A DNA stretch of 64,000 nucleotides, taken from positions 34,961 to 98,960 of the forward strand of contig CAZYGH010000005.1 of NCBI GenBank assembly GCA_964647595.1. Direction: 5' to 3'. The translations under genes and the position numbers were made by a program. The notes under the pieces are model-generated. The model saw only the letters and a list, made by a program, of their open reading frames with translations, had not been told where the DNA came from and made no database searches. Source of the stretch: an uncultured Verrucomicrobiota bacterium. Lineage in GTDB: Bacteria; Verrucomicrobiota; Kiritimatiellia; CAIQIC01; Lenti-01. Below, piece by piece: positions 1 through 64,000 of the stretch (positions are counted from its first letter, which is position 1; every line of letters begins with the position of its first letter).

Positions 1-702
1 ATTGAAAAAAGTTTGGGCGAAGAGGGCCTGCGCAAATCCGTGGTAGTGGCCGTCACCTCCGACCAGTCCCCGCTCCTCCGCCGAAAGGGCGCGTCCACAG
101 CCATGGCCATTGCCGAATATTTCCGCGACCGGGGCGAGGACGTTCTCCTGCTCATGGATTCCGTGACCCGCTACGCCATGGCCCAGCGGGAAATCGGCTT
201 GGCCATCGGCGAACCCCCCACCACCAAGGGCTATCCCCCCAGCGTGTTTGGCATGCTGGCCCAACTGCTCGAACGTCCGGGCACCTCTCCACATGGCACC
301 ATCACGGCATTCTTCTCCGTCTTGGTCGAGGCCGACGACATGAACGACCCCATCGCCGACAGCGTACGCTCTATTCTCGACGGCCACATTGTGCTCTCGC
401 GCGAACTGGCCGAGGCTAACCACTATCCGGCCATTGACGTCCTGATGAGCATCAGCCGCTTGATGAGCGAAGTCGCCACGCCCAAGCAAGCCGAATGGGC
501 GGGCCGCCTGAAAGAATTGCTGTCGGTATATCGCCATGCAGAAGATCTCGTCAACGTGGGCGCCTATGTGGCGGGCTCCAATCCTCGCATCGATGAGGCG
601 CTCCGGAAGATGGATCCCATCCGCACTTTCTTGAGGCAACGGCCGTATGAAGTGTCGACCATGGAGAAGACCCTTGAGCTTCTGGAGAAGGTCGTGTCAT
701 GA
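1..702 (+). CDS. fliI: Flagellum-specific ATPase FliI, C-terminal part (5' end outside window)
   Basis: Frame is open from base 1. The product matches the C-terminal region of FliI/T3SS ATPases (LLLMDSVTRYAMAQREIGLAIGEPPTTKGYPPSVF..., HYPAIDVL) and is followed by fliJ. Confidence 0.88.
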   Translation: MEKSLGEEGLRKSVVVAVTSDQSPLLRRKGASTAMAIAEYFRDRGEDVLLLMDSVTRYAMAQREIGLAIGEPPTTKGYPPSVFGMLAQLLERPGTSPHGTITAFFSVLVEADDMNDPIADSVRSILDGHIVLSRELAEANHYPAIDVLMSISRLMSEVATPKQAEWAGRLKELLSVYRHAEDLVNVGAYVAGSNPRIDEALRKMDPIRTFLRQRPYEVSTMEKTLELLEKVVS

Positions 703-1196
703 AGCGCTTCAAATGCAGTTTGCAGCGCGTGATGGATGTCCGGGAAGTGGCTGTCAGCCAATGCGAAGCCATGTTGGCCGAATCCAATCGCGCGCTGAAC
801 GCCCGCCGGGCCGAGCATCAGAAATGCGATGCAGAATTGCATCAGGCCTCTGAAACCATCACGGCAGGAACGGGCAAAACGGTCCAGCCGTTTCGCGAGT
901 GCCTCGCCCAGCGGGCGTGGTTTCAACATTTGTCTGACCGGCTTCAACATGCCGCCCAAGCCACGCAGAAGGAAAGCGCGAAGGTGGATGTCCGCCGCGC
1001 GAACCTGAAAAAGGCGCTCCTCGAACACAAGGTCATCGAAAATCTGTCACGGCGCGAACGGTGCGACTGGTTGGAACAGGTTCGTCAGACCGAGCAAAAA
1101 ACAATGGATGAAGTGGCATCGGGCACCCGCGAACGCCGTAAGCATTCCGAACGCGCGGAAGCCTCCCCCTCCCATAACCCCGCGAGATCGCCATGA
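699..1196 (+). CDS. fliJ: Flagellar export chaperone FliJ-like (165 aa coiled-coil)
   Basis: ATGA overlap with fliI. Size and charged coiled-coil composition fit FliJ, and it sits immediately after fliI. Confidence 0.65.
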   Translation: MKRFKCSLQRVMDVREVAVSQCEAMLAESNRALNARRAEHQKCDAELHQASETITAGTGKTVQPFRECLAQRAWFQHLSDRLQHAAQATQKESAKVDVRRANLKKALLEHKVIENLSRRERCDWLEQVRQTEQKTMDEVASGTRERRKHSERAEASPSHNPARSP

Positions 1197-1807
1197 AATT
1201 TCTGGTGTTAGGTTTGAGCTTGTTTTGTGCCGCCCTCCTTTCCGCATTGGCGGCTATTTATGCTTCGGGGCGGCTGGAGAAAAAAGAGGAGCCCGCTCCC
1301 ACAGAAGTCACCGAGGTCAAGCCCGAAGTCCGCTCCACCATGTTTCCAGAGCAAAGCCGGGCTGTCGAAGAATTGATGAAGGCAATTGTTGCCCGACAAG
1401 AAGCCATGGGACGGCAAGAAACTCTCCTGAATGAGCGGGAAGAGCAAATCAAGCAAGAAACCGTTGTTCTGAATCGAATGCGCGACGAGCTGGCTCTCGC
1501 TCAAACGGAAATCGATGCCTACTTTACTAAGGTGGATGAAATGTCGCAGGGCTGGGATGACGACGAACGCAAAAACATGCGAAAACTCTCGGAATTCTAC
1601 GCCAAAATGGATCCGCAGAATGCCGCCAAGTTGCTCGCCAAAATTGAGCCCACACGCGTGGCGCGCATTTTGAGCAACCTTTCCGACCGCCAGGCGGCGG
1701 CCATTATGGATGCAACGGTAGCCTTGGGGCCGAATGGCATCGAACTTGCTGTAAAGTGGACAGAACTCATCCGCCAAATGAAAGAACCGCAGAAAACCTC
1801 GCCCTAA
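1193..1807 (+). CDS. Flagellar MotE/YlxF-like protein (N-terminal TM, MgtE-N-like helical domain)
   Basis: Position between fliJ and fliK matches B. subtilis ylxF. It has an N-terminal hydrophobic segment and a C-terminal KMDPQNAAKLLAKIEP...AAAIMD region resembling the MgtE_N / MotE fold. Confidence 0.5.
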   Translation: MKFLVLGLSLFCAALLSALAAIYASGRLEKKEEPAPTEVTEVKPEVRSTMFPEQSRAVEELMKAIVARQEAMGRQETLLNEREEQIKQETVVLNRMRDELALAQTEIDAYFTKVDEMSQGWDDDERKNMRKLSEFYAKMDPQNAAKLLAKIEPTRVARILSNLSDRQAAAIMDATVALGPNGIELAVKWTELIRQMKEPQKTSP

Positions 1808-1835
1808 TCTTAACCCTGCAATCTGGACCTAAGCC

Positions 1836-3353
1836 ATGTCGAACCTGATGAGTGTATTTCCGATTTCTTCGGGGGAATCTCCAAGCCTCCCTCCCCTGAC
1901 AGAGCGCAATACCCTCTATGGCGACGAGCGCCCGTTTGCACAATGGCTCGAGGAATCCTGTCGCGACCGTCCGCGCCAACCTCCTAAAGAGAATGCTCAG
2001 TCCAATGCCAACAAACAGGCCAAGCCTTCGCCCGACGAAACGGTTGTCCTCTCCGACTCTCCGGAACAGATGGTTTCAGATGTCGCCGATCTCGAGAGTG
2101 CGGCTCCAACCGAAACTCCACCCGAATCTCCCCTCTTACTGGCTCAGGGCCAGCCGGAGGCGCCCGCAACAGAAACTCCCGACATCGAGATGTCGGAGGA
2201 ATCCCTCCTCGAAACCGAAGAATCTGTCGTCCGAGTGTTGAATCCTCTCTTGAGTTCGGGCACTCCGTCTGCGAATTCGGCTGTTCCAACGCCCATTCAA
2301 AAGCCAGTTGAAACGGCAACCTCAACCCCCGCTGCAACCGATCCAGCGATGGAAGCAACTTCTCCTGCGTCCGTTCCAACTCCAACACCTGCTCCTGCGC
2401 AGGCACAAGCCGGAACCGAGGCCCAGCCCCCCGAATCCATTGATTCCGCTTCCCTCCCCTCCCCGGCCGCCTCCACGCCATCCGAAGCACCCGCTCTCCC
2501 TCCACAACAAGACGTGGACGTGGCCACCCTTTCGGAACCCGCCAAGGCGACAGAAAGCACACCCTCCCCGGATTGGACAGCAGAAGTCACAGATGAGATG
2601 ATCGAAACACCACCGCAAGAAATGGCCGATCCCGTCGCCATCGCCACGGCCCCCTCCGCTCCAGCCCCCGCGACATCGCCCGCATCCGAGACTCCCGCCA
2701 CAACTCAGGAAACCCCAGATACCACCGTGACGCAAGTGCCCGGAGCAGATACCTCGGAAGGCTTTAGCGGAGAGGGTTTCTCCCGCTCTTTCCAATCCCA
2801 CGAAGAGTCCCTCGCCCATGCTGCCCTTCAGCCCCCCCCCCCTGTTGGAACAAGCGAAACCTTGGCCTCAGAAGCGCCCGCCCCGGTCCCCCTCCCATCC
2901 ACAATGGGCGGACCGCTTCCCTCCTTTATGCAACCGGCCCTTCTGGCTCAACAGTTGGATCGGTTCGTTTTGCATTCGGTTCGCTCCGATTCCCACAGCA
3001 TTCGCATCGAACTCGAACCCGTTTCACTGGGTCGCGTAACGTTGCAATGCCGAGAAACAAGCGACGGTCTCAGCGTCGAAATTCAAGTGCAAAACAATCA
3101 AATCCGCTCGCTCCTCTCCGCCCAAGAGCAAGACTTGCGGAATAGTTTGGAATCGCAAGGAATGCAGATGGGCAAGTTCTCGGTGACTTGCCGCGATGGC
3201 GAAGGCCGTTCGGACAGCGATCGGCCAAGTCAACACCGAGAGCCCGATTCGTCGGACACAGAAGGCCGCCGGGTCGAAACCAAGTCAACATCAGGAACAT
3301 CGGGTTCCGAGCGCGGAACGCGCTTGGGCATGAGAAACCGCTGGGTGGCATAA
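1836..3353 (+). CDS. fliK: Flagellar hook-length control protein FliK (Pro/Ala/Thr/Ser-rich)
   Basis: Long low-complexity P/A/T/S-rich N-terminal region. The C-terminal domain (LLAQQLDRFVLHSVRSDSHSIRIELEPVSLGRVTLQC...VEIQVQNNQIRSLL) is typical of Flg_hook/FliK_C, and the gene precedes flgD. Confidence 0.75.
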   Translation: MSNLMSVFPISSGESPSLPPLTERNTLYGDERPFAQWLEESCRDRPRQPPKENAQSNANKQAKPSPDETVVLSDSPEQMVSDVADLESAAPTETPPESPLLLAQGQPEAPATETPDIEMSEESLLETEESVVRVLNPLLSSGTPSANSAVPTPIQKPVETATSTPAATDPAMEATSPASVPTPTPAPAQAQAGTEAQPPESIDSASLPSPAASTPSEAPALPPQQDVDVATLSEPAKATESTPSPDWTAEVTDEMIETPPQEMADPVAIATAPSAPAPATSPASETPATTQETPDTTVTQVPGADTSEGFSGEGFSRSFQSHEESLAHAALQPPPPVGTSETLASEAPAPVPLPSTMGGPLPSFMQPALLAQQLDRFVLHSVRSDSHSIRIELEPVSLGRVTLQCRETSDGLSVEIQVQNNQIRSLLSAQEQDLRNSLESQGMQMGKFSVTCRDGEGRSDSDRPSQHREPDSSDTEGRRVETKSTSGTSGSERGTRLGMRNRWVA

Positions 3354-3377
3354 CGCACCCATTAGGAGGAGCTGAAG

Positions 3378-3923
3378 ATGGATAGCATCAATGGAATTTC
3401 AAATGTGGTGACCCCGGTGGATATCAATACGTTGTCCCCCAAGGATCAGGCGGCGCTTCTGGCCATTCAGGAGCAGGAAGACGCAAAGCCAGGCGGCGCT
3501 CTAGGCAAGGATGAATTCCTCAACCTGCTCGTCACGCAGTTGTCCAATCAAGATCCTCTGGATCCGATGGACAGCAGCGAAAGCATTGCCCAGCTTGCTC
3601 AATTCAGCGCCTTGGAACAAATGCAAAACGTGGGCGATCAAATCCAGTCCTTGCGTCAGGCCAGCGGCTTGACCGATGCCATGCTCCTCCAAGGGCAGAC
3701 CGTGGAGGCCATCGATGGCAATGGCGTGGTCTATTCCGGCGTGGTAGACAGCGCCGTTTGGGGCTCCACGGGCCTTGTACTTACCATTGGCGGAACCAAG
3801 GTTCCCATGTCCAACATTGTCGAATTGAAGCTTACCGAGCTCCAAGAAGAAGCCACGGAGGAAGACGAAACCGTCTTCCCCTCCAACGCCGAGTCCACCA
3901 CCGAACCTGTCGAAGCAACCTAA
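3378..3923 (+). CDS. flgD: Flagellar hook assembly/capping protein FlgD
   Basis: Carries the FlgD signature GKDEFLNLLVTQLSNQDPLDPMD. An RBS-like aggagg lies upstream. Confidence 0.85.
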   Translation: MDSINGISNVVTPVDINTLSPKDQAALLAIQEQEDAKPGGALGKDEFLNLLVTQLSNQDPLDPMDSSESIAQLAQFSALEQMQNVGDQIQSLRQASGLTDAMLLQGQTVEAIDGNGVVYSGVVDSAVWGSTGLVLTIGGTKVPMSNIVELKLTELQEEATEEDETVFPSNAESTTEPVEAT

Positions 3924-3946
3924 ACCGAAAATAGAGGAGAAAAACC

Positions 3947-4786
3947 ATGCTACCTTCCATGTACAGCGGCGTATCAGGATTGCTTACGCATCAACAACGA
4001 ATGAACGTCATCGGCAACGATATTTCCAACGTCAACACCGTTGGCTATAAGCAGAGCGACGTATCCTTCAAAGAAGCCTATGTTCAAACCCTGCGGGCCC
4101 CCGCTCCCGGCACACCCGGCCAGCAGGTTGGATTGGGCGTGCAAATGGGCCAGATTGCCAAAGATTTCAGCGGAGGTGCCCTCATGCAAACGGGTACTGC
4201 CTCGAACTTTGCTGTTTCTGGAAATGGATTTTTTGTCGTATCCGACCCCGGTAGCGCACAGCAATACTTTTCCCGTGCGGGCGACTTCGTCCTCGATGTG
4301 GACGAAGCAACTAACGAGACCCACCTCATCACATCCGAGGGGCGCAGACTGCAAGGCGTGATGGGTGGCCCCCCCGCTCCCGATCTCACGGGCCTCACCA
4401 TGGCCGACATGCAGGACATCGTTCTGCCCGCCAATACCACGGCCTACTCGGTCGGCATGGACGGCACGATCTATATCTCCGTTGACGGTGCCGCGCCCGT
4501 GGCCTCCGGACGCATTGCGCTGGCCAATTTTGAAAACCCCGGCGGACTGCTTTCTGTAGGGAGTAATCTCTATCAGGAGACGGCCGCCGCCAGTATCCGA
4601 GCCTTCACCAACCCGGGCGATGCCGGAACGGGCCAAGTCTTTCAGGGCTATGTCGAAAATTCGAATGTTGACTTGGCGAATGAATTTACGGATATGATCA
4701 TCACCCAAAGAGGTTTCCAGGCCAATTCCCGCACGATTACCACGTCGGATGAAATGTTGCAGGAACTGCTATCTCTGAAACGGTAA
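3947..4786 (+). CDS. flgE: Flagellar hook protein FlgE (short form, 279 aa)
   Basis: N-terminus MLPSMYSGVSGLLTHQQRMNVIGNDISNVNTVGYK and C-terminus ANEFTDMIITQRGFQANSRTITTSDEMLQELLSLK are the conserved FlgE/rod-hook D0 helices. Confidence 0.82.
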   Translation: MLPSMYSGVSGLLTHQQRMNVIGNDISNVNTVGYKQSDVSFKEAYVQTLRAPAPGTPGQQVGLGVQMGQIAKDFSGGALMQTGTASNFAVSGNGFFVVSDPGSAQQYFSRAGDFVLDVDEATNETHLITSEGRRLQGVMGGPPAPDLTGLTMADMQDIVLPANTTAYSVGMDGTIYISVDGAAPVASGRIALANFENPGGLLSVGSNLYQETAAASIRAFTNPGDAGTGQVFQGYVENSNVDLANEFTDMIITQRGFQANSRTITTSDEMLQELLSLKR

Positions 4787-4797
4787 GGAGTTAAGGA

Positions 4798-5034
4798 ATG
4801 ATCATCTGCTCGGACCTTCACGGTCGCCCTCTGTATATCAATCCAGATTTGCTGGAACGCATCGAGCTAACCCCAGACACGCAGCTCGTGTTCGTCAACG
4901 GCAAGCGGACGTTCGTGAAGGAAGCTCCCGAACTTATTGTCGATCGAATCGTGGCCTTTCGGCAACGAACCGGCGTCTGCAATGCCGTCCCAATCTGGCG
5001 GAAAGAAGTCGTTGCCGATTCAGGCAAGGAATAA
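4798..5034 (+). CDS. flbD: Flagellar protein FlbD
   Basis: 78 aa. The MII...LHGRPLYINPDLLERIELTPDTQLVFVNGKRTFVKE pattern matches FlbD (MI.LT.LNG..F.IN.D.IE..PDT.I.L.NGKK), and it sits immediately upstream of motA. Confidence 0.78.
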   Translation: MIICSDLHGRPLYINPDLLERIELTPDTQLVFVNGKRTFVKEAPELIVDRIVAFRQRTGVCNAVPIWRKEVVADSGKE

Positions 5035-5040
5035 CACGGT

Positions 5041-5805
5041 ATGGATCTCGGGACACTATTAGGTATTCTCTTTGGTGCGGGAATTGTCGTGGGCGCCATC
5101 GCCATTGGCGGTGGCGCCGGCTTTTTCGACGTCCCGTCCTTGATGATTACGATCGGTGGTGCGCTTTCCGCCACGCTGATTAACTTCCCCTTACCCAAAA
5201 TCATCCGCACCATGGGCGTCGTTCGCAAGGCGTTCATGAGCCGGGACAAAGACTATCTGGCCGTCTTTAATCGCTTGTCGGACTTTGCCGTACGCGCTCG
5301 GCGCGACGGCATCCTCGGCCTCGAAAGCGATGTGGAAACTCTGGACGATCCCTTCATGCAGAAGGGGCTGCGAATGGCCGTGGACGGCAACTCCGCAGAA
5401 GTGATCGAAGCCGTTCTCGAGCAGGATATCGTCTCCATGGTGGAACGCCATCAGGTTGGCCATGGCATCTTTGCGGCCTTGGCCAATTATGCTCCCGCCT
5501 TCGGCATGATTGGAACGCTGATCGGCTTGGTTCAGATGCTTCGCAATTTGAGCGATCCTAGCGCGATCGGCATGGGCATGGCGGTGGCGTTAATCACCAC
5601 ACTCTATGGCGCGCTGGTGGCCAATCTGATCGCATTGCCTATTCAAGGCAAATTGGAACAACGAACGGCAGAAGAAGTGGCACTCCGGCGCATGGTACTC
5701 CAAGGCATCCTGTCCATCCAACAGGGCGACAGCCCGCGTGTGGCCCAAGAGAAACTGCGTAGCTATCTGCCTCCCTCTCTGCGGGCAAAAGCGGAAAGTT
5801 CATGA
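5041..5805 (+). CDS. motA: Flagellar motor stator protein MotA
   Basis: Four TM segments with MotA/TolQ/ExbB family motifs (ANYAPAFGMIGTLIGLVQML). Confidence 0.85.
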   Translation: MDLGTLLGILFGAGIVVGAIAIGGGAGFFDVPSLMITIGGALSATLINFPLPKIIRTMGVVRKAFMSRDKDYLAVFNRLSDFAVRARRDGILGLESDVETLDDPFMQKGLRMAVDGNSAEVIEAVLEQDIVSMVERHQVGHGIFAALANYAPAFGMIGTLIGLVQMLRNLSDPSAIGMGMAVALITTLYGALVANLIALPIQGKLEQRTAEEVALRRMVLQGILSIQQGDSPRVAQEKLRSYLPPSLRAKAESS

Positions 5806-6602
5806 GCGCAAAAGAACTCCCACCCAAAAAAGCCGCAATCGGTTGCCCGGGGTGGATGATGACCTTCGGCGACTGCATGTCGCTGCTGGTCACCTTCTTT
5901 GTGATGATGATCGCCTTCTCCTCCATGGAAGAAGAACGCTTGGCCGCCATGATTGGTGTGCTTCAAGGCGCCTTCGGCGTGTCCGATGTTCTCGAGCCCC
6001 CCGGTTTGGTGGAGCGCAAGGCCATCAGCGATACGGAAGTGGCCTCTCCAGAAGATCAGGATGCTTCCATCCGCGGAGAATCCGAACAACTCCATTTTTT
6101 AACGCCCGACGAAATGGCCAACGCGGTGCCCGATTTCATCAACGAAATTCGCCCCAATTCCGTCGAGCTCATGTCGGACCGCATCTTAATCCAAATGCTG
6201 GACGAAGGCCTCTCCATCGTGTTGGAAACAACAAACTTGTTTGTGGAAGGAACCGCCACGTGGCAAAAAGATTTTGGTCCGCTGTGGCAAGGCATCAGCG
6301 CCCTCCTTCAAGGACGCGGAAATGAAATCCGGATCACGTCCATGACCAGCGCCTCGGCCCCGGTTGAACATACCGTGGCCGCAACCAGTTGGGGCCTCGG
6401 CGTTGTTCGTGCTGACCACATTGCCCATGAACTGCAAACCGTCATGAAATCCCCCGCCTCCCGTTTTGGTGTGGGGGTTCAGGTCTATGACGATGAATCT
6501 AAAAATGCCCGAAATGACCACGTCGAAATCCTGATCATGGAAAAGGCAAAGGTCACCGATGTCGGCTCCGAAACCTCCTGGCCCAAGGGGATGTTCCGGT
6601 GA
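5802..6602 (+). CDS. motB: MotB-like stator protein (TM + plug region; no recognisable OmpA-like peptidoglycan-binding domain)
   Basis: ATGA overlap with motA. The N-terminus GWMMTFGDCMSLLVTFFVMMIAFSS is MotB TM/plug-like. The C-terminal half lacks the NxxLSxxRAxxV motif. Confidence 0.62.
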   Translation: MSAKELPPKKAAIGCPGWMMTFGDCMSLLVTFFVMMIAFSSMEEERLAAMIGVLQGAFGVSDVLEPPGLVERKAISDTEVASPEDQDASIRGESEQLHFLTPDEMANAVPDFINEIRPNSVELMSDRILIQMLDEGLSIVLETTNLFVEGTATWQKDFGPLWQGISALLQGRGNEIRITSMTSASAPVEHTVAATSWGLGVVRADHIAHELQTVMKSPASRFGVGVQVYDDESKNARNDHVEILIMEKAKVTDVGSETSWPKGMFR

Positions 6603-7306
6603 AAAAGCGATCTGCTCCAGCCAAAAAACCGGCGCCCACCGCTCCTGCCTATATGGCCCAATATACGGCCTTGATGACCATTCTGCTGGCCTTCTTCATT
6701 CTCATGCTCACCATGGGACACGAAAAAACATCCGGTTTCAAAGATGGCGTCGGCGATATCAAAAATCTGCTGGAGTTGTCCGGGGGCGGAAATGGATTGA
6801 TGAATTTCTGGCGCACCATGCGCAGACCCGGCCTTCCCATGAAGCTGAGCGTCGATGAGACACCCGGCGCCCAACTGGTCGGCTACGAAGAAGATGCCGT
6901 AGATCAGTTCAGTCTGGATGCCACCAGCATCAACAAAATTGGCTTCATGGATGACCGTCAAACCCTACGCCTACATTCCTCGATCCGGTTCGAACCGGGT
7001 CAAGTGCGGATGGATCGTAGCACCCAATACGCACTTGACCAGGCGATTGCCACAATTTACTCTCTCCAAGAATATAATGTTGTGGTGTGCGCATTGGTGA
7101 GTTCGGGTAAACCGGAAGCGGATCGCCTGTTGGCGGCCCAGCGAGCAGCGTGGCTGGTTCGTCATATCACGACCAGCGCGCAAATCCCGCGAGACCGAAT
7201 CCGTGCGCTCGGCCAAGTGGGTAGTCTAGTAGACAAGGAAAGTGGCGAACCCGTTGAGGTCTTGTTGTTGTTGCGCGATAAACGCGATGACATCAATGGC
7301 GTCTAA
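6599..7306 (+). CDS. Second MotB-like protein with degenerate OmpA-like C-terminus
   Basis: ATGA overlap with the preceding gene. The N-terminus AYMAQYTALMTILLAFFILML matches the MotB plug/TM consensus. The C-terminal ADRLLAAQRAAWLVRHITTSAQIPRDRIRALGQ resembles OmpA_C (LSxxRAxxVxxyL...Ri...G). Confidence 0.55.
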   Translation: MKKRSAPAKKPAPTAPAYMAQYTALMTILLAFFILMLTMGHEKTSGFKDGVGDIKNLLELSGGGNGLMNFWRTMRRPGLPMKLSVDETPGAQLVGYEEDAVDQFSLDATSINKIGFMDDRQTLRLHSSIRFEPGQVRMDRSTQYALDQAIATIYSLQEYNVVVCALVSSGKPEADRLLAAQRAAWLVRHITTSAQIPRDRIRALGQVGSLVDKESGEPVEVLLLLRDKRDDINGV

Positions 7307-7333
7307 AGGTTCAGAACAAAGAGGTTCACGATC

Positions 7334-7852
7334 ATGGCACAAAACAATGATGACCTGATGGATGGAGATGAGAAGCCTTCCGCAGCAAAGGCCAAACCGG
7401 CGGCGAAAAAAAAGGGACCTCTTCTCTTAATCGTATTTGGCCTGCTGGTCATGATCATTGCACCGCTCACCGTCTTGTTTCTCGTTAAGCCATCCGCAGA
7501 GAAAAAGGACGGAGAAGAGGCCGTTCAAAAGCCAGCGCCCCAGCCCGTCGTGATGGCCATTGAACCGCTGGTAGTCAACATTTCCGGAACGCGCATGACA
7601 CGCGTCCTGCGCATTCAGGTACACCTCATTCTGAGCGAACCTCGCCTCGAAGAAGTGATCAAGGAAATGATGCCCATGGTCAAGGATCGCATCATGAGCA
7701 CCGCCGGGCGTCGTACCTTGGACGAATTGGAGGGAGTGGATGATCGCGAGTCCATGAAGCGTGACATTGCCCTCGAAATCAACAGCCTGATTCGTAGCCG
7801 CATGGCAGGCAGTGTGCTGGATGTAGCCTTTAGCGAGTTCCTCATCCAATAG
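7334..7852 (+). CDS. fliL: Flagellar basal-body protein FliL
   Basis: Single TM (LLLIVFGLLVMIIAPLTVLF) followed by the IEPLVVNISGTR...LRIQVHLIL pattern typical of FliL. It lies between motB and fliM. Confidence 0.8.
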   Translation: MAQNNDDLMDGDEKPSAAKAKPAAKKKGPLLLIVFGLLVMIIAPLTVLFLVKPSAEKKDGEEAVQKPAPQPVVMAIEPLVVNISGTRMTRVLRIQVHLILSEPRLEEVIKEMMPMVKDRIMSTAGRRTLDELEGVDDRESMKRDIALEINSLIRSRMAGSVLDVAFSEFLIQ

Positions 7853-7861
7853 ATTGGCCCC

Positions 7862-8998
7862 ATGTCTGAACAACTCACACAAGCTGAAATCGATGCGCTA
7901 CGCAATGCCGTGCGCTCGGGAGAGATGGCGGTTGTTCAAGAAACCAAAACAGCCACGCCATCGGATGACATCAAAGTCATTTCCTACGACTTTCGCAAGC
8001 CGAAGCTCCTTTCGGCTGAACGGATGGTCAAGCTACAACTGGTCCACCAGCTCTTGCTCAAAAACCTGCAAACCATGCTCTTTTCGATGTTCAAGATTGC
8101 GGGGGAGTCCAAGCTCAGCGCACTGGAGCAGGTTTCCTACGGCGAATATATGCTGTCCCTCTCTCCCCCCACCTATCTGCTCAGCATTCAGGCCAATCCC
8201 GAAGTCGGCACCTTCGGCGTGGAATTAAGCCCTCCCATGGGTCAAATGTTGCTCGATATGCTCCTCGGCGGCGATGGCGTGGCCGCTTCCACAAGTCCCC
8301 CACACGAATTCAGCGCCTTCGAAATGGAAATCATGCGCACCCTGAGCGATCGGCTCTTGGAAGAGTTGGAGTTGGCGTGGAAGCAAATGCATGAGGTCAA
8401 TTTTCAAATCATTGCCCAAGGGGTATCGCCCGAACAAGTCCAAATCGCCCCGCCCGACACCCCTTGCCTGATTGCCGTGATTGATTTGCGGTTGAACGAA
8501 AAGTCCGTTCGAATGCAATTCTGCTATCCGTTCAACATGCTTCAGATCCTTTTTGAACGCGCGGAAACCACCCGCGACGATCAAGCCGGAAAACGGTCCG
8601 GCATCCGGCAAAAGGTGTTGCGCGCCGTGCAGGCCACCCCCCTTCCCTCCAATGTGGAACTGGGCCGGGCCCTGATGACCGCTGGCGAATTGGGCAGTTT
8701 GTGCGTTGGCGATGTCATCAAGCTGGACCAACCCACCGGTGATCCCCTTCGTCTCAATATCGGAGACCGAATGATTGGAAGCGCTTTCGTAGGCTCCCGC
8801 CGCGGCCGACTGGTCGCGGGCATCAACCACATCATGCGCCCCAACCAATCGCCTACCGACAAGCGACCGCCGACGCCGACGCCCGCCCCTACATCGGCGC
8901 CGACGCCCGCGCCCACCCCCTCCGCTGCCCCTCCCCGCCCACCGGTCCGCCCGCCGGAAAAACCTCAGCCCGATAAATCGAAAGGCCATCCATCATGA
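7862..8998 (+). CDS. fliM: Flagellar motor switch protein FliM (with Pro-rich C-terminal tail)
   Basis: Carries the N-terminal CheY-P binding motif LTQAEIDALR and the conserved ISYDFRKPKLLSAERMVKLQLVHQ... core. Confidence 0.9.
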   Translation: MSEQLTQAEIDALRNAVRSGEMAVVQETKTATPSDDIKVISYDFRKPKLLSAERMVKLQLVHQLLLKNLQTMLFSMFKIAGESKLSALEQVSYGEYMLSLSPPTYLLSIQANPEVGTFGVELSPPMGQMLLDMLLGGDGVAASTSPPHEFSAFEMEIMRTLSDRLLEELELAWKQMHEVNFQIIAQGVSPEQVQIAPPDTPCLIAVIDLRLNEKSVRMQFCYPFNMLQILFERAETTRDDQAGKRSGIRQKVLRAVQATPLPSNVELGRALMTAGELGSLCVGDVIKLDQPTGDPLRLNIGDRMIGSAFVGSRRGRLVAGINHIMRPNQSPTDKRPPTPTPAPTSAPTPAPTPSAAPPRPPVRPPEKPQPDKSKGHPS

Positions 8999-9435
8999 CC
9001 GACCCTAATCAAGATCCCTCCATCAGCGAAATCGAACGCCAAATGGCGGCCATGCTCGAAGAGAGCGAGCTGAGCGAAAAGCCGCAGCCCAAGACCCCTC
9101 CTCCCGCTTCCGGCCCCGTCATTCATCGGGTTGAAATGGATGAGGTCAAAACCGTGCCCCGTGCCGCTCCCGACCCAGACGGTAATCTGAAGCTCATTCT
9201 CGATATTGCGGTGGAAATCCGCGTCGAAGTCGGCAACTCGCGCCTCACCATCAGCGAGTTACTCAATCTGGCCCCCGGCTCCATCATTGAACTGGATCGC
9301 ACCGCCGGCAGCCCCGCCGACCTGCTGGTGAACGGCACCAAAATCGGCCAGGGCGATGTTGTTGTCGTCGACGAAAGCTATGGCATTCGCCTCACCAAGC
9401 TGGTCGATCCGCAGGACCGCATCAACTCGCTTTGA
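8995..9435 (+). CDS. fliN: Flagellar motor switch protein FliN
   Basis: The SpoA/FliN C-terminal domain (LILDIAVEIRVEVGNSRLTISELLNLAPGSIIELDRTAGSPADLLVNGTKIGQGDVVVVDESYGIRLTKL) is present. Confidence 0.87.
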   Translation: MTDPNQDPSISEIERQMAAMLEESELSEKPQPKTPPPASGPVIHRVEMDEVKTVPRAAPDPDGNLKLILDIAVEIRVEVGNSRLTISELLNLAPGSIIELDRTAGSPADLLVNGTKIGQGDVVVVDESYGIRLTKLVDPQDRINSL

Positions 9436-9471
9436 ACCCCGCCCCCATGTGCCGCCTGTTGAATCCATAGC

Positions 9472-10191
9472 ATGAATGTGGCCATCATTCCGGCTCGGGG
9501 TGGAAGCAAGCGCATCCCGCGCAAAAACATTCGCCCCTTCAACGGGAAGCCCATCCTCGCCTATTCCATCGAAGCCGCCCAAGAATGCGGTTGTATCGAT
9601 CGCGTGATGGTCTCCACCGATGACCCCGAAATTGCCGATGTGGCCCGTTCCCTTGGCGCTGAAATTCCATTCCTCCGGCCCACCCACTTATCCGACGATC
9701 AGACCCATCTGGACGCCGTCCTCAGTCACGCCGTCCGCTGGCTCCTCGACCAGGGCCATGCCCCAGAATTTGTTTGCGGCATCTTTGCCACGGCCCCCTT
9801 CTTAACCGGCTCCCTCCTGCGCGAGGGCCTTCAACGACTCCAAGCCTCACCCGAAAAACAGTACGCCTTCGGTGTCGCCAAATTTCCCTTCCCAATTCAG
9901 CGGGCAGTTCGGATCACCCCCCTCGGTGGCATCGAACCCTTTCAACCCGATAGCATGAGAATGCGTTCGCAGGACCTTGAAGAAGCGTATCACGATGCGG
10001 GCCAATTCTTCTGGGGTCGGACAGAGGCCATCTTAAACCGCGCCTCCATTTTTTCACCCACTTCGATTCCCATCGTCATCCCCTCCCATCGGGTCCAGGA
10101 TATCGACACCCCCGAAGATTGGGCCCGCGCAGAATGGTTGCACAAGGCCCTCATGCTATCGGAGAACCATGCGCGCGGCCTTTCGAGTTGA
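9472..10191 (+). CDS. pseF: Acylneuraminate/pseudaminic acid cytidylyltransferase (CMP-nonulosonic acid synthetase, PseF/NeuA family)
   Basis: N-terminus MNVAIIPARGGSKRIPRKNIRPFNGKPILAYSI is typical of CMP-NeuAc synthetase-like (CTP_transf_3) enzymes. It is in the same operon as pseG and pseI. Confidence 0.8.
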   Translation: MNVAIIPARGGSKRIPRKNIRPFNGKPILAYSIEAAQECGCIDRVMVSTDDPEIADVARSLGAEIPFLRPTHLSDDQTHLDAVLSHAVRWLLDQGHAPEFVCGIFATAPFLTGSLLREGLQRLQASPEKQYAFGVAKFPFPIQRAVRITPLGGIEPFQPDSMRMRSQDLEEAYHDAGQFFWGRTEAILNRASIFSPTSIPIVIPSHRVQDIDTPEDWARAEWLHKALMLSENHARGLSS

Positions 10192-11242
10192 TGCTTCTGC
10201 TTCCATCGGCAGCGGCCACCTCATGCGCTGTTTGGCTTTGGCGGAAGCCTTGCGCCGCAGGGAGATTTCCTCCACGTTTCTGTGCCGGGCCTTCCCCGAC
10301 CATGCCGGAGACGTAATTCTCCGCCAAGGGTTTGATCTTCACCTCTTGCCCATCGGCACCCAAACGGCATCGCCCCCGCCCCCTCATGCGGCATGGTTGG
10401 GCGCCAGCCAAGAAGAGGATGCCGCCGCATGTGCCTCACAATGGCCCACCGGAACGGACATCCTCGTCGTAGACCACTACGCGTTGGACATCCGCTGGGA
10501 AACCTCCATGCACCGTCTTTGTTCCATTCAACTAGCCATCGACGACCTAGCCGACCGCCATCACGCTTGCGATGTCTTGCTCGATCAGAATCTTGCCCCC
10601 CAAATGGAAAGTCGCTACGCGGGCTTCCTTCCTGCCACCTGTCGCTCTCTTCTCGGCCCCTCCTATGCGTTGCTCAGTCCCGCCTTTGCCCCGGCGGCCT
10701 CACTGGCAACGGAACGAACCACCGTCCGACGACTTCTCGTATTTTTTGGCGGCGGCGACACCGACAATCTGACGTGCCGCGCCCTTCGCGAACTGGCGTC
10801 TGTGAACCTCCCCGCCGATGTCGTGATCGGATCCGCCAATCCGCATCGCACCGAGGTTGCGTCGCTTTGCACAAGCTCCGACAGACTCTGGACTCTACAC
10901 GTGCAAACGCCCCACATGCCGGACCTCATGCTTCAAGCCGATTTGGCCTTGGGTGCCGGTGGCAGTAGCCATTGGGAGCGGTGCCTACTGGGTTTGCCCG
11001 CCTTGGTCGTCACCACCGCCGCCAATCAACTCCCCTCCACCCGTATGGTGGCAGAGCGCGGCGCCTGCCGCAATCTCGGCACGGCTCAGTCCTTGACCGA
11101 CGGCCAGTTTCGACAGGGCGTTGAAGAACTGCTTCAGAATCCCCACACGCTTCGCGCCATGAGCCGCGCCGCACAAGCGCTCATGCCCGATGGCAACGGC
11201 GCGGAACGTGTCGCATCTACCCTTCTGGAACACATACGATGA
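10169..11242 (+). CDS. pseG: UDP-2,4-diacetamido-2,4,6-trideoxy-beta-L-altropyranose hydrolase PseG-like (GT28-like)
   Basis: N-terminus MRAAFRVDASASIGSGHLMRCLALAEAL matches the PseG start consensus (FR.DAS..IG.GH.MRC). Its position between pseF and pseI supports the call. Confidence 0.72.
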   Translation: MRAAFRVDASASIGSGHLMRCLALAEALRRREISSTFLCRAFPDHAGDVILRQGFDLHLLPIGTQTASPPPPHAAWLGASQEEDAAACASQWPTGTDILVVDHYALDIRWETSMHRLCSIQLAIDDLADRHHACDVLLDQNLAPQMESRYAGFLPATCRSLLGPSYALLSPAFAPAASLATERTTVRRLLVFFGGGDTDNLTCRALRELASVNLPADVVIGSANPHRTEVASLCTSSDRLWTLHVQTPHMPDLMLQADLALGAGGSSHWERCLLGLPALVVTTAANQLPSTRMVAERGACRNLGTAQSLTDGQFRQGVEELLQNPHTLRAMSRAAQALMPDGNGAERVASTLLEHIR

Positions 11243-12321
11243 ACTCCATCCATATCGGTCACCACCTCATCGATGCCAACCATCCGCCCTTCATCATTGC
11301 GGAAATGTCAGGCAATCACGGACAGAGTCTCGATAAAGCCCTACGCCTCGTCGACGCCGCCTCAGAGGCCGGCGCACATGCCTTGAAGTTGCAAACCTAC
11401 ACCGCCGACACCATGACGCTGGACATCCGCGAGGGCGACTTTTTCATCGATGATCCTCGAAGCCTCTGGCGCGGAAATTCTCTCTATGACCTCTACAAAC
11501 TCGCCTATACTCCATGGGAATGGCATGCCCCCCTCTTTGAGCGTGCCCGTGCCCGCGGACTTCTCGCCTTCAGCACACCCTTCGACGCCACCGCCGTGGA
11601 CTTTTTGGAATCCCTTCATGTTCCCTGCCACAAAATTGCCTCATTTGAAAATGGCGACATTCCCCTCATCCGAAAAGTCGCCGCCACCGGCAAGCCCCTC
11701 ATCATGTCCACGGGTACTGCCACCCTCGCCGAATTGACCGAAGCCGTCGCCGCAGCACGAGAAGCCGGTTGCAAAGATCTCATTTTACTGAAATGCACCA
11801 GCAATTATCCCTCCGAGCCCAAGGATGCCAACCTCGCCACCCTTCCCCACCTGGCCGAAAAATTCAACTGCGTAGCTGGCCTCTCCGATCACTCCCTCGG
11901 CACCGCCGTGGCCGTAGCTGCGGTTGCCCTCGGTGCTCGCGTGGTGGAAAAACATCTGACCCTTTCCCGTGCCGATGGCGATGTGGATTCCGCCTTTTCC
12001 CTCGAACCCACCGAACTGGCCCAGTTGGTTCAAGACACTCGAATAGCTTGGCAAGCGCTGGGACACGTCAGCTTTGACCTCACCGACAGCGAGCAAGGCT
12101 CCCGAAAGCATCGGCGCAGTCTCTATATCGCCCAAGACATTGCCGCAGGCACTCCCCTCACGCTCCAAAATGTGCGTGCCATACGCCCCGGCGCCGGTCT
12201 GCCCCCCAAGCATCTCGACAAAATCCTTGGCTGCGTGGCCACCCGTGATTTGAAAAAAGGCACTTCCTTGAGCTGGGATTTGTTCCGCCCCACCACGTCG
12301 GAGACTTCCCCCCATGCCTAA
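11239..12321 (+). CDS. pseI: Pseudaminic/N-acetylneuraminic acid synthase (NeuB/PseI family)
   Basis: FIIAEMSGNHGQSLDKALRLVDAASEAGAHALKLQTY is NeuB-family. The C-terminal SAF/antifreeze-like domain (LTLQNVRAIRPGAGLPPKHLDKILG) is present. Confidence 0.85.
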   Translation: MNSIHIGHHLIDANHPPFIIAEMSGNHGQSLDKALRLVDAASEAGAHALKLQTYTADTMTLDIREGDFFIDDPRSLWRGNSLYDLYKLAYTPWEWHAPLFERARARGLLAFSTPFDATAVDFLESLHVPCHKIASFENGDIPLIRKVAATGKPLIMSTGTATLAELTEAVAAAREAGCKDLILLKCTSNYPSEPKDANLATLPHLAEKFNCVAGLSDHSLGTAVAVAAVALGARVVEKHLTLSRADGDVDSAFSLEPTELAQLVQDTRIAWQALGHVSFDLTDSEQGSRKHRRSLYIAQDIAAGTPLTLQNVRAIRPGAGLPPKHLDKILGCVATRDLKKGTSLSWDLFRPTTSETSPHA

Positions 12322-13315
12322 CTCCTCCCCACCCTCTTTTGCCGCAGGCGGAAACTGGCTCATCACCAGCGCCAGCGCCAAAGTAGATTTGGTTCGGCGC
12401 ATGCGCCAAGCGCTGAATGCCAAGGAACTTCGCCTATTTTCCACCGATCAATCCAGCCTGTCTGCGGCGTTTCATTTCAGCGATGGCCATTTTCTTCTTC
12501 CGCCCATTGAGTCCAGCGACTTCCTCGATCAACTGATCGCAACCTGCCACGCCCACCACATCCGCGTCCTTCTGCCCACACGCGATGCCGACCTGCGATT
12601 TTTTTCCGCTCACCGCGCACCGCTGGAAAAAGCCCACCTGTGGCCACTGGTGTCCGACTCCCAAACCATCGACATCTGCCTCGATAAAATTCAATTCGAC
12701 GATCACTGCTGCCGCCATCACCTACCCGTTCTTCCTCGCATCCACGAGCCAACCCCTTCCGTTTTCCCCTGCTTTGTTCGGAACCGCATCGGCTCCGCCG
12801 GTCATGGCGCCCAACGGGTTCCCCATGCGGATGCCATGCGAATCCTCTACGGCCCGTCCCCGTGGCCCAACCTCCTCATTCAACCCTGTTGCACCGACAA
12901 AGAATACACCATCGATGCGCTCTTCGACTTGGATGGCCAACCCGTGCAATGGATTTCGCGGGAACGCATCCGCACCAAGGCTGGCGAATCCACCGTGGGT
13001 CGCACCGTTTCCATCCCCGCGATCGACGCCCTCCTTCCATCCCTCGCCCACTCGCTCCATCTCATCGGACCCGCCACCATTCAGGTGTTTTATTCCCAAC
13101 AAAATGGCCTCCATCTCATCGAGGTGAATCCCCGATTCGGCGGAGCTGCCGCCCTTGGCATCGAAGCCGGATTAGATACCCCCCGCCGACTCGTATCCCT
13201 CGCGCAAGGCGACACCGAAGATTTCCTGCGCACCCGACCCCTTGAAATTGGAATGACCATGCTTCGCTACAGCCAGGACATTTTCATCCATGAAAATACG
13301 ACCCCGACAACCTGA
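12314..13315 (+). CDS. ATP-grasp domain protein (putative nonulosonic-acid modifying ligase)
   Basis: C-terminal HLIEVNPRFGGAAALGIEAGLDTP is the ATP-grasp Mg/ATP-binding motif. The gene is translationally coupled within the pse operon. Confidence 0.6.
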   Translation: MPNSSPPSFAAGGNWLITSASAKVDLVRRMRQALNAKELRLFSTDQSSLSAAFHFSDGHFLLPPIESSDFLDQLIATCHAHHIRVLLPTRDADLRFFSAHRAPLEKAHLWPLVSDSQTIDICLDKIQFDDHCCRHHLPVLPRIHEPTPSVFPCFVRNRIGSAGHGAQRVPHADAMRILYGPSPWPNLLIQPCCTDKEYTIDALFDLDGQPVQWISRERIRTKAGESTVGRTVSIPAIDALLPSLAHSLHLIGPATIQVFYSQQNGLHLIEVNPRFGGAAALGIEAGLDTPRRLVSLAQGDTEDFLRTRPLEIGMTMLRYSQDIFIHENTTPTT

Positions 13316-13328
13316 AACCACCAGCCCT

Positions 13329-14003
13329 ATGTTGTCCATTCTGGAGCCCTATACCCTCTTCTTTGTCGACATGGACGACACCCTGTTTGAAGAGCGCCAG
13401 TACGTGCTGAGCGGATTCCACGCCATTGCCAACTATGTCGCCCGATGGGGCCTCCGCTCCGACGAGGTGTGGCTGTTTCTTCAGCAGCACTTCGAAACAT
13501 CCGGCCGCGAGAAAATTTTCGATCATTTACTTCAACACTTCTTCGGAACCGTTCGCTCCGAACTGATTCAAGAATTGGTCTGGGTCTATCGCGACCATGT
13601 TCCGCAAATTCAACTCTATCCCGATGCAGCCGAAACCCTGAAAGCCTTGCGCTCGAAAGGCCGCGTCATCATCGTCACCGATGGCCTCACGTCCGTCCAA
13701 GAACGCAAATTTGCTGCCTTGGAATTGGACCGCCTCGTGGATCGCGTGGTGTTTTGCGACGCCATGGGTTTCCCCAAGCCCGACCCCAGTTCGCTTCGTG
13801 GCCGAGTCGAACAAGGCGTACGGAACGCCCTGATCATTGGCGACCGACCCGACCACGATCTCGCGTTGGCGGCCGCTCTTGGCCTCGATTCTGTTCGTGT
13901 GCGCACCGGCCGATTCCATGATGTAGACAACCAACCCTGGAAGCCCATTGCCGACCTGCCGAAGATTTCTTCTTTGCTCGGCCCGGACCCAACGGACACC
14001 TGA
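13329..14003 (+). CDS. HAD-superfamily hydrolase/phosphatase
   Basis: HAD motif I FFVDMDDTLF sits right after the internal ATG, and the distal GDRPDHD motif is present. The upstream ORF extension overlaps the ATP-grasp gene, so the internal start was chosen. Confidence 0.68.
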   Translation: MLSILEPYTLFFVDMDDTLFEERQYVLSGFHAIANYVARWGLRSDEVWLFLQQHFETSGREKIFDHLLQHFFGTVRSELIQELVWVYRDHVPQIQLYPDAAETLKALRSKGRVIIVTDGLTSVQERKFAALELDRLVDRVVFCDAMGFPKPDPSSLRGRVEQGVRNALIIGDRPDHDLALAAALGLDSVRVRTGRFHDVDNQPWKPIADLPKISSLLGPDPTDT

Positions 14004-14004
14004 C

Positions 14005-14652
14005 ATGGCCGTTCCACTCAAGCGAAAACACTTTTACGTGCTGGAGAAGCACTATACCGATCTGGCGGTTCGGCTCCTCCCGCCTCTCGCCAAAATCGGC
14101 CTGACCCCCAATCAAGTCACCCTCGCCAATTTACTCAACGGCCTTGTCATTATGACCGCCATTGCCGGGCACCACTACATCCTCGCCGCCCTTCTCACCC
14201 AGCTATACCTGTTCCTCGATATTCTCGATGGGAATTTGGCTCGCTATCGAGAAATGTCCACCCCGCTCGGCGCCGTCTTGGATAAAATCGGCGACCGCTT
14301 TTTTTACAATGGCGTCATGATCGTCCTCGGCCTCACCACCCCCGTCCACTGGATCTGGATCGTGCTCTTTTTGCTGGCTCACAACCTGCACTCCATCGCC
14401 GCCACTTACTACATTGTTCCCACCATCCGAACCCTGCCCACCTTCAAACGGTTCGGCCTGAAAAAAGTATGGATGAATCACGGCTACATCCTCGGCATGG
14501 ACCTGTCCACCCAAGACCTGCTGATCTCTCTCCTGATTGTCACGCCAGGGCGCGTCTGGATTCTCCCCGCCGTCACCATCCTCTATCTGGTGGACCTGAT
14601 CTATCGCCTCATCGAGCTGGAACAAAACCGCCGCCTCTCCCCTGCGGCATGA
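14005..14652 (+). CDS. CDP-alcohol phosphatidyltransferase family membrane protein
   Basis: Carries the family motif D-G-x2-A-R-x8-G-x3-D-x3-D (DILDGNLARYREMSTPLGAVLDKIGD) and multiple TM helices. The internal ATG (MAVPLKRKH) was chosen as start. Confidence 0.7.
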   Translation: MAVPLKRKHFYVLEKHYTDLAVRLLPPLAKIGLTPNQVTLANLLNGLVIMTAIAGHHYILAALLTQLYLFLDILDGNLARYREMSTPLGAVLDKIGDRFFYNGVMIVLGLTTPVHWIWIVLFLLAHNLHSIAATYYIVPTIRTLPTFKRFGLKKVWMNHGYILGMDLSTQDLLISLLIVTPGRVWILPAVTILYLVDLIYRLIELEQNRRLSPAA

Positions 14653-14700
14653 CATCTGCTTGAACAGGACGCAGATCGAGATCGTAAAAAGGATGAACCT

Positions 14701-15114
14701 ATGAAAACCGTCATCACCTATGGAACCTTCGACCTTTTTCATGTGGGACATTTACGCCTGCTGGAACGCGCGCGTTCGCTGGGGGATCGCTTGGTGGTCG
14801 CGGTCTCGACCGACGAATTCAACTCCGGCAAAGGCAAACGAACCCTCATCCCCTACCGGGATCGATCCGCCATCGTTCAGGCCATTCGTTGCGTCGATAT
14901 TGTCATTCCTGAAACCAACTGGGCGCAGAAAACTGATGATATTCATCAATTCAACGTCACCACCTTCGTCATGGGCGAAGACTGGAAAGGCAAATTTGAC
15001 GAGCTGAAAGAACTGTGCGAAGTCGTTTATCTACCCCGCACCGAAGGCATTTCCACCACCGAACTGAAGCAATCTATGGCCCTGCTAGGACAAATCATCC
15101 GAGAACTGCATTAA
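14701..15114 (+). CDS. Cytidylyltransferase, glycerol-3-phosphate cytidylyltransferase (TagD)-like
   Basis: N-terminus MKTVITYGTFDLFHVGHLRLLERAR carries the (H/T)xGH nucleotidyltransferase motif. Size (137 aa) matches TagD. Confidence 0.8.
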   Translation: MKTVITYGTFDLFHVGHLRLLERARSLGDRLVVAVSTDEFNSGKGKRTLIPYRDRSAIVQAIRCVDIVIPETNWAQKTDDIHQFNVTTFVMGEDWKGKFDELKELCEVVYLPRTEGISTTELKQSMALLGQIIRELH

Positions 15115-15124
15115 TGGCCGCACG

Positions 15125-16234
15125 ATGAGTTTGTCCCGTCCGATCCAGTTGGCCTTTTGCATCGACGATCGCTTTGCCCCTCCTCTCGCAACGCTGTTGC
15201 ACAGTTTGCAAACGCATTCACGCGCGGACCTGGGCGTTCAAGCCCATGTCGTCGGAAACCTGTCCTCCCCCATCCGCGACAAACTCTCCACCCTCTCTCG
15301 CCCCGATTTCGAAATTCATTTTCACACTCAGGTTCCCGACTTCAGCCACCTCCACATCAGCCCCATCTACGCCACCCGACTCAGCCAAGCCACCTATCAT
15401 CGATTGGCCCTCCCCGCCCTCCTCCCCAACGTCAACCGCATCTTGTATCTGGATGCCGACATGATCGCGCTGGACGATTTTTCCACACTGTGGAAAACCA
15501 ATCTTCAAGGCCGCTCCACCGGCGTCGTGCAGGACTACTTTTTGAGCCATCAAGAACGCTGGAAAGTCTTGAGCCTTCCGTTCCCTGAATATTTCAATGC
15601 CGGCATGCTCCTTATGGATCTGGATCAGTGGAGGTCTCAAACCATCAGCGAACGCGTCGCACAGGCCGTCGCCGAACATCCGAATTGGGAATATAACGAC
15701 CAAGACGGCTTAAACGTAGTGCTAAATGGCCAATGCCAATTCTTGGATCCGCGATGGAACGCCACGACAACGCGGCTCCAAGGAAATGCCGTTGACCACC
15801 CTGTTTTCATTCACTTCACCGGCCAAGAAAAACCGTGGCACGTTTCATCCGTCCATCCCTTTCGGGAAGCCTATCGCGAACACAAGCAGCAAACACCGTG
15901 GCGCGACGAACCCCTGACGCATTTTTTGGATCACGAAGACCAGCGCATCCTTCAATCGCTTCAGACTTCCCTTCCCCAAGGCGGCGCCATCGCCATCTAC
16001 GGATGCGGCGCACGGGGACGCCGTCTCGCCCTCTTCCTCCAAGCCCACCACCCGGCATTCTCCATCCGCTTCATGGTAGACCGAGCCGCTTCCAACGAAT
16101 GGAATGGAATCCCCGTCTATCGGCAACTGCCCGAGGAAACCCTCGACGCACTTCTCATCGCCTCCATTCCCTATCGCGACGAAATCCTCAAGAGCCTTCC
16201 CCCCGCCCTTCTGTCACAGGTCAACATCATTTAG
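15125..16234 (+). CDS. Family 8 glycosyltransferase with C-terminal Rossmann-like extension
   Basis: The GT8 DxD region RILYLDADMIALDDFSTLW is present. The C-terminal AIAIYGCGARGRRLALFL region has a GxGxxG-like motif. Confidence 0.68.
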   Translation: MSLSRPIQLAFCIDDRFAPPLATLLHSLQTHSRADLGVQAHVVGNLSSPIRDKLSTLSRPDFEIHFHTQVPDFSHLHISPIYATRLSQATYHRLALPALLPNVNRILYLDADMIALDDFSTLWKTNLQGRSTGVVQDYFLSHQERWKVLSLPFPEYFNAGMLLMDLDQWRSQTISERVAQAVAEHPNWEYNDQDGLNVVLNGQCQFLDPRWNATTTRLQGNAVDHPVFIHFTGQEKPWHVSSVHPFREAYREHKQQTPWRDEPLTHFLDHEDQRILQSLQTSLPQGGAIAIYGCGARGRRLALFLQAHHPAFSIRFMVDRAASNEWNGIPVYRQLPEETLDALLIASIPYRDEILKSLPPALLSQVNII

Positions 16235-16638
16235 CCCGGCCGCCCTTGGCTAGCAGCTAATTCGCGCTGCACCACCGTGAGAAGGCCCATCACATCGCCT
16301 TTCTCTAAACTGTCCTGCGCGCCCGCACGAATGGAAGCCTTTCGGGCCTCCTCATTCACCGAACCCGAAACCACAATGAACGGAAGATGTGGGAACCGAG
16401 CTCTCACCAGTTCAAGAGCCGCAGAAGAGCTGAAGCGGGGCATGTTGTGGTCCGACACCACGAGGTCCCATGCCTTTTCCTCAAAGGCCACAGCCAAGTC
16501 CTCTGCGTTATCCACGCGCCGCGAATCCAGCTCATAGCCGCCGGATCGGAGCTGCTCTTCCAGAAGCATGGCATCCAGCTCCGAATCATCCACAATCAAT
16601 AACCGGATTTTCATTTTTTCGGCGGAAGAATCCGTCAT
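16231..16638 (-). CDS. Response regulator, stand-alone receiver domain
   Basis: RLLIVDDSELDAMLL...LVVSDHNMP...FIVVSGS matches a CheY-like receiver with the expected Asp and Lys positions. Confidence 0.75.
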   Translation of the reverse strand: MTDSSAEKMKIRLLIVDDSELDAMLLEEQLRSGGYELDSRRVDNAEDLAVAFEEKAWDLVVSDHNMPRFSSSAALELVRARFPHLPFIVVSGSVNEEARKASIRAGAQDSLEKGDVMGLLTVVQRELAASQGRPG

Positions 16639-16674
16639 GTCTATTCTCCTCCATCTCAACCGATCGGGTCGCCA

Positions 16675-17121
16675 TCAAGGTCCAGCCGGAATGGGAGAGG
16701 GCTCGTTGATCACGCCCCAAAACTGGCCCAACTCGCGAACCGCCGTCATGAAATCCAAAAAATCCACGGGCTTCACAACAAACGCATTCACTCCATAGGA
16801 ATAGCATTTCATTAAATCGGAATCCTCGCGGGAAGACGTGAGCATGACCACCGGGATCACTCGTAACACGGGATCGCTCTTGATGACCTTCAACACTTCG
16901 AGTCCGTCCACTTTTGGCATTTTGATGTCCAACAAAATCAACGCAGGGGGACCACTGGTGCGCGAGGCATAGGAACCTCGGCGAAACAGAAAATCCAACG
17001 TCTCGGCGCCATCCGCCATTCGCTCAATGGGGCAAACCACCTTCCCTTCGCGCAAGGCCGCAATGGTCAATTCGGCATCATGTGGATTATCTTCGGCAAG
17101 CAACACATAGCGGTCGATCAT
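16675..17121 (-). CDS. Response regulator, stand-alone receiver domain
   Basis: VLLAEDNPHDAELT...LILLDIKMPKVDGLEVLKVIK...VVMLTSS matches a receiver domain. Its start overlaps the kinase stop (ATGA). Confidence 0.8.
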   Translation of the reverse strand: MIDRYVLLAEDNPHDAELTIAALREGKVVCPIERMADGAETLDFLFRRGSYASRTSGPPALILLDIKMPKVDGLEVLKVIKSDPVLRVIPVVMLTSSREDSDLMKCYSYGVNAFVVKPVDFLDFMTAVRELGQFWGVINEPSPIPAGP

Positions 17122-20100
17122 GGGGATGCCTCCTTTTCTGATTTTGCGAAATTCATGGGCAGAGAAAAATAAAACGACGCCCCCTTGTCCACTTCGCCTT
17201 CGGCCCATGTGCGCCCACCGTGACGCAACACGATTCGGCGTACGTTGGCCAACCCAATGCCCGTGCCCTCGAACTCCGATTCACCATGAAGGCGCGAAAA
17301 CACGCCAAACAACTTGTTGGCATATTTCATATCAAAGCCGGCGCCATTATCGCGCACGCACACAATGATCTCGTTGCCTTCGGTCTTGGCCGAAATATCG
17401 ATTCGGGCCACTTCACGCTTGCCCGAATATTTAACGGCATTCCCCAGCAGGTTTGCCATCACCTGTCGCAACAACGGCCGATCGGCGTGCACCTGCGGCA
17501 ATTCGCCAATCGTCCACTCGATCGAGCGCCCCTTCATTTCCAGCTCAAGTTCTTTTTTGCACTCCTCGACCATCTCGGCCAATGGAATGGGCTCGACGTT
17601 AATCTGGGCGCGACCCGTGCGGGAGAAGGACAGCAAGTCATCAATCAACGTGCCCATCCGCTTGGCGGCACCCGCAATCACGTCCAGATAACGAAAGCCG
17701 GTTTCGTCGAGCTTGCCTTTGGCGTTGCCTTGCAGCAACTGAACAAAACCCGACACATGGCGCAACGGGGCACGCAAGTCATGAGACACCGAATACGAGA
17801 ACGCTTCCAATTCTTTGTTTGCGCCAACAAGCGCCTCTTCGCTCTTCAACAGAGAGGCCTCCACGATGCGTCTGCGCCGAATCTCCGCCGCCATCCGCCG
17901 ATTCCAATACGTGAACAATCCCAGCAAGGCGGCAATGCCCGCCACATATTTATAGAGCTTCGCATAGTCAATGCGCTGATCGTAGACCACCGTCATCCAT
18001 CGCCGGGCCATCGTGATTTTTTCCTCTTCGTCGATCCCCTCCATCGCCTTCGTTAAAATCTGCGCCAAGATTTTGGTGTCGGAGCGAACCGCAAAGGCCG
18101 GTTGAAACACAAAGTCAAAATCGCCCGCCACCTTAATGCGCGAATGCCCACCGAGCTGGATGTAATAGCTCCCGACCAGTAGAGGCGCCACAAAGGCATC
18201 CAGTTCCCCCGCCTCCAACTGCTGAAGCGCACGGGGAGCATCATAAACGGTAGAAACATTCAACCCTGGCACCCGCTGCTGAAGCTGGGTGTCCATCCCA
18301 TAGCCCACCAGTACCGCCACCCGCAGATCTTTCAACTCCGAAATGTTGGCAACGGGCTTCGTGTTTTCATGAGTAAAAATCGCAGAAGGAAGAGCCTGAT
18401 AGGGCGCCGAGAATTCAATCTCCAACTGCTTTGCACTGGCTCGGTTCAGGGAGGAAAGCATATCCACCTCCCCATCGCGCAATTTCGCCTGAGCCTGACG
18501 CCAGGAGGGAATCGCCACATGCTGAAACGTCACGCCCAGCGCATGGCCAAAACGATCCAAATAGTCGTATCCAATGCCCGCAAATCCACCGCTCGAATCC
18601 GTGAACTCCAGCGGCGCCAAATGCGGATTGCTTCCCACCCGAATCACCGGATTTTTTTCCAGCCATTCTTTTTCCTCGGGCGTAAGCTGGACCCACGACA
18701 ACTCCGTCATCTGGTTCCACGTCTCTCCGCCCCAGCGTTCAAAAACGGCCTGCACCGCTGCCACCGGCATGGAGGCCATGGCGGCATTCAAGACCGAGGC
18801 CAACAGAGGCAAATCCGCGCGTACACCCATGCACGAAACCGATTCAATTTCCCACACGGTTCCCTGCACCTGCAAGTCCATGTACATCTCGTGTGACAAC
18901 GTCCAAACCGCCATGGCACGACCACCCACAAAGGCATCCGCCTGATGAGTCGAGACCGCCTCCAAGGCATTGCGCACATTTGGATATTCCTTCAGGCGAA
19001 GACCGTGCCGATTTTTCTTCAAATGCGCAGCCGCCGGGAAGCCGGATACCACTGCCACTGTACGATTGGAAAGGCTATCCAAGCCCACGAAATGCCCCTC
19101 GCCCTTTCGGCTAACCATCACGTTGGGAATGTTGGCGTAAGGCTTTGTACACAACATTCCCGTTTCAGCCTGAGTAGGCGAGGCATCCAAAATCGCCTCC
19201 AAATTCCCCGCACGAAACTCTTTCTCCAACTGCGCCCGCAACCCTGTCACCCATTCAATCCGGCCATCCAGACGCTCATTGGCATACTCAACAAAATCCA
19301 CCCCCAACCCGCGCACGTCGCCCGACAAATCCACATAGCTCATCGGAGGCACATCGGTGGGCACCCCCATGCGAATTCTAGGATTCCCCGCCAACCACTC
19401 CTTCTCTGCGGAACCGACCTCGAAGCGTCCTCCCGTTTCCACCGCCATCGAAAACCACTTGGCGCGCAAATATCGTCCATGATGTTGGAGCGCATCGCCC
19501 AATGCCCGGTCCAAAATACCGGCCAGTTCCGGCAACTCTTTGCGCACCCCGATGCAGAGGGCCGAGGGCACATCATCGTTGCGCCCTTGAACATGCAAAT
19601 TAGACAACATCTCCCTCGCTAACAGATACAGCGCGACCGCTCGATTTCCCATAAAGACCACCGAGTCACCCCGAGAAACCGCGTCTAACGCCGCGCTGGC
19701 ATGGTCATACGTTCGGATACGGGCCCGCGATTGTTTCTGCTCCAACCATCTTGCCTCGGGCCGCCCTTTTTCCACAGCCACCGAAGTGCCCGTCAGTTGT
19801 TTTTCATTCCTGAAAAATCGGCTTCCACCCATCCGTGCCACAAACACCACCGGAACGTCCAGATAGGCCTGGGTATACGTCAGGACATCATCGTCACCGC
19901 CGCCGGGCGTGGCATCCATCACCGCATCCAGTTCACCCGCTTTCAACCGCGTCATCAGTTCACTTGAAGTCCCCGATTCAAGATGAATTTTCCCCCCAAG
20001 CCACACATTCATCTCCTCGAGCAAATCCACGCCAAACCCAACCGGGTTGCCATGTCGATCCGTGAAATGCAAGGGCGGATAATCTGCCATCACTCCGATG

Positions 20101-20252
20101 CGAATACTCTCCCGGTCGGCCAACCAAACCTGCTGGCCATCTTCGAGCTGAAACTCAGCCTCTGGTTTTGCCGCCGCACCGATTGCCCACAACAGGCAAA
20201 TGGCAACCTGCACCCAACCCCGCCAACGAAAAGAAATCTGGATGGTTCTCAC
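17118..20252 (-). CDS. Sensor histidine kinase with three tandem periplasmic solute-binding (SBP_bac_3-like) domains
   Basis: Signal/TM segment, three repeated roughly 230-aa amino-acid-binding-protein-like modules, then TM, coiled coil, HisKA (FSYSVSHDLRAPLRHVSGFVQLL) and HATPase_c (GTGIGLANVRRIVLRHGG) domains. Confidence 0.82.
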   Translation of the reverse strand: MRTIQISFRWRGWVQVAICLLWAIGAAAKPEAEFQLEDGQQVWLADRESIRIGVMADYPPLHFTDRHGNPVGFGVDLLEEMNVWLGGKIHLESGTSSELMTRLKAGELDAVMDATPGGGDDDVLTYTQAYLDVPVVFVARMGGSRFFRNEKQLTGTSVAVEKGRPEARWLEQKQSRARIRTYDHASAALDAVSRGDSVVFMGNRAVALYLLAREMLSNLHVQGRNDDVPSALCIGVRKELPELAGILDRALGDALQHHGRYLRAKWFSMAVETGGRFEVGSAEKEWLAGNPRIRMGVPTDVPPMSYVDLSGDVRGLGVDFVEYANERLDGRIEWVTGLRAQLEKEFRAGNLEAILDASPTQAETGMLCTKPYANIPNVMVSRKGEGHFVGLDSLSNRTVAVVSGFPAAAHLKKNRHGLRLKEYPNVRNALEAVSTHQADAFVGGRAMAVWTLSHEMYMDLQVQGTVWEIESVSCMGVRADLPLLASVLNAAMASMPVAAVQAVFERWGGETWNQMTELSWVQLTPEEKEWLEKNPVIRVGSNPHLAPLEFTDSSGGFAGIGYDYLDRFGHALGVTFQHVAIPSWRQAQAKLRDGEVDMLSSLNRASAKQLEIEFSAPYQALPSAIFTHENTKPVANISELKDLRVAVLVGYGMDTQLQQRVPGLNVSTVYDAPRALQQLEAGELDAFVAPLLVGSYYIQLGGHSRIKVAGDFDFVFQPAFAVRSDTKILAQILTKAMEGIDEEEKITMARRWMTVVYDQRIDYAKLYKYVAGIAALLGLFTYWNRRMAAEIRRRRIVEASLLKSEEALVGANKELEAFSYSVSHDLRAPLRHVSGFVQLLQGNAKGKLDETGFRYLDVIAGAAKRMGTLIDDLLSFSRTGRAQINVEPIPLAEMVEECKKELELEMKGRSIEWTIGELPQVHADRPLLRQVMANLLGNAVKYSGKREVARIDISAKTEGNEIIVCVRDNGAGFDMKYANKLFGVFSRLHGESEFEGTGIGLANVRRIVLRHGGRTWAEGEVDKGASFYFSLPMNFAKSEKEASP

Positions 20253-20388
20253 AATTCGTTGACGATAAGCAATGGCCTGCCTCTTTGCCAGAAATATTCA
20301 CCCGTCTCACCTATTTTTCCATTCCCAGTTCCGTTGCCATTTGGGCAGCCCGGTGGTAGCCTAACAAGGTAATTTCTTTGTACCCCCT

Positions 20389-21453
20389 ATGTTGCGCCAC
20401 CCCTCCACATTTCAACCTCTTTTCAACTGGAGAGAAATCACCTTCCTCCTCCGACTTCTGGTCATCTGGGCAGCCATGGGGTGCATCGTGCCCCCCCCCC
20501 GCGAGGCCCTCGGCTGGAACGGTCCTCAACACATCCAAATCACGCAAGCCGCAAGCCGTCATGTTCCTCCCGAAATGGCTGCCTTTGAAGCCTTCGCCGC
20601 CCCCATAGCCATCCCCAGCACCTATCCTGACATTTGGCGCGCCACAGATTTTGCTGAAGGCCCCCGCCACTATTTCAAACCCGATTACCTGCCCTCTTCC
20701 TGCGATCTGACCCGCCTTCCCACCGACCGTATGGAAGCCTTCCGCTCCCAACTCAGCCTGACTCGTCCCAGCGAAATCGGGATGGCCCCCTGGTCCATTC
20801 TCAACTTGATGCAAGGCTTCACCTCCGCCATGAAAACCAACGACTGGGTGTGGGCCGCCCGCTGCGCCGCCGCCCTGAGCCACTATGTGGCCGATGTGCA
20901 CATGCCCTTCCACTGCACCCGCAATCACGATGGCCAAGAAACAGGCCAAAATGGCATTCACATGCGAGTCGAGAGCAACGTAACGGAATTCTTTTTCCAG
21001 CCCGAAAGCATCACCCCTTCGCCGCCTGTCTATCTGGAAGATCCCTTCCATTCGATCTTGCGCTGGGCCCAAGACTCCCTCCTCCGCATGCCCACCCTGC
21101 TGGACGCCGACCGTATCGCCACACAGGAAATCGGCGACACCCAATCTCAAGCCTATTATCTCACGCTTTGGAAGCTGGCAGGCCCCGTCCTCATCGAGCG
21201 GGCCAGCGCCGCCGCCACCGACCTCTCTTCCATCTGGTACACCGCTTGGGTCGATGCCGGCAAGCCGTCCATCCCGGAACCTTTGGCTGAAATCCCCCCC
21301 TTCTCCGTTTTTTCCGGTGTCGGTATCACGCCTCCGGAACCCCAAGCCCCTCCCATCATTCGCGAGAAACCTCCCATCGACGTCCTGTTCTGGGGCACCC
21401 TGTTCCTCTTTGTCGTGGTGTCCATCACCGCCATTCGCCACTACGTTAAATAA
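20389..21453 (+). CDS. S1/P1 nuclease-like zinc-dependent nuclease (Zn-dependent PLC/P1 superfamily), membrane-anchored
   Basis: Signal peptide, then LGWNGPQH (the Trp1/His of S1-P1 mature N-terminus) and HYVADVHMPFHCTRNHD (the HxxGDxHQPLH-like Zn-ligand block). A C-terminal TM helix (VLFWGTLFLFVVVSITAI) is present. The antisense ORF is G-rich, so the plus strand was chosen. Confidence 0.55.
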   Translation: MLRHPSTFQPLFNWREITFLLRLLVIWAAMGCIVPPPREALGWNGPQHIQITQAASRHVPPEMAAFEAFAAPIAIPSTYPDIWRATDFAEGPRHYFKPDYLPSSCDLTRLPTDRMEAFRSQLSLTRPSEIGMAPWSILNLMQGFTSAMKTNDWVWAARCAAALSHYVADVHMPFHCTRNHDGQETGQNGIHMRVESNVTEFFFQPESITPSPPVYLEDPFHSILRWAQDSLLRMPTLLDADRIATQEIGDTQSQAYYLTLWKLAGPVLIERASAAATDLSSIWYTAWVDAGKPSIPEPLAEIPPFSVFSGVGITPPEPQAPPIIREKPPIDVLFWGTLFLFVVVSITAIRHYVK

Positions 21454-21469
21454 TCTCCACCTTCGCCGC

Positions 21470-21883
21470 TTACGCGTCGGCAAATTCCTTTTTCAACGCC
21501 TCCAACAAGCGCGCCGATTCCTGTTCGACCGAGGCCAGCAAACGGCGCGCCTCCTCCAGCTTTCCAGCATTCGCCCGCGACTCCATTTGCAGCGCCACGG
21601 AATGCAAAGCAATGCCGCCCATATTGCCCGCTCCGCCCTTGATCGTGTGGGCCTGCAAGCGTAGCGCCTCGGCATCCCCCTCCGCCACCACCCGACGCAG
21701 CGCCGTGATTTGCTCGGGATGCATCTTCATATAGATTTGGGCCATGCGGCAGGCCAACTCTCGCAGCCCCCCCATTCGCTTCAGCATGCCCGCCACATCC
21801 AACACTACAGGCGACTCCTCCATGGGCGTTGCGGTGGGTTCGTCATTCATCCGTTCACCGTTCAAGGAGAAAAATGAACTCAC
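21470..21883 (-). CDS. Histidine phosphotransfer (Hpt) domain protein
   Basis: Carries the HTIKGGAGNMG motif with the phospho-accepting His. The start may be at an internal ATG (MNDEPT or MEESP). Confidence 0.75.
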   Translation of the reverse strand: MSSFFSLNGERMNDEPTATPMEESPVVLDVAGMLKRMGGLRELACRMAQIYMKMHPEQITALRRVVAEGDAEALRLQAHTIKGGAGNMGGIALHSVALQMESRANAGKLEEARRLLASVEQESARLLEALKKEFADA

Positions 21884-23385
21884 AAGCCTTCGGCGATGGC
21901 TTCACGAACAACTTCGCGATCGTCAAAATGCGTCATGCGGCCCGCGATTTCCTGATAGGTTTCATGACCTTTCCCTGCAATGAGCACGGTATCGCCTGCA
22001 CATGCGAGTTGAAGGGCCGCCCGAATGGCTTTGGCGCGGTCCAGTTCAACTTGATGAGGTTTGCCCAGATTCATCCCCGCCAGGATTTCGTTGAGGATGT
22101 CCTGCGGAGCTTCATTGCGCGGATTATCGCTGGTGACCACGGCAACATCGGCCAGCTCCGACACCGCCGCACCCATGCGCGGGCGCTTGGAACGATCTCG
22201 ATTTCCGCCGCAACCAAAGACACAAATCAGACGACCCGTCGTCGTTTCGCGCAGGGTTTGCAAGACATTGCGAAGAGCGTCCTCCGTATGGGCGTAGTCC
22301 ACAAAAATGTGGCGACCACGCAAATCCTCCACTCCTTCCAATCGGCCCGGCACGCACGACAAGTTGGAAAGAGCCTCTCCCATCCTCTCCACGGGAACAC
22401 CCAAGGCCCCGCACACCGCAAGAGCCCCGAGCGCATTGGATATATTGAAGCGTCCGGCAAGATTCAGTTGCACCGCCATTTCTCCCCACGGCGTAAGAGC
22501 CCGAAATGTGGAACCGGCTTCCGAAAGCTGGATGTCCACCGCACGCACTTGCGCTTCGGGATGACACCCGAAGGTGAACAGACGGCCCGCTAAAAATGCT
22601 TCATTTGCGAGACGACGTCCATAGGGGTCGTCGATGTTCACGGCGGCGGGCGCCGAGGGAGACCGTGCCGCCAACGTCTCAAATAGGCGCTTCTTGGCAT
22701 CATAATACGCCTCCATCGTCTTGTGAAAATCCAAGTGGTCGATGGTCAAATTGGTAAAAACAGCGGCCGAAAATCGCGTCCCTCGAAGGCGCTCGGCGGC
22801 GAGTCCCTGCGAGGACACTTCCATCGCCATGGCCCGGCCCCCCGCTTGAAGGGTTTCAGCAAAATATCGCTGCAGGTCCAGCGACTCCGGCGTGGTACGT
22901 GTAGCGGTAAGGAGCCGACCGCCACATTCATATCGAATGGTGCCGATCAGCCCGCACGGAATCTCCGCCGCACGCAGGATATCGCGAATCATGAAAACCG
23001 TTGTGGTCTTTCCGTTGGTTCCGGTGACGCCCACCACGTGTAGCTTTTCGGAAGGATGTCCAAAAAATTCAGCGGCCACATCTGCCATGGCCGTTCGCGC
23101 GCCCTCCACACAGACGCTGACCAAAGAACGCGGAGGCTTCAGCCCCTTTTCGTGCATCACCGCCACCGCGCCACGACGCGCCGCATCTTCGATATAGAGC
23201 GCGCCATCGGTTTTTTCACCGGGCAAGGCGATGAACAAATCCCCCGGACGTACGGCACGAGAATCGCAGGCCAAGCCGGAAATCTCGGTTGTGGCCGCAC
23301 CATCGGATAGAGTCACCGACACATTTCGAAACAGTCGACCCAACTTCATCGCACGGGAAACGGTTCCGGGTACAGAGGCACTCAT
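21880..23385 (-). CDS. murE: UDP-N-acetylmuramoyl-L-alanyl-D-glutamate--2,6-diaminopimelate ligase MurE
   Basis: Mur ligase P-loop GVTGTNGKTTT and the DNPR motif are present. It sits downstream of ftsI in the dcw order. Confidence 0.9.
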   Translation of the reverse strand: MSASVPGTVSRAMKLGRLFRNVSVTLSDGAATTEISGLACDSRAVRPGDLFIALPGEKTDGALYIEDAARRGAVAVMHEKGLKPPRSLVSVCVEGARTAMADVAAEFFGHPSEKLHVVGVTGTNGKTTTVFMIRDILRAAEIPCGLIGTIRYECGGRLLTATRTTPESLDLQRYFAETLQAGGRAMAMEVSSQGLAAERLRGTRFSAAVFTNLTIDHLDFHKTMEAYYDAKKRLFETLAARSPSAPAAVNIDDPYGRRLANEAFLAGRLFTFGCHPEAQVRAVDIQLSEAGSTFRALTPWGEMAVQLNLAGRFNISNALGALAVCGALGVPVERMGEALSNLSCVPGRLEGVEDLRGRHIFVDYAHTEDALRNVLQTLRETTTGRLICVFGCGGNRDRSKRPRMGAAVSELADVAVVTSDNPRNEAPQDILNEILAGMNLGKPHQVELDRAKAIRAALQLACAGDTVLIAGKGHETYQEIAGRMTHFDDREVVREAIAEGL

Positions 23386-25163
23386 GGTTCCACCTCGGAG
23401 ATTTCCCGATAATAGACCGGCTCGCCCGCGTCCATGGGTCGAATGTCGAGATACCGCGCAATCGGCGCCGCCATGTGGGCAAACACGGGCGCGGCGGTCA
23501 CGCCACCGGTGCGTAACGGTTGCGGATTATCCAGCACCACAATAATGCCGATCTCCGGCCGATCGGCAGGCAACAGCCCCATGAAGGAGGATACATTTTC
23601 ATTTTTCACATAGTGGCCATGTTTGATTTTTTCCGCCGTGCCGGTTTTGCCTGCCACGCTGTAGCCGGGAATGGCCGCACGCGTGCCCGTGCCGCCTTCG
23701 AGCGTCACCTCGGCCAGCATCGTCCGCATGAGCCCGGCCGTTCGCTCGGTGATGGGACGAGCCAGCGCCACCGGTTTGTTTTCTTGCAACACATCGCCGT
23801 TTTTATCGACCACTTTTTTGACAATGTGAGACTTCATGAGAAATCCGTCGTTTCCAATGCAGCACAAGACATTCAGCATTTGCAGAGCGGTTACCGACAC
23901 CTCATGACCCATGGCCACGCGCGTGATGCTGAGCTTGTTCCATTTGGAAAGCGGATGGAGAAGGCCCGACTCTTCACCCGGCATCTCGATCCCGGTGGGC
24001 TTTCCTAAACCGTAGGCCGTCAGATAGCGATGCAGTTTTTGATCTCCCAGCATCACCGCAATCTTGGCCGCCCCAATGTTGCTAGACTTGCGCAAAATCC
24101 CTGTCACATCCAGCGTTCCATACGGATGGAAATCCCTCAGCGGTTTTCCGGCGAAATACCACATGCCGTTTTCACAAAAGAACAGATCGTTGGTCGAAAT
24201 GAGTCCTTCGTTAAGCGCCGCCGCCACCACGCCGACCTTGAAGACGGAGCCTGGCTCGTAGTTGAATCCAATCGTGCGATTGAGACGCGAATCGGCCTCG
24301 GTATTATTGTAGTCATTCAGGTCGTATGCGGGTCGCGAAACCATGGCGAGGATCTCGCCCGTGCGAACATCTTCCACAATTGCCCACGCGGCCTGGGGAT
24401 GAAAGTTCGTCATGGCGGCATCCAGAGCTTTTTCAACAAAATATTGAATGTTTTGATCGATGGTCAGATGGATATCGACGCCTTCCTGAGGGGCGATCTC
24501 CAGCGAACGGCGGGTATAGATTTCCCGCCGGTTTCCATCGCGCTCGCTTTGGCGAAAGCCCGGGCGACCTCGCAACAAGGAATCCCATCGCTGCTCAATC
24601 CCCGCACTTCCAACGCCTTCTTTGTTGGAGAATCCCAACACATGGCATCCCATGGACGAGTGCGGATAATAGCGGGTGGTCAACGGCTCAAAGAATACAC
24701 CCGGCATGCGCAGACGCTCGATCGTGGCAGCCACTTCCTCCCGTACCAGTCGTGCCACCGGCTCATAGCGGCGACCGGGGCGATTCACCCGATCGTACAC
24801 CTGCGAATACGGCAACTCCAAGATTCTGGATAAGTGGGCGCTAACCGCCTTGGCCTGCCCATTGCTGAGAACGACCAACGGGTCCACACAGACGTTCTCC
24901 ACCGGCAGATCGAGCGCCAAGAGACGCTCATTGCGGTCCAGAATTCGCCCCCGCCCCACCAAAATTTCTTCCTTCACCGTCCGCATGCGAATCACGCGGT
25001 TCTTTTTGGCCTCATTGGGTGCTAAATGCAAATAGCCGAGGCGCCCGATCAGACAGCACCACACCGTCAACAAAATGACGGCCACAAAGGCGACCCGCCA
25101 CATGTACCCCCGATCAATCACGTCGAGTCGATGTCTCGTGGAACGCGTACCGAGCCGGCTCAT
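23382..25163 (-). CDS. ftsI: Peptidoglycan D,D-transpeptidase FtsI/PBP (class B penicillin-binding protein)
   Basis: N-terminal TM, PBP dimerisation and transpeptidase domains with SxxK (SVFK), SxN (SSN) and KTGT motifs. Start is uncertain; the ORF is open to 25226. Confidence 0.85.
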   Translation of the reverse strand: MSRLGTRSTRHRLDVIDRGYMWRVAFVAVILLTVWCCLIGRLGYLHLAPNEAKKNRVIRMRTVKEEILVGRGRILDRNERLLALDLPVENVCVDPLVVLSNGQAKAVSAHLSRILELPYSQVYDRVNRPGRRYEPVARLVREEVAATIERLRMPGVFFEPLTTRYYPHSSMGCHVLGFSNKEGVGSAGIEQRWDSLLRGRPGFRQSERDGNRREIYTRRSLEIAPQEGVDIHLTIDQNIQYFVEKALDAAMTNFHPQAAWAIVEDVRTGEILAMVSRPAYDLNDYNNTEADSRLNRTIGFNYEPGSVFKVGVVAAALNEGLISTNDLFFCENGMWYFAGKPLRDFHPYGTLDVTGILRKSSNIGAAKIAVMLGDQKLHRYLTAYGLGKPTGIEMPGEESGLLHPLSKWNKLSITRVAMGHEVSVTALQMLNVLCCIGNDGFLMKSHIVKKVVDKNGDVLQENKPVALARPITERTAGLMRTMLAEVTLEGGTGTRAAIPGYSVAGKTGTAEKIKHGHYVKNENVSSFMGLLPADRPEIGIIVVLDNPQPLRTGGVTAAPVFAHMAAPIARYLDIRPMDAGEPVYYREISEVEP

Positions 25164-25476
25164 CGGTCTCTTCGACGTGGAGCCGAATGATGTTCTGCTC
25201 CTCCGGCCACGACATGACAATGCCATGGTGCGCCATCAAACGCTCCATGTTCGGCGTGGACCGTGCGGTGGCCCAGTTGCGTTCTTCATTCACCACTCGC
25301 TTGTGAATCTCGGCTTTTTCGTGCTCCAACTTCTTGATCTCGCGCCCAATGCTTTCACAGGTATTAAAGAGGCTCAAGTACACCATCGCCAGCACAGCAA
25401 CCAAAGTGCCAATCGAAACACCCCAAAACATGATCCGGTTGCCTTCGTGCCCTGCCTTGATATTTCGCTTCGCCAT
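25114..25476 (-). CDS. ftsL: Cell division protein FtsL-like (small bitopic membrane protein)
   Basis: About 120 aa with a single TM (IMFWGVSIGTLVAVLAMVYLSLF) and a coiled-coil region. Position between rsmH and ftsI supports the call. The internal ATG start abuts the rsmH stop. Confidence 0.55.
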   Translation of the reverse strand: MAKRNIKAGHEGNRIMFWGVSIGTLVAVLAMVYLSLFNTCESIGREIKKLEHEKAEIHKRVVNEERNWATARSTPNMERLMAHHGIVMSWPEEQNIIRLHVEETDEPARYAFHETSTRRD

Positions 25477-25477
25477 C

Positions 25478-26407
25478 TTATGCCATCCTTTCCAACACTC
25501 GCAGCTTAGCCGTTCGTGAGCGTGGATTTCTTGCCAACTCTTCTTCCGTGGCGGTGACCGCCTTGCGGGTGACCCGACGCGCGCGCGGCAACTGCCCAAC
25601 CCAACGCGAACCACCTTTGGCCAGCGATTCCATCCGCCCCTCGTGGGCCGTCATGAACTGCTTCACCATCCGGTCTTCCAAACTATGAAAACTAATCACG
25701 GCCAACCGCCCGCCGGGAGCCAGCAGATCCAAGGCGGCCGGCAAAACTGACTCCAGCGCCGCCAACTCGCCATTCACCGCGATTCGAAGCGCCTGAAACG
25801 TCTGGGTCGCCGGATGCGTGCGCCCGCGGCGGCCACCTTTCGCCTGCGACACCCACTCCGCCAACTGGGCCGTTGTCTCCAGCGGCTCACCACGCGCCAA
25901 CACTCCTGAAATCGTTTTGGCAATCCGTCGCGACATCGGCTCCTCGCCATAGCGCCACAAGATATCGGCCAACTCCAGCGGAGAGAGTTGTTTCAGCAAG
26001 GTAGCCGCCGTGAGCTCCTGCCGGTCATCCATCCGCATATCCAGCGGGCTATCCCGCATGAAACTGAATCCGCGTTCTGCGCGGTCCAGTTGCATCGAAG
26101 AAACACCCAGATCCAGCAAAATTCCGCGAATGTTGCCGATCCCGTGTCGAGCCACCACCTCGGCCATCTCCAAAAAATTGGCCCGCTCCACAATCACGCG
26201 ATCTCCAAAAGGCGCCAATGCCGCGTGAGCCAATTCAAGAGCATCCCCGTCTCGATCTAGCGCCAGCATGTGGGCATCCAAGCCAGCCGCCGCCAACACC
26301 GCCGAGGCATGGCCGCCCGCCCCCGCCGTTCCATCCACATACCAACCACCCGGCTCCGTCACCAACCGGGCCACGGTCTCCTCGAGCAACACCGGCATAT
26401 GGAGCAT
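25478..26407 (-). CDS. rsmH: 16S rRNA (cytosine1402-N4)-methyltransferase RsmH (MraW)
   Basis: The RsmH signature MLHMPVLLEETV...YVDGTAGAGGHASAVL...HSLEDRMVK is present. Confidence 0.9.
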   Translation of the reverse strand: MLHMPVLLEETVARLVTEPGGWYVDGTAGAGGHASAVLAAAGLDAHMLALDRDGDALELAHAALAPFGDRVIVERANFLEMAEVVARHGIGNIRGILLDLGVSSMQLDRAERGFSFMRDSPLDMRMDDRQELTAATLLKQLSPLELADILWRYGEEPMSRRIAKTISGVLARGEPLETTAQLAEWVSQAKGGRRGRTHPATQTFQALRIAVNGELAALESVLPAALDLLAPGGRLAVISFHSLEDRMVKQFMTAHEGRMESLAKGGSRWVGQLPRARRVTRKAVTATEEELARNPRSRTAKLRVLERMA

Positions 26408-26423
26408 GATATACCTCGTTCGA

Positions 26424-27041
26424 TCAAACGAACCAGACGCGGCCACTCTGCGTACGCATAGACGGCGAACCAATTCGCAGCCCGCGTTCATCCTCGGTCA
26501 CAGCATCGCCCCCTTCAAACAACTGATAGCGCGGCAGGAGGACGCGTTGGGGAACGGAGAACCAACGCGACTCCTCTCTGCCGCTGGAAATGGATTGGCT
26601 CCTGACAAGCTGGCGCCCCATCCCACCGCGAACTGCGGGGACCGCCTGGGAGACCGCCACCGCACGAACGGGTGTCACAACGCGCGTTGTGGCAACCACG
26701 CGTGCCGTGGTCTTGGATTTGGATTGAACCGAGACAACCGTTTGTGGAATCGCCGACACCACCGGTTTCGCCTTTGACGCGGGAACCACAGCTTCAACCG
26801 AACCAACAGAAGCCTCCGGTTGGCTAATCACACGACCCGTTGCGTCGAACAGTTCCGCCTGTTCACCGTGATTCGCCGAAACCCGATGGTCTTCTTGATC
26901 CCACCAGTTCTCGTTTGCCCCCTTCGGTTTCGCCTCGGACCCAATGCCCAAGATCACACTACCCAAGAAGGTTAGAACCCGATGTATTGTGCCGCTTCCG
27001 CGAACTTCGATTGATCTAGTTGCGAGTTCTGCTCGTTCCAT
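26424..27041 (-). CDS. Hypothetical membrane-anchored protein between mraZ and rsmH
   Basis: ORF with one predicted TM (VLTFLGSVILGIG) and a low-complexity Ser/Val/Thr-rich region. No recognisable domain. It overlaps the mraZ 3' end and the rsmH start. Confidence 0.3.
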   Translation of the reverse strand: MERAELATRSIEVRGSGTIHRVLTFLGSVILGIGSEAKPKGANENWWDQEDHRVSANHGEQAELFDATGRVISQPEASVGSVEAVVPASKAKPVVSAIPQTVVSVQSKSKTTARVVATTRVVTPVRAVAVSQAVPAVRGGMGRQLVRSQSISSGREESRWFSVPQRVLLPRYQLFEGGDAVTEDERGLRIGSPSMRTQSGRVWFV

Positions 27042-27529
27042 GACTCCGGACTCCATAATTCAAATCGGCTACCCACGCCGGCCAATACCATCTGATTGAT
27101 GATTCCGGCTTGTTCCAGCAAAGCATCTTTCACACGGATTCGGCCCTGCGAATCCAAGACCACGCGATCCGCGCGCGAAAAAAAGTCCCGTGAAAATTTC
27201 ATCGCCTGTGCATTGGCAATCGAAACCGAACGGAATTTTTCCAGACGCTGCGCCATTTCGCGGGCCGTCACCACATAGAGACAACGGACGCCAACACCCG
27301 GCAAGACGTACAGCGTGGGATTCCCCGCCGCCTCTCGCCAGTCCGATGGAATCGTCACCCGCTTCTTCCCATCCAGCGAATGGGTATAGCAGCCGACGAA
27401 TGCTCCCGCATTCAGCAGCTCATCTATTTCGGTTGTGACACGTTGCTCCACTTGGCTTACCTTGTGATGCACTTTATCCCACTTCGCCCCACCAACCGTC
27501 AACAGAAAATCGGCCCGATGGTATAACAT
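26972..27529 (-). CDS. mraZ: Transcriptional regulator MraZ
   Basis: Two MraZ repeats with the DxxxR-type motifs (SLDGKKRVTIPSDWR ... LDSQGRIRVKDALLEQAGI). The true start is probably an internal non-ATG codon; the upstream roughly 40 codons are doubtful. Confidence 0.7.
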   Translation of the reverse strand: MLYHRADFLLTVGGAKWDKVHHKVSQVEQRVTTEIDELLNAGAFVGCYTHSLDGKKRVTIPSDWREAAGNPTLYVLPGVGVRCLYVVTAREMAQRLEKFRSVSIANAQAMKFSRDFFSRADRVVLDSQGRIRVKDALLEQAGIINQMVLAGVGSRFELWSPESWNEQNSQLDQSKFAEAAQYIGF

Positions 27530-27680
27530 TTTTAATTAATTGATGCGCAACAGGTTGCAACTTCAATTCTTCCGCCGCCCCCGCCACTCATGCACAACTT
27601 ATCCACAGGCCTTTTCGATCCCCCCGTTTTGGCTCATATTTTTGCCCAAAATGAGGCTTTCTTGTGGTAGTGTCTCCCCC

Positions 27681-28022
27681 ATGCATGAACTGAGCCTCAT
27701 GACGAATCTGTTGAGCGATGCCACCGCTGCGGCCCATGGCGCATCCATTTGCGCCATGACCGTGCGCGTGGGCCCCCTATCGGGAATCGTCGTCGACTCC
27801 CTGCGCTTTGCCTTCGAAGCCCTTGCACCCGGCACTCTGGCGGACGGCGCACGGCTCGATATCCAAGAATCCGACATTTCGTTCCATTGCCCCCGGTGCC
27901 ATGCGAAATACTCAACCCCTCTCGGCTCCTATCAATGTCCCACCTGCCTTTCCACCGAGGGTGAACTGTGCGGCGGGAACGAACTAGAACTCATCTCCAT
28001 CGAGGTATCCGACCATGTGTGA
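27681..28022 (+). CDS. hypA: Hydrogenase/urease nickel incorporation protein HypA
   Basis: Begins MHELSL and has two CxxC pairs (CPRC...CPTC), as HypA family proteins do. Confidence 0.8.
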
Positions 28023-28761
28023 CTCCTGCGGCTGCGGCCATCCCCACGATCATTCCCACGAAGACAGTCTCTCTCATCCCCGCCCTCATACACATCCGCA
28101 CACCCGCGAACACAGCCATCCCCCGCCCACCCGAACCATCGAAGTTCAGCTCCCCGCCCTCGCGCTGAATCAGCGACATGCCGACCAGAATCGCGGCTGG
28201 TTTCGCGCCAAAGGCCTAACCGTTTTCAATCTGCTCTCCTCCCCCGGCTCTGGAAAGACGGCCCTGCTTGAGCGCACCTTGCGCCTCCTTCCAACCGCTG
28301 CCGCCATCGTGGGAGACCTTCAAACCGATAACGACGCCATCCGCTTACGCGCCTCCGGTGCCCAAGCCATCCAAATCACTACCGGCGCCACCTGCCATCT
28401 CGATGCGCATATGGTCGCCCATGCTCTGGAAAAGCTCGACACAACAAATGTTCGAATCCTCTTCATCGAAAATGTCGGCAATCTCGTCTGCCCCGCCTCG
28501 TACGACCTCGGAGAATCCAAACGGGTCGTTCTGTTGTCCGTCACCGAAGGCGAAGACAAGCCCCTGAAGTATCCCGTCATTTTTCACAACGCTCATCTGG
28601 TGCTGATCACCAAGATCGATCTAGCCGATGCCGTGGGTTTTGATCGCGAAAAAGCGTTGGCCCACATTCGCCAAACCGCTCCCAAGGCCCACATCCTCGA
28701 AGTATCCGCCAAAACGGGCGCGGGCCTCGACGCTTGGCTGGCGTGGCTTCAACCCCAATAG
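28015..28761 (+). CDS. hypB: Nickel-incorporation GTPase HypB (His-rich N-terminus)
   Basis: CxxCGC at the N-terminus, His-rich linker, P-loop GSPGSGKT, and the [10 protein letters not shown] motif. Confidence 0.85.
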
Positions 28762-28823
28762 GGGAAATAGGGGTCAGAATAGGGGTCAGTCCTTGCATTG
28801 AATAGGGGTCAGTCCTTGCATTG
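28756..28823. repeat. Tandem direct repeats of the 23-bp unit AATAGGGGTCAGTCCTTGCATTG (2 full + 2 partial copies)
   Basis: Read directly: aatagggg / aaataggggtcag / aataggggtcagtccttgcattg x2, starting at the hypB stop codon. Confidence 0.8.
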
Positions 28824-28836
28824 TAGCATAAATGTG

Positions 28837-28908
28837 TTTTCCACAGTGTGGAAACATTCTTTCCATTGTGTGGAAAAATCGGGAAAAAGTTTTCCATTGT
28901 TTGGAAAC
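28837..28908. repeat. Composite palindromic triad element (copy 1): TTTTCCACAGTGTGGAAA, TTTCCATTGTGTGGAAAAA, TTTTCCATTGTTTGGAAAC
   Basis: Three roughly 19-bp inverted-repeat sites (9-bp arms around a central G/C) with centre spacings of about 23 and 30 bp. The same architecture recurs at 35724-35796 and, inverted, at 54324-54397. Confidence 0.85.
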
Positions 28909-28913
28909 GCTGG

Positions 28914-29669
28914 CTATCGTTTGGAGCCGCTGGCTTTGGGAACCATGCGCACAATCACCGGCGAACCCCAGAGTCGCGTGAGACCCAACGCGCGACAGAC
29001 CGCCTCAAGCCCGGCGGAAATCGCCCGATTCTTGAGCATACGATGCAAGACCATCGGCAGAAAGAACTGCTTCTTTGTTTCGGCAGGAACAAATCCGTTC
29101 TTCGCGAATTCTTCTAGCACCTGCTGATGGCGAAACAAGGCCCAAGGGCGCGTGTTTTTCTCAAACTTCTTCTTAGCACCAAACAGCGCCGGGGCAATAG
29201 CATTCAAGCTCTGTTCCGTGGGATAATCCACAATCACGCCTTGGCGCGCCACTCGGCACAGTTCGCGCACGAGCTCCGGCCAGCGTTCGCAATGGGTCAG
29301 CAGTCGAAAACAAATCACCAGATCAAACACATTGTCGGGCAGAGGCAACTCGATCAGGTTGCCAACCGTAAAGCAACACTTCCCGGAATCGATCGCCGAC
29401 TGAATGCGGTGCCGGCACGATTCGTCGCTACCCAGCACCGTCACACGCCACCCTTCGCGACACAGAGGCACCGTCAACTGCCCGTGCCCACCGCCCACAT
29501 CCAGCACCGATGCGTCCGGAAATTTCCGAACCATGCGCATAGTGATGTTCTCCTGAACGTCCAGCATCCACTGGCCTGCCGGCCCCGAAAAGCGCGTGGC
29601 ATATTCGTCCGACGAGGTATGGATGTCGGCGGTCTCCGGAAACGGACAATCAGGATCGGTTGCACTCAT
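28914..29669 (-). CDS. Class I SAM-dependent methyltransferase
   Basis: Carries the SAM-binding motif VLDVGGGHGQLTVPL. Start set at the internal ATG (MSATDPD); the upstream G-rich ORF extension is antisense-like. Confidence 0.7.
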   Translation of the reverse strand: MSATDPDCPFPETADIHTSSDEYATRFSGPAGQWMLDVQENITMRMVRKFPDASVLDVGGGHGQLTVPLCREGWRVTVLGSDESCRHRIQSAIDSGKCCFTVGNLIELPLPDNVFDLVICFRLLTHCERWPELVRELCRVARQGVIVDYPTEQSLNAIAPALFGAKKKFEKNTRPWALFRHQQVLEEFAKNGFVPAETKKQFFLPMVLHRMLKNRAISAGLEAVCRALGLTRLWGSPVIVRMVPKASGSKR

Positions 29670-30904
29670 ACGGGTCTTGTATCTTTTTTTTGTCGGGCGC
29701 GCAACCCCACCGCAAACAAGATGGCGAGCACAAAAAATCCCAACGAGTTCAGTCCGAAGACGGCCCTCAAATTCACGGCCGCCACCAGGCCGGCCAGCAA
29801 AGGCCCCACGGCCCACCCGATCGATCGCGTGGTGCTGGCCAGTCCAAACGCCACCCCCTGACGTTCTTCGGGCACCCGCTTGGCCAGCCACACATTCAGC
29901 GCCGGCTCCAGCGCCCCCGCAAACAGCACCATGACAAACCGAACCGGAAACAGCACCGCAAAGGAATGAATGACCGTGAGCCACCCGCTCAACACCGCCG
30001 CCATCAAGGCCGCCACGATCAGCAGGCGCATGGGATTGAAATGATCCGACAGCCAACCCGTCGCCAAACCCGCCAGCAATCCCGCCAATCCGCTACACGC
30101 ATACAACGCACCGCTCCACAGCGAAACGCCATCGAGCGATCCATAGATTTCCTGCACCAACAGCGGCATGAAGGACATGTCGAACTGGCGCACCAAGGCA
30201 ATCGCACCAATCATCGCCAGTACGCCATAAAACGTCTTCGACAAATCCCGCCAATGCACTCGCGCCCGCGTGGCCGCATCTTCTGAAACGGCTTGACCCG
30301 ACGATGGCATTCGCGTTTCGCGCGTGAACCACAGCACCACCACACCCGCCAACAACAGCAACACGCCCGAAGAATAAAAGGCCGCGCGATAGCCCAACCA
30401 ATGCGCCACAAATCCACCCAAAAATCCACCCGTTAAGCCACCGGAATACACGGAGGCGCTCAAGCCCCCCATCGCCAACCCTCTGCGCTCGTGGGGCATT
30501 TCGCCCGCCAAAAACGCCTGCGCCGCCGTCATCGTACCCGTCAAGGCCCCCTGCAACATGCGCAACACGATCAACATCAGCGGCGTCTGCACGGCCCCCA
30601 TCAGCGACATCACCACCGCGCCCGCCAAGTTGGCGCGAACCAGCATCATCCGCTTACCAAATCGATCCGCCAACAGTCCCCAAAACGGTGCGGTAATCCC
30701 CATCGTCACAGCAGTCGACGAGGAAAAGAGCGCCACCCACATCTGGAGTTCGCCGTGTCGCACCACGCCCAAATCCGTCTGCAAAAAATAGGGAGCAAAG
30801 GGCAACGCAAAAGAAAATCCCATGATCGATAGGAATTGCGACACCCACACCCACACCATCTGTTTTTTCCACGACTTGGACATACCGTTCGCATTGTGCC
30901 GCAT
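29666..30904 (-). CDS. MFS transporter
   Basis: About 12 TM helices with MFS-like loops. ATGA-type overlap with the downstream methyltransferase gene. Confidence 0.75.
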   Translation of the reverse strand: MRHNANGMSKSWKKQMVWVWVSQFLSIMGFSFALPFAPYFLQTDLGVVRHGELQMWVALFSSSTAVTMGITAPFWGLLADRFGKRMMLVRANLAGAVVMSLMGAVQTPLMLIVLRMLQGALTGTMTAAQAFLAGEMPHERRGLAMGGLSASVYSGGLTGGFLGGFVAHWLGYRAAFYSSGVLLLLAGVVVLWFTRETRMPSSGQAVSEDAATRARVHWRDLSKTFYGVLAMIGAIALVRQFDMSFMPLLVQEIYGSLDGVSLWSGALYACSGLAGLLAGLATGWLSDHFNPMRLLIVAALMAAVLSGWLTVIHSFAVLFPVRFVMVLFAGALEPALNVWLAKRVPEERQGVAFGLASTTRSIGWAVGPLLAGLVAAVNLRAVFGLNSLGFFVLAILFAVGLRARQKKDTRPV

Positions 30905-30980
30905 TTCTCGACCCTTGGCATCGAAAATAATGAAATCACTCCATGCTTGCGCTTTCAGGCCGTTCTTTCTACGGTTCGAA

Positions 30981-32063
30981 CATATGGCACGCGTCGAACA
31001 TAGCAAAGAAAGCCGCTCTTCCCAGCTACGAGAAGCGTCCACTCACAATGACATTCCCGCGCGCAGTCACTACCGCCCGCCCAAACGCGTCATCACCGCT
31101 CCCCAGCCCAGCATCAAACGCCACGCCATCCGCCTGCTCATCGCCACTGCGATTGCGGTCCTGCTCATGCTGTCCCTGCTGATGCTCGCCGTTCAGTATG
31201 AAAAGCGGGATTGGAATCAAAAAATTCAACGCACCTGGGCCGCCAGTGTTGCCAAACCTTCCCCCGTGGTGGAAGAGCCCCAACCCGAGGTCATCGAAAC
31301 GCCCAAAGGGTGGACCTTCGAACTCCCTCCGACGGCCACACCTCGCCTCATCAGGCGACTGAACGCCGATCGTTTCGTTTCCAACTGGTGGCTCATTCTT
31401 GCCCGTAGCATAGCCGATCAACCCTATCCCGAAATCCAAGTGACCTGCCTCAGAATGGCCATGGCCATTAGCGGCGAAAACGCTGAAATTAAAAATGATC
31501 TGGGAGCCTTCTATCTCCAGCAACGTCGCATATGGGAAGCCTCCTCCCAGTTTTGGGGCGCCAATCAACTTCAGCCCGGCTTCGCCCCCTCTCGTTTCAA
31601 TCTGGCCCTGACCGCCATCGCAGACCGGAATCCCAATCAAGCCATTCAGTGGCTCGGCAACTATCTCGGCCAGCGCCCCACCGACACCACCGCCATCCGC
31701 CTGCAGGCCACCCTCCTCACGCAGCTTTCCCGCCCCGCGGATGCTCTGAACATGCTCGAAAAATTCCTGAAAAATCAGCCCTCCGATAATCCCCTTTTCC
31801 TAGAAGCCGCCGTTCTCGCCGCGCGACTCGACCAAAAAAGAAATGCCCTCCGCTATCTCGAAATATCCATGAATGGCAATCCTCTCCCCAATGTCATTCG
31901 CACCTATCAATCCGTTGCTTTCCGCGAAATTCGCCTCTCCGGCGAGGGCGAAGCCTTGGCCAAACACCTCGCCAACAAAGCCCGCGTCGCCTATAGCGCA
32001 CCCGTCCCCACAGAAGACATCACGCCCTTGCGCGCCACCACCACTGAGGCCAAAATCCGCTGA
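30981..32063 (+). CDS. Hypothetical membrane-anchored TPR-like protein
   Basis: One TM (LLIATAIAVLLMLSLLMLAV) followed by helical repeat-like segments. No catalytic motifs. Confidence 0.45.
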   Translation, partial: HMARVEHSKESRSSQLREASTHNDIPARSHYRPPKRVITAPQPSIKRHAIRLLIATAIAVLLMLSLLMLAVQYEKRDWNQKIQRTWAASVAKPSPVVEEPQPEVIETPKGWTFELPPTATPRLIRRLNADRFVSNWWLILARSIADQPYPEIQVTCLRMAMAISGENAEIKNDLGAFYLQQRRIWEASSQFWGANQLQPGFAPSRFNLALTAIADRNPNQAIQWLGNYLGQRPTDTTAIRLQATLLTQLSRPADALNMLEKFLKNQPSDNPLFLEAAVLAARLDQKRNALRYLEISMNGNPLPNVIRTYQSVAFREIRLSGEGEALAKHLANKARVAYSAPVPTEDITPLRATTTEAKIR

Positions 32064-32080
32064 CTTCTCTTGAGGAAGCC

Positions 32081-32207
32081 TCTTGAAACGCTCCGGCCAA
32101 AACGGTCGGGACGGAGCCCCACCCTCCAAAAATCAGCCAAAACAACCTATATTTCACCATTGGAGGGACGACCTCCGTGTCGTCCGTGTTCGTTTTGCAA
32201 GAGCCTC
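32081..32207 (+). repeat. Roughly 125-bp long-hairpin repeat element (copy A), MITE/REP-like
   Basis: Near-identical to 54848-54968. Internally an imperfect palindrome: cttg(c)caaaacgg...ccctccaa [loop] ttggaggg...cgttttgcaag. Lies between the convergent TPR and comEC genes. Confidence 0.8.
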
Positions 32208-34737
32208 ACGGACTCGCCCACAGCCGAATTCCCGTGTCCGGCCAACGGGCCGGGGCTCCCGCCAGCTCGATCTGAATCGTCCCCTGTCGATCGGTTCGCC
32301 ACACCCTCGCCCCTCGCAAAGCCACTCGCTCTACCGTCGTCTCATCGGGATGCCGCCCCTCCGTATCGGGCCCCGCGCTAAAAATCACCTCGCGCGGCCA
32401 CACCGCCTCCAACCAGCTCAAGGAGGTGGCCTCCGCCGCCCCATGCTTTCCCGCCACCAAGACCGATGCCGCCAACGAGCGCCCCCTGCCCTGCATCGCC
32501 TTTTCCTGTTCCTCGCCCGCATCGCCCGCCAGGACAATCGATCCCCCGAAGCGCGCCACTCGCAACACCAGCGAAGCATCATCCGCACGCGCCATCTTCA
32601 TCGACTTCGGCGGCCACAGCACCTCCCACACCATATGCCCCGGCCAATCCCCGCCATCCCCTTCCTGCAAGCGATGAATTGGAATCGCCTCCTCCTCCGC
32701 CCGTTCCACAATTTTCTTCATCAGCGGCGATGCCCACATCATCTCCGGAATCCACACCTCGCCCACATCCAGTTCATCCATCACACGCATCGCCCCGCCC
32801 ACATGCTGCGCATCCGCATGCGTCAAGACCAACGCATTCAACCCATTCACCCCTTCCGCTCGCAACAGCCGCAGCGTGTCTTCTGCGCGAAATTCGGAAC
32901 CCGCATCCACCAGCCCTTTCCACTGTTTCGCCTTCACCAGCACCGCATTTCCCTGCCCCACATCCAGCACCGACACCCGGCACCGATGCGCCTCATCAAC
33001 GCTCCACACCAACGTCAACAGCCCCAACAATCCCAATCCAACCGCCAACGCTCCGCGTATCCGCCGCGCCATCACCGTCGCAATCGATAAAATAAAAAAC
33101 CATACCAACACACCCGCCGCCGGTGGCGTGCGAACAAACCAATGCCCGCCCGGAACATCCGCCGCCGCTTGAATGCTAACCGTCAAAAAGGTGGCCACCA
33201 CGCGAGCCGCATGATTAAACACTTCCGAACAAAATCCGCTGAGCGGCGCACACAGCAAACTCATCACGCCCGCCAGCAAAATGGCAAAAGCGGACGGAAT
33301 CACCACCAAATTCATGACCAGCGCCACCGGCGAAAACAAATTGAAAAAGTAGGCCGTCAACGGAGCCGTGCTGACCCAGGCCGACACCGTCACCGATCCA
33401 TATCTCAACACCGACAGCGCCCACTCGCGCAACCGCTGGCCCACAGAATTTTCTGCCTCCGGCAACTGCCACGGGTCGTGGCGTGACATCCGTTTGAACC
33501 ACGCCTCCAGAATCGGCTGAACAGCCAGCAAACCCGCCACCGCCGTGAACGAAAGTATGAAACCCAAATCTCCCAGTTGAGTGGGCGATGCCACCAAAAT
33601 AACAATCGCCGCAACCGCCAGCGCGGAGATGGCATCCGGCCTGCGCCCCAGAAAAGGTGCCGCCAACAGCAACGACGCCATCACGCACGCGCGAATCGCG
33701 CTGGTCGCCGCCCCCGTCGTCACCGTGTACATCACCAGAAGCGGAGCCAGAATCAAAAACCACCGCGTCATCGGAACGCCAAAAGCCCGCAAAAGCCCCG
33801 CAAACAGCAACGTCATCATCCCGACATGCGCCCCGGAAATGGCAAAAATATGAACCGTGCCCGTCGATGCGAAATCCTTCCGCAACGACGCAGGCAAATC
33901 CTCGCGATACCCCAGCAACAGCGCCTGCAAAAGCCCCCGCTCTTCCGGAAAATCATCCAGCCCCCGCGCCAACACATCGCGACACATCCGCCGCCGCTCC
34001 ATGCACCACGCCACAAACGGATTCCCTCGGTTAGCATCCAGAAACGTAGCCCGGTCATAATCAATCACGGTCTGATTTTCCGGAAGGGTAAAAAGCCCGG
34101 CACGTCGCAACACCAACGGCCGAACCATCCCAAGCAATTGCCATCGCTCCCCATACTGCGGCAACCGGCATCCCTCCTTCCCCCCGCGCAACACCACACG
34201 AATCGAATCCTCCACCCGCCGCCACTGTCCATCTCGGTTCAACCCCTCCACACGCGCATGAAACACCGCCCCATCCGCCAACCCCGCCTTAGCCGGTCGC
34301 GGCACCGCATCCTCTGTCGCCACCACCACCAATTTCACATACTCCATCGGCCGCCCCATCAACGCCGCCAGCGACGCGTGGGAAGACCCCTCCACCGACT
34401 GCCTCGCATGCGCCGCCATCAACAGTAACGCCACACCCATCAGCGGAACCACCGATCCTTTACGTTGCACCCACACAAATAGTGGCAACAGCAACACAAA
34501 TCCCGCTCCCAAATACCACACCGAAGAAATCGGCACACAAAGCCCGATCGCCGTTCCCCCAATGATCGGAAACGCCAACCCCAGCATCGCCCGCCGACGC
34601 GGCGGACGAACCCGCCCCCTCGCCGACCGCATCTCCTCTTCCGGCCACCATTCCACAAACCGATCTCCATCGTGTTGCTCAAACCCTGCCCTCTTGTACC
34701 CTCCACCACCCCGCGCCGCAAGGCTCATCGCCACCAA
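32206..34737 (-). CDS. comEC: DNA internalisation-related competence protein ComEC/Rec2 (with C-terminal metallo-beta-lactamase domain)
   Basis: Three-part ComEC architecture: N-terminal DUF4131-like region, multi-TM Competence domain, and a C-terminal MBL domain (LVLTHADAQHVGG). Confidence 0.85.
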   Translation of the reverse strand: MVAMSLAARGGGGYKRAGFEQHDGDRFVEWWPEEEMRSARGRVRPPRRRAMLGLAFPIIGGTAIGLCVPISSVWYLGAGFVLLLPLFVWVQRKGSVVPLMGVALLLMAAHARQSVEGSSHASLAALMGRPMEYVKLVVVATEDAVPRPAKAGLADGAVFHARVEGLNRDGQWRRVEDSIRVVLRGGKEGCRLPQYGERWQLLGMVRPLVLRRAGLFTLPENQTVIDYDRATFLDANRGNPFVAWCMERRRMCRDVLARGLDDFPEERGLLQALLLGYREDLPASLRKDFASTGTVHIFAISGAHVGMMTLLFAGLLRAFGVPMTRWFLILAPLLVMYTVTTGAATSAIRACVMASLLLAAPFLGRRPDAISALAVAAIVILVASPTQLGDLGFILSFTAVAGLLAVQPILEAWFKRMSRHDPWQLPEAENSVGQRLREWALSVLRYGSVTVSAWVSTAPLTAYFFNLFSPVALVMNLVVIPSAFAILLAGVMSLLCAPLSGFCSEVFNHAARVVATFLTVSIQAAADVPGGHWFVRTPPAAGVLVWFFILSIATVMARRIRGALAVGLGLLGLLTLVWSVDEAHRCRVSVLDVGQGNAVLVKAKQWKGLVDAGSEFRAEDTLRLLRAEGVNGLNALVLTHADAQHVGGAMRVMDELDVGEVWIPEMMWASPLMKKIVERAEEEAIPIHRLQEGDGGDWPGHMVWEVLWPPKSMKMARADDASLVLRVARFGGSIVLAGDAGEEQEKAMQGRGRSLAASVLVAGKHGAAEATSLSWLEAVWPREVIFSAGPDTEGRHPDETTVERVALRGARVWRTDRQGTIQIELAGAPARWPDTGIRLWASP

Positions 34738-34784
34738 TCAAATATTTCTCCCCATTTCGCCCCACAAGCCCCATACTCTTCCCC

Positions 34785-35690
34785 ATGCAGGACCCTGCCG
34801 AAATCCTGACTCAACGCGGTCCCCTCACCGGCGCAGAACTCCTAGCCGCCGGAAACTTCCCCAACGTACTCGACCTCTGGCGCGCCTGCCACATCCCCCA
34901 ACTCCTCCGCCGCCGCACCGGCCGCCGCTATATGCGCCTCGACACCGCCGTGGACCACTACGCCCGCCTTTCCCCCTCCATCCGCCGCGAATTTCTCACC
35001 TACACCTTGATCGGCCTGACGAGCCAACAATCCGCCCTCGAACAACGCGCCGCCGAATTGGAACGCAACACCGCCCGCATCTCGCGCGAAAAACTCGACC
35101 TCGCCCGCGAAAGCATCTGCATGGCCCTCGCCTCTCTCCCCGATGAATCCCTCATCCTCCAACACACCACCTTCCTCATCGCCGGCGACATCACCTACCA
35201 AATGGCCCACCGCGTCCCCCGCCCCGAAAAAAGTTCCAGCCGCATGGTCCGCGGCTCCGACCTCGACATCATCATCGTCACCACCGACACCCTTCCCGAA
35301 GCCGCACGCCAATCCCTCGACGACGCCATCTACCGCCAAAAGCACTATCTCCTCACCCACCCCGACCTTCAGGAAGAAATCGACTACATCCTCAAGCCCC
35401 TCGCCAAAGTCCGCCAGCAACTCGCCTTCGACCGCTTCGAACACCTCGTCGCCTGCAAAATTCTCTGCGAATCCCAGCTCCTCTACGGCTCCCCCTTTCT
35501 CTTCGACGAGCTCATGAAACTCGTCGACGCCTCCGGTGTGCGCGCCAAGCTGGACGCCATGCACGCCTCCGCCGAAGCCTTCCGCCAGCAAGCCGAACTC
35601 ACCCTACTCGACCCCGTCGCCACCGCCGCCTGCCCCACCAACCCCCTCAACCTCTTCTACACCCGCGAAGAAGGCGACGAAATCTACTAG
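34785..35690 (+). CDS. Hypothetical protein (possible degenerate nucleotidyltransferase-like motif GSDLDIIIV)
   Basis: 301-aa ORF with ordinary amino-acid composition; the antisense ORF is G-rich. No confident family assignment. Confidence 0.4.
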   Translation: MQDPAEILTQRGPLTGAELLAAGNFPNVLDLWRACHIPQLLRRRTGRRYMRLDTAVDHYARLSPSIRREFLTYTLIGLTSQQSALEQRAAELERNTARISREKLDLARESICMALASLPDESLILQHTTFLIAGDITYQMAHRVPRPEKSSSRMVRGSDLDIIIVTTDTLPEAARQSLDDAIYRQKHYLLTHPDLQEEIDYILKPLAKVRQQLAFDRFEHLVACKILCESQLLYGSPFLFDELMKLVDASGVRAKLDAMHASAEAFRQQAELTLLDPVATAACPTNPLNLFYTREEGDEIY

Positions 35691-35723
35691 CCCGCCCCCT
35701 CGCGTTTTGTTGCGCCAAAAAAG

Positions 35724-35796
35724 TTTTCCACAGTGTGGAAAAATTTTTTCCATTGTGTGGAAAAACTGCGAAACATTTTTCCATTGTATGGAAAAC
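35724..35796. repeat. Composite palindromic triad element (copy 2)
   Basis: TTTTCCACAGTGTGGAAAA, TTTTTCCATTGTGTGGAAAAA, TTTTTCCATTGTATGGAAAAC, in the same order and spacing as copy 1. Lies between the convergent hypothetical and tolC-like genes. Confidence 0.85.
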
Positions 35797-35800
35797 TTTT

Positions 35801-37207
35801 TTAGCGCGCGCCCCCACCCAGCGCATGGAACAACGCCGCCGCATCGGCCACGCGTGCCGCCTGCGCTCGCGCCACATCGCTCTGGGCCTGGCGCAGCCGA
35901 ATGGTCTCGTCCAGCAGCGCCATGCGGCTGATGCCGCCCGCTTCGTGTTGTCGCCGCGCAATGTCCTGCACGGAGGCCGTTCGGCTCAACACGGCCGACT
36001 GCGTTTCCAGTGTGCGCGCATCCGCCTCCAGCGCGCCCAACACGTCGGCCACTTCCTGCAAGCCGCGCAACACGGTTTGACGATAGGCCGCCGCCGCCTC
36101 GTCGTAGGCCGCCACCGCCGCACGCTTTTTCGCACGCAAAGCGCCGCCGCGAAAAACGGGCTGCATCAGGGCTCCGCCCACGCTCCACACATTGAGGCTG
36201 TTCAGCAAATCCCCCAGATCCGTCGTCTGCGATCCGAGGCTCGCGGATAGCGTGAACTGCGGATACAGGTTGGCCGTCGCCACGCCCACGTTCGCGCACG
36301 CCTGATGCCACACCGCCTCAGCCGCGCGAATGTCCGGACGCCGTCGAGCCACCTCCGAAGGCACCCTCAACGGCAAGTCGCCGGACAGGCGCAACGCAGA
36401 TAGTTTAACGCCATCGGGAATCGCCTCGCCGGGCTCTTTTCCCAGATAAACGGCCAACTGCCGACGGAGTTGCGCTTCCTGATATTCCAACGCCGGCAAC
36501 GCCAGCTTGGCTTGATCCAGCCATAACCCATGCCGTTCCCACTCCGCTTGGGAAATCCCGCCCACCTTGCGCCGTTCCTCCGCCATGCCGAACTGTTCGC
36601 TCCGCGCCGCCACCACGTCCCGCGCCGCCGCCAGTCGTTCCGCCACCTCGGCCCGACGTATGAACGCCAGCACAACGTTCGCCGCCAACGTCTGCCGCGC
36701 CGCATCCAGCTCATACTCCCGCTGGTCCACCTTGGCTTTCAGCCCTTCCAGCACGCGCCGATTCTTGCCAAACAAATCAAAGTCGTACGAAATGGAAACC
36801 GACGCCTGATACACGGAAAACGGGTCGGGCACCGGCACGTTTTCCATCCCCATCGCTTCCGGATTCACCTTTTGGTGCTTGGCCGAAAGCCCCGCATCCA
36901 CCGCCGGAAAAACCGTTGCTCCCGATTGCGCGCTGTACTCTTCTTTCGCCTGCTTCAGCCGCGCCAACGCCTGCGCCTGCGTGGGACTTTCTTCCAGCGC
37001 CGTTTGCACCGCGGCATTCAGCGCCTCGCATTGAAACAACTCCCACCACGATTCCGGAATGTCCATCTCCGCGTTGAAATTCGTCGACACCTCACCCAAG
37101 GAATCGCTCTTCGGCGCGGCAGGCGCCTGAAAACGAGGCCCCGTCGCGCAGCCCGCCAACACGGCCAACGCGCCGCACAACCCCACAAAAGGAATCCACT
37201 TGCTCAT
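35801..37207 (-). CDS. Outer-membrane efflux lipoprotein, TolC/NodT family
   Basis: Lipoprotein signal (LAVLAGCATGP) and two OEP repeats. It is the last gene of the HlyD-ABC-ABC2 operon. Confidence 0.8.
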   Translation of the reverse strand: MSKWIPFVGLCGALAVLAGCATGPRFQAPAAPKSDSLGEVSTNFNAEMDIPESWWELFQCEALNAAVQTALEESPTQAQALARLKQAKEEYSAQSGATVFPAVDAGLSAKHQKVNPEAMGMENVPVPDPFSVYQASVSISYDFDLFGKNRRVLEGLKAKVDQREYELDAARQTLAANVVLAFIRRAEVAERLAAARDVVAARSEQFGMAEERRKVGGISQAEWERHGLWLDQAKLALPALEYQEAQLRRQLAVYLGKEPGEAIPDGVKLSALRLSGDLPLRVPSEVARRRPDIRAAEAVWHQACANVGVATANLYPQFTLSASLGSQTTDLGDLLNSLNVWSVGGALMQPVFRGGALRAKKRAAVAAYDEAAAAYRQTVLRGLQEVADVLGALEADARTLETQSAVLSRTASVQDIARRQHEAGGISRMALLDETIRLRQAQSDVARAQAARVADAAALFHALGGGAR

Positions 37208-37215
37208 GTCGCACC

Positions 37216-38358
37216 TCAATCCAGCGTTTTCCGATAAAACAACGTGGCAATCGTCATCACCACAACCGTGAAAATCATCATCGGCCAAATGTTCGGCCAC
37301 AAATCGACCCACTCTCCGCCCTTGAGGAAAATGTTTCGAACCAACCGATTGAAATAGGTCAGCGGCAAAACATTTCCAATGAATTGCGCCCACTTCGGCA
37401 TGCCGAAAAACGGAAACATGAACCCCGACAGCAACAAGTTGGGCAGAAAATAAAACACCGTCATCTGCATCGCCTGCAACTGGTTTTTCGCCAGCGACGA
37501 CAGCGTGATGCCCACCGTCAGGTTCGCCGCCACGAACAGCAAGGACACGCCATACAGCGTGACCAGATGCCCCTCAAACGGCACGCGAAACAACGCCAGC
37601 GCCGCCACCAGAATCAACGTGGCCTGGAGCAATCCAATGGCAATGTACGGCACGATTTTTCCCGTCATGACTTCGATCGATTGAACCGGCATCGCCAACA
37701 GGTTTTCCATCGTTCCCCGTTCCCGCTCGCGCGTGATGGCCAACCCCGTCATCAGCACCATCATCAGCGTGAGGATCACGCCCATCAGCCCCGGCACCAC
37801 GTTGTATTGGGTGATGCCCTCCGGATTGTAGAGCCGGTGTAGCCGCACGTCGAACGCGTCCGGCGTCCCCGCCAAATCGCTCAACGCGCCCACCGCGTTT
37901 TTGTTCAGCACGGAGCGGACAATCGGCCCCATCGCCCCCAACGCCATCCCGGTCGCCGTCGGATCTGTCGCGTCCGCTTCGACCAACAACGACGGCCGCT
38001 CGCCCCGCAACAGGCGGCTCGTGAAATCCGGCGGAATGTTCACCACGAACAACACGTCTCCACGCGCCAGCGCGTCCCTCGCCATCTCCTCGTTCGCCAC
38101 GCTTCCCGCGATTTCGAAATACTCCGATTGCTCCATCGCCGAAATGAACGAGCGCGTGAACTCGCTTTTGTCGGCATCCAAAATCGCGGTGGGCAAATGC
38201 TTGGGGTCCGTATTGATCGCAAAGCCAAACAAAATCAACTGCATCAGCGGAATGCCCACGATCATCGCGAAACTGACGCGATCGCGCTTCAACTGCAAAA
38301 ACTCCTTGAGCACCATCGCCCACCAACGCCCAACGGAAAAGCCACGAATTTGTTTCAT
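37216..38358 (-). CDS. ABC-2 type transporter permease
   Basis: Large N-terminal periplasmic loop followed by 5-6 C-terminal TMs, the pattern of ABC2_membrane_3-like permeases. Confidence 0.8.
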   Translation of the reverse strand: MKQIRGFSVGRWWAMVLKEFLQLKRDRVSFAMIVGIPLMQLILFGFAINTDPKHLPTAILDADKSEFTRSFISAMEQSEYFEIAGSVANEEMARDALARGDVLFVVNIPPDFTSRLLRGERPSLLVEADATDPTATGMALGAMGPIVRSVLNKNAVGALSDLAGTPDAFDVRLHRLYNPEGITQYNVVPGLMGVILTLMMVLMTGLAITRERERGTMENLLAMPVQSIEVMTGKIVPYIAIGLLQATLILVAALALFRVPFEGHLVTLYGVSLLFVAANLTVGITLSSLAKNQLQAMQMTVFYFLPNLLLSGFMFPFFGMPKWAQFIGNVLPLTYFNRLVRNIFLKGGEWVDLWPNIWPMMIFTVVVMTIATLFYRKTLD

Positions 38359-39314
38359 GACGCCTCTTCTCCCACGTTGTCCCGCGCCTTGCCCATCAAG
38401 TGGATGAACACGTCTTCCAGCCCCGTTTCCGAAGGCTCCAAACGCCAAGCCCCACCTGTCGAGACTTCACGCAATGTTTGCTCCAACACGGCCCCATTTG
38501 AACCGCTGACATGGAGCACCGACCCAAACAACACCGTCTGTTCTACGCCCGGCCGATTCTGCAACGCGTGGGACAACTCCCCCAACCCTTCGCCGTGAAG
38601 AGTCCACGTACTCAATCCCTGCGCCGCAATCACCTCCTGCGCCGTCCCCTTGGCCAGCAATTCGCCATAGGCAATGTAGGCCAACTTGTGGCACCGCTCT
38701 GCTTCATCCATGTAGTGAGTGCTCACCAGCACGGAAATGCCGCGCGCCGCCAGCCGATGCAGTTCTTCCCAAAAGTCGCGCCTTGCCGAAGGATCCACCC
38801 CTGCCGTCGGCTCGTCCAACAGCAGGAGCTTAGGCTGGTGAAGCATGCAGGCCGCCAAGGCCAGCCGCTGTTTCCATCCGCCCGACAGCGACCCCGTCAA
38901 TTGCTCCGCCCGCGTCGTCAGCCCCAACTCTTCCAATGCGTCGGCCACCACCTGCCGCCGATTGGGCATGCCGTACATCCGCGCCACGAAATCAAGATTC
39001 TCGCGAATGGTCAAATCGTCCCAATACGAAAATTTCTGCGTCATGTATCCGGCTTGCCGCTTGATCTGCTCCCGGTCGCGCAAAATGTCGAAACCCAAAC
39101 AAGTGCCGCTGCCCGAATCAGGCGTCAGTAAGCCGCACATCATGCGGATCGTCGTGGTCTTGCCACTCCCATTGGGACCCAGAAATCCGAAAATCTCGCC
39201 CGGCTTCACTTGGAGGGAAACATCCCGAACCACGTGCTTCCGGCCGAAATGCTTGTTCAGATTCTGAACATCAATGGCCCATTCGCTATCCATGACTCTG
39301 CCCTCTTTGCTCAC
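38355..39314 (-). CDS. ABC transporter ATP-binding protein
   Basis: Walker A GPNGSGKTT, signature LSGGWKQR and Walker B LLLLDEP are present. Confidence 0.88.
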   Translation of the reverse strand: MSKEGRVMDSEWAIDVQNLNKHFGRKHVVRDVSLQVKPGEIFGFLGPNGSGKTTTIRMMCGLLTPDSGSGTCLGFDILRDREQIKRQAGYMTQKFSYWDDLTIRENLDFVARMYGMPNRRQVVADALEELGLTTRAEQLTGSLSGGWKQRLALAACMLHQPKLLLLDEPTAGVDPSARRDFWEELHRLAARGISVLVSTHYMDEAERCHKLAYIAYGELLAKGTAQEVIAAQGLSTWTLHGEGLGELSHALQNRPGVEQTVLFGSVLHVSGSNGAVLEQTLREVSTGGAWRLEPSETGLEDVFIHLMGKARDNVGEEAS

Positions 39315-40261
39315 CGCAAGCTCGCCTGCACCGGTTGCCCCGGATGAAGATTCGCAGTGGGCTCCACAGGCCGAGCCTCGATCATAAAGACCAACTTGGA
39401 TCGCCGCTCGTTGCTATAAATGATCGGCGGCGTGTACTCCGCTTCCCCCGACACATAGGTCACCTTCGCCTTGATTTCCGACTCCGCCCCATCGCACCGC
39501 AACGCCACATCTTGGCCCATCACCAAATGCCCCAGCTCCGTTTCCGGAACGAAAAAGCGCACCTTCACGTTCTCGGGCGGCAGTAGCCGCACCACCGGAC
39601 GCCCCGCCGACACCCATTCGCCTTCCCGATACAACGTGTCGAATACGCGACCCGTCACCGTCGAAGCAACCTTCTTCTGGTTCAGCCGCCATTCCGCCTG
39701 CTCGCACGCGGCTCGCGCCGCCGCCACTTGCGCGCTCTGCGCCCGGATTTGGTCTTCGCGCGCCGGCAATTCCGCCACGGACTGCTGACCTTCCAGCTCG
39801 CTCACCCGCGCGGCCGAAATCTCGGCCGACGCGCGGGATCGATCCAATTGCGCCTGCGAAATGCCGCCCGCCACAAATTGCGCTTCATCGCGCACCCGCT
39901 CGGACTCGGCTCGTTCGGCATCCGCCTTGGCCTGCGTTTGTTGAGCGCGAATCACATCCAACTCCTGCGGACGCTTCCCGAGCTTCAAATCATCAAGCTG
40001 AGACTCCGCCGCCGCCAACTGCTTCCGAGCTTGGCGCAAAGCAGCCGCCTCATTCTCCGACTCCAACGTAAACAGCGCATCGCCCGCCGCAACGGAATCG
40101 CCCCTCGCCACGCTCAGGGTGTCCAAGCGACCGGCCCCGGACGTCGCCACGTGGACAAACTCGCCCTCGACGTATCCTTGAAAAACACCCGGCGTCTCCC
40201 GCGTACAACCGGCCAGCGCAAGACCCAGTCCCACAATCCCAACACAAACCAACTGTTTCAT
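39311..40261 (-). CDS. HlyD-family periplasmic adaptor (membrane fusion protein)
   Basis: N-terminal lipobox/TM, long coiled-coil, and a beta-barrel C-terminus. It is the first gene of the export operon. Confidence 0.8.
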   Translation of the reverse strand: MKQLVCVGIVGLGLALAGCTRETPGVFQGYVEGEFVHVATSGAGRLDTLSVARGDSVAAGDALFTLESENEAAALRQARKQLAAAESQLDDLKLGKRPQELDVIRAQQTQAKADAERAESERVRDEAQFVAGGISQAQLDRSRASAEISAARVSELEGQQSVAELPAREDQIRAQSAQVAAARAACEQAEWRLNQKKVASTVTGRVFDTLYREGEWVSAGRPVVRLLPPENVKVRFFVPETELGHLVMGQDVALRCDGAESEIKAKVTYVSGEAEYTPPIIYSNERRSKLVFMIEARPVEPTANLHPGQPVQASLR

Positions 40262-40307
40262 CGTCAATTCCTCCTGAAAGTATAGCCTTTTCCAGTTCCA
40301 GAAACTT

Positions 40308-41942
40308 CTATTCGCGAAAGCCGTTGGTGATCGGCATGCGCCGGTCGCGACCAAAGGCCTTGGGCGTTATTTTGATGCCGGGCGCCCCCTGTCGACGCTT
40401 GTATTCGCTACGGTCCACCAGACGCGCCACCCGGCGCACAGTGGCCTCGTCAAATCCCTCGGCAATGATGTCTTTCAAGCCGATCTGCTGCTCCACATAG
40501 CGCTCCAGAATGGGGTCCAGCACCTCATACGGCGGAAGCGAATCGGAATCGCGCTGCCCCGGCTTCAACTCCGCCGATGGCGGCCGTGAAATCGTTGTGG
40601 GAGGAATCACCTCGCCGCGCGTGTTGCGCCACCGCGCCAACTCGAACACCAACATCTTGGGCACATCCTTGATCAGCGCAAATCCTCCGCACATGTCGCC
40701 GTAGAGCGTCGCATAGCCCGTGGCCATTTCGCTCTTGTTGCCCGTGGTGACCACCATGTGTCCGTAGCGATTAGACAACGCCATCACTATCACCCCGCGA
40801 ATACGCGCCTGCAGGTTTTCTTCCATCAGCGTTCCCGGTAATGGCTTCATCCAATCAACGGACGCACAGGCCGGATTCAACAACCCCGCAAACGCATCCA
40901 CGGCTGGCGCAATCGGAATTTGCAGACAAGGAATTCCCAGCCGCTTGGCCAATTCCAGCGCATCCGAAAATGTCTCTTGCGAAGTGATCACCGAAGGCAG
41001 CGTCACACCAAACACGCGATCTTTCCCCAGCGCATCCACCGCAATCGTGGCGACCAGCGCGGAATCGATGCCGCCGGAGAGGGCCACCAACACGCCCGGA
41101 AAACCATTTTTGTCCGTGTAGTCTTTCAGCCCCAGCTTGAGCGCCTCGTACACCTCTTCCACGGGGGTTGGCATTTCTGCAATGCGTCCCGGCGTCGGAA
41201 TCCATTTTCCATCTTGCGGCTCAACGTCCACCATCAACGAGCCCTCGCAGAACAACTCGGTCCGCGCGGTCAACCGTCCATCGGCATCCATCGCCATGCC
41301 GCCCCCGTCAAAGACCAATTCGTCCTGCCCTCCCACGATGTTAGTGTACAGCATAGGAACGCCCAGCGCCGCCGTGGCCTTCCGCGCCATTTCTTCGCGG
41401 TCGGTCTCGCGGGCCTGACAATAGGGAGAGGCCGACAAATTCACCAACACGTCGCAGTTTCCTTTCAGGCCCCGAAAGGACTCTCCCTCCGGCCACCACG
41501 AATCTTCGCAAATATGCACCGCGAGGCGCGCACCCTGAAAAGTGAAAACCAGTGGCTCCGTCCCCGGCGCAAAAATGCGCCGCTCATCGAATACGCCGTA
41601 GTTGGGCAACAGCCTCTTCTTCGCCACCGCCACCCGCTGTCCTCCCGCAAACAACATCGCGGTATTGTGAAGTTTTCCGCCCTCCCGCATGGGCGCGCCC
41701 ACCATCGCTAACAATTTCTTCGGCAAGGCCGCCGCCAATTTTTTCACTTCCGCCTCCACGGCATCCATGAACCTCGGACGCAACACCAGATCGTCCGGCG
41801 GATATCCACACAACGCCAGCTCGGGAAAGACCGCCACCTCCGCTCCGGCGGCATCAGCCTCCTGAGCCAACCGCAGAATCTTGGCAGCATTCTCGTTCAG
41901 CGCACCCACGGTCGGGTTCATCTGGATCAGCGCAAATTTCAT
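40308..41942 (-). CDS. nadE: Glutamine-dependent NAD+ synthetase NadE
   Basis: N-terminal nitrilase/CN-hydrolase domain (Glu-Lys-Cys triad context) plus a C-terminal NAD synthetase domain with the SGGIDS P-loop. Confidence 0.9.
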   Translation of the reverse strand: MKFALIQMNPTVGALNENAAKILRLAQEADAAGAEVAVFPELALCGYPPDDLVLRPRFMDAVEAEVKKLAAALPKKLLAMVGAPMREGGKLHNTAMLFAGGQRVAVAKKRLLPNYGVFDERRIFAPGTEPLVFTFQGARLAVHICEDSWWPEGESFRGLKGNCDVLVNLSASPYCQARETDREEMARKATAALGVPMLYTNIVGGQDELVFDGGGMAMDADGRLTARTELFCEGSLMVDVEPQDGKWIPTPGRIAEMPTPVEEVYEALKLGLKDYTDKNGFPGVLVALSGGIDSALVATIAVDALGKDRVFGVTLPSVITSQETFSDALELAKRLGIPCLQIPIAPAVDAFAGLLNPACASVDWMKPLPGTLMEENLQARIRGVIVMALSNRYGHMVVTTGNKSEMATGYATLYGDMCGGFALIKDVPKMLVFELARWRNTRGEVIPPTTISRPPSAELKPGQRDSDSLPPYEVLDPILERYVEQQIGLKDIIAEGFDEATVRRVARLVDRSEYKRRQGAPGIKITPKAFGRDRRMPITNGFRE

Positions 41943-42376
41943 ATCGCCTTCACTCCCATCTTCTCCAAGAAAGCCGCTGGCAAATCCGCCAGGCGATTTT
42001 TCGCATAATCAAACGCCACCATTCCGGTTTTGGCCAGCGCCACCACCGCGCCATCGCCCACACGCGTCACCCGATACATCATGTCAAACGTGCGTCGCTC
42101 CACGTCAGCCAGCCCCATCTCCACCATCAGCTTGTCACCGCGAAACGCCACCGCCTTGAACTGCACCACGGCATCGCCCATCAGCATCCCCACGCCGCCT
42201 ATGTCCTCTTCCGAAAATCCGGCGCTCGCCAAATATCGAAGCCGTGCCTCATGCAACAGCCCCAACATCGCGTCATTCCCCACATGCCGCCCATAATTGA
42301 TGTCCGTGATGCGCACATCCAATTCCGTGCGGAAGCCCCACACCACATCCTTCAAATCCAACTTCACTCTCGCCAT
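41939..42376 (-). CDS. Acyl-CoA thioesterase (hotdog fold, 4HBT-like)
   Basis: About 145 aa with a hotdog-like pattern (INYGRHVGNDAMLGLLHEAR). Confidence 0.65.
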   Translation of the reverse strand: MARVKLDLKDVVWGFRTELDVRITDINYGRHVGNDAMLGLLHEARLRYLASAGFSEEDIGGVGMLMGDAVVQFKAVAFRGDKLMVEMGLADVERRTFDMMYRVTRVGDGAVVALAKTGMVAFDYAKNRLADLPAAFLEKMGVKAI

Positions 42377-42452
42377 TGCCATTCTCCAGTTGCGGAACAT
42401 TGTGAGACAAAAGCCCTTTGCAACTCAAACCGAAACGCATACCCTTCCGCTC

Positions 42453-42920
42453 ATGCCTCCATCCGTCCTCATTATTATCCGGCGCGGCGAAGATCCCGCC
42501 AAGTGTACCGTCCGCCCCCTCCGCGGTACGCCCGGACTCGATTTTCTTCCTTATCCCTTGCGGCAAATGCCCGACCTTTCGCGGCATCTGCTGCTCGCCC
42601 CTGATGCGCCGCCCCTCACGCGCGCCGATGCCAACCGCCCCCTTCTCCTGCTCGACGCCAGTTGGCGCCACGCCGCCAACATGCGCAAGGCTGTCGAGCC
42701 CGTCGAAGCCCGATCCATTCCTCCGGGATGGCAAACCGCTTATCCCCGGCGCTCCAAGATTCACGACGACCCCGACACCGGTCTCGCCACCGTTGAAGCT
42801 CTTTTTGCCGCCCTTTCAATCCTTGGATTCCGTGACGACTCCCTCTTACGCTTCTATCCTTGGAGAGACGCCTTTTTTCTGCTCAATAAGTGTCGACAAG
42901 CAGAGCCCAGCGGTGGATAG
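42453..42920 (+). CDS. DTW domain protein (tRNA-uridine aminocarboxypropyltransferase-like)
   Basis: DTW motif LLLLDASWRHA is present. Start set at the internal ATG; the upstream portion of the ORF is antisense to the thioesterase gene. Confidence 0.6.
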   Translation: MPPSVLIIIRRGEDPAKCTVRPLRGTPGLDFLPYPLRQMPDLSRHLLLAPDAPPLTRADANRPLLLLDASWRHAANMRKAVEPVEARSIPPGWQTAYPRRSKIHDDPDTGLATVEALFAALSILGFRDDSLLRFYPWRDAFFLLNKCRQAEPSGG

Positions 42921-42931
42921 TTTCAACTTGT

Positions 42932-44395
42932 ATGGAAGCGAAACAAGATGATTTTGCGGTTCCCCAAGATGGCCAACCCTTGATGGTTCGCGCCCCCACC
43001 CTGACTTCGGAGCAAATTGAAGCCGTCATCGGGGTGCTCTACCAACTGTTGTTGTCCATCGGCAAAGAAGAGCTTCACGACCAAGTTTCTTTTTGCCTGC
43101 GCGAACTGCTGGAAAATGCCGTGCGTGCCAATCATAAGCGCCGCACCTTTCGCACCGCTGGCCTCGACATTCACAACTCCGATGACTACGCCAAGGGAAT
43201 TGAGCTCTTGCGAGAAGAAGGCGTCGAATCCCCATCGACTATCGATGAAACGGATTTTGTCGAAGTTCGCATCGAACGCAATGCCAACATCATGATCCTG
43301 CGAGTCTCCAACTCCTCGCAAATGGTCGAGACCGAGCGCCAGCGCGTCACGCAACGCCTCACGGCCTCGCAGCTCTACGAGTCCTTTGATGAAGTCATCG
43401 ATCAGGTGGAAGACCAGTCCGAAAGCGCCGGCATGGGCCTCGTCATGCTGGGCATGATTTTGCGCCGCCTAGGTGTGCCCGATGGCGGACTGCAATTCAC
43501 AAGCGAAAACGGCCTGACCATATTCGAAATCACCCTGCCTCTGGATCTGGTCAGCGACGAAGAATCGGACAACCTCACCGATACCCTCTTGCACGAAATT
43601 GAGTCCATTCCGCAAGTGCCTCAAAACATCCAGTCGCTGCGTGAGTTGTTGCGCAATCCCGATGTGGATTATGCGGCCCTCGCCAAATTGATTCGCAAAG
43701 ACCCCGCCCTGACCCTCGAAGTGTTGCGCATGGCCAACTCCGCTGTCTATCGCCGCAGCCAACGCATCGACAGTTGCGAGACCGCGCTGAGCCTGCTGGG
43801 CATCCGGGGGCTACGCGGCATTTTAGATACCTTTGGCGCACGCAAAGCGCTGGAGAACCACTACCCCGCACAATTGTTGGATCGACTGTGGAAACACAGC
43901 ATGGACATTGCAGAACTCGCCGCCGCCATCGGTCGTCAGTTAAGTTATCCTGACAGCACCATCGAGGCGGCCTATGTTAGCGGTCTCCTCCACGATGTTG
44001 GCCGCATCATCCTTGAAGGCCGTAATCCCGACGCCTATCAGGCGCTTCAAAAATTCTGCATGGCGAAGCAAGCTTCGCCCGCCGCCGCAGAAAATCTGAT
44101 TGCCGGTGTGAATCATACCCGCATCGGCTCCCGCATGGCCGAACATTGGAATTTGCCCGAACGCCTCGTGCAGTCCATCCGCTACAGCCGGGCCCCCCTC
44201 TCCGCACCCAAAGCGGCTCGCGAGTGCGCCCAGCTCATCTTTTTGGCTCATCCCATGGCCCGCCGCCTTCGCGGTGGATCCAAGGAGTATGACATCAACG
44301 ACACCGTCCTCACCAGCTTCGGACTCGACATCCCCGGTGGATTGGACGAACTGGCCGAACGCATCCGCAACTCTGAGCAAAAGCCCGCCGTTTGA
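42932..44395 (+). CDS. Signal-transduction protein with N-terminal GHKL-like ATPase region and C-terminal HDOD domain
   Basis: The C-terminal half (LTLEVLRMANSAVY...GLLHDVGRIIL) is HDOD-like. The N-terminal region resembles a histidine-kinase-like ATPase/anti-sigma regulator. Confidence 0.6.
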   Translation: MEAKQDDFAVPQDGQPLMVRAPTLTSEQIEAVIGVLYQLLLSIGKEELHDQVSFCLRELLENAVRANHKRRTFRTAGLDIHNSDDYAKGIELLREEGVESPSTIDETDFVEVRIERNANIMILRVSNSSQMVETERQRVTQRLTASQLYESFDEVIDQVEDQSESAGMGLVMLGMILRRLGVPDGGLQFTSENGLTIFEITLPLDLVSDEESDNLTDTLLHEIESIPQVPQNIQSLRELLRNPDVDYAALAKLIRKDPALTLEVLRMANSAVYRRSQRIDSCETALSLLGIRGLRGILDTFGARKALENHYPAQLLDRLWKHSMDIAELAAAIGRQLSYPDSTIEAAYVSGLLHDVGRIILEGRNPDAYQALQKFCMAKQASPAAAENLIAGVNHTRIGSRMAEHWNLPERLVQSIRYSRAPLSAPKAARECAQLIFLAHPMARRLRGGSKEYDINDTVLTSFGLDIPGGLDELAERIRNSEQKPAV

Positions 44396-44404
44396 TCGAT
44401 TGCT

Positions 44405-46201
44405 ATGGCTCGCGTCTCCAGTGGCTGGATTCTGCTTCTTCTATCGTGGGCTCTTGTTGCCATCCCCCAGATGGCAGAAGCGGCAGGAACAGAGAATTTT
44501 GCCCACTTTACCGTCACCACGAATAGCTATCTTTCTGGCACGTTCACCGGCCAAGATGGCTCGACGTGGACCTACAACAAATGCCAAGGGAGCAGGGTCA
44601 TCCAAGCCCCCACTCCCGGCCTCGCCAAAGGAACCCCCGTCGCCTATCTGGAATCGGGAACCTTGACCGAAGGATGCGGCACCCTCTCCTTCGACTGGAT
44701 GCAAATGTTCGCCTCAACCGTCAGCGTGGAGGTCGTCGTCAACAGCGTTGTCCGCCACACCATTACGGGAAGTGGAAAAGACGTTGTGAATCATACAGGC
44801 CCTCTCACCATCAACGTCGGAGGAAATTTCACCCTCCGCATTCAGCAGCGCAATTCCCAATCCTGCCAAGTCGCCATCGACAACATTTCTTGGACCTCCT
44901 ACGGCGGGAGCGCACCTGAGCCGCCAACCCTCCATTTCTCCCCCGACACCAACCGCCTGCTCACGGCCTACAGCAATGCCATCCAGCTCACCGTCACCGC
45001 CACGGAACCCAATGTCGACACCGTCCGCCTTTGGGCCACCAACATCCCATCTGGAGCCCTTTTCAACGCCGCCACCGGAACAACTCCACTGATTTCGACG
45101 TTTTCTTGGACGCCTTCTTCCTCCCAAACCGGCATCCACTCCATCGCTTTTTTTGCCGAGGACAAAGAAGGCACATCTTCGCGCACCCTTACCATCGAAG
45201 TCACCCCCATCTATCCCTACTACCACTATGCCCAAGGTCTCACCGGAACCGCCCTCAAATCCAAGCTCCATGACATCATTTCTGCCGGCACACGCCAACT
45301 CACGGATGATCAGGAAAACGATGCCATGAAGGTCCTGCACACCGACCCCGCCAACACCAACAACGTGTTCCTTCTCTACAATCCCACGTCCTCCATCCCG
45401 AAGTCCGCCTACAACAACACCCCCAACGGCTGGAACAAAGAACACGGCTGGCCCGAATCTCGCGGTCTCGGCAATGAAGGCCCCGACCAAGTCGACGTCC
45501 ACAACCTCTTTGCCGAGCACATGGGAGCCAATGCCCTGCGCGCTAATCTCTACTTCGACAATAGCGACCCCGCCGACCCCGGCTACCGTTCACCCGCCAC
45601 CAATGTGGCTCCCGAAACCTCCATGGATTCCAACTCGTGGTCTCCCCCCCCTGCCTCGCGCGGCAATGTGGCCCGCGCCGTCTTCTACATGGCCACTCGC
45701 TATGACGGCAGTGAGCCCAACACCTCAGCGCTCGCCTTCTCTGATGATCCCGCCCACACCAATACCATGGGCAAACTCTCCACCCTTCTCGCTTGGCATG
45801 AAGCCGATCCCCCCGACGCCGCCGAAAGCAATCGCAACGAAATCATTTTCCGCTCCTACCAGTACAATCGGAATCCGTTCATCGACCACCCCGAATGGGT
45901 CGATGCCATCTGGAACGACGACGATGGCGATGGCATGAGCAACACCAAGGAAGCCATGGCCGGAACCGATCCCACCAACCCCGCCTCCGTTTTCAACGCC
46001 TCTTTCGCCGGCGGGAGAATCACCTGCGGACTCCTCACCACCGGCCCCACTTGGCGCCTCTACCAAGGCTCATTCCAAAGCAATACCCTCGTCTGGCAGG
46101 CTGTCGCCCAAACCAATCGCCTGCAAAACGGCACACTCACCTTCAACATCGCCCCCACCAACCCTGCCACCTTTTACCACCTGCGCGCAACCCGTCCGTA
46201 A
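44405..46201 (+). CDS. Secreted extracellular nuclease, endonuclease I (EndA/NucM/Dns) family catalytic domain with extra N- and C-terminal domains
   Basis: Signal peptide, then the family motifs NKEHGWPESRG, VDVHNL, RGNVARAVFYMATRY and NEIIFRSYQYNRNPFIDHPEW. Confidence 0.8.
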   Translation: MARVSSGWILLLLSWALVAIPQMAEAAGTENFAHFTVTTNSYLSGTFTGQDGSTWTYNKCQGSRVIQAPTPGLAKGTPVAYLESGTLTEGCGTLSFDWMQMFASTVSVEVVVNSVVRHTITGSGKDVVNHTGPLTINVGGNFTLRIQQRNSQSCQVAIDNISWTSYGGSAPEPPTLHFSPDTNRLLTAYSNAIQLTVTATEPNVDTVRLWATNIPSGALFNAATGTTPLISTFSWTPSSSQTGIHSIAFFAEDKEGTSSRTLTIEVTPIYPYYHYAQGLTGTALKSKLHDIISAGTRQLTDDQENDAMKVLHTDPANTNNVFLLYNPTSSIPKSAYNNTPNGWNKEHGWPESRGLGNEGPDQVDVHNLFAEHMGANALRANLYFDNSDPADPGYRSPATNVAPETSMDSNSWSPPPASRGNVARAVFYMATRYDGSEPNTSALAFSDDPAHTNTMGKLSTLLAWHEADPPDAAESNRNEIIFRSYQYNRNPFIDHPEWVDAIWNDDDGDGMSNTKEAMAGTDPTNPASVFNASFAGGRITCGLLTTGPTWRLYQGSFQSNTLVWQAVAQTNRLQNGTLTFNIAPTNPATFYHLRATRP

Positions 46202-46240
46202 TCCAATCTGCCGACTCAAGCGGGCTTTCCCTGCAACCCA

Positions 46241-46346
46241 GGAATTCAGAATCCATTTCTCTCACAGAGCGCACAGAGGCTCACGGAGAAGTTCAAACCA
46301 AAAAAAATTTTCTCTGTAGAACTCGGTGTCCTCTGTGGTGAAATTC
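46241..46346. terminator. Large imperfect inverted repeat between convergent nuclease and cheX genes (candidate bidirectional terminator)
   Basis: GGAATTC...GAAATTCC outer arms; CACAGAG x2 on the left arm and CTCTGT(A/G)G x2 on the right arm, around a central A8T4 tract. Confidence 0.3.
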
Positions 46347-46349
46347 CTA

Positions 46350-46856
46350 TTACATATAGACCATAACGTGGAAGGAAATTTTCTCGTCGTGAGCCATAAA
46401 CGGAATAATGGCACCCTGTTGCTTGACGTTGACCGATCCGGGACCCGCATTCAGTGCGCCGATCGGCGAAATCTTTCCGGCCACCACCAGCGGCAAACCC
46501 ATCGCCACTTTTCCATACGCCTCGGCATACTTGCTTTTGAAAACGCCCGCGATGTTGTTGGCCAATTCCCCAAACGCATCGCAGATCGACGAGTCCTCCA
46601 CCTCTTCGGACATCATCATCTTCCGCGTAATGCGCAACGCATTCTCATCGCTGGCGGCAATCATCACATAGCCCACCCGCTCGCCCCCCACACCCACAAT
46701 CGCCACCACATCCGCATGGATGGGTGCGATTTTCATGATCACTTTTCCGGCGAAAAGATCTAAACCCAAAAACATCGAAAACGTGTCCTGCGTGGCAGCC
46801 GTAAGCGTGAACATTATTTCTTCGAAGGTGACTTCAACTGGGCTACTTTCGCTCAT
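46350..46856 (-). CDS. cheX: Chemotaxis phosphatase CheX/CheC-like
   Basis: About 165 aa with the GELANNIAG motif. Confidence 0.72.
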   Translation of the reverse strand: MSESSPVEVTFEEIMFTLTAATQDTFSMFLGLDLFAGKVIMKIAPIHADVVAIVGVGGERVGYVMIAASDENALRITRKMMMSEEVEDSSICDAFGELANNIAGVFKSKYAEAYGKVAMGLPLVVAGKISPIGALNAGPGSVNVKQQGAIIPFMAHDEKISFHVMVYM

Positions 46857-46999
46857 AGACTCTCCTAAAAATCTGGTTATGTTCCTCGGTCTGTTTTGCA
46901 GACTACATTTTCGTCCCTCTTCTTGAAAAGCCTATTCATCTTTTCAAAACAATTCTCTTCAAACAGAAATTTCGAGTATAGTCATCGAGAAGGAATAGC

Positions 47000-47302
47000 A
47001 TGAAAAAAACATTTACCCTGTCTCACCCCAAGATCAAAGCCGCCCGTTTAGCGGAAGCCGCCCGATGCGAGGTCCGCAAATATCTGAAAAGATCCCGAAA
47101 CCGTGCGCGCCCGGAAGGCGTCGATTTCTGGGATTTCGACTGCACCTTCGGCCCCACACCCGCAGAAGCCCAACCGCTTGACGTGGCCGACATCGGCAAG
47201 GCCATCTGTACCGCCGAAGCGAATCACGTTGAATCGTTTTATCTAGAAATCCTCGCCAAACCCGGCCACCGCCCAGTGAAGCCTCCCATCGAAACCCCGT
47301 GA
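47000..47302 (+). CDS. Hypothetical small basic protein
   Basis: 100 aa with no known motif. Translationally coupled (GTGA) to the downstream gene. Confidence 0.35.
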   Translation: MKKTFTLSHPKIKAARLAEAARCEVRKYLKRSRNRARPEGVDFWDFDCTFGPTPAEAQPLDVADIGKAICTAEANHVESFYLEILAKPGHRPVKPPIETP

Positions 47303-48033
47303 AGGTGCTGTCCATTGGCGATCAAATCCGCGCCGGAACCTATCTCGTCCGCTCACGCTTCACCCGAAGTGTGTTGCTGCTTGACCCCGCCCAGCGCGCC
47401 CTGTTTGTCGTGGATCGTTCGATCGGCGCGGGCCCCCTCCATCTGGTGGTCTCCAATCCCAACACCTTCGTCGCAGACGAGCAGCTCAATATTCCTCTCC
47501 CAAAACCTCCGCCCATTTTTGACTCCAAAATGCCGCACCTATCCGCAAACGCACGGCAACGACTCCTGCGCGTTCTCCAATCTTCCCTGCCCCGTCATGC
47601 CCATCCCGAAAGCCTCATTTCACTTTTCACCCCTCCAAAGAAACTCTCCACCGTTCATCACCATCGCAACGCCATTTTTCAAAAGGCCTTTGCCCATGTG
47701 GAGGCCCGACAAATCACCGAAGCGATACGCCTCATCCGGGGCTGCGGCGAGGGTCTCACGCCTTCCGGTGACGATTTTATATGCGGCTGGATGCTGGCGC
47801 TTCGTCTGAAAAAAAAGTTCGAGCAAGCCCAATGTTTGTTGCCACACGCCCTCGGAAATAACCCCATCTCCAACGCCTTCTTGGAAATGGCCGCAAAAGG
47901 CCGCGTGAATATCGCACTACAACACCTCTTGACCTCCCCCACAGATGCCCACATCAAAAAAGTGTGCGCCTTCGGTCACTCTTCCGGCGCAGACATCCTG
48001 TGCGGCCTTTGGTTTGGCTTCATCCGTCAATAA
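47299..48033 (+). CDS. Hypothetical protein with GCGEGLTPSGDDFICG motif (DUF2877/AllH-like?)
   Basis: GTG start overlaps the upstream stop. The GxGxGLTPxGDD motif is recalled from an uncharacterised family; the assignment is uncertain. Confidence 0.35.
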   Translation: MKVLSIGDQIRAGTYLVRSRFTRSVLLLDPAQRALFVVDRSIGAGPLHLVVSNPNTFVADEQLNIPLPKPPPIFDSKMPHLSANARQRLLRVLQSSLPRHAHPESLISLFTPPKKLSTVHHHRNAIFQKAFAHVEARQITEAIRLIRGCGEGLTPSGDDFICGWMLALRLKKKFEQAQCLLPHALGNNPISNAFLEMAAKGRVNIALQHLLTSPTDAHIKKVCAFGHSSGADILCGLWFGFIRQ

Positions 48034-48827
48034 ACCAGCCACCACCAGACCACCAGACTAAGCCCCATGCGATACCAGCCAAAGGCTTCAAACGTGTGGT
48101 TCGAAATCAGTTTCATCAACCATCGAATGGCCAAGCGCGCCACAACATACGAAACCCCCAGCCCAATGGCGTAGGGGATATAGTCTGAGTGTTGCAAGGA
48201 ATCCCATCCCTTGTAGAGATCGTAGACCGCCGCCAACATCAACACGGGCACGGCCGCAAAAAACGAATACTCAGCAGCCGTCTTGCGCCCCAATCCCATC
48301 AACCGCCCGCCCATAATCGTGGCCATGGATCGCGACGTGCCGGGCACCATAGCCAGACACTGAAAAAAACCCATTCCCAGCGCCCTCTTCCAGCCCAAGG
48401 CATCCACCCCGCCTTCCTCCTGCGAAGGCAACAGCCTCTCCATCACAATCATGATCACGCCACCCACGCCGAGCGCGATGGCAATCACCCCCGGCGTGAA
48501 CAGCTTTTCTTTAATGACCGAATGAAACAACCCGCCCAACACCACCGCCGGCAATGTCGTCAGCCCCAGCCAAAACAGACCTCGAATGCCCGCAAATCCA
48601 ACCAGATTTCGAAAATCGGCCAGCCGCGCAAACCGCTTCCAGTACTCCACCAGAACGGCCAGAACGGCCCCCGATTGGATCACCACCTCAAACACATCGC
48701 TGAAGGGCTTGCCCATCCATTCATTCGCCAAAATGAGGTGGCCGGTGGAGGAAATCGGGAGATACTCCGTGATTCCCTCCACCACCCCCATCCAGGCGGC
48801 CATCAGTCCAGTTGTGAATTCTGACAT
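48027..48827 (-). CDS. uppP: Undecaprenyl-diphosphate phosphatase UppP (BacA)
   Basis: Carries the BacA signature region EGITEYLPISSTGHLIL plus a C-terminal PGxSRSxxT-like motif. Multiple TMs. Confidence 0.85.
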   Translation of the reverse strand: MSEFTTGLMAAWMGVVEGITEYLPISSTGHLILANEWMGKPFSDVFEVVIQSGAVLAVLVEYWKRFARLADFRNLVGFAGIRGLFWLGLTTLPAVVLGGLFHSVIKEKLFTPGVIAIALGVGGVIMIVMERLLPSQEEGGVDALGWKRALGMGFFQCLAMVPGTSRSMATIMGGRLMGLGRKTAAEYSFFAAVPVLMLAAVYDLYKGWDSLQHSDYIPYAIGLGVSYVVARLAIRWLMKLISNHTFEAFGWYRMGLSLVVWWWLVY

Positions 48828-48837
48828 GCCGCAGATC

Positions 48838-50415
48838 TTACAGTTCAACGTGGAAGGCCACGTGTGCCTGAATATCCACGCCAATCTGCTTCACGAGCGA
48901 TTCATCCACCGCGCGGTTCACCTTCAAGATGGCCAAGGAGGTCTTGCCCTTCGAGTCGTGCGGATTTCGCACATCATCGATGTTCACACCCGCCGCCGCC
49001 AAGGCCGCCGCAATGCGCCCCAACACGCCGGGACGATCCTCATAGGTAAACACCACCCAGTTGCCAGTGGGCTCGAAGTACAGCTTGTCGAAGTCGTTGA
49101 TGCGCGCAATCAGCAAATTGCCTTCCTCCACCGTCCCCCGAACACTCGCACGCACCAAATGCTCGGCATCAATGTTGCCCGTCAGGTCCACCGTGATGGA
49201 GTTGGTAAAAGCCTTATGATCATCGGTCACACGATTCACATAATCAACACCCATGTCGGCCAAAAACGCCAACGTGCGCTTGTGATCCATGCCCGTGTCG
49301 TAGTCCGCGCTCAACCCCGCCGTCACCGGCGTCAACAGCCACTGCGCATACGGCTTAAGCGAGCCGTAGAAGCTTGTTTCAATCAGCTTTAGACGCGTAT
49401 CCGCTCCCAACACGCGGCGGCAAATGCGCGTGAGCACATGGGCCAGCCGCCCAAAGGCGGGATCCAGCCCGGCGGGCACATCGCGGTTGACCACCGCACT
49501 TGTAATCCCCTTGTCATCCAGATCAATCAGCTCCCGCGCGGAAAGCTCGGCGGCCTTTCGATTGGCTTCGCGTGTGCTCGCGCCCAAATGCGGCAACATC
49601 AAATCAGCAATGTCCACCACGCTCTTGGGACCTTCCTCGTCCTTGGCATACACATCGTTCAGGAACCGGATTTTCTTCTCGGCCTTGAGCGCTCGCAAAT
49701 CGGCCTCGTTGAGAATTCCGGCACGAGCGCAATTAATCAACGTGGCACCCGTCCTCATTCCCCCCAACAACACACGATTGATCATGCCGCGCGTTTCTTC
49801 ATTCTCCGGAATATGAAGCGAGACATAGTCCGCGCGCCTGAACAATTCCGGCAGGCTGGTCAGCTCAATGCCGAGCGCCGCCGCCTTTTCTTCCGAAGTG
49901 AACGGATCGTAGCCAATTATTTTCACTTCGAATCCCGCCAAGCGCTTCGCCACCAATTGTCCAATGTAGCCCAGCCCCACAATCCCCACCGTCTTCCCGG
50001 TGAGCTCCGTGCCCATGAAAGCCGTCTTTTCCCACTGTCCGGCCCGGCACGAGGCATCTGCCGCCACCAGATGGCGCGCATCGGCCAGCATCATGGCCAC
50101 CACCTCTTCCGCCACCGCATTGGAATTCGCCCCCGGCGTATTCATCACATCCACGCCTTTTTTGCGGGCATGGCGAATATCAATTGTGTTGTAACCCGCT
50201 CCCGCCCGCACAATCACCTTGATCCCGGGCGCCGAGTCGATGATGTCGGCTGTGATTTTCTCGCTACGCACGATCAACGCATGAGTGTCAGGGTTGTCGC
50301 GAACCAATTGGGCCACGTCGCATTTCGGAACCTGCACCACCGCATAGCCGCCATGGGCCTCCAGAATCTCTTTGGCCACGGCATCCAATGCAGTCGGAAT
50401 CAATACTTTCTTCAT
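48838..50415 (-). CDS. serA: D-3-phosphoglycerate dehydrogenase SerA (with ACT domain)
   Basis: 2-hydroxyacid dehydrogenase NAD-binding motif GIVGLGYIGQLVAKRL, a long C-terminal ASB region, and an ACT domain. Confidence 0.9.
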   Translation of the reverse strand: MKKVLIPTALDAVAKEILEAHGGYAVVQVPKCDVAQLVRDNPDTHALIVRSEKITADIIDSAPGIKVIVRAGAGYNTIDIRHARKKGVDVMNTPGANSNAVAEEVVAMMLADARHLVAADASCRAGQWEKTAFMGTELTGKTVGIVGLGYIGQLVAKRLAGFEVKIIGYDPFTSEEKAAALGIELTSLPELFRRADYVSLHIPENEETRGMINRVLLGGMRTGATLINCARAGILNEADLRALKAEKKIRFLNDVYAKDEEGPKSVVDIADLMLPHLGASTREANRKAAELSARELIDLDDKGITSAVVNRDVPAGLDPAFGRLAHVLTRICRRVLGADTRLKLIETSFYGSLKPYAQWLLTPVTAGLSADYDTGMDHKRTLAFLADMGVDYVNRVTDDHKAFTNSITVDLTGNIDAEHLVRASVRGTVEEGNLLIARINDFDKLYFEPTGNWVVFTYEDRPGVLGRIAAALAAAGVNIDDVRNPHDSKGKTSLAILKVNRAVDESLVKQIGVDIQAHVAFHVEL

Positions 50416-50535
50416 CTCTTCTCCCTTTCGTCGTTATGTGGAGTGGAAAGCCCGTACTGTAGCCAGCTCCTCATTCCCGCGCAAGCCCTTCCAAGAACCT
50501 TGACCACCTCCCGCCCGTTGCGTAATGTTCCCGCC

Positions 50536-51528
50536 ATGTTGAAATCCTCTTCAAAAACCGGATGGCGCGGTCTGTTTTTCTTTTTCCTGCTGGGGTGCCT
50601 GCTGACCACGGCACCGGAAACCCAAGCCATTGCTAAACCCTACGTCGAAACCACTCCCAAACGTGGGTTTCACCTGTTCGTCCGCCCCAAGAAAAAGGCC
50701 CCCGACGCCCAGTGGAAATACGTTCAGGAACTCGAACAAGCCGGCAAGACCCGAGCCGCCGCCAAACAGGCTCTGGCCCTTCGCCTCTTTTGGCCGCATT
50801 CGCCCGAAGCCCCCGATGCCCAACTGCGCTATGCCCGCTTGCTGGAGCTACGCCAACATCCTCAAGAAGCCTTCGACGCTTACCAATACTTGATGGAACA
50901 TTACACCGGACACTTTGCCTTCAACGAGGTCATCGATCGCCAAATGGCCATCGCCAAATCGCTGATGAATACCAAAAAGGGCAAGTTCCTCTTCATTCCC
51001 GGCTTCGCGGCTCCCGAGCGCGCCATTCCGCTCTTTGAAAAAATTGTCGCCAGCGCCCCTGAAGGTCAGCACACCGCCGAAGCGTATTATCTGATCGGCG
51101 TTGCTAATGAAAAAACGTACGATTACGACAAAGCCATCGAAGCCTACTTCACCACCTTGAATCGATTTCCCACCAGCGAATACGCCGAGAAATCCGCCTA
51201 TTCTCAGGCGCAGTGCCATATCAAAATCTCCGATGACTCCCCCAACGACAACCGCGCCCTCGCCACCGCCCGTGCCGCCAGTTTTCTCTTCCTGCAACGC
51301 TATCCCGACTCCGAACACCGCGTGGCCGTGGAGGCCGATCTTTCCCGCCTCCACCAACGCCAAATCCAAAATGCCTACGCCCTCGCGCGCTATTATGACA
51401 CCATTCTCAAAAAGCCTGCCGCCGCCCTCATCGAATATCAGACGTTTGTCGCCTTATATCCAGATGCCGAACAGGCCCCCGCTGCACGCGAGCGCATCGC
51501 CCAACTGAACCCGCCCAAGGAGAACTAG
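50536..51528 (+). CDS. BamD/YfiO-like TPR lipoprotein (outer-membrane assembly)
   Basis: Signal/lipoprotein-like N-terminus followed by TPR-like helices with a YYLIGVANEKTYDYDKAIEAY pattern. The upstream 366 codons of the ORF are antisense to serA and were excluded. Confidence 0.6.
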   Translation: MLKSSSKTGWRGLFFFFLLGCLLTTAPETQAIAKPYVETTPKRGFHLFVRPKKKAPDAQWKYVQELEQAGKTRAAAKQALALRLFWPHSPEAPDAQLRYARLLELRQHPQEAFDAYQYLMEHYTGHFAFNEVIDRQMAIAKSLMNTKKGKFLFIPGFAAPERAIPLFEKIVASAPEGQHTAEAYYLIGVANEKTYDYDKAIEAYFTTLNRFPTSEYAEKSAYSQAQCHIKISDDSPNDNRALATARAASFLFLQRYPDSEHRVAVEADLSRLHQRQIQNAYALARYYDTILKKPAAALIEYQTFVALYPDAEQAPAARERIAQLNPPKEN

Positions 51529-51529
51529 G

Positions 51530-52039
51530 ATGAACAAATTCCTCACCCTGCTTGTCACCACTGGTTTGATTCTGCTGACCTCCGGTTGCGCCAGTTATCG
51601 CCTGGGCTCCATGCTCCCTGCCGACATTCGAACCGTTCACATCCCCACCTGCGTGAACAAAACCACCGAGCCGCTGATCGAACAAGATGTCACCCGCGCC
51701 ATCCTCGCCCAAGTCCAAATGGATGGCTCCTTGCGCGTCGCCTCCGAGGAAACAGCCGACACCATCCTCGATGTCACCCTCACCCACTTCTGGCTCGATC
51801 CCGTCGCTTATCAAACCGGCGCCAGTTCCACCGTCAATCAATACCGCATGAGCATCCGCGCCTCCTTCGTTCTACGCCGTCGCGTCGATAACTCCGTTGT
51901 CGCCGAATCACCCGGTCTCACCGGCTGGTATGATTTCAATTTTGCCGGCGACATGACCACCTCCAAAAACATCGCCCTGCGTCCCGCCGCCGAGGATCTC
52001 GGCCGCCGCATCGTCAACCGCATCGTTCAATACTGGTAG
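51530..52039 (+). CDS. LptE-like LPS-assembly lipoprotein
   Basis: Lipobox LLTSGCASY, about 170 aa, an LptE-like pattern. Adjacent to the bamD-like gene. Confidence 0.55.
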   Translation: MNKFLTLLVTTGLILLTSGCASYRLGSMLPADIRTVHIPTCVNKTTEPLIEQDVTRAILAQVQMDGSLRVASEETADTILDVTLTHFWLDPVAYQTGASSTVNQYRMSIRASFVLRRRVDNSVVAESPGLTGWYDFNFAGDMTTSKNIALRPAAEDLGRRIVNRIVQYW

Positions 52040-52051
52040 GATTCCGCGCTC

Positions 52052-52861
52052 GTGCCCGCCAAGCGCATCATTCCCTGCCTCGACATCACCGGCGGGCGCG
52101 TCGTCAAAGGCGTTCGCTTTGTCGAATTGCGCGACGCCGGCGACCCCGTATCCATTGCCCGCGCCTACGAAGCCCAAGGCGCCGACGAGCTGACCTTCCT
52201 CGACATCACCGCCTCCAGCGATGGACGAGACACCATGGTCGAAGTGGTCCGCGCCGTCGCCGCCCAAGTCTTCATGCCCCTCACCGTGGGCGGCGGCATT
52301 CGCACCCCCGCCGATATTCGAAAAATGCTACAGGCCGGTGCTGACAAGGTCTCGCTCAACACTGCCGCCCTGCTCAACCCCGGCCTCATCGACGATTCCT
52401 CGCGGCAGTTCGGCTCTCAATGCGTCGTCCTCGCCATCGACGCCCGACGCAACACCGACGGGCGTCCCGGCTGGACCGTCTACACCCACGGCGGACGCAA
52501 GCCCACCGAGCTCGACGCCGTGGAATGGGCCCGCGAAGGCGTCCGGCGCGGCGCCGGCGAAATTCTTCTCACCAGCATGGACTGCGACGGCACCAAAAAC
52601 GGCTATGACCTCCCCCTCACCCGCGCCATTGCCGATGCCGTCCCCGTACCCGTCATCGCTTCGGGCGGCGTCGGAACCCTCGATCACCTCCGCGCGGGCA
52701 TCGTGGAAGGCCATGCCGACGCCGTGTTAGCCGCCTCCATTTTCCATTTTGGAGAATTCACCGTCCCTCAAGCCAAAGCCTATCTCTCCCAGTGTGGCAT
52801 CGAGGTTCGCACGCCCTTCATCCCTGCCGATTCCATCCCCTCGAAAGGAAATCCCACATGA
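52052..52861 (+). CDS. hisF: Imidazole glycerol phosphate synthase cyclase subunit HisF
   Basis: N-terminus [20 protein letters not shown] and the conserved TIM-barrel motifs ([18 protein letters not shown]). Confidence 0.9.
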
Positions 52862-53268
52862 ACGAGCTCGAAGAAGGCACCACCCTTTCCCTCGATTTCA
52901 ACAAGCTGACCAAGGCCATCTCCACCTGCCCCGGCGTCATTCCTGTGGCCGTCCAACACGTCGACACCCGCGACATCATTCTCATCGCCTACACCAATGA
53001 AGCGGCCATGAAAAAAGCCATCGCCGAACGAACCGCCATTTTCTGGAGTACCTCCCGTAATGAACTCTGGGAAAAAGGCAAAACCTCCGGCGAAACCTTT
53101 GACTTGCTGGACGTGCGCGTCAATTGCGAACAAAACTCCCTCGTCTATATCGTGCGTCCTCGCCGCGGTGGCATCTGTCACACGAAGAATGAAAAAGGCC
53201 AACCCCGCAACTGCTACTACCGCACCTTAAATTTCGAGACCGGCCAACTCGTCCATCTCGACCCCTGA
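52858..53268 (+). CDS. hisI: Phosphoribosyl-AMP cyclohydrolase HisI
   Basis: ATGA overlap with hisF. PRA-CH motifs are present (IAYTNEAAM...[21 protein letters not shown]...C..D). Confidence 0.85.
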
Positions 53269-53274
53269 GCCCCC

Positions 53275-54303
53275 ATGAGCGCAACTCCGCCCTCCCGTCC
53301 CCGTCCCGCCACCTCGCAGGACCCGTTGCGCACCGCCGCCAATCGGCGGATCCTCATTTTTATTTCCGCCTCCGTCCTCCTCTTCATCGGTGCCCTATGG
53401 CTCGCCGTGCACAAAGAAACCCTCACCGTCGTCCCCACCCTCCCTCCCCCCCTCACCGAAGAGCCCACGCTCGATATTCCAAAACCAACAGCAAAGCCCA
53501 TTCCCCTCCCAACCCCGCCGCCCGTTGTTGAGCCCACCTCGCCTGCCTTGGATCAATCGGCTCAAATGGAAGTCGCCCTTGTCGCCTATCGAGAAGCCTC
53601 CGAGCACCTGATTGCCAAACGGTTTGATCCGGCCGAGGAACGAGCCCTCGCCGCCCTCACCGCCTACCCCAAAATGGCCTCCGCCCAGCGAATCCTCGGC
53701 CTCATCTATCTCCAACAAGGCCGCGTGGATCGCGCGATTACCGTCCTTGAAGAATCTCTGCGCAACGAGCCCCTTCACCCCGAAGCCCTCACCCATCTCG
53801 CCTTTGCCTATTTGCAAAATCAGAATCCCGGCCTCGCCATGGAACTCATCGAAACCTGTCGCCGAATCCACCCCGACTACAAACCCGCCCTCATCCAACA
53901 GGGACTCATGCTTCTCTCCCAGCCCGATTCACAAGAAGCCGTCGATGTCCTGCGCGAAGCCGTCGCCGCCTTCCCCAGCATGCCCGGCCCCCGTAATAAT
54001 TTGGCCGTGGCCCTCGCACGCCGAGGTGATCGCGAAGGCGCCCGTGAACAGCTCTCTGCCCTCATCGAGATCGACCCCAATAATTTTTCTGCCCTCTTCA
54101 ACACAGGAGCCCTTTACGCGCAAGAAACCAACGCACCCGCCGCCCTCCCGTTTCTGCGCCGCGCCATGGCACAAATGAACCCCTCCAACTTCCGCACCTA
54201 TCTGAACGATCCCGACCTCGCCCCCATCCGCGAATCCACCGAATTCAAACAGCTCTTGGAAGAACTCGATCCCCTCTTTCCCGTCCTTCGTCCGCCGCAA
54301 TAA
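53275..54303 (+). CDS. TPR-repeat membrane-anchored protein
   Basis: One TM (ILIFISASVLLFIGALWLAV), a Pro-rich linker, and about six TPR-like helical repeats. Confidence 0.6.
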   Translation: MSATPPSRPRPATSQDPLRTAANRRILIFISASVLLFIGALWLAVHKETLTVVPTLPPPLTEEPTLDIPKPTAKPIPLPTPPPVVEPTSPALDQSAQMEVALVAYREASEHLIAKRFDPAEERALAALTAYPKMASAQRILGLIYLQQGRVDRAITVLEESLRNEPLHPEALTHLAFAYLQNQNPGLAMELIETCRRIHPDYKPALIQQGLMLLSQPDSQEAVDVLREAVAAFPSMPGPRNNLAVALARRGDREGAREQLSALIEIDPNNFSALFNTGALYAQETNAPAALPFLRRAMAQMNPSNFRTYLNDPDLAPIRESTEFKQLLEELDPLFPVLRPPQ

Positions 54304-54323
54304 AATCCGGCAAACCACCTACG

Positions 54324-54397
54324 TTTTCCACACAATGGAAAACTTTTTCTCGATTTTTCCACACAATGGAAAGAATGTTTCCACACTGTGGAAAAAC
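54324..54397. repeat. Composite palindromic triad element (copy 3, inverted orientation)
   Basis: TTTTCCACACAATGGAAAA, TTTTTCCACACAATGGAAAG, TGTTTCCACACTGTGGAAAAA: the reverse complement of the copy 1/2 order, with mirrored spacing. Lies between the convergent TPR and prepilin-like genes. Confidence 0.85.
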
Positions 54398-54400
54398 CAA

Positions 54401-54778
54401 TTAGGGCGCACTTCCAATCCACAGCTGCCGATTCGTTCCCGTCATGTCCCCACCCATCGACCACAAATAAAATGTCACCTTGGAGCTGTTTGAATACCCA
54501 TACGACATTCCCCACGGATCCATGAAGTTCGAATTCGAATGATTTGCAGCCGCCAGCGCTCCCTTCAAACCATCGATATCCGGCACCTGACCATATTTCG
54601 TTTGGTAATCCGTCACGAAACTTTCCAACTGGGTGACCTCTGCTTCCGCCTTGGTGCGCGCGGCCTTTTTCTGCGCATTCCCCGCCAACCCCAGAATCAG
54701 CGCGGCCAACAACGCAATGATGGCAATCACCGTCAATACTTCAACCAAGGTAAATCCAGCCCGATTCGCTCTCTTCAT
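54401..54778 (-). CDS. Prepilin-type N-terminal cleavage/methylation domain protein (type IV pilin/pseudopilin-like)
   Basis: N-terminus RAGFTLVEVLTVIAIIALLAALIL is the class III signal peptide/N-methylation motif. Start set at the internal ATG (MKRANRAGFTLVE). Confidence 0.72.
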   Translation of the reverse strand: MKRANRAGFTLVEVLTVIAIIALLAALILGLAGNAQKKAARTKAEAEVTQLESFVTDYQTKYGQVPDIDGLKGALAAANHSNSNFMDPWGMSYGYSNSSKVTFYLWSMGGDMTGTNRQLWIGSAP

Positions 54779-54847
54779 CGCATCTCTCCTTGTTTGGACT
54801 ATACTGCGCCATCCCCATGTCGGAATCAATCCCTCTCTCATAATCCG

Positions 54848-54968
54848 CTTGAAAACTCTTGCCAAAACGGTCGGGACGGAGCCCGACCCTCCAAAAACCT
54901 CAAACCAGATTGTTTTCGCCGTTGGAGGGACGACCTCCGTGTCGTCCGGGTTCGTTTTGCAAGGGCTC
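54848..54968 (+). repeat. Roughly 125-bp long-hairpin repeat element (copy B), overlapping the cutA 3' end
   Basis: Aligns with copy A over about 120 bp with few substitutions. The last roughly 23 codons of the cutA ORF are encoded inside the element. Confidence 0.8.
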
Positions 54969-55298
54969 TACAACCGATCCTTTTGTCGTCTCGTCGCCCA
55001 CCCATTGCAAATACGCTGCAAAGCCCGCCGTGACCGGAAGCAGCAAAATCTCGGGAACCTCGTACGAATGCCGTGCCCGGACGAACGCCTCCACTTCTGG
55101 ATACAGCGCCACTTTCGTTTTGATCAGCACCAAGACCTCCGAATCCCGCTTCACTTCGCCCTTCCACCGATACACACTTTGGATAGGCATCGTCTGAACG
55201 CACGCCGCCAATCGACTTTCCAACAGCCCATCGATCACGTTCTCCGCCTCCTCCGCATCGGGAAACGTCACCATCACAACACCCACTTCCGTATTCAT
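54900..55298 (-). CDS. cutA: Divalent-cation tolerance protein CutA
   Basis: The CutA1 pattern AACVQTMPIQSVYRWKGEVKRDSEVLVLIKT...HSYEVPEILLLPV is present. The C-terminal tail beyond about YLQWV lies within repeat copy B. Confidence 0.75.
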   Translation of the reverse strand: MNTEVGVVMVTFPDAEEAENVIDGLLESRLAACVQTMPIQSVYRWKGEVKRDSEVLVLIKTKVALYPEVEAFVRARHSYEVPEILLLPVTAGFAAYLQWVGDETTKGSVVEPLQNEPGRHGGRPSNGENNLV

Positions 55299-55343
55299 TC
55301 TCCCAAGAGTACCCGATCTTCATCCCAAACACACGCGTGGATA

Positions 55344-55360
55344 CTGTTTTATAAAACAAG
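55344..55360. promoter_or_regulatory. Palindrome CTGTTTTATAAAACAAG in the cutA/PiT divergent intergenic region
   Basis: Perfect inverted repeat TGTTTTATAAAACA, a variant of the 18-bp site seen at 55410 and 58463. Confidence 0.4.
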
Positions 55361-55409
55361 GTCCGTTTTCTTTGCATCCCCCGGGCCCCTTGCCCCCAAA
55401 AATGGGATA

Positions 55410-55427
55410 TAGTTTTATAAAACAATA
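55410..55427. promoter_or_regulatory. Palindromic site TAGTTTTATAAAACAATA upstream of the PiT transporter gene
   Basis: 18-bp sequence identical to 58463-58480. Both copies are preceded by the related cccaaaa(a/c)gg stretch. Confidence 0.45.
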
Positions 55428-55545
55428 GCCAAAATGGGGAAGGCTGAAACGAAAGAGTAAAACGATTTACTAATTTTCTTGCTCCTCCATCTCTCTCCGG
55501 CTACAGTGCGCGGGCAAACCCAAACCCTTTGTCAAAGGATAGATT

Positions 55546-57072
55546 ATGATGCCCGATTTCACGACATTGTTAATGGTGGTCGCCGTTGGAATGCTCGCAT
55601 GGGACTGCATCGAGGTCGGCAAAAATGATGCCGCCAACTTGATCAACGGCGTCTTCGGCGCGCGAGTTCTCACCCGCCGCACAGCCGTCTGGCTGGCGGG
55701 AATCGCTGTTCTGTTAGGCGCCACATTTGCGTCCCCCGTCATGGAAACCGCTCGCAAGGGAATCTTTGAACCCGGCCAACTCCAGCTCCATCAAGCCATG
55801 GTGGTTTACGTGTCCGCCTACATTGTGGATACCGCCTTGCTTCACGCCTATTCCGCCTATGGCATGCCCGTCAGCACCACGGCCTCGCTGATCTTTGAAT
55901 TGGTCGGCGCCTCCATCGGCGTGGCCCTCACGCTGGGTATCGTCCACTGGGACAAAGTCGCCTCCGTTCTGAACGCCATCGGCGTTTCCATCCTCCTCAG
56001 CGGCATCGCCGGATTCCTCGTGCAACGCATGTTCCGAGCAGCCATTCAAGACGAACACACCGACCACATGCGCGTACTATTGCATGGCCCATGGATTGCC
56101 GGGCTCATGCTCACATGGTTGTCGTGGTTCATGATTCTAAAGGGAATGAAGGCGGTTCCGATCGTTGCTGAATTTCGCCAACACATCGTCGAACGCCTCG
56201 GCATGGGTGGATTTCTACTAGTGGTTTGGGCCGCCATGACGTTGCTGGTCCACATGCTCGTCACCATTTTTCAGGAGCAACTCACCAAACGCCTATTCGG
56301 CATCCTCGCCATTCTCGGCATGTTATGCCTCGCCTTTGCATTCGGGCAAAACGATCTGGCCAACGGCGCTTCACCCGGCCTTTCCGCATTCTGGCTCTGG
56401 AAACATGCCGACATCAGCACCGCCGAGGCCAGCAAAATGGCCATCCCCATTTGGCTCTTGGCGCTGTGCGGATTCCTCATGGTACTGGGCATGAACACCA
56501 AAAGCGCCCAGCGCGTGACCCGCGCCGCCGTCAACACGGGCAGCCAATTCGACCACATTGCCCTCTATGCCCCCGGCTGGTGCAAAGCCATTGCACGAGG
56601 CTTGCTCCGCCTTCGCCCAGTGGGCCCCGACCTCGCCCCGCCACCCCAACTCACCGATCAGGGCAAGCGCCTTCACTTCGACCCCCTTCGCGCTGCTGTC
56701 ATCATGTCGGTCAGCGCCAGCGTAATCGCCTTTGCCTCCAGCAACGGATTTCCCGTTTCCACCACCTATGTCACCTTCGCTGCCGTGGTCGCCACTGGCA
56801 TGGGCGACCGCACCATGGCTCGCGGCGATGCCGACCTGAAAATCGGACGTGCCATATGGGTGGTCTTCAGTTGGTTCATCGGCGGATTCATTGCGCTCTT
56901 GGCTGCCGGCGGAGTAGCTTGGGTTTTATTGCACGCAGGTACCACCGGACTAATCTTGGGTCTAGGCGGCAATTTGGCTCTACGGGCCTACGTCAAGCGC
57001 AGGTCGGACCACCACGAACAGCAATATCACCCGCAAACGCCTCAAGAAATCGCACTCGAAACCAAAGAGTAG
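55546..57072 (+). CDS. Inorganic phosphate transporter, PiT family
   Basis: PHO4/PiT signature GKNDAANLI near the N-terminus and a second GQNDLANG repeat. About 12 TMs. Confidence 0.72.
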   Translation: MMPDFTTLLMVVAVGMLAWDCIEVGKNDAANLINGVFGARVLTRRTAVWLAGIAVLLGATFASPVMETARKGIFEPGQLQLHQAMVVYVSAYIVDTALLHAYSAYGMPVSTTASLIFELVGASIGVALTLGIVHWDKVASVLNAIGVSILLSGIAGFLVQRMFRAAIQDEHTDHMRVLLHGPWIAGLMLTWLSWFMILKGMKAVPIVAEFRQHIVERLGMGGFLLVVWAAMTLLVHMLVTIFQEQLTKRLFGILAILGMLCLAFAFGQNDLANGASPGLSAFWLWKHADISTAEASKMAIPIWLLALCGFLMVLGMNTKSAQRVTRAAVNTGSQFDHIALYAPGWCKAIARGLLRLRPVGPDLAPPPQLTDQGKRLHFDPLRAAVIMSVSASVIAFASSNGFPVSTTYVTFAAVVATGMGDRTMARGDADLKIGRAIWVVFSWFIGGFIALLAAGGVAWVLLHAGTTGLILGLGGNLALRAYVKRRSDHHEQQYHPQTPQEIALETKE

Positions 57073-57145
57073 CCGCACAAACCGCATCTTGGGTTCCGTT
57101 ATAGCCGCCTGCGTTAGGGGTCGGGATCGCCCCCCCCCTACGGAC

Positions 57146-58351
57146 TCAGCACTCCTTCAACAGCGTCGAGATCAAATCGCAAACCAGCGGCGGCTTTCCC
57201 TCCGTTGGCAAAAACTCGTCAAAGTTGGCCGACCGGATATCGGAGCACAAGCCCAGAGGCCCATCCACCCATGCAAAGGGAACCGGATCAGACGTATGCC
57301 CCCGCTTAATGATCGGAGTGCGGTGATCCGTGCACACAATCAATCGATAGGGTTGACCCTCTGCTTCCAGCGCAGCCCACACCGGAGCCACCACCTTGTG
57401 ATCGAAATTCTCGATGGACCGCACCTTTTCCTCTGCCATTCCCTTGTGGCCACACTCGTCAGGCGCTTCCACGTGCACATAAACAAAATCCGAGCGCCGC
57501 AAGCAATCGATGGCAGCATGCGCCTTGCCCTCATAGTCGGTATCGATCCAGCCAGTAGCCCCCGGCACACGGATCACTTCCAACCCACACAGAACGGCCA
57601 AACCGCGAACCAGATCCACGGCCGTAATCACACCCCCCTGCAGCCCATAGCGCTCCGGATAGGATTGAAGCGACATCGCCTTGCCATAACCCCACAACCA
57701 GATCTGCGTAGCCGGACGCTTCCCCTTCGCCACTCGGGCCAGATTCACCGGATGCGAGGTGAACACATGCCGCGACAGCTCCATGAGAGCTCGTGCCTCA
57801 TCTTGTCGAGGCCCCTTGGGAAGATAATCCGCAACAGGTTTCCCGGAAATTTCATGCGGCGGCATCACCACCAGCTCGGTGGGTCCATCGTGCCAAACCA
57901 GCAGATGACGATAACTCACGCCACCATGAAACTTCAGGCCAACTCGAGAAACCGCCGTGTTCAGCGCGGAAATGAGTTGATGAGCTTCCTCGCTGGAAAT
58001 ATCGCCAGCGGAATAGTCCAGCATTCGGCCATTTTCAATCGTCACCAGATTGGTTCGATAAGCCACATCCGCCGCCTGGAGAGGAAGTCGAGCTCCCGCC
58101 GCTTCGATCGCCGCCCGGCCCGTATAGTTCTCTAAGGCGTTATACCCCAGCAACCCCATGTTTGCCACATCACTACCTGGGGCAAGGCCATCTGGAACGG
58201 TATGAACCAATTGAACATGCCCCGAACCCGAGACGCGACGAATCGAGGGTATATCCGCCACTTGAAGAGGCGTTTTTCCGTGCAAAGCCGCCACCGGCTC
58301 ATCGCCCATACCATCGCCGACCAATACTGCTATTTTTCTTTTTGCGCTCAT
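57146..58351 (-). CDS. apgM: 2,3-bisphosphoglycerate-independent phosphoglycerate mutase, archaeal-type (ApgM family)
   Basis: N-terminus KIAVLVGDGMGDEP and the metalloenzyme-domain motifs typical of ApgM/cofactor-independent PGM are present. Confidence 0.78.
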   Translation of the reverse strand: MSAKRKIAVLVGDGMGDEPVAALHGKTPLQVADIPSIRRVSGSGHVQLVHTVPDGLAPGSDVANMGLLGYNALENYTGRAAIEAAGARLPLQAADVAYRTNLVTIENGRMLDYSAGDISSEEAHQLISALNTAVSRVGLKFHGGVSYRHLLVWHDGPTELVVMPPHEISGKPVADYLPKGPRQDEARALMELSRHVFTSHPVNLARVAKGKRPATQIWLWGYGKAMSLQSYPERYGLQGGVITAVDLVRGLAVLCGLEVIRVPGATGWIDTDYEGKAHAAIDCLRRSDFVYVHVEAPDECGHKGMAEEKVRSIENFDHKVVAPVWAALEAEGQPYRLIVCTDHRTPIIKRGHTSDPVPFAWVDGPLGLCSDIRSANFDEFLPTEGKPPLVCDLISTLLKEC

Positions 58352-58462
58352 TGAGGTGCCACCCTACCCGACCCGCCCTTGAAAATCAACCGCACGAAAC
58401 GGACATTTTTTGCCCCCCTACCCCACTTCCCTCACGAAAACCATCCCGCCCAAAACGGCTCT

Positions 58463-58480
58463 AGTTTTATAAAACAATAT
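58463..58480. promoter_or_regulatory. Palindromic site TAGTTTTATAAAACAATA upstream of apgM
   Basis: Identical 18-mer to 55410-55427, about 110 bp upstream of the apgM start on the minus strand. Confidence 0.45.
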
Positions 58481-58524
58481 CCCTTTTCTCCCCCTCCCCC
58501 ACCGACCCAAACAACGAAAAATGT

Positions 58525-59109
58525 TCAGCCTACTCCCTGACTCAGGGCCTCGAGGGTCACGCTCTCCCATCCCGGCAAGGCCAGACAGTGCTCCACAATC
58601 AGGGCGCTGGCAAAGGCGTCAAAGAGCGCATCGTGCCAACTTCGACCCGGACAAAACGCTCGGGCACGAGCTGTCAGCCCCATGGCTTCGCAGACTTCGG
58701 CAAGCGAATGACCATCCAAATCAGGACGGGCGTGACGTGCCAATTTTAAAGTGTCAATCCATGGTCCCAGTTTGTGCATGGGTGCGGCACGGCGAAGAAT
58801 TTTTTTTTCCGTCCCCATGTTATGCGCAACCAGTGGCCGCCCTTCCAGCCAAGGCCGCCATTCCGGCCACAGATCGGCCATCTCTGGCGCGCCCGCCAAA
58901 AGCGTACGGATTTCGGCGTGGCGCCCCGGTGCATAGGGATTAAAAGGACGATCCGCACGCACGTGTAACCAATTTTCATGAAACCGGCCCGTCACACACC
59001 CCCCCTGCATCTCCACAAAAGCCACCTGCCAAGGCTCGTCGGGATGTCCACGCACGATGCCCGTCGACTCAAAATCCAGCACGGTCAACATGACATCCCG
59101 AACATTCAT
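58525..59109 (-). CDS. DEDDh 3'-5' exonuclease (DnaQ/epsilon-like)
   Basis: Exo I motif VLDFESTG, exo II AHN, and exo III HDALFDA are present. Confidence 0.75.
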   Translation of the reverse strand: MNVRDVMLTVLDFESTGIVRGHPDEPWQVAFVEMQGGCVTGRFHENWLHVRADRPFNPYAPGRHAEIRTLLAGAPEMADLWPEWRPWLEGRPLVAHNMGTEKKILRRAAPMHKLGPWIDTLKLARHARPDLDGHSLAEVCEAMGLTARARAFCPGRSWHDALFDAFASALIVEHCLALPGWESVTLEALSQGVG

Positions 59110-60992
59110 TTCACTGGCGAGGATAGCGCCTTTTCCAATTCAGACAAAATCTCGCCAAACTCGGCAAAGGCTTCGCGCAACACACCCGCATCGCGCAAAT
59201 CCACACCCGCAGCCGCTACCGCGTCCAATGGATCGCAACTGCCTCCCGCGCGCAACAATCCCAAATAGGCATCCACGCCTTCCCCCGCCCGAATGCGGCG
59301 CGAAAAAATCAAAGCAGCGCAAAAGCTGGTGGCATATTTGTAAACGTAAAAATCGTAATAGAAGTGCGGAATCCGGCACCACTCCCATGCAATGGAGGCA
59401 TGAGCCTGAATCCCTTCTCCGTAATACTTTTTGTTTAATTCGTAATACTGCTCCCGAAGAAACTCTGCGGTCAGCGGCGTCCCCTCCTCCTCCCAGCGGT
59501 GCAACTCGCGTTCGAACTCCGCAAACATGGTCTGTCGAAAAATAGTTCCCTTGAAGGAATCACACAGGTGGTTCAGCAAATGCGCCCGCATGGATAAATC
59601 CTGCCGGGGACGGCCCAGCAAATTGTGAGTCAACAGGAGCTCGTTCACCGTAGACGCAATTTCCGCCAAAAAGATCGGATAATGCGCCATGCGATGCGGC
59701 TGAGTCTGATTCGCCATCCACGTGTGGAGAGAATGCCCCAGCTCATGCGCAAGCGTAAAGGCGTCATCCAGACGGTCGTGGTGATTCAATAACAAATAGG
59801 GGGGACTGTCGTAGCAGCCGCTGGAATAGGCGCCCGACCGTTTGCCTTTGTTTTCAGGCCAATCAATCCATCGCGCCGAAAAGGCGGTTCGCAACGCATT
59901 TCCATATTCCGCCCCCAACGGGCGACACGCCTCCATCACCCATTCCCGGGCCTGCTCCATCGATACCTTTTCTGAACACGACGGCACCAGCGGCGCATAT
60001 AGGTCATACATATCCAAATCCGTCAGCCCCAACGTACGCTTGCGCACCTCCAAATACCGATGAAACAGCGGAAGCGCATCGTGCGTGGCACCGATCAAGC
60101 CCTCATAAACCGACTCCGGAACTTGATCATCAAAAAGCGCAGCTTCCAATGACGAAGGAAAGTTCCGCACGTGGGCCATGTAGACATGAGCCTTCACAGT
60201 AGACGACAAGGTCGAGGCCAACGTGTTCTGCCATTTTCCATAGGTGCCTAGCAACGTCTCAAACGCCGCTTTGCGCACGCTTCGGTCCGGATTCTCCAAA
60301 TAGGTTCGATAGCTTCCCTCGGTCAGAGGCAAAGGTTTTCCATCGGCCCCCGCAATGTCCGGAAACGTCATGTCGGCATTCGTCAACAGGCCATAGGTCT
60401 GCTCGGACGCGGACAACACTTCAGCAGCGCGTGCCAGCAATGTTTCCTCGGCGGAAGACAAAATATGCGGCTTATTCCGCAGCACTTTCAGCAGACTGCG
60501 CCGACACGAAGCCAACTCCGGCGCCTCCATCCACGCGCGAATCTCCTCCTCCGGATGCGACAACAGCTCCGGCGTAATCCAGGCACATTCAGCCGCAATT
60601 TCCGCATAGCGGGCTCGAATGCGCGCATCGCGGGCCTGAGCCTCTGGCAACGCTGTATCTTCATCGTGGCGCAAATGCGCAAAGGTGTGGAGCCGCTCCA
60701 ACAGGCGATCCAGGTTCGTTTCCGCCTCCATCAAGCGCGCAACCGCAGTCGCAGAATCCAGCTTTCCTTTCATCACCAGCACAGGTGCAACCACTTCGTC
60801 CAAGCGCGCGAAATCGGCATCCCACGCTTCGGAAGAGGTATAAAGGGGCTTCAAATCCCATGTCAGCGTCTCGGGCACATCGCTTCGGGCAGGAACAGCA
60901 GAAGATTCAAGTGTTGATTTCATACCCTTACACTCCACAAAACAACCGCTCTCTTCAAGAAAAGACATCTTCGGCTTTGGCAACCGCACCAC
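59106..60992 (-). CDS. pepF: Oligoendopeptidase F (M3 family)
   Basis: HELGHSLH zinc-binding motif; size and overall pattern match M3B PepF. Confidence 0.85.
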   Translation of the reverse strand: MVRLPKPKMSFLEESGCFVECKGMKSTLESSAVPARSDVPETLTWDLKPLYTSSEAWDADFARLDEVVAPVLVMKGKLDSATAVARLMEAETNLDRLLERLHTFAHLRHDEDTALPEAQARDARIRARYAEIAAECAWITPELLSHPEEEIRAWMEAPELASCRRSLLKVLRNKPHILSSAEETLLARAAEVLSASEQTYGLLTNADMTFPDIAGADGKPLPLTEGSYRTYLENPDRSVRKAAFETLLGTYGKWQNTLASTLSSTVKAHVYMAHVRNFPSSLEAALFDDQVPESVYEGLIGATHDALPLFHRYLEVRKRTLGLTDLDMYDLYAPLVPSCSEKVSMEQAREWVMEACRPLGAEYGNALRTAFSARWIDWPENKGKRSGAYSSGCYDSPPYLLLNHHDRLDDAFTLAHELGHSLHTWMANQTQPHRMAHYPIFLAEIASTVNELLLTHNLLGRPRQDLSMRAHLLNHLCDSFKGTIFRQTMFAEFERELHRWEEEGTPLTAEFLREQYYELNKKYYGEGIQAHASIAWEWCRIPHFYYDFYVYKYATSFCAALIFSRRIRAGEGVDAYLGLLRAGGSCDPLDAVAAAGVDLRDAGVLREAFAEFGEILSELEKALSSPVK

Positions 60993-61012
60993 AATGACCT
61001 ATTCTATCCCGC

Positions 61013-63025
61013 ATGAAAAAACTTTTTCGCTTCATGGGTTGGTTGATCGCCTTGGCCATTTTGCTCGGCGTCGCGGGCCATTTCACACTCCGCCATGCCC
61101 TCAACACGCCGAAGTTCAAGGCCGCCGCAACCGGGTTCATCGAGCGCTCCATTGGCCGAAGCGCCGAATACGACACCATCGACTATTCCCTTTTCCCTTT
61201 TTCCCTCATCGTGAAAAATGCCGTCCTTAAGGAGAAAAATCCTTCGCAAAATTTCGCGTCGATGAAGGATCTCAGCTTCTTCGTTGATTTTAAAACCAAG
61301 GAAGTCACCTCCATCCTCTTGGAACAGCCCACCATCCGCATCGTTCAACACCCCGATGGCACGTACAATTTCTCCGATCTCTTCCCCTCCCCGCCAACCG
61401 AACCCGCGACTCCCCAGACAGAACCCTCCACCACTCCTTCCACACCCTCCAAGCCCGTCCCCGCCCCGCCTCCACCCGCAGATCCCTTCTCCATTCGCCT
61501 CGTGCAAATCGAAAACGCACAGGTTGAATTCATTGCCCTGGACGAAGAAAACAACGAGGAAAGTTTCGTTCTCTCCAACATCGATTTCCAACTCAACGAT
61601 TTCGCCCCCGACCGCCCCTTTCACATGAACGGAAGCGCCACCTTGGGAAAAACCTCCTCCTTGCAATTCGAACTCTCCGGCCCCGCCCTTGCGGCATATG
61701 CCCACCGCATGGGCGCATGGCCCATCGCCTTCGGCAGCCGCCTCGACATCGGTAATTTCGCGGATCTGAAAGCCTTCTTGCCACCCGAAACACTGCCCTT
61801 CGAAAGCCTGTGGATGACCCTGAATATTCAAGGCTCGATCACCGACAAGCTCTCCATCCTCCTCCACATCAAAACGCCCGACGCCACAGAAACGCACCCC
61901 GTTTCGCTCGATGTTGGATTCCACGCCGACCTTTCGCTTCCCGAACTCATCGCCCAGCATCTGCTCGCTGGAACACCCCTTCCCGAATCGTTGTCACCCG
62001 CCCCCCCCACCGCCTTCCCCTGCACCCCGCCACCCGGCGCGATTGCCTTGACAGACAACCCCACGCTTGCGCTTCTTCTTCAACACCTGCAGGCCACGTT
62101 GGAACTCACCTTCCCTGCAATGGCCTACGCCAACAACCGTTTCACCGACGGCTCGATCTCGGCTTTCTTGCGAAGCGGCGTGCTAACCATCCCGCATGCA
62201 AAATTATCCGCCTATGGCGGAACGCTGGACGCCCGTGGAAACGCGCAATTATTGGCATGCCCGTTGTCCTATCGGCTCGATCGTCTCGTCGCCGACCGAG
62301 TCGAAATCAAACAAGCCTTGGATGCCAACGGGCTCCGTGATCTGGCCAATATCTCAGGCCTGATTCATGTGGAAGGAAGCCTTTCCGGTCATGCCGTCGC
62401 CGAGCCCAGCCTGCGCTCCTTGGAAGCAGAAACCAGCCTTCGCATCGACCACTTGCAATCCGTCGGAACCGGCGGTTCCCTCATGGATCAGGTGTGGGTG
62501 AAACTCGACCACCCCCTCCTTCTTAAACTGCTACCGCACCTCCAGCCCAAGGTCGACCAAGCCAAACAAACCACCTCCACCATCTCCACCTCGCACTATG
62601 ACGAGGCCACGGCCACCTTGGTTCTCCACAATGGGAAAGCCTCCCTTTCCGGCACACGCCTCTCCATGCCCGGCTATCGCCTCGACCTCTCCGGCGCCAT
62701 ATTCCCCTTCGACGACCGGATGGATCTATCCGCCCATTTGGTCGCCTCCCCCGAAGAGACCGCGCACCTCACCGACGGCAAAGACCTCTCCGCCTATCTG
62801 CCCTATGAAAAGGGAAGCCTCACCATACCCCTCTTCATTCAAGGTCCCCTGCAAAACCCAAGGGTTCTACCCGACTTCGACCTGCTCCTCAAAAATGCTC
62901 TGAACGCCACCGTAGGACAAGACATCGGAAACCACCTCAACAACCTGTCGGATTCCGATAAAAAAAATGTGCAGCAAGGCTTGCAAGTTTTGCAAGGCAT
63001 CGGATCCCTCTTCCTCAAGCCATAA
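61013..63025 (+). CDS. AsmA-family outer-membrane biogenesis protein
   Basis: N-terminal TM anchor (FMGWLIALAILLGVAGHF) followed by a long beta-rich periplasmic region, in an AsmA-like arrangement. Confidence 0.65.
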   Translation: MKKLFRFMGWLIALAILLGVAGHFTLRHALNTPKFKAAATGFIERSIGRSAEYDTIDYSLFPFSLIVKNAVLKEKNPSQNFASMKDLSFFVDFKTKEVTSILLEQPTIRIVQHPDGTYNFSDLFPSPPTEPATPQTEPSTTPSTPSKPVPAPPPPADPFSIRLVQIENAQVEFIALDEENNEESFVLSNIDFQLNDFAPDRPFHMNGSATLGKTSSLQFELSGPALAAYAHRMGAWPIAFGSRLDIGNFADLKAFLPPETLPFESLWMTLNIQGSITDKLSILLHIKTPDATETHPVSLDVGFHADLSLPELIAQHLLAGTPLPESLSPAPPTAFPCTPPPGAIALTDNPTLALLLQHLQATLELTFPAMAYANNRFTDGSISAFLRSGVLTIPHAKLSAYGGTLDARGNAQLLACPLSYRLDRLVADRVEIKQALDANGLRDLANISGLIHVEGSLSGHAVAEPSLRSLEAETSLRIDHLQSVGTGGSLMDQVWVKLDHPLLLKLLPHLQPKVDQAKQTTSTISTSHYDEATATLVLHNGKASLSGTRLSMPGYRLDLSGAIFPFDDRMDLSAHLVASPEETAHLTDGKDLSAYLPYEKGSLTIPLFIQGPLQNPRVLPDFDLLLKNALNATVGQDIGNHLNNLSDSDKKNVQQGLQVLQGIGSLFLKP

Positions 63026-63118
63026 GGCCCCATTTTCAGGTTTGACGGCCCCACCCCCACGGGCCTATTCTTCACCTACTGTGTTTTGTTAATATGCTTT
63101 TGCCCCAAGGAGTGCCTC

Positions 63119-64000
63119 ATGGAAGAAATCACATTGGAACAAGTCCCCCGCAAAGTCCGCGATCTCTTTGAAAAGGCCATGGCCGCCCTCGAACGCGGCA
63201 ACGCTGGCTATGCGCTCGATATGCTCAAACAGGTGATTGCGGTCGAACCTCGCTTCCTCTTGGCACGTAAGAATCTGCGCATCGCCCAAGTCAAGGCCTT
63301 CATGGCCAGCAAACCCACCGCCATGACCCACCAAATGGCCTCTCTCAAAGGCACCTTCACCATGATGAGCGCCCAAGGTAAGCTCAAGAAGGACCCCAAG
63401 GCCGCCTTAGACGGTGCCGAAAAACTCCTCGAACTGGATCCCCTCAACCTCCCCTTCTTGAAATTTTTTGCCCAAGCCTCCGAAGCCGCCAGCCTTCCCG
63501 AAGTCGCCGTCCAAACGCTGGAAATCGCCAAGCCCTATTTTGCCAAAGACGTCGTGTTTCTGCGACTCCTCGCCCGCCTCTACATCGAAACCAATCAGCC
63601 GGCCGGCGCTCGCGACTGCTACACCGCCGTTGCCGAACTTCTTCCCAACGATCAAGTCGCCATCAAAAATCTGAAGGATGCCGCCGCTCTCGATAGCATG
63701 AAGACCGGCGGTTGGGAGCAAAAAGGTAGCTTCCGCGACAAACTTAAAGATAAGAAAGAAGCCATCCTGCTGGAACAACAAGCCAAGTCCGTCAAGGGCG
63801 ATTCCGATGTGGACACGCTCATTTCCGAGCGCCTGAAAGACATCCAGCGCGAACCCCAGAACATGAACTTCCGCCGCGCCTTGGCCGATCTCTATGTGCG
63901 CGCCGAACGCTTCGACGATGCCCTGCAAGCCCTCGAGGACGCCACCAAAGCCGCCGGTCGCGCCGACCCCCAAATCGAACGCACCGTTTCGCTCATCAAA
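63119..64000 (+). CDS. TPR-repeat protein (3' end outside window)
   Basis: ATG at 63119 preceded by aaggag; frame stays open to the window end; helical-repeat composition. Confidence 0.5.
   Translation, partial: MEEITLEQVPRKVRDLFEKAMAALERGNAGYALDMLKQVIAVEPRFLLARKNLRIAQVKAFMASKPTAMTHQMASLKGTFTMMSAQGKLKKDPKAALDGAEKLLELDPLNLPFLKFFAQASEAASLPEVAVQTLEIAKPYFAKDVVFLRLLARLYIETNQPAGARDCYTAVAELLPNDQVAIKNLKDAAALDSMKTGGWEQKGSFRDKLKDKKEAILLEQQAKSVKGDSDVDTLISERLKDIQREPQNMNFRRALADLYVRAERFDDALQALEDATKAAGRADPQIERTVSLIK

Follow-up and report, generated by a model that had tools for sequence, protein, structure and literature searches.

A GGAG-tagged palindromic repeat of the REP-dimer type as the probable source of a lengthened CutA C-terminus

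The closest described counterparts of the element analyzed here are the REPs and the paired structures built from them, BIMEs and REPINs. The GTAG REPs have been divided into the families GTAG-1 to GTAG-24, of which GTAG-17 to GTAG-20 are those of Opitutus terrae (Di Nocera et al. 2013, PMC3733652). GTAG REPs and the BIMEs of E. coli have in common with our element a palindromic unit of 20–40 nt with an unpaired 4-nt end tag, a 5–13-bp stem and a short loop (PMC3733652). Further features of GTAG REPs recur here as well: dimers are commonly head-to-head or tail-to-tail and seldom direct, with a preference for heterodimers; spacer length is conserved in the head-to-head and variable in the tail-to-tail arrangement, and some dimers are nested in longer palindromes; and the copies are mostly intergenic, some of them lying in frame inside genes (PMC3733652). 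REPIN-RAYT systems (Bertels and Rainey 2011, PMC3116915) likewise comprise two inverted REPs and a spacer that form a hairpin of ~100–130 nt, and, like our element, they are non-autonomous, leave no target-site duplication and differ in presence or absence between related genomes. We describe a GGAG-tagged repeat that occurs twice in the window, by which we mean the whole 64-kb stretch of DNA that was analyzed. With a probability of roughly 0.75, we read it as a REP dimer of the BIME/REPIN type, that is, a non-autonomous palindromic repeat that inserted at the 3' ends of two genes and, in one case, lengthened CutA.

An earlier note on this DNA had reported two copies of one repeat, in the same orientation and both at gene 3' ends, and each of these observations holds. 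Copy A (~32077–32208) lies between the TPR and ComEC stops and copy B (~54843–54969) between cutA and the pseudopilin gene (Table 1); they are on the same strand, and BLAST aligns 32096–32201 with 54861–54963 at 86.8% identity over 106 bp (E = 1e-19). Each of two 24-mer cores occurs exactly twice in the window, vs 0 occurrences in 100 shuffles, and no further or degenerate copy was found in the 64 kb by blastn-short or nhmmer --max, giving a count of 2 dimers (4 units) per 64 kb. Both copies are imperfect palindromes, each matching its own reverse complement in nhmmer, and their predicted fold is a long imperfect hairpin with moderate RNA and DNA z-scores of −1.9 to −3.6.

Table 1. Positions of the two repeat copies, their parts and the adjoining genes in the window
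Feature	Position	Strand	Evidence or remark
TPR-repeat gene convergent with comEC	30984..32063	+	stop 32061-32063
Copy A insertion footprint	32064..32204	+	between convergent TPR and ComEC stops; relatives' stops 6 nt apart
Unit A1, partner unit, one stem mismatch (GGTGGGG/CCCGACC)	32104..32128	-	unit scan
Unit A2, GGACGAC master unit, identical to B2	32161..32185	+	unit scan
Copy A right outer arm GTGTTCGTTTTGCAAGAGCCTCA	32186..32208	+	last bases coincide with pre-existing ComEC stop
comEC (Competence, DUF4131, Lactamase_B domains), stop preserved	32206..34587	-	stop 32206-32208
Type II secretion pseudopilin gene (N_methyl + T2SSG domains), syntenic in relatives	54401..54778	-	downstream of cutA
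Copy B insertion footprint, outer arms and head-to-head REP dimer	54845..54976	+	empty-site alignment with L120, L121
Unit B1: TGGAG, stem GGTCGGG/CCCGACC, loop CTCCGT (minus-strand reading); lineage-specific partner	54869..54893	-	unit scan, stem covariation
Copy B 29-nt spacer between tags; holds cutA-ending TGA (54900-54902, minus)	54894..54922	.	unit scan
Insertion-derived cutA 3' end, 25 codons (SVVEPLQNEPGRHGGRPSNGENNLV) and stop	54900..54977	-	alignment with 19 relatives; ancestral TAG seen in L120
Unit B2: TGGAG, stem GGACGAC/GTCGTCC, loop CTCCGT; widely shared "master"	54923..54947	+	identical 24-mer: at least ~100 PVC loci and 19 viral contigs
Ancestral cutA coding region, residues 1-107	54978..55298	-	Pfam CutA1, E = 1e-35; homologues

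To place the CutA extension, we compared the protein and its locus with those of relatives. The CutA1 domain (Pfam) ends at residue 102 of the 132 residues of the window's CutA, and the repeat-derived tail comprises residues 108–132, 25 amino acids in all (SVVEPLQNEPGRHGGRPSNGENNLV); the reading frame does run into copy B, as had been claimed, and the earlier figure of about 23 repeat-encoded residues is refined to 25. In an alignment with 19 relatives, most CutA proteins have 105–111 residues, and the nearest (P0002, 85% identity, 107 residues) stops at ...DETTKG, where the window's protein runs on; the orthologues thus lack the tail. The gene order cutA → pseudopilin is kept in relatives, with a gap of 65 or 47 nt vs 198 nt in the window, and the relatives' cutA ends ...TTKG-TAG. 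The junction in one relative (L120) reads AAAGGA-TAG-TTTTT-AGAGAGGG, while that of the window reads AAAGGA-TCG-GTTGTAGAGCCCTTGCAAAAC...CAAGCGG-ATTATG-AGAGAGGG; therefore, ~132 nt have been added at the cutA stop codon.

The second site gives a similar picture. In an alignment of the ComEC/TPR junction read by eye, the two stops are 6 nt apart in relatives (85%, 79% and 72% identity) vs 142 nt in the window, where both stops are preserved and copy A lies exactly between them. Copy A had been said to overlap the comEC stop; it does abut that stop, but the stop pre-exists in relatives and was neither supplied nor altered by the element. Target-site duplications are absent from both insertions in these empty-site comparisons, and no unit occurs in the relatives' loci, within 2.5–7.5 kb per locus. 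Because the three nearest relatives lack the element at each site, the parsimonious reading is that both copies are recent insertions, of ~132–141 nt, in the window's lineage, and the empty sites likewise identify the 25-residue CutA tail as insertion-derived. These syntenic empty sites support the earlier suggestion that a mobile hairpin remodelled the C-terminus of CutA. They also rule out, together with the unrelated flanks of the two copies, the segmental duplication that had been raised as its alternative; in addition, the unit is present at 100 or more loci of many PVC genomes. We propose that a non-autonomous dimer entered the two gene-3' positions after the split from relatives that are 85% identical in the CutA and ComEC-TPR proteins. 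Insertion on the TAG stop of cutA would then have led to readthrough of the outer arm and one unit as far as the TGA in the spacer, adding 25 residues.

Aligned genome matches resolve the repeat into a 25-nt module that consists of an unpaired tag (T)GGAG, a 7-bp stem GGNNNNN and the loop CTCCGT, sometimes CTCTGT. The tag is conserved as well as unpaired, being found as (T/G/C)GGAG in 180 of 208 units. Each arm of the element carries a perfect local hairpin (left, GGTCGGG-ACGGAG-CCCGACC; right, GGACGAC-CTCCGT-GTCGTCC). The window elements are head-to-head pairs of units with their tags inward and spacers of 29 and 32 nt, surrounded by outer inverted arms of ~16 nt (GAGGCTCTTGCAAAAC ... GTTTTGCAAGAGCCTC). 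The same outer arms are recognizable in Kiritimatiellia (L062, L024 and L046), in UBA6015 (L077) and in a "PVC group" MAG (L108). The MAG JANYBP01 contains at least four near-identical copies, some of them at contig ends. The calculated energy of a unit hairpin is −6.7 kcal/mol as DNA and −10.3 kcal/mol as RNA, and a four-way junction formed by the outer stem, the two local hairpins and an inner stem lies within ~2 kcal/mol (RNA) or ~4 kcal/mol (DNA) of the long-hairpin minimum. The two hairpin loops of a dimer complement one another, the loop CTCCGT also complements the unit's own GGAG tag, and by direct reading all six frames of the unit are free of stop codons.

The module has the dimensions of a REP, a palindromic stem-loop of 20–40 nt, with its 25-nt unit, 7-bp stem and 6-nt loop. 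It forms inverted dimers with rare direct pairs, as REPs do, and the two inverted units with their short spacer can form one long hairpin, as in a REPIN. The tag is neither GTAG nor CGTC; GGAG has the position and length of GTAG but a different sequence. The MITE/REP label originally attached to the element therefore survives in its second half: the repeat is REP-like, but without a target-site duplication a REP dimer of the BIME/REPIN kind fits better than a MITE.

To gather partner units we used tag and loop anchors near the core with no pairing requirement (n = 63). Among them, 47 have perfect 7-bp stems and 13 a single mismatch, and in 41 distinct sequences all 7 stem pairs show double-sided changes. 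Paired cells make up 91.6%, vs 65.6% in shuffles and 26–58% in slid-column controls, and the covariation score of 0.595 (vs 0.165) was reached in 0 of 500 shuffles. The stems vary by lineage, with GGTCGGG in Lentisphaerae, Victivallales and the window, GGACCGG in Opitutaceae, GGACGGG in Chthoniobacterales, GGCCGTG in a VER2 MAG and GGTCCAC in Rariglobus. Since the unit stems covary across lineages, selection acts on the local hairpin within each unit. The copies do match themselves in reverse complement, as expected of the extended palindrome described before, but what is conserved is the two local 7-bp hairpins; the 125-bp hairpin is a consequence of placing two units in inverted order.

In the genomes compared, 184 units form 30 head-to-head, 35 tail-to-tail and 2 direct pairs and include 58 singles, which amounts to 65 inverted vs 2 direct pairs. 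Head-to-head spacers are mostly 29–33 nt and tail-to-tail spacers 2–79 nt. Nearly all pairs are heterodimers of a GGACGAC unit and a different partner.

The family is widely distributed among PVC bacteria. When 185,579 GTDB species genomes were scanned for the right hairpin's 18-mer core, at least 117 loci matched. Among the matches listed, the GGAG tag stands beside the 18-mer at 100 of the 104 PVC or unclassified-MAG loci and at 0 of the 13 non-PVC loci (Streptomyces, other Actinomycetota, Haloarcula and others). We calculate that ~17 chance matches to an 18-mer would be expected in a collection of this size, so the 13 untagged non-PVC matches listed look like chance. Carriers among the matches listed include, within Verrucomicrobiota, Opitutaceae, Rariglobus, Nibricoccus, Chthoniobacterales, Terrimicrobiaceae, Puniceicoccaceae and Akkermansia; the others are Kiritimatiellia, including the isolate Pontiellaceae B12227, and Lentisphaerae and Victivallales. 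Several assemblies hold at least 3–6 loci each. The unit had no match in plasmid and GenBank phage collections.

Gene calls around the elements were made with a codon log-odds caller, which was validated on the window's known genes and reproduces the database annotation. The elements prefer intergenic DNA, where ~60% of them lie although ~90% of the DNA is coding. Of the intergenic elements, 44 lie in tandem, 17 in convergent and 10 in divergent gaps, so that divergent (promoter) gaps, which hold 29% of the intergenic length, are depleted in elements. About one quarter of the elements were called intragenic, and among their hosts Pfam confirms real conserved genes in which units lie in frame at interdomain linkers or termini. 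These are PurL and MgsA, ValS with three units, MetH between its homocysteine-binding and pterin-binding domains, the E2 protein of Akkermansia muciniphila in the linker between the lipoyl and E3-binding domains, and a sulfotransferase at its C-terminus. Because in-frame copies occur in such genes and no frame of the unit contains a stop, the cutA tail exemplifies what this family does more generally; the remodelling of CutA is well documented here and ordinary for this class of repeat.

The unit is also carried by phages. The exact 24-mer is present in 19 IMG/VR contigs, 16 of which represent one phage family with contigs of up to ~42 kb, and in this family the unit sits in frame where a small ORF ends, next to a tail-collar fibre gene. 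For an unbiased set, we retrieved relatives of the small ORF regardless of the unit and obtained 73 usable contigs, of which 21 carry one unit in frame at the same site (exact in 15, with a single mismatch in 6), while in the other 52 that site is empty. Insertion polymorphism is thus seen in phages as well as in chromosomes; filled and empty phage sites differ by a 30–33-nt in-frame segment with a single unit, whereas the window insertions are whole dimers with arms. The phage unit deviates from its consensus at 1.1% of positions vs 7.1% in the adjacent coding flank (Fisher p = 2e-9); in that flank the deviation is 13% in the fastest codon phase and ~4% in the two slower phases. There are three possibilities for this constancy: the unit may be constrained, may have spread recently by recombination, or may have been homogenized against host copies. 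Whichever of these holds, the unit passes between chromosomes and phages, which makes horizontal spread along this path plausible.

As to the enzyme that copies the element, neither the 64-kb window nor 116 of the 117 unit-bearing loci listed contain a Y1/HUH or other transposase gene, and a profile search for RayT across the window and these loci picked up a single gene. The one listed locus with a Y1/HUH gene (L027) encodes a RayT (Pfam Y1_Tnp), which we rejected as the cognate transposase; it is bracketed by GTAG-GGCAAGC-loop-GCTTGCC REPs and not by GGAG units. A second candidate, a REPtron-like arrangement of two inverted pairs 3 kb apart (L017), was also rejected, as the intervening ORFs are gamma-glutamyltranspeptidase-like and PLP-enzyme-like and include no transposase. 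The RayT family of L027 has 1437 homologues and is large in Verrucomicrobia. At 80 metagenome RayT loci of one RayT clade, 170 GG-stem hairpins within 250 nt, the overwhelming majority, are GTAG-tagged; GGAG units are never the immediate RayT flanks at these 80 loci, and in five of them they lie outside the GTAG REPs, in the same REP clusters. Accordingly, a cognate RAYT flanked by the same REP, as defines REPINs, is absent from the window, from the unit-bearing loci listed and from the 80 RayT loci of one clade.

The GTAG REPs at verrucomicrobial RayTs nonetheless share the layout of the GGAG unit, with a 4-nt tag, a 7-bp GG..CC stem and a 5–6-nt loop. Because of this matching geometry and the lack of target-site duplications, we suggest that the unit may be copied on single-stranded DNA by a RayT-like Y1/HUH transposase that acts in trans and recognizes the tag, the stem base and the loop, a mechanism to which we give somewhat less than even odds. 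Against a link to RayT stands the tag, which is GGAG and not the GTAG recognized by characterized RayTs, and against the REPIN model stands the phage polymorphism, in which the inserted or deleted segment is a single unit, whereas the mobile unit of a REPIN is the dimer. Unit orientation is a further point against: relative to GC skew it shows no significant bias (58:44), whereas the IS200/IS605 family is known to favour the lagging strand.

The GGACGAC module TGGAG-GGACGAC-CTCCGT-GTCGTCC is identical in Verrucomicrobiota, Kiritimatiellia, Lentisphaerae and phages, although the universality of this variant is partly built into the search, every locus having been ascertained through it. One tentative explanation, which we consider rather doubtful, is that a recognition system, either an unrecognized RayT clade specific for GGAG or a host factor, is conserved across the superphylum, with phages as vehicles. 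The current view of REP/REPIN systems is that they are specific to a lineage and passed on vertically; if this explanation were true, the repeat would be a REP family whose sequence stays constant across phyla.

A different view of the element takes it to be mainly a functional hairpin, kept by host selection and not by selfish copying, that terminates transcription in both directions, impedes mRNA decay from the 3' end or binds a conserved host protein, in the way that BIMEs bind gyrase and IHF. An identical 24–25-mer in three PVC phyla would be expected of such a site, and so would the low deviation of the phage unit, which is below even the slower codon phases of its flank; but the phage conservation could instead reflect recent spread or gene conversion from host copies. 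The placement at gene 3' ends and the avoidance of divergent gaps also fit such a role, as does the distal hairpin that is followed, on each strand, by a short T-run and was flagged as terminator-like. However, terminator-like matches are no commoner than in shuffles and the T-run lies partly within the outer stem, many copies are within ORFs, where termination would be harmful, and close relatives, both genomes and phages, lack the element at the corresponding positions. As the primary account of the repeat, host selection of this kind appears unlikely to us, though it can coexist with a mobile REP dimer: after insertion, the hairpins may also terminate transcription weakly in both directions or hinder decay of the mRNA from its 3' end, a role for which the evidence is only suggestive.

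A mobile REP dimer also has to be weighed against a classical MITE, derived from an insertion sequence with a DDE transposase, whose terminal inverted repeats would be the arms GAGGCTCTTGCAAAAC and in which the REP units would be passengers. The conservation of the outer inverted arms in Kiritimatiellia, UBA6015 and the window is compatible with such an origin, and the near-identical copies in JANYBP01 suggest a recent burst. Yet the units are far more widespread than the arms and occur alone or tail-to-tail without them, a single unit is the segment inserted or deleted in phages, no insertion sequence sharing these ends was noticed, and neither window insertion has the target-site duplication of a MITE despite its outer inverted arms. 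We therefore consider a MITE improbable.

Still less probable is a structured noncoding or cis-regulatory RNA (sRNA, riboswitch or processing signal) encoded on one strand. The covariation of the hairpins, the possible four-way junction within ~2 kcal/mol of the minimum free energy and the mutually complementary loops could be read in this way, and the sense orientation is slightly in excess when intergenic and intragenic elements are pooled (37:20). In tandem gaps, however, orientation relative to transcription is 23:14 (p = 0.19), and the lack of a significant orientation bias argues against a one-strand RNA gene. Units moreover stand alone as well as in dimers of either polarity, those within ORFs are found on both strands, and their presence varies among near relatives. 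No window match reaches the Rfam gathering threshold, the sole permissive match, to mir-85, being spurious at 22 bits against a gathering threshold of 68. Finally, a site-specific recombination or DNA-uptake signal (integron attC-like, Xer/dif-like or a DNA uptake sequence), which the competence or pilus-type genes beside both window copies (comEC, pseudopilin) and the capacity of the hairpins to fold in single-stranded DNA like attC sites might suggest, is hardly credible given the absence of cassette arrays and of an integrase, at least ~100 other loci with unrelated neighbours (ggt, metH, purL, valS and others), relatives that keep the same competence genes without the element, and a frequency of ~1 dimer per 32 kb, far below the density of known uptake sequences.

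Read as a REP dimer, the element can be set beside the described repeat systems. The Correia elements of Neisseria (CREE/NEMIS) resemble it in their size of ~100–155 bp, inverted ends, location at gene ends, co-transcription as long hairpins and the lack of a known transposase; they differ in having a TA target-site duplication and IHF and promoter motifs, and they are not built from REP units. Rickettsia RPE-1 shares with the GGAG units the in-frame palindromic insertions that add peptide segments and do not destroy the host protein, but it is longer and restricted to Rickettsia, whereas GGAG copies are mostly intergenic. The CGTC REPs, which include RPE-4 and RPE-6 of Rickettsia, also occur in several phyla with no dedicated transposase gene, with frequent head-to-head dimers and with in-frame copies inside genes; they are distinguished by their own tag, by 8–9-bp stems that start with A/T pairs, by 4–5-nt loops and by a CCA tail (PMC3733652).

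Recognition of the family bears on several questions. The cutA locus is a clean, dated case of a palindromic repeat rewriting a protein C-terminus, with the ancestral stop visible in an 85%-identical relative, and the copies in linkers of the essential enzymes PurL, ValS, MetH and E2 show that GGAG units have repeatedly altered the length of PVC proteins by small amounts. The family provides a test case for whether REPs are wholly selfish or are recognized by some conserved host factor, and for what copies REPs without a RAYT, a problem already noted for CGTC REPs (PMC3733652). On the practical side, such repeats break MAG assemblies and inflate ORF calls, and recognizing them should improve the annotation of PVC genomes.

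The sequence of the unit is absent from the searchable literature, where keyword searches yield nothing for PVC bacteria beyond PMC3733652, and identity with a published family was rejected: the intragenic REP peptides of O. terrae and Rhodopirellula baltica (PMC3733652 supplement) match none of the six unit frames. Compared with GTAG REPs, the GGAG tag falls outside the listed variants GYAG, GYRG, GTRG, GTMG and GTGG (PMC3733652), and the loop CTCCGT complements the tag; GTAG families are mostly species- or genus-specific, whereas the GGAG unit is identical across phyla. The element departs from REPIN-RAYT systems (PMC3116915) in that no unit-flanked RAYT was found, in the insertion of a single unit in phages and in a sequence that extends beyond one lineage. 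Based on these comparisons, the GGAG repeat is a new family of a known kind (REP/BIME/REPIN): it has the structure that defines these repeats, with its own tag and no cognate RAYT beside it, and it stands out among them in the trans-phylum identity of one unit and in its presence in phages.

In one phage family, the end of a 131-aa ORF either carries or lacks a single in-frame copy of the GGAG unit, a 25-nt REP-like hairpin named for its tag. The site is filled in 21 of 73 phage contigs, and the phages reach ~42 kb in length at a GC content of ~0.60. A tail-collar fibre gene adjoins the 131-aa ORF, and the unit is far more conserved than its flanks.

The MAG JANYBP01 (isolate GL140_6_metabat_212) has a homodimeric version of the element (GGACGAC plus GGACGAC) in four or more nearly identical copies, whose outer arms are longer (…ATTATGGCCTCTTGCGCAGGTCC…); these copies suggest a recent burst in this genome, and the position of some of them at contig ends suggests that the assembly breaks at the repeat. 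Among the matches listed, a single tagged head-to-head dimer occurs in a MAG lacking a PVC label, and this case could reflect either a binning error or horizontal transfer.

Within the window, the strand asymmetry is unusually strong and led simple gene calling from ORFs astray. From 1 to 64000, each 2-kb bin has a negative GC skew (-0.02 to -0.38), and the cumulative curve falls steadily; therefore, the whole window lies on one replichore. The window also contains a palindromic repeat unrelated to the GGAG unit, with a 22-nt unit, (G)TTTTCCACAGTGTGGAAA(A), arrayed two to three together at a spacing of 22 or 31 nt. At least two of its three arrays occupy gaps between convergent genes, and two units were flagged as terminator-like; the arrays may serve as operators or as terminators that act in both directions. 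Separately, an ~85-nt repeat containing GTTTTATAAAACAA has one copy directly upstream of cutA and another 3.1 kb away, and may represent a shared promoter or operator region.

Coordinates of the repeats and loci described in the text
Feature	Sequence	Position	Context
(G)TTTTCCACAGTGTGGAAA(A) array	window	28833-28907	
(G)TTTTCCACAGTGTGGAAA(A) array	window	35720-35794	convergent-gene gap
(G)TTTTCCACAGTGTGGAAA(A) array	window	54320-54394	convergent-gene gap
(G)TTTTCCACAGTGTGGAAA(A), single copy	window	15475-15496	
GTTTTATAAAACAA-containing repeat, families D12 and D13	window	55346-55430 and 58445-58500	
Phage GGAG-unit site	L225-L298; e.g. L211	11466-11861 (L211)	IMG/VR
Homodimer	L038	3971-4051	JANYBP01
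Homodimer	L113	25-105	JANYBP01
Homodimer	L095; L103		JANYBP01
Tagged head-to-head dimer	L067	1950-2031	'Candidatus Eisenbacteria' MAG, JALOPK01
TTCCAC/TTCCTAC-loop unit	L149	640-699	
TTCCAC/TTCCTAC-loop unit	L144	599-623	
TTCCAC/TTCCTAC-loop unit	L155	549-573	
RayT	L027	4990-5700	
RayT	L124-L203		metagenomes

Some GGAG-tagged units have the loop TTCCAC or TTCCTAC and a partner with the CTCCGT loop; thus, the loop variants of the family extend beyond CTCCGT and CTCTGT. These units adjoin clusters of GTAG-tagged REPs beside genes for RayT, the REP-associated transposase. The RayT family is large in Verrucomicrobia (1437 homologues, ~143 aa), where classic GTAG REPs (GTAG-GGCAAGC-loop-GCTTGCC) lie on both sides of the RayT genes. 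Together, in soil metagenomes, these genes and their bracketing REPs are textbook REPtrons.
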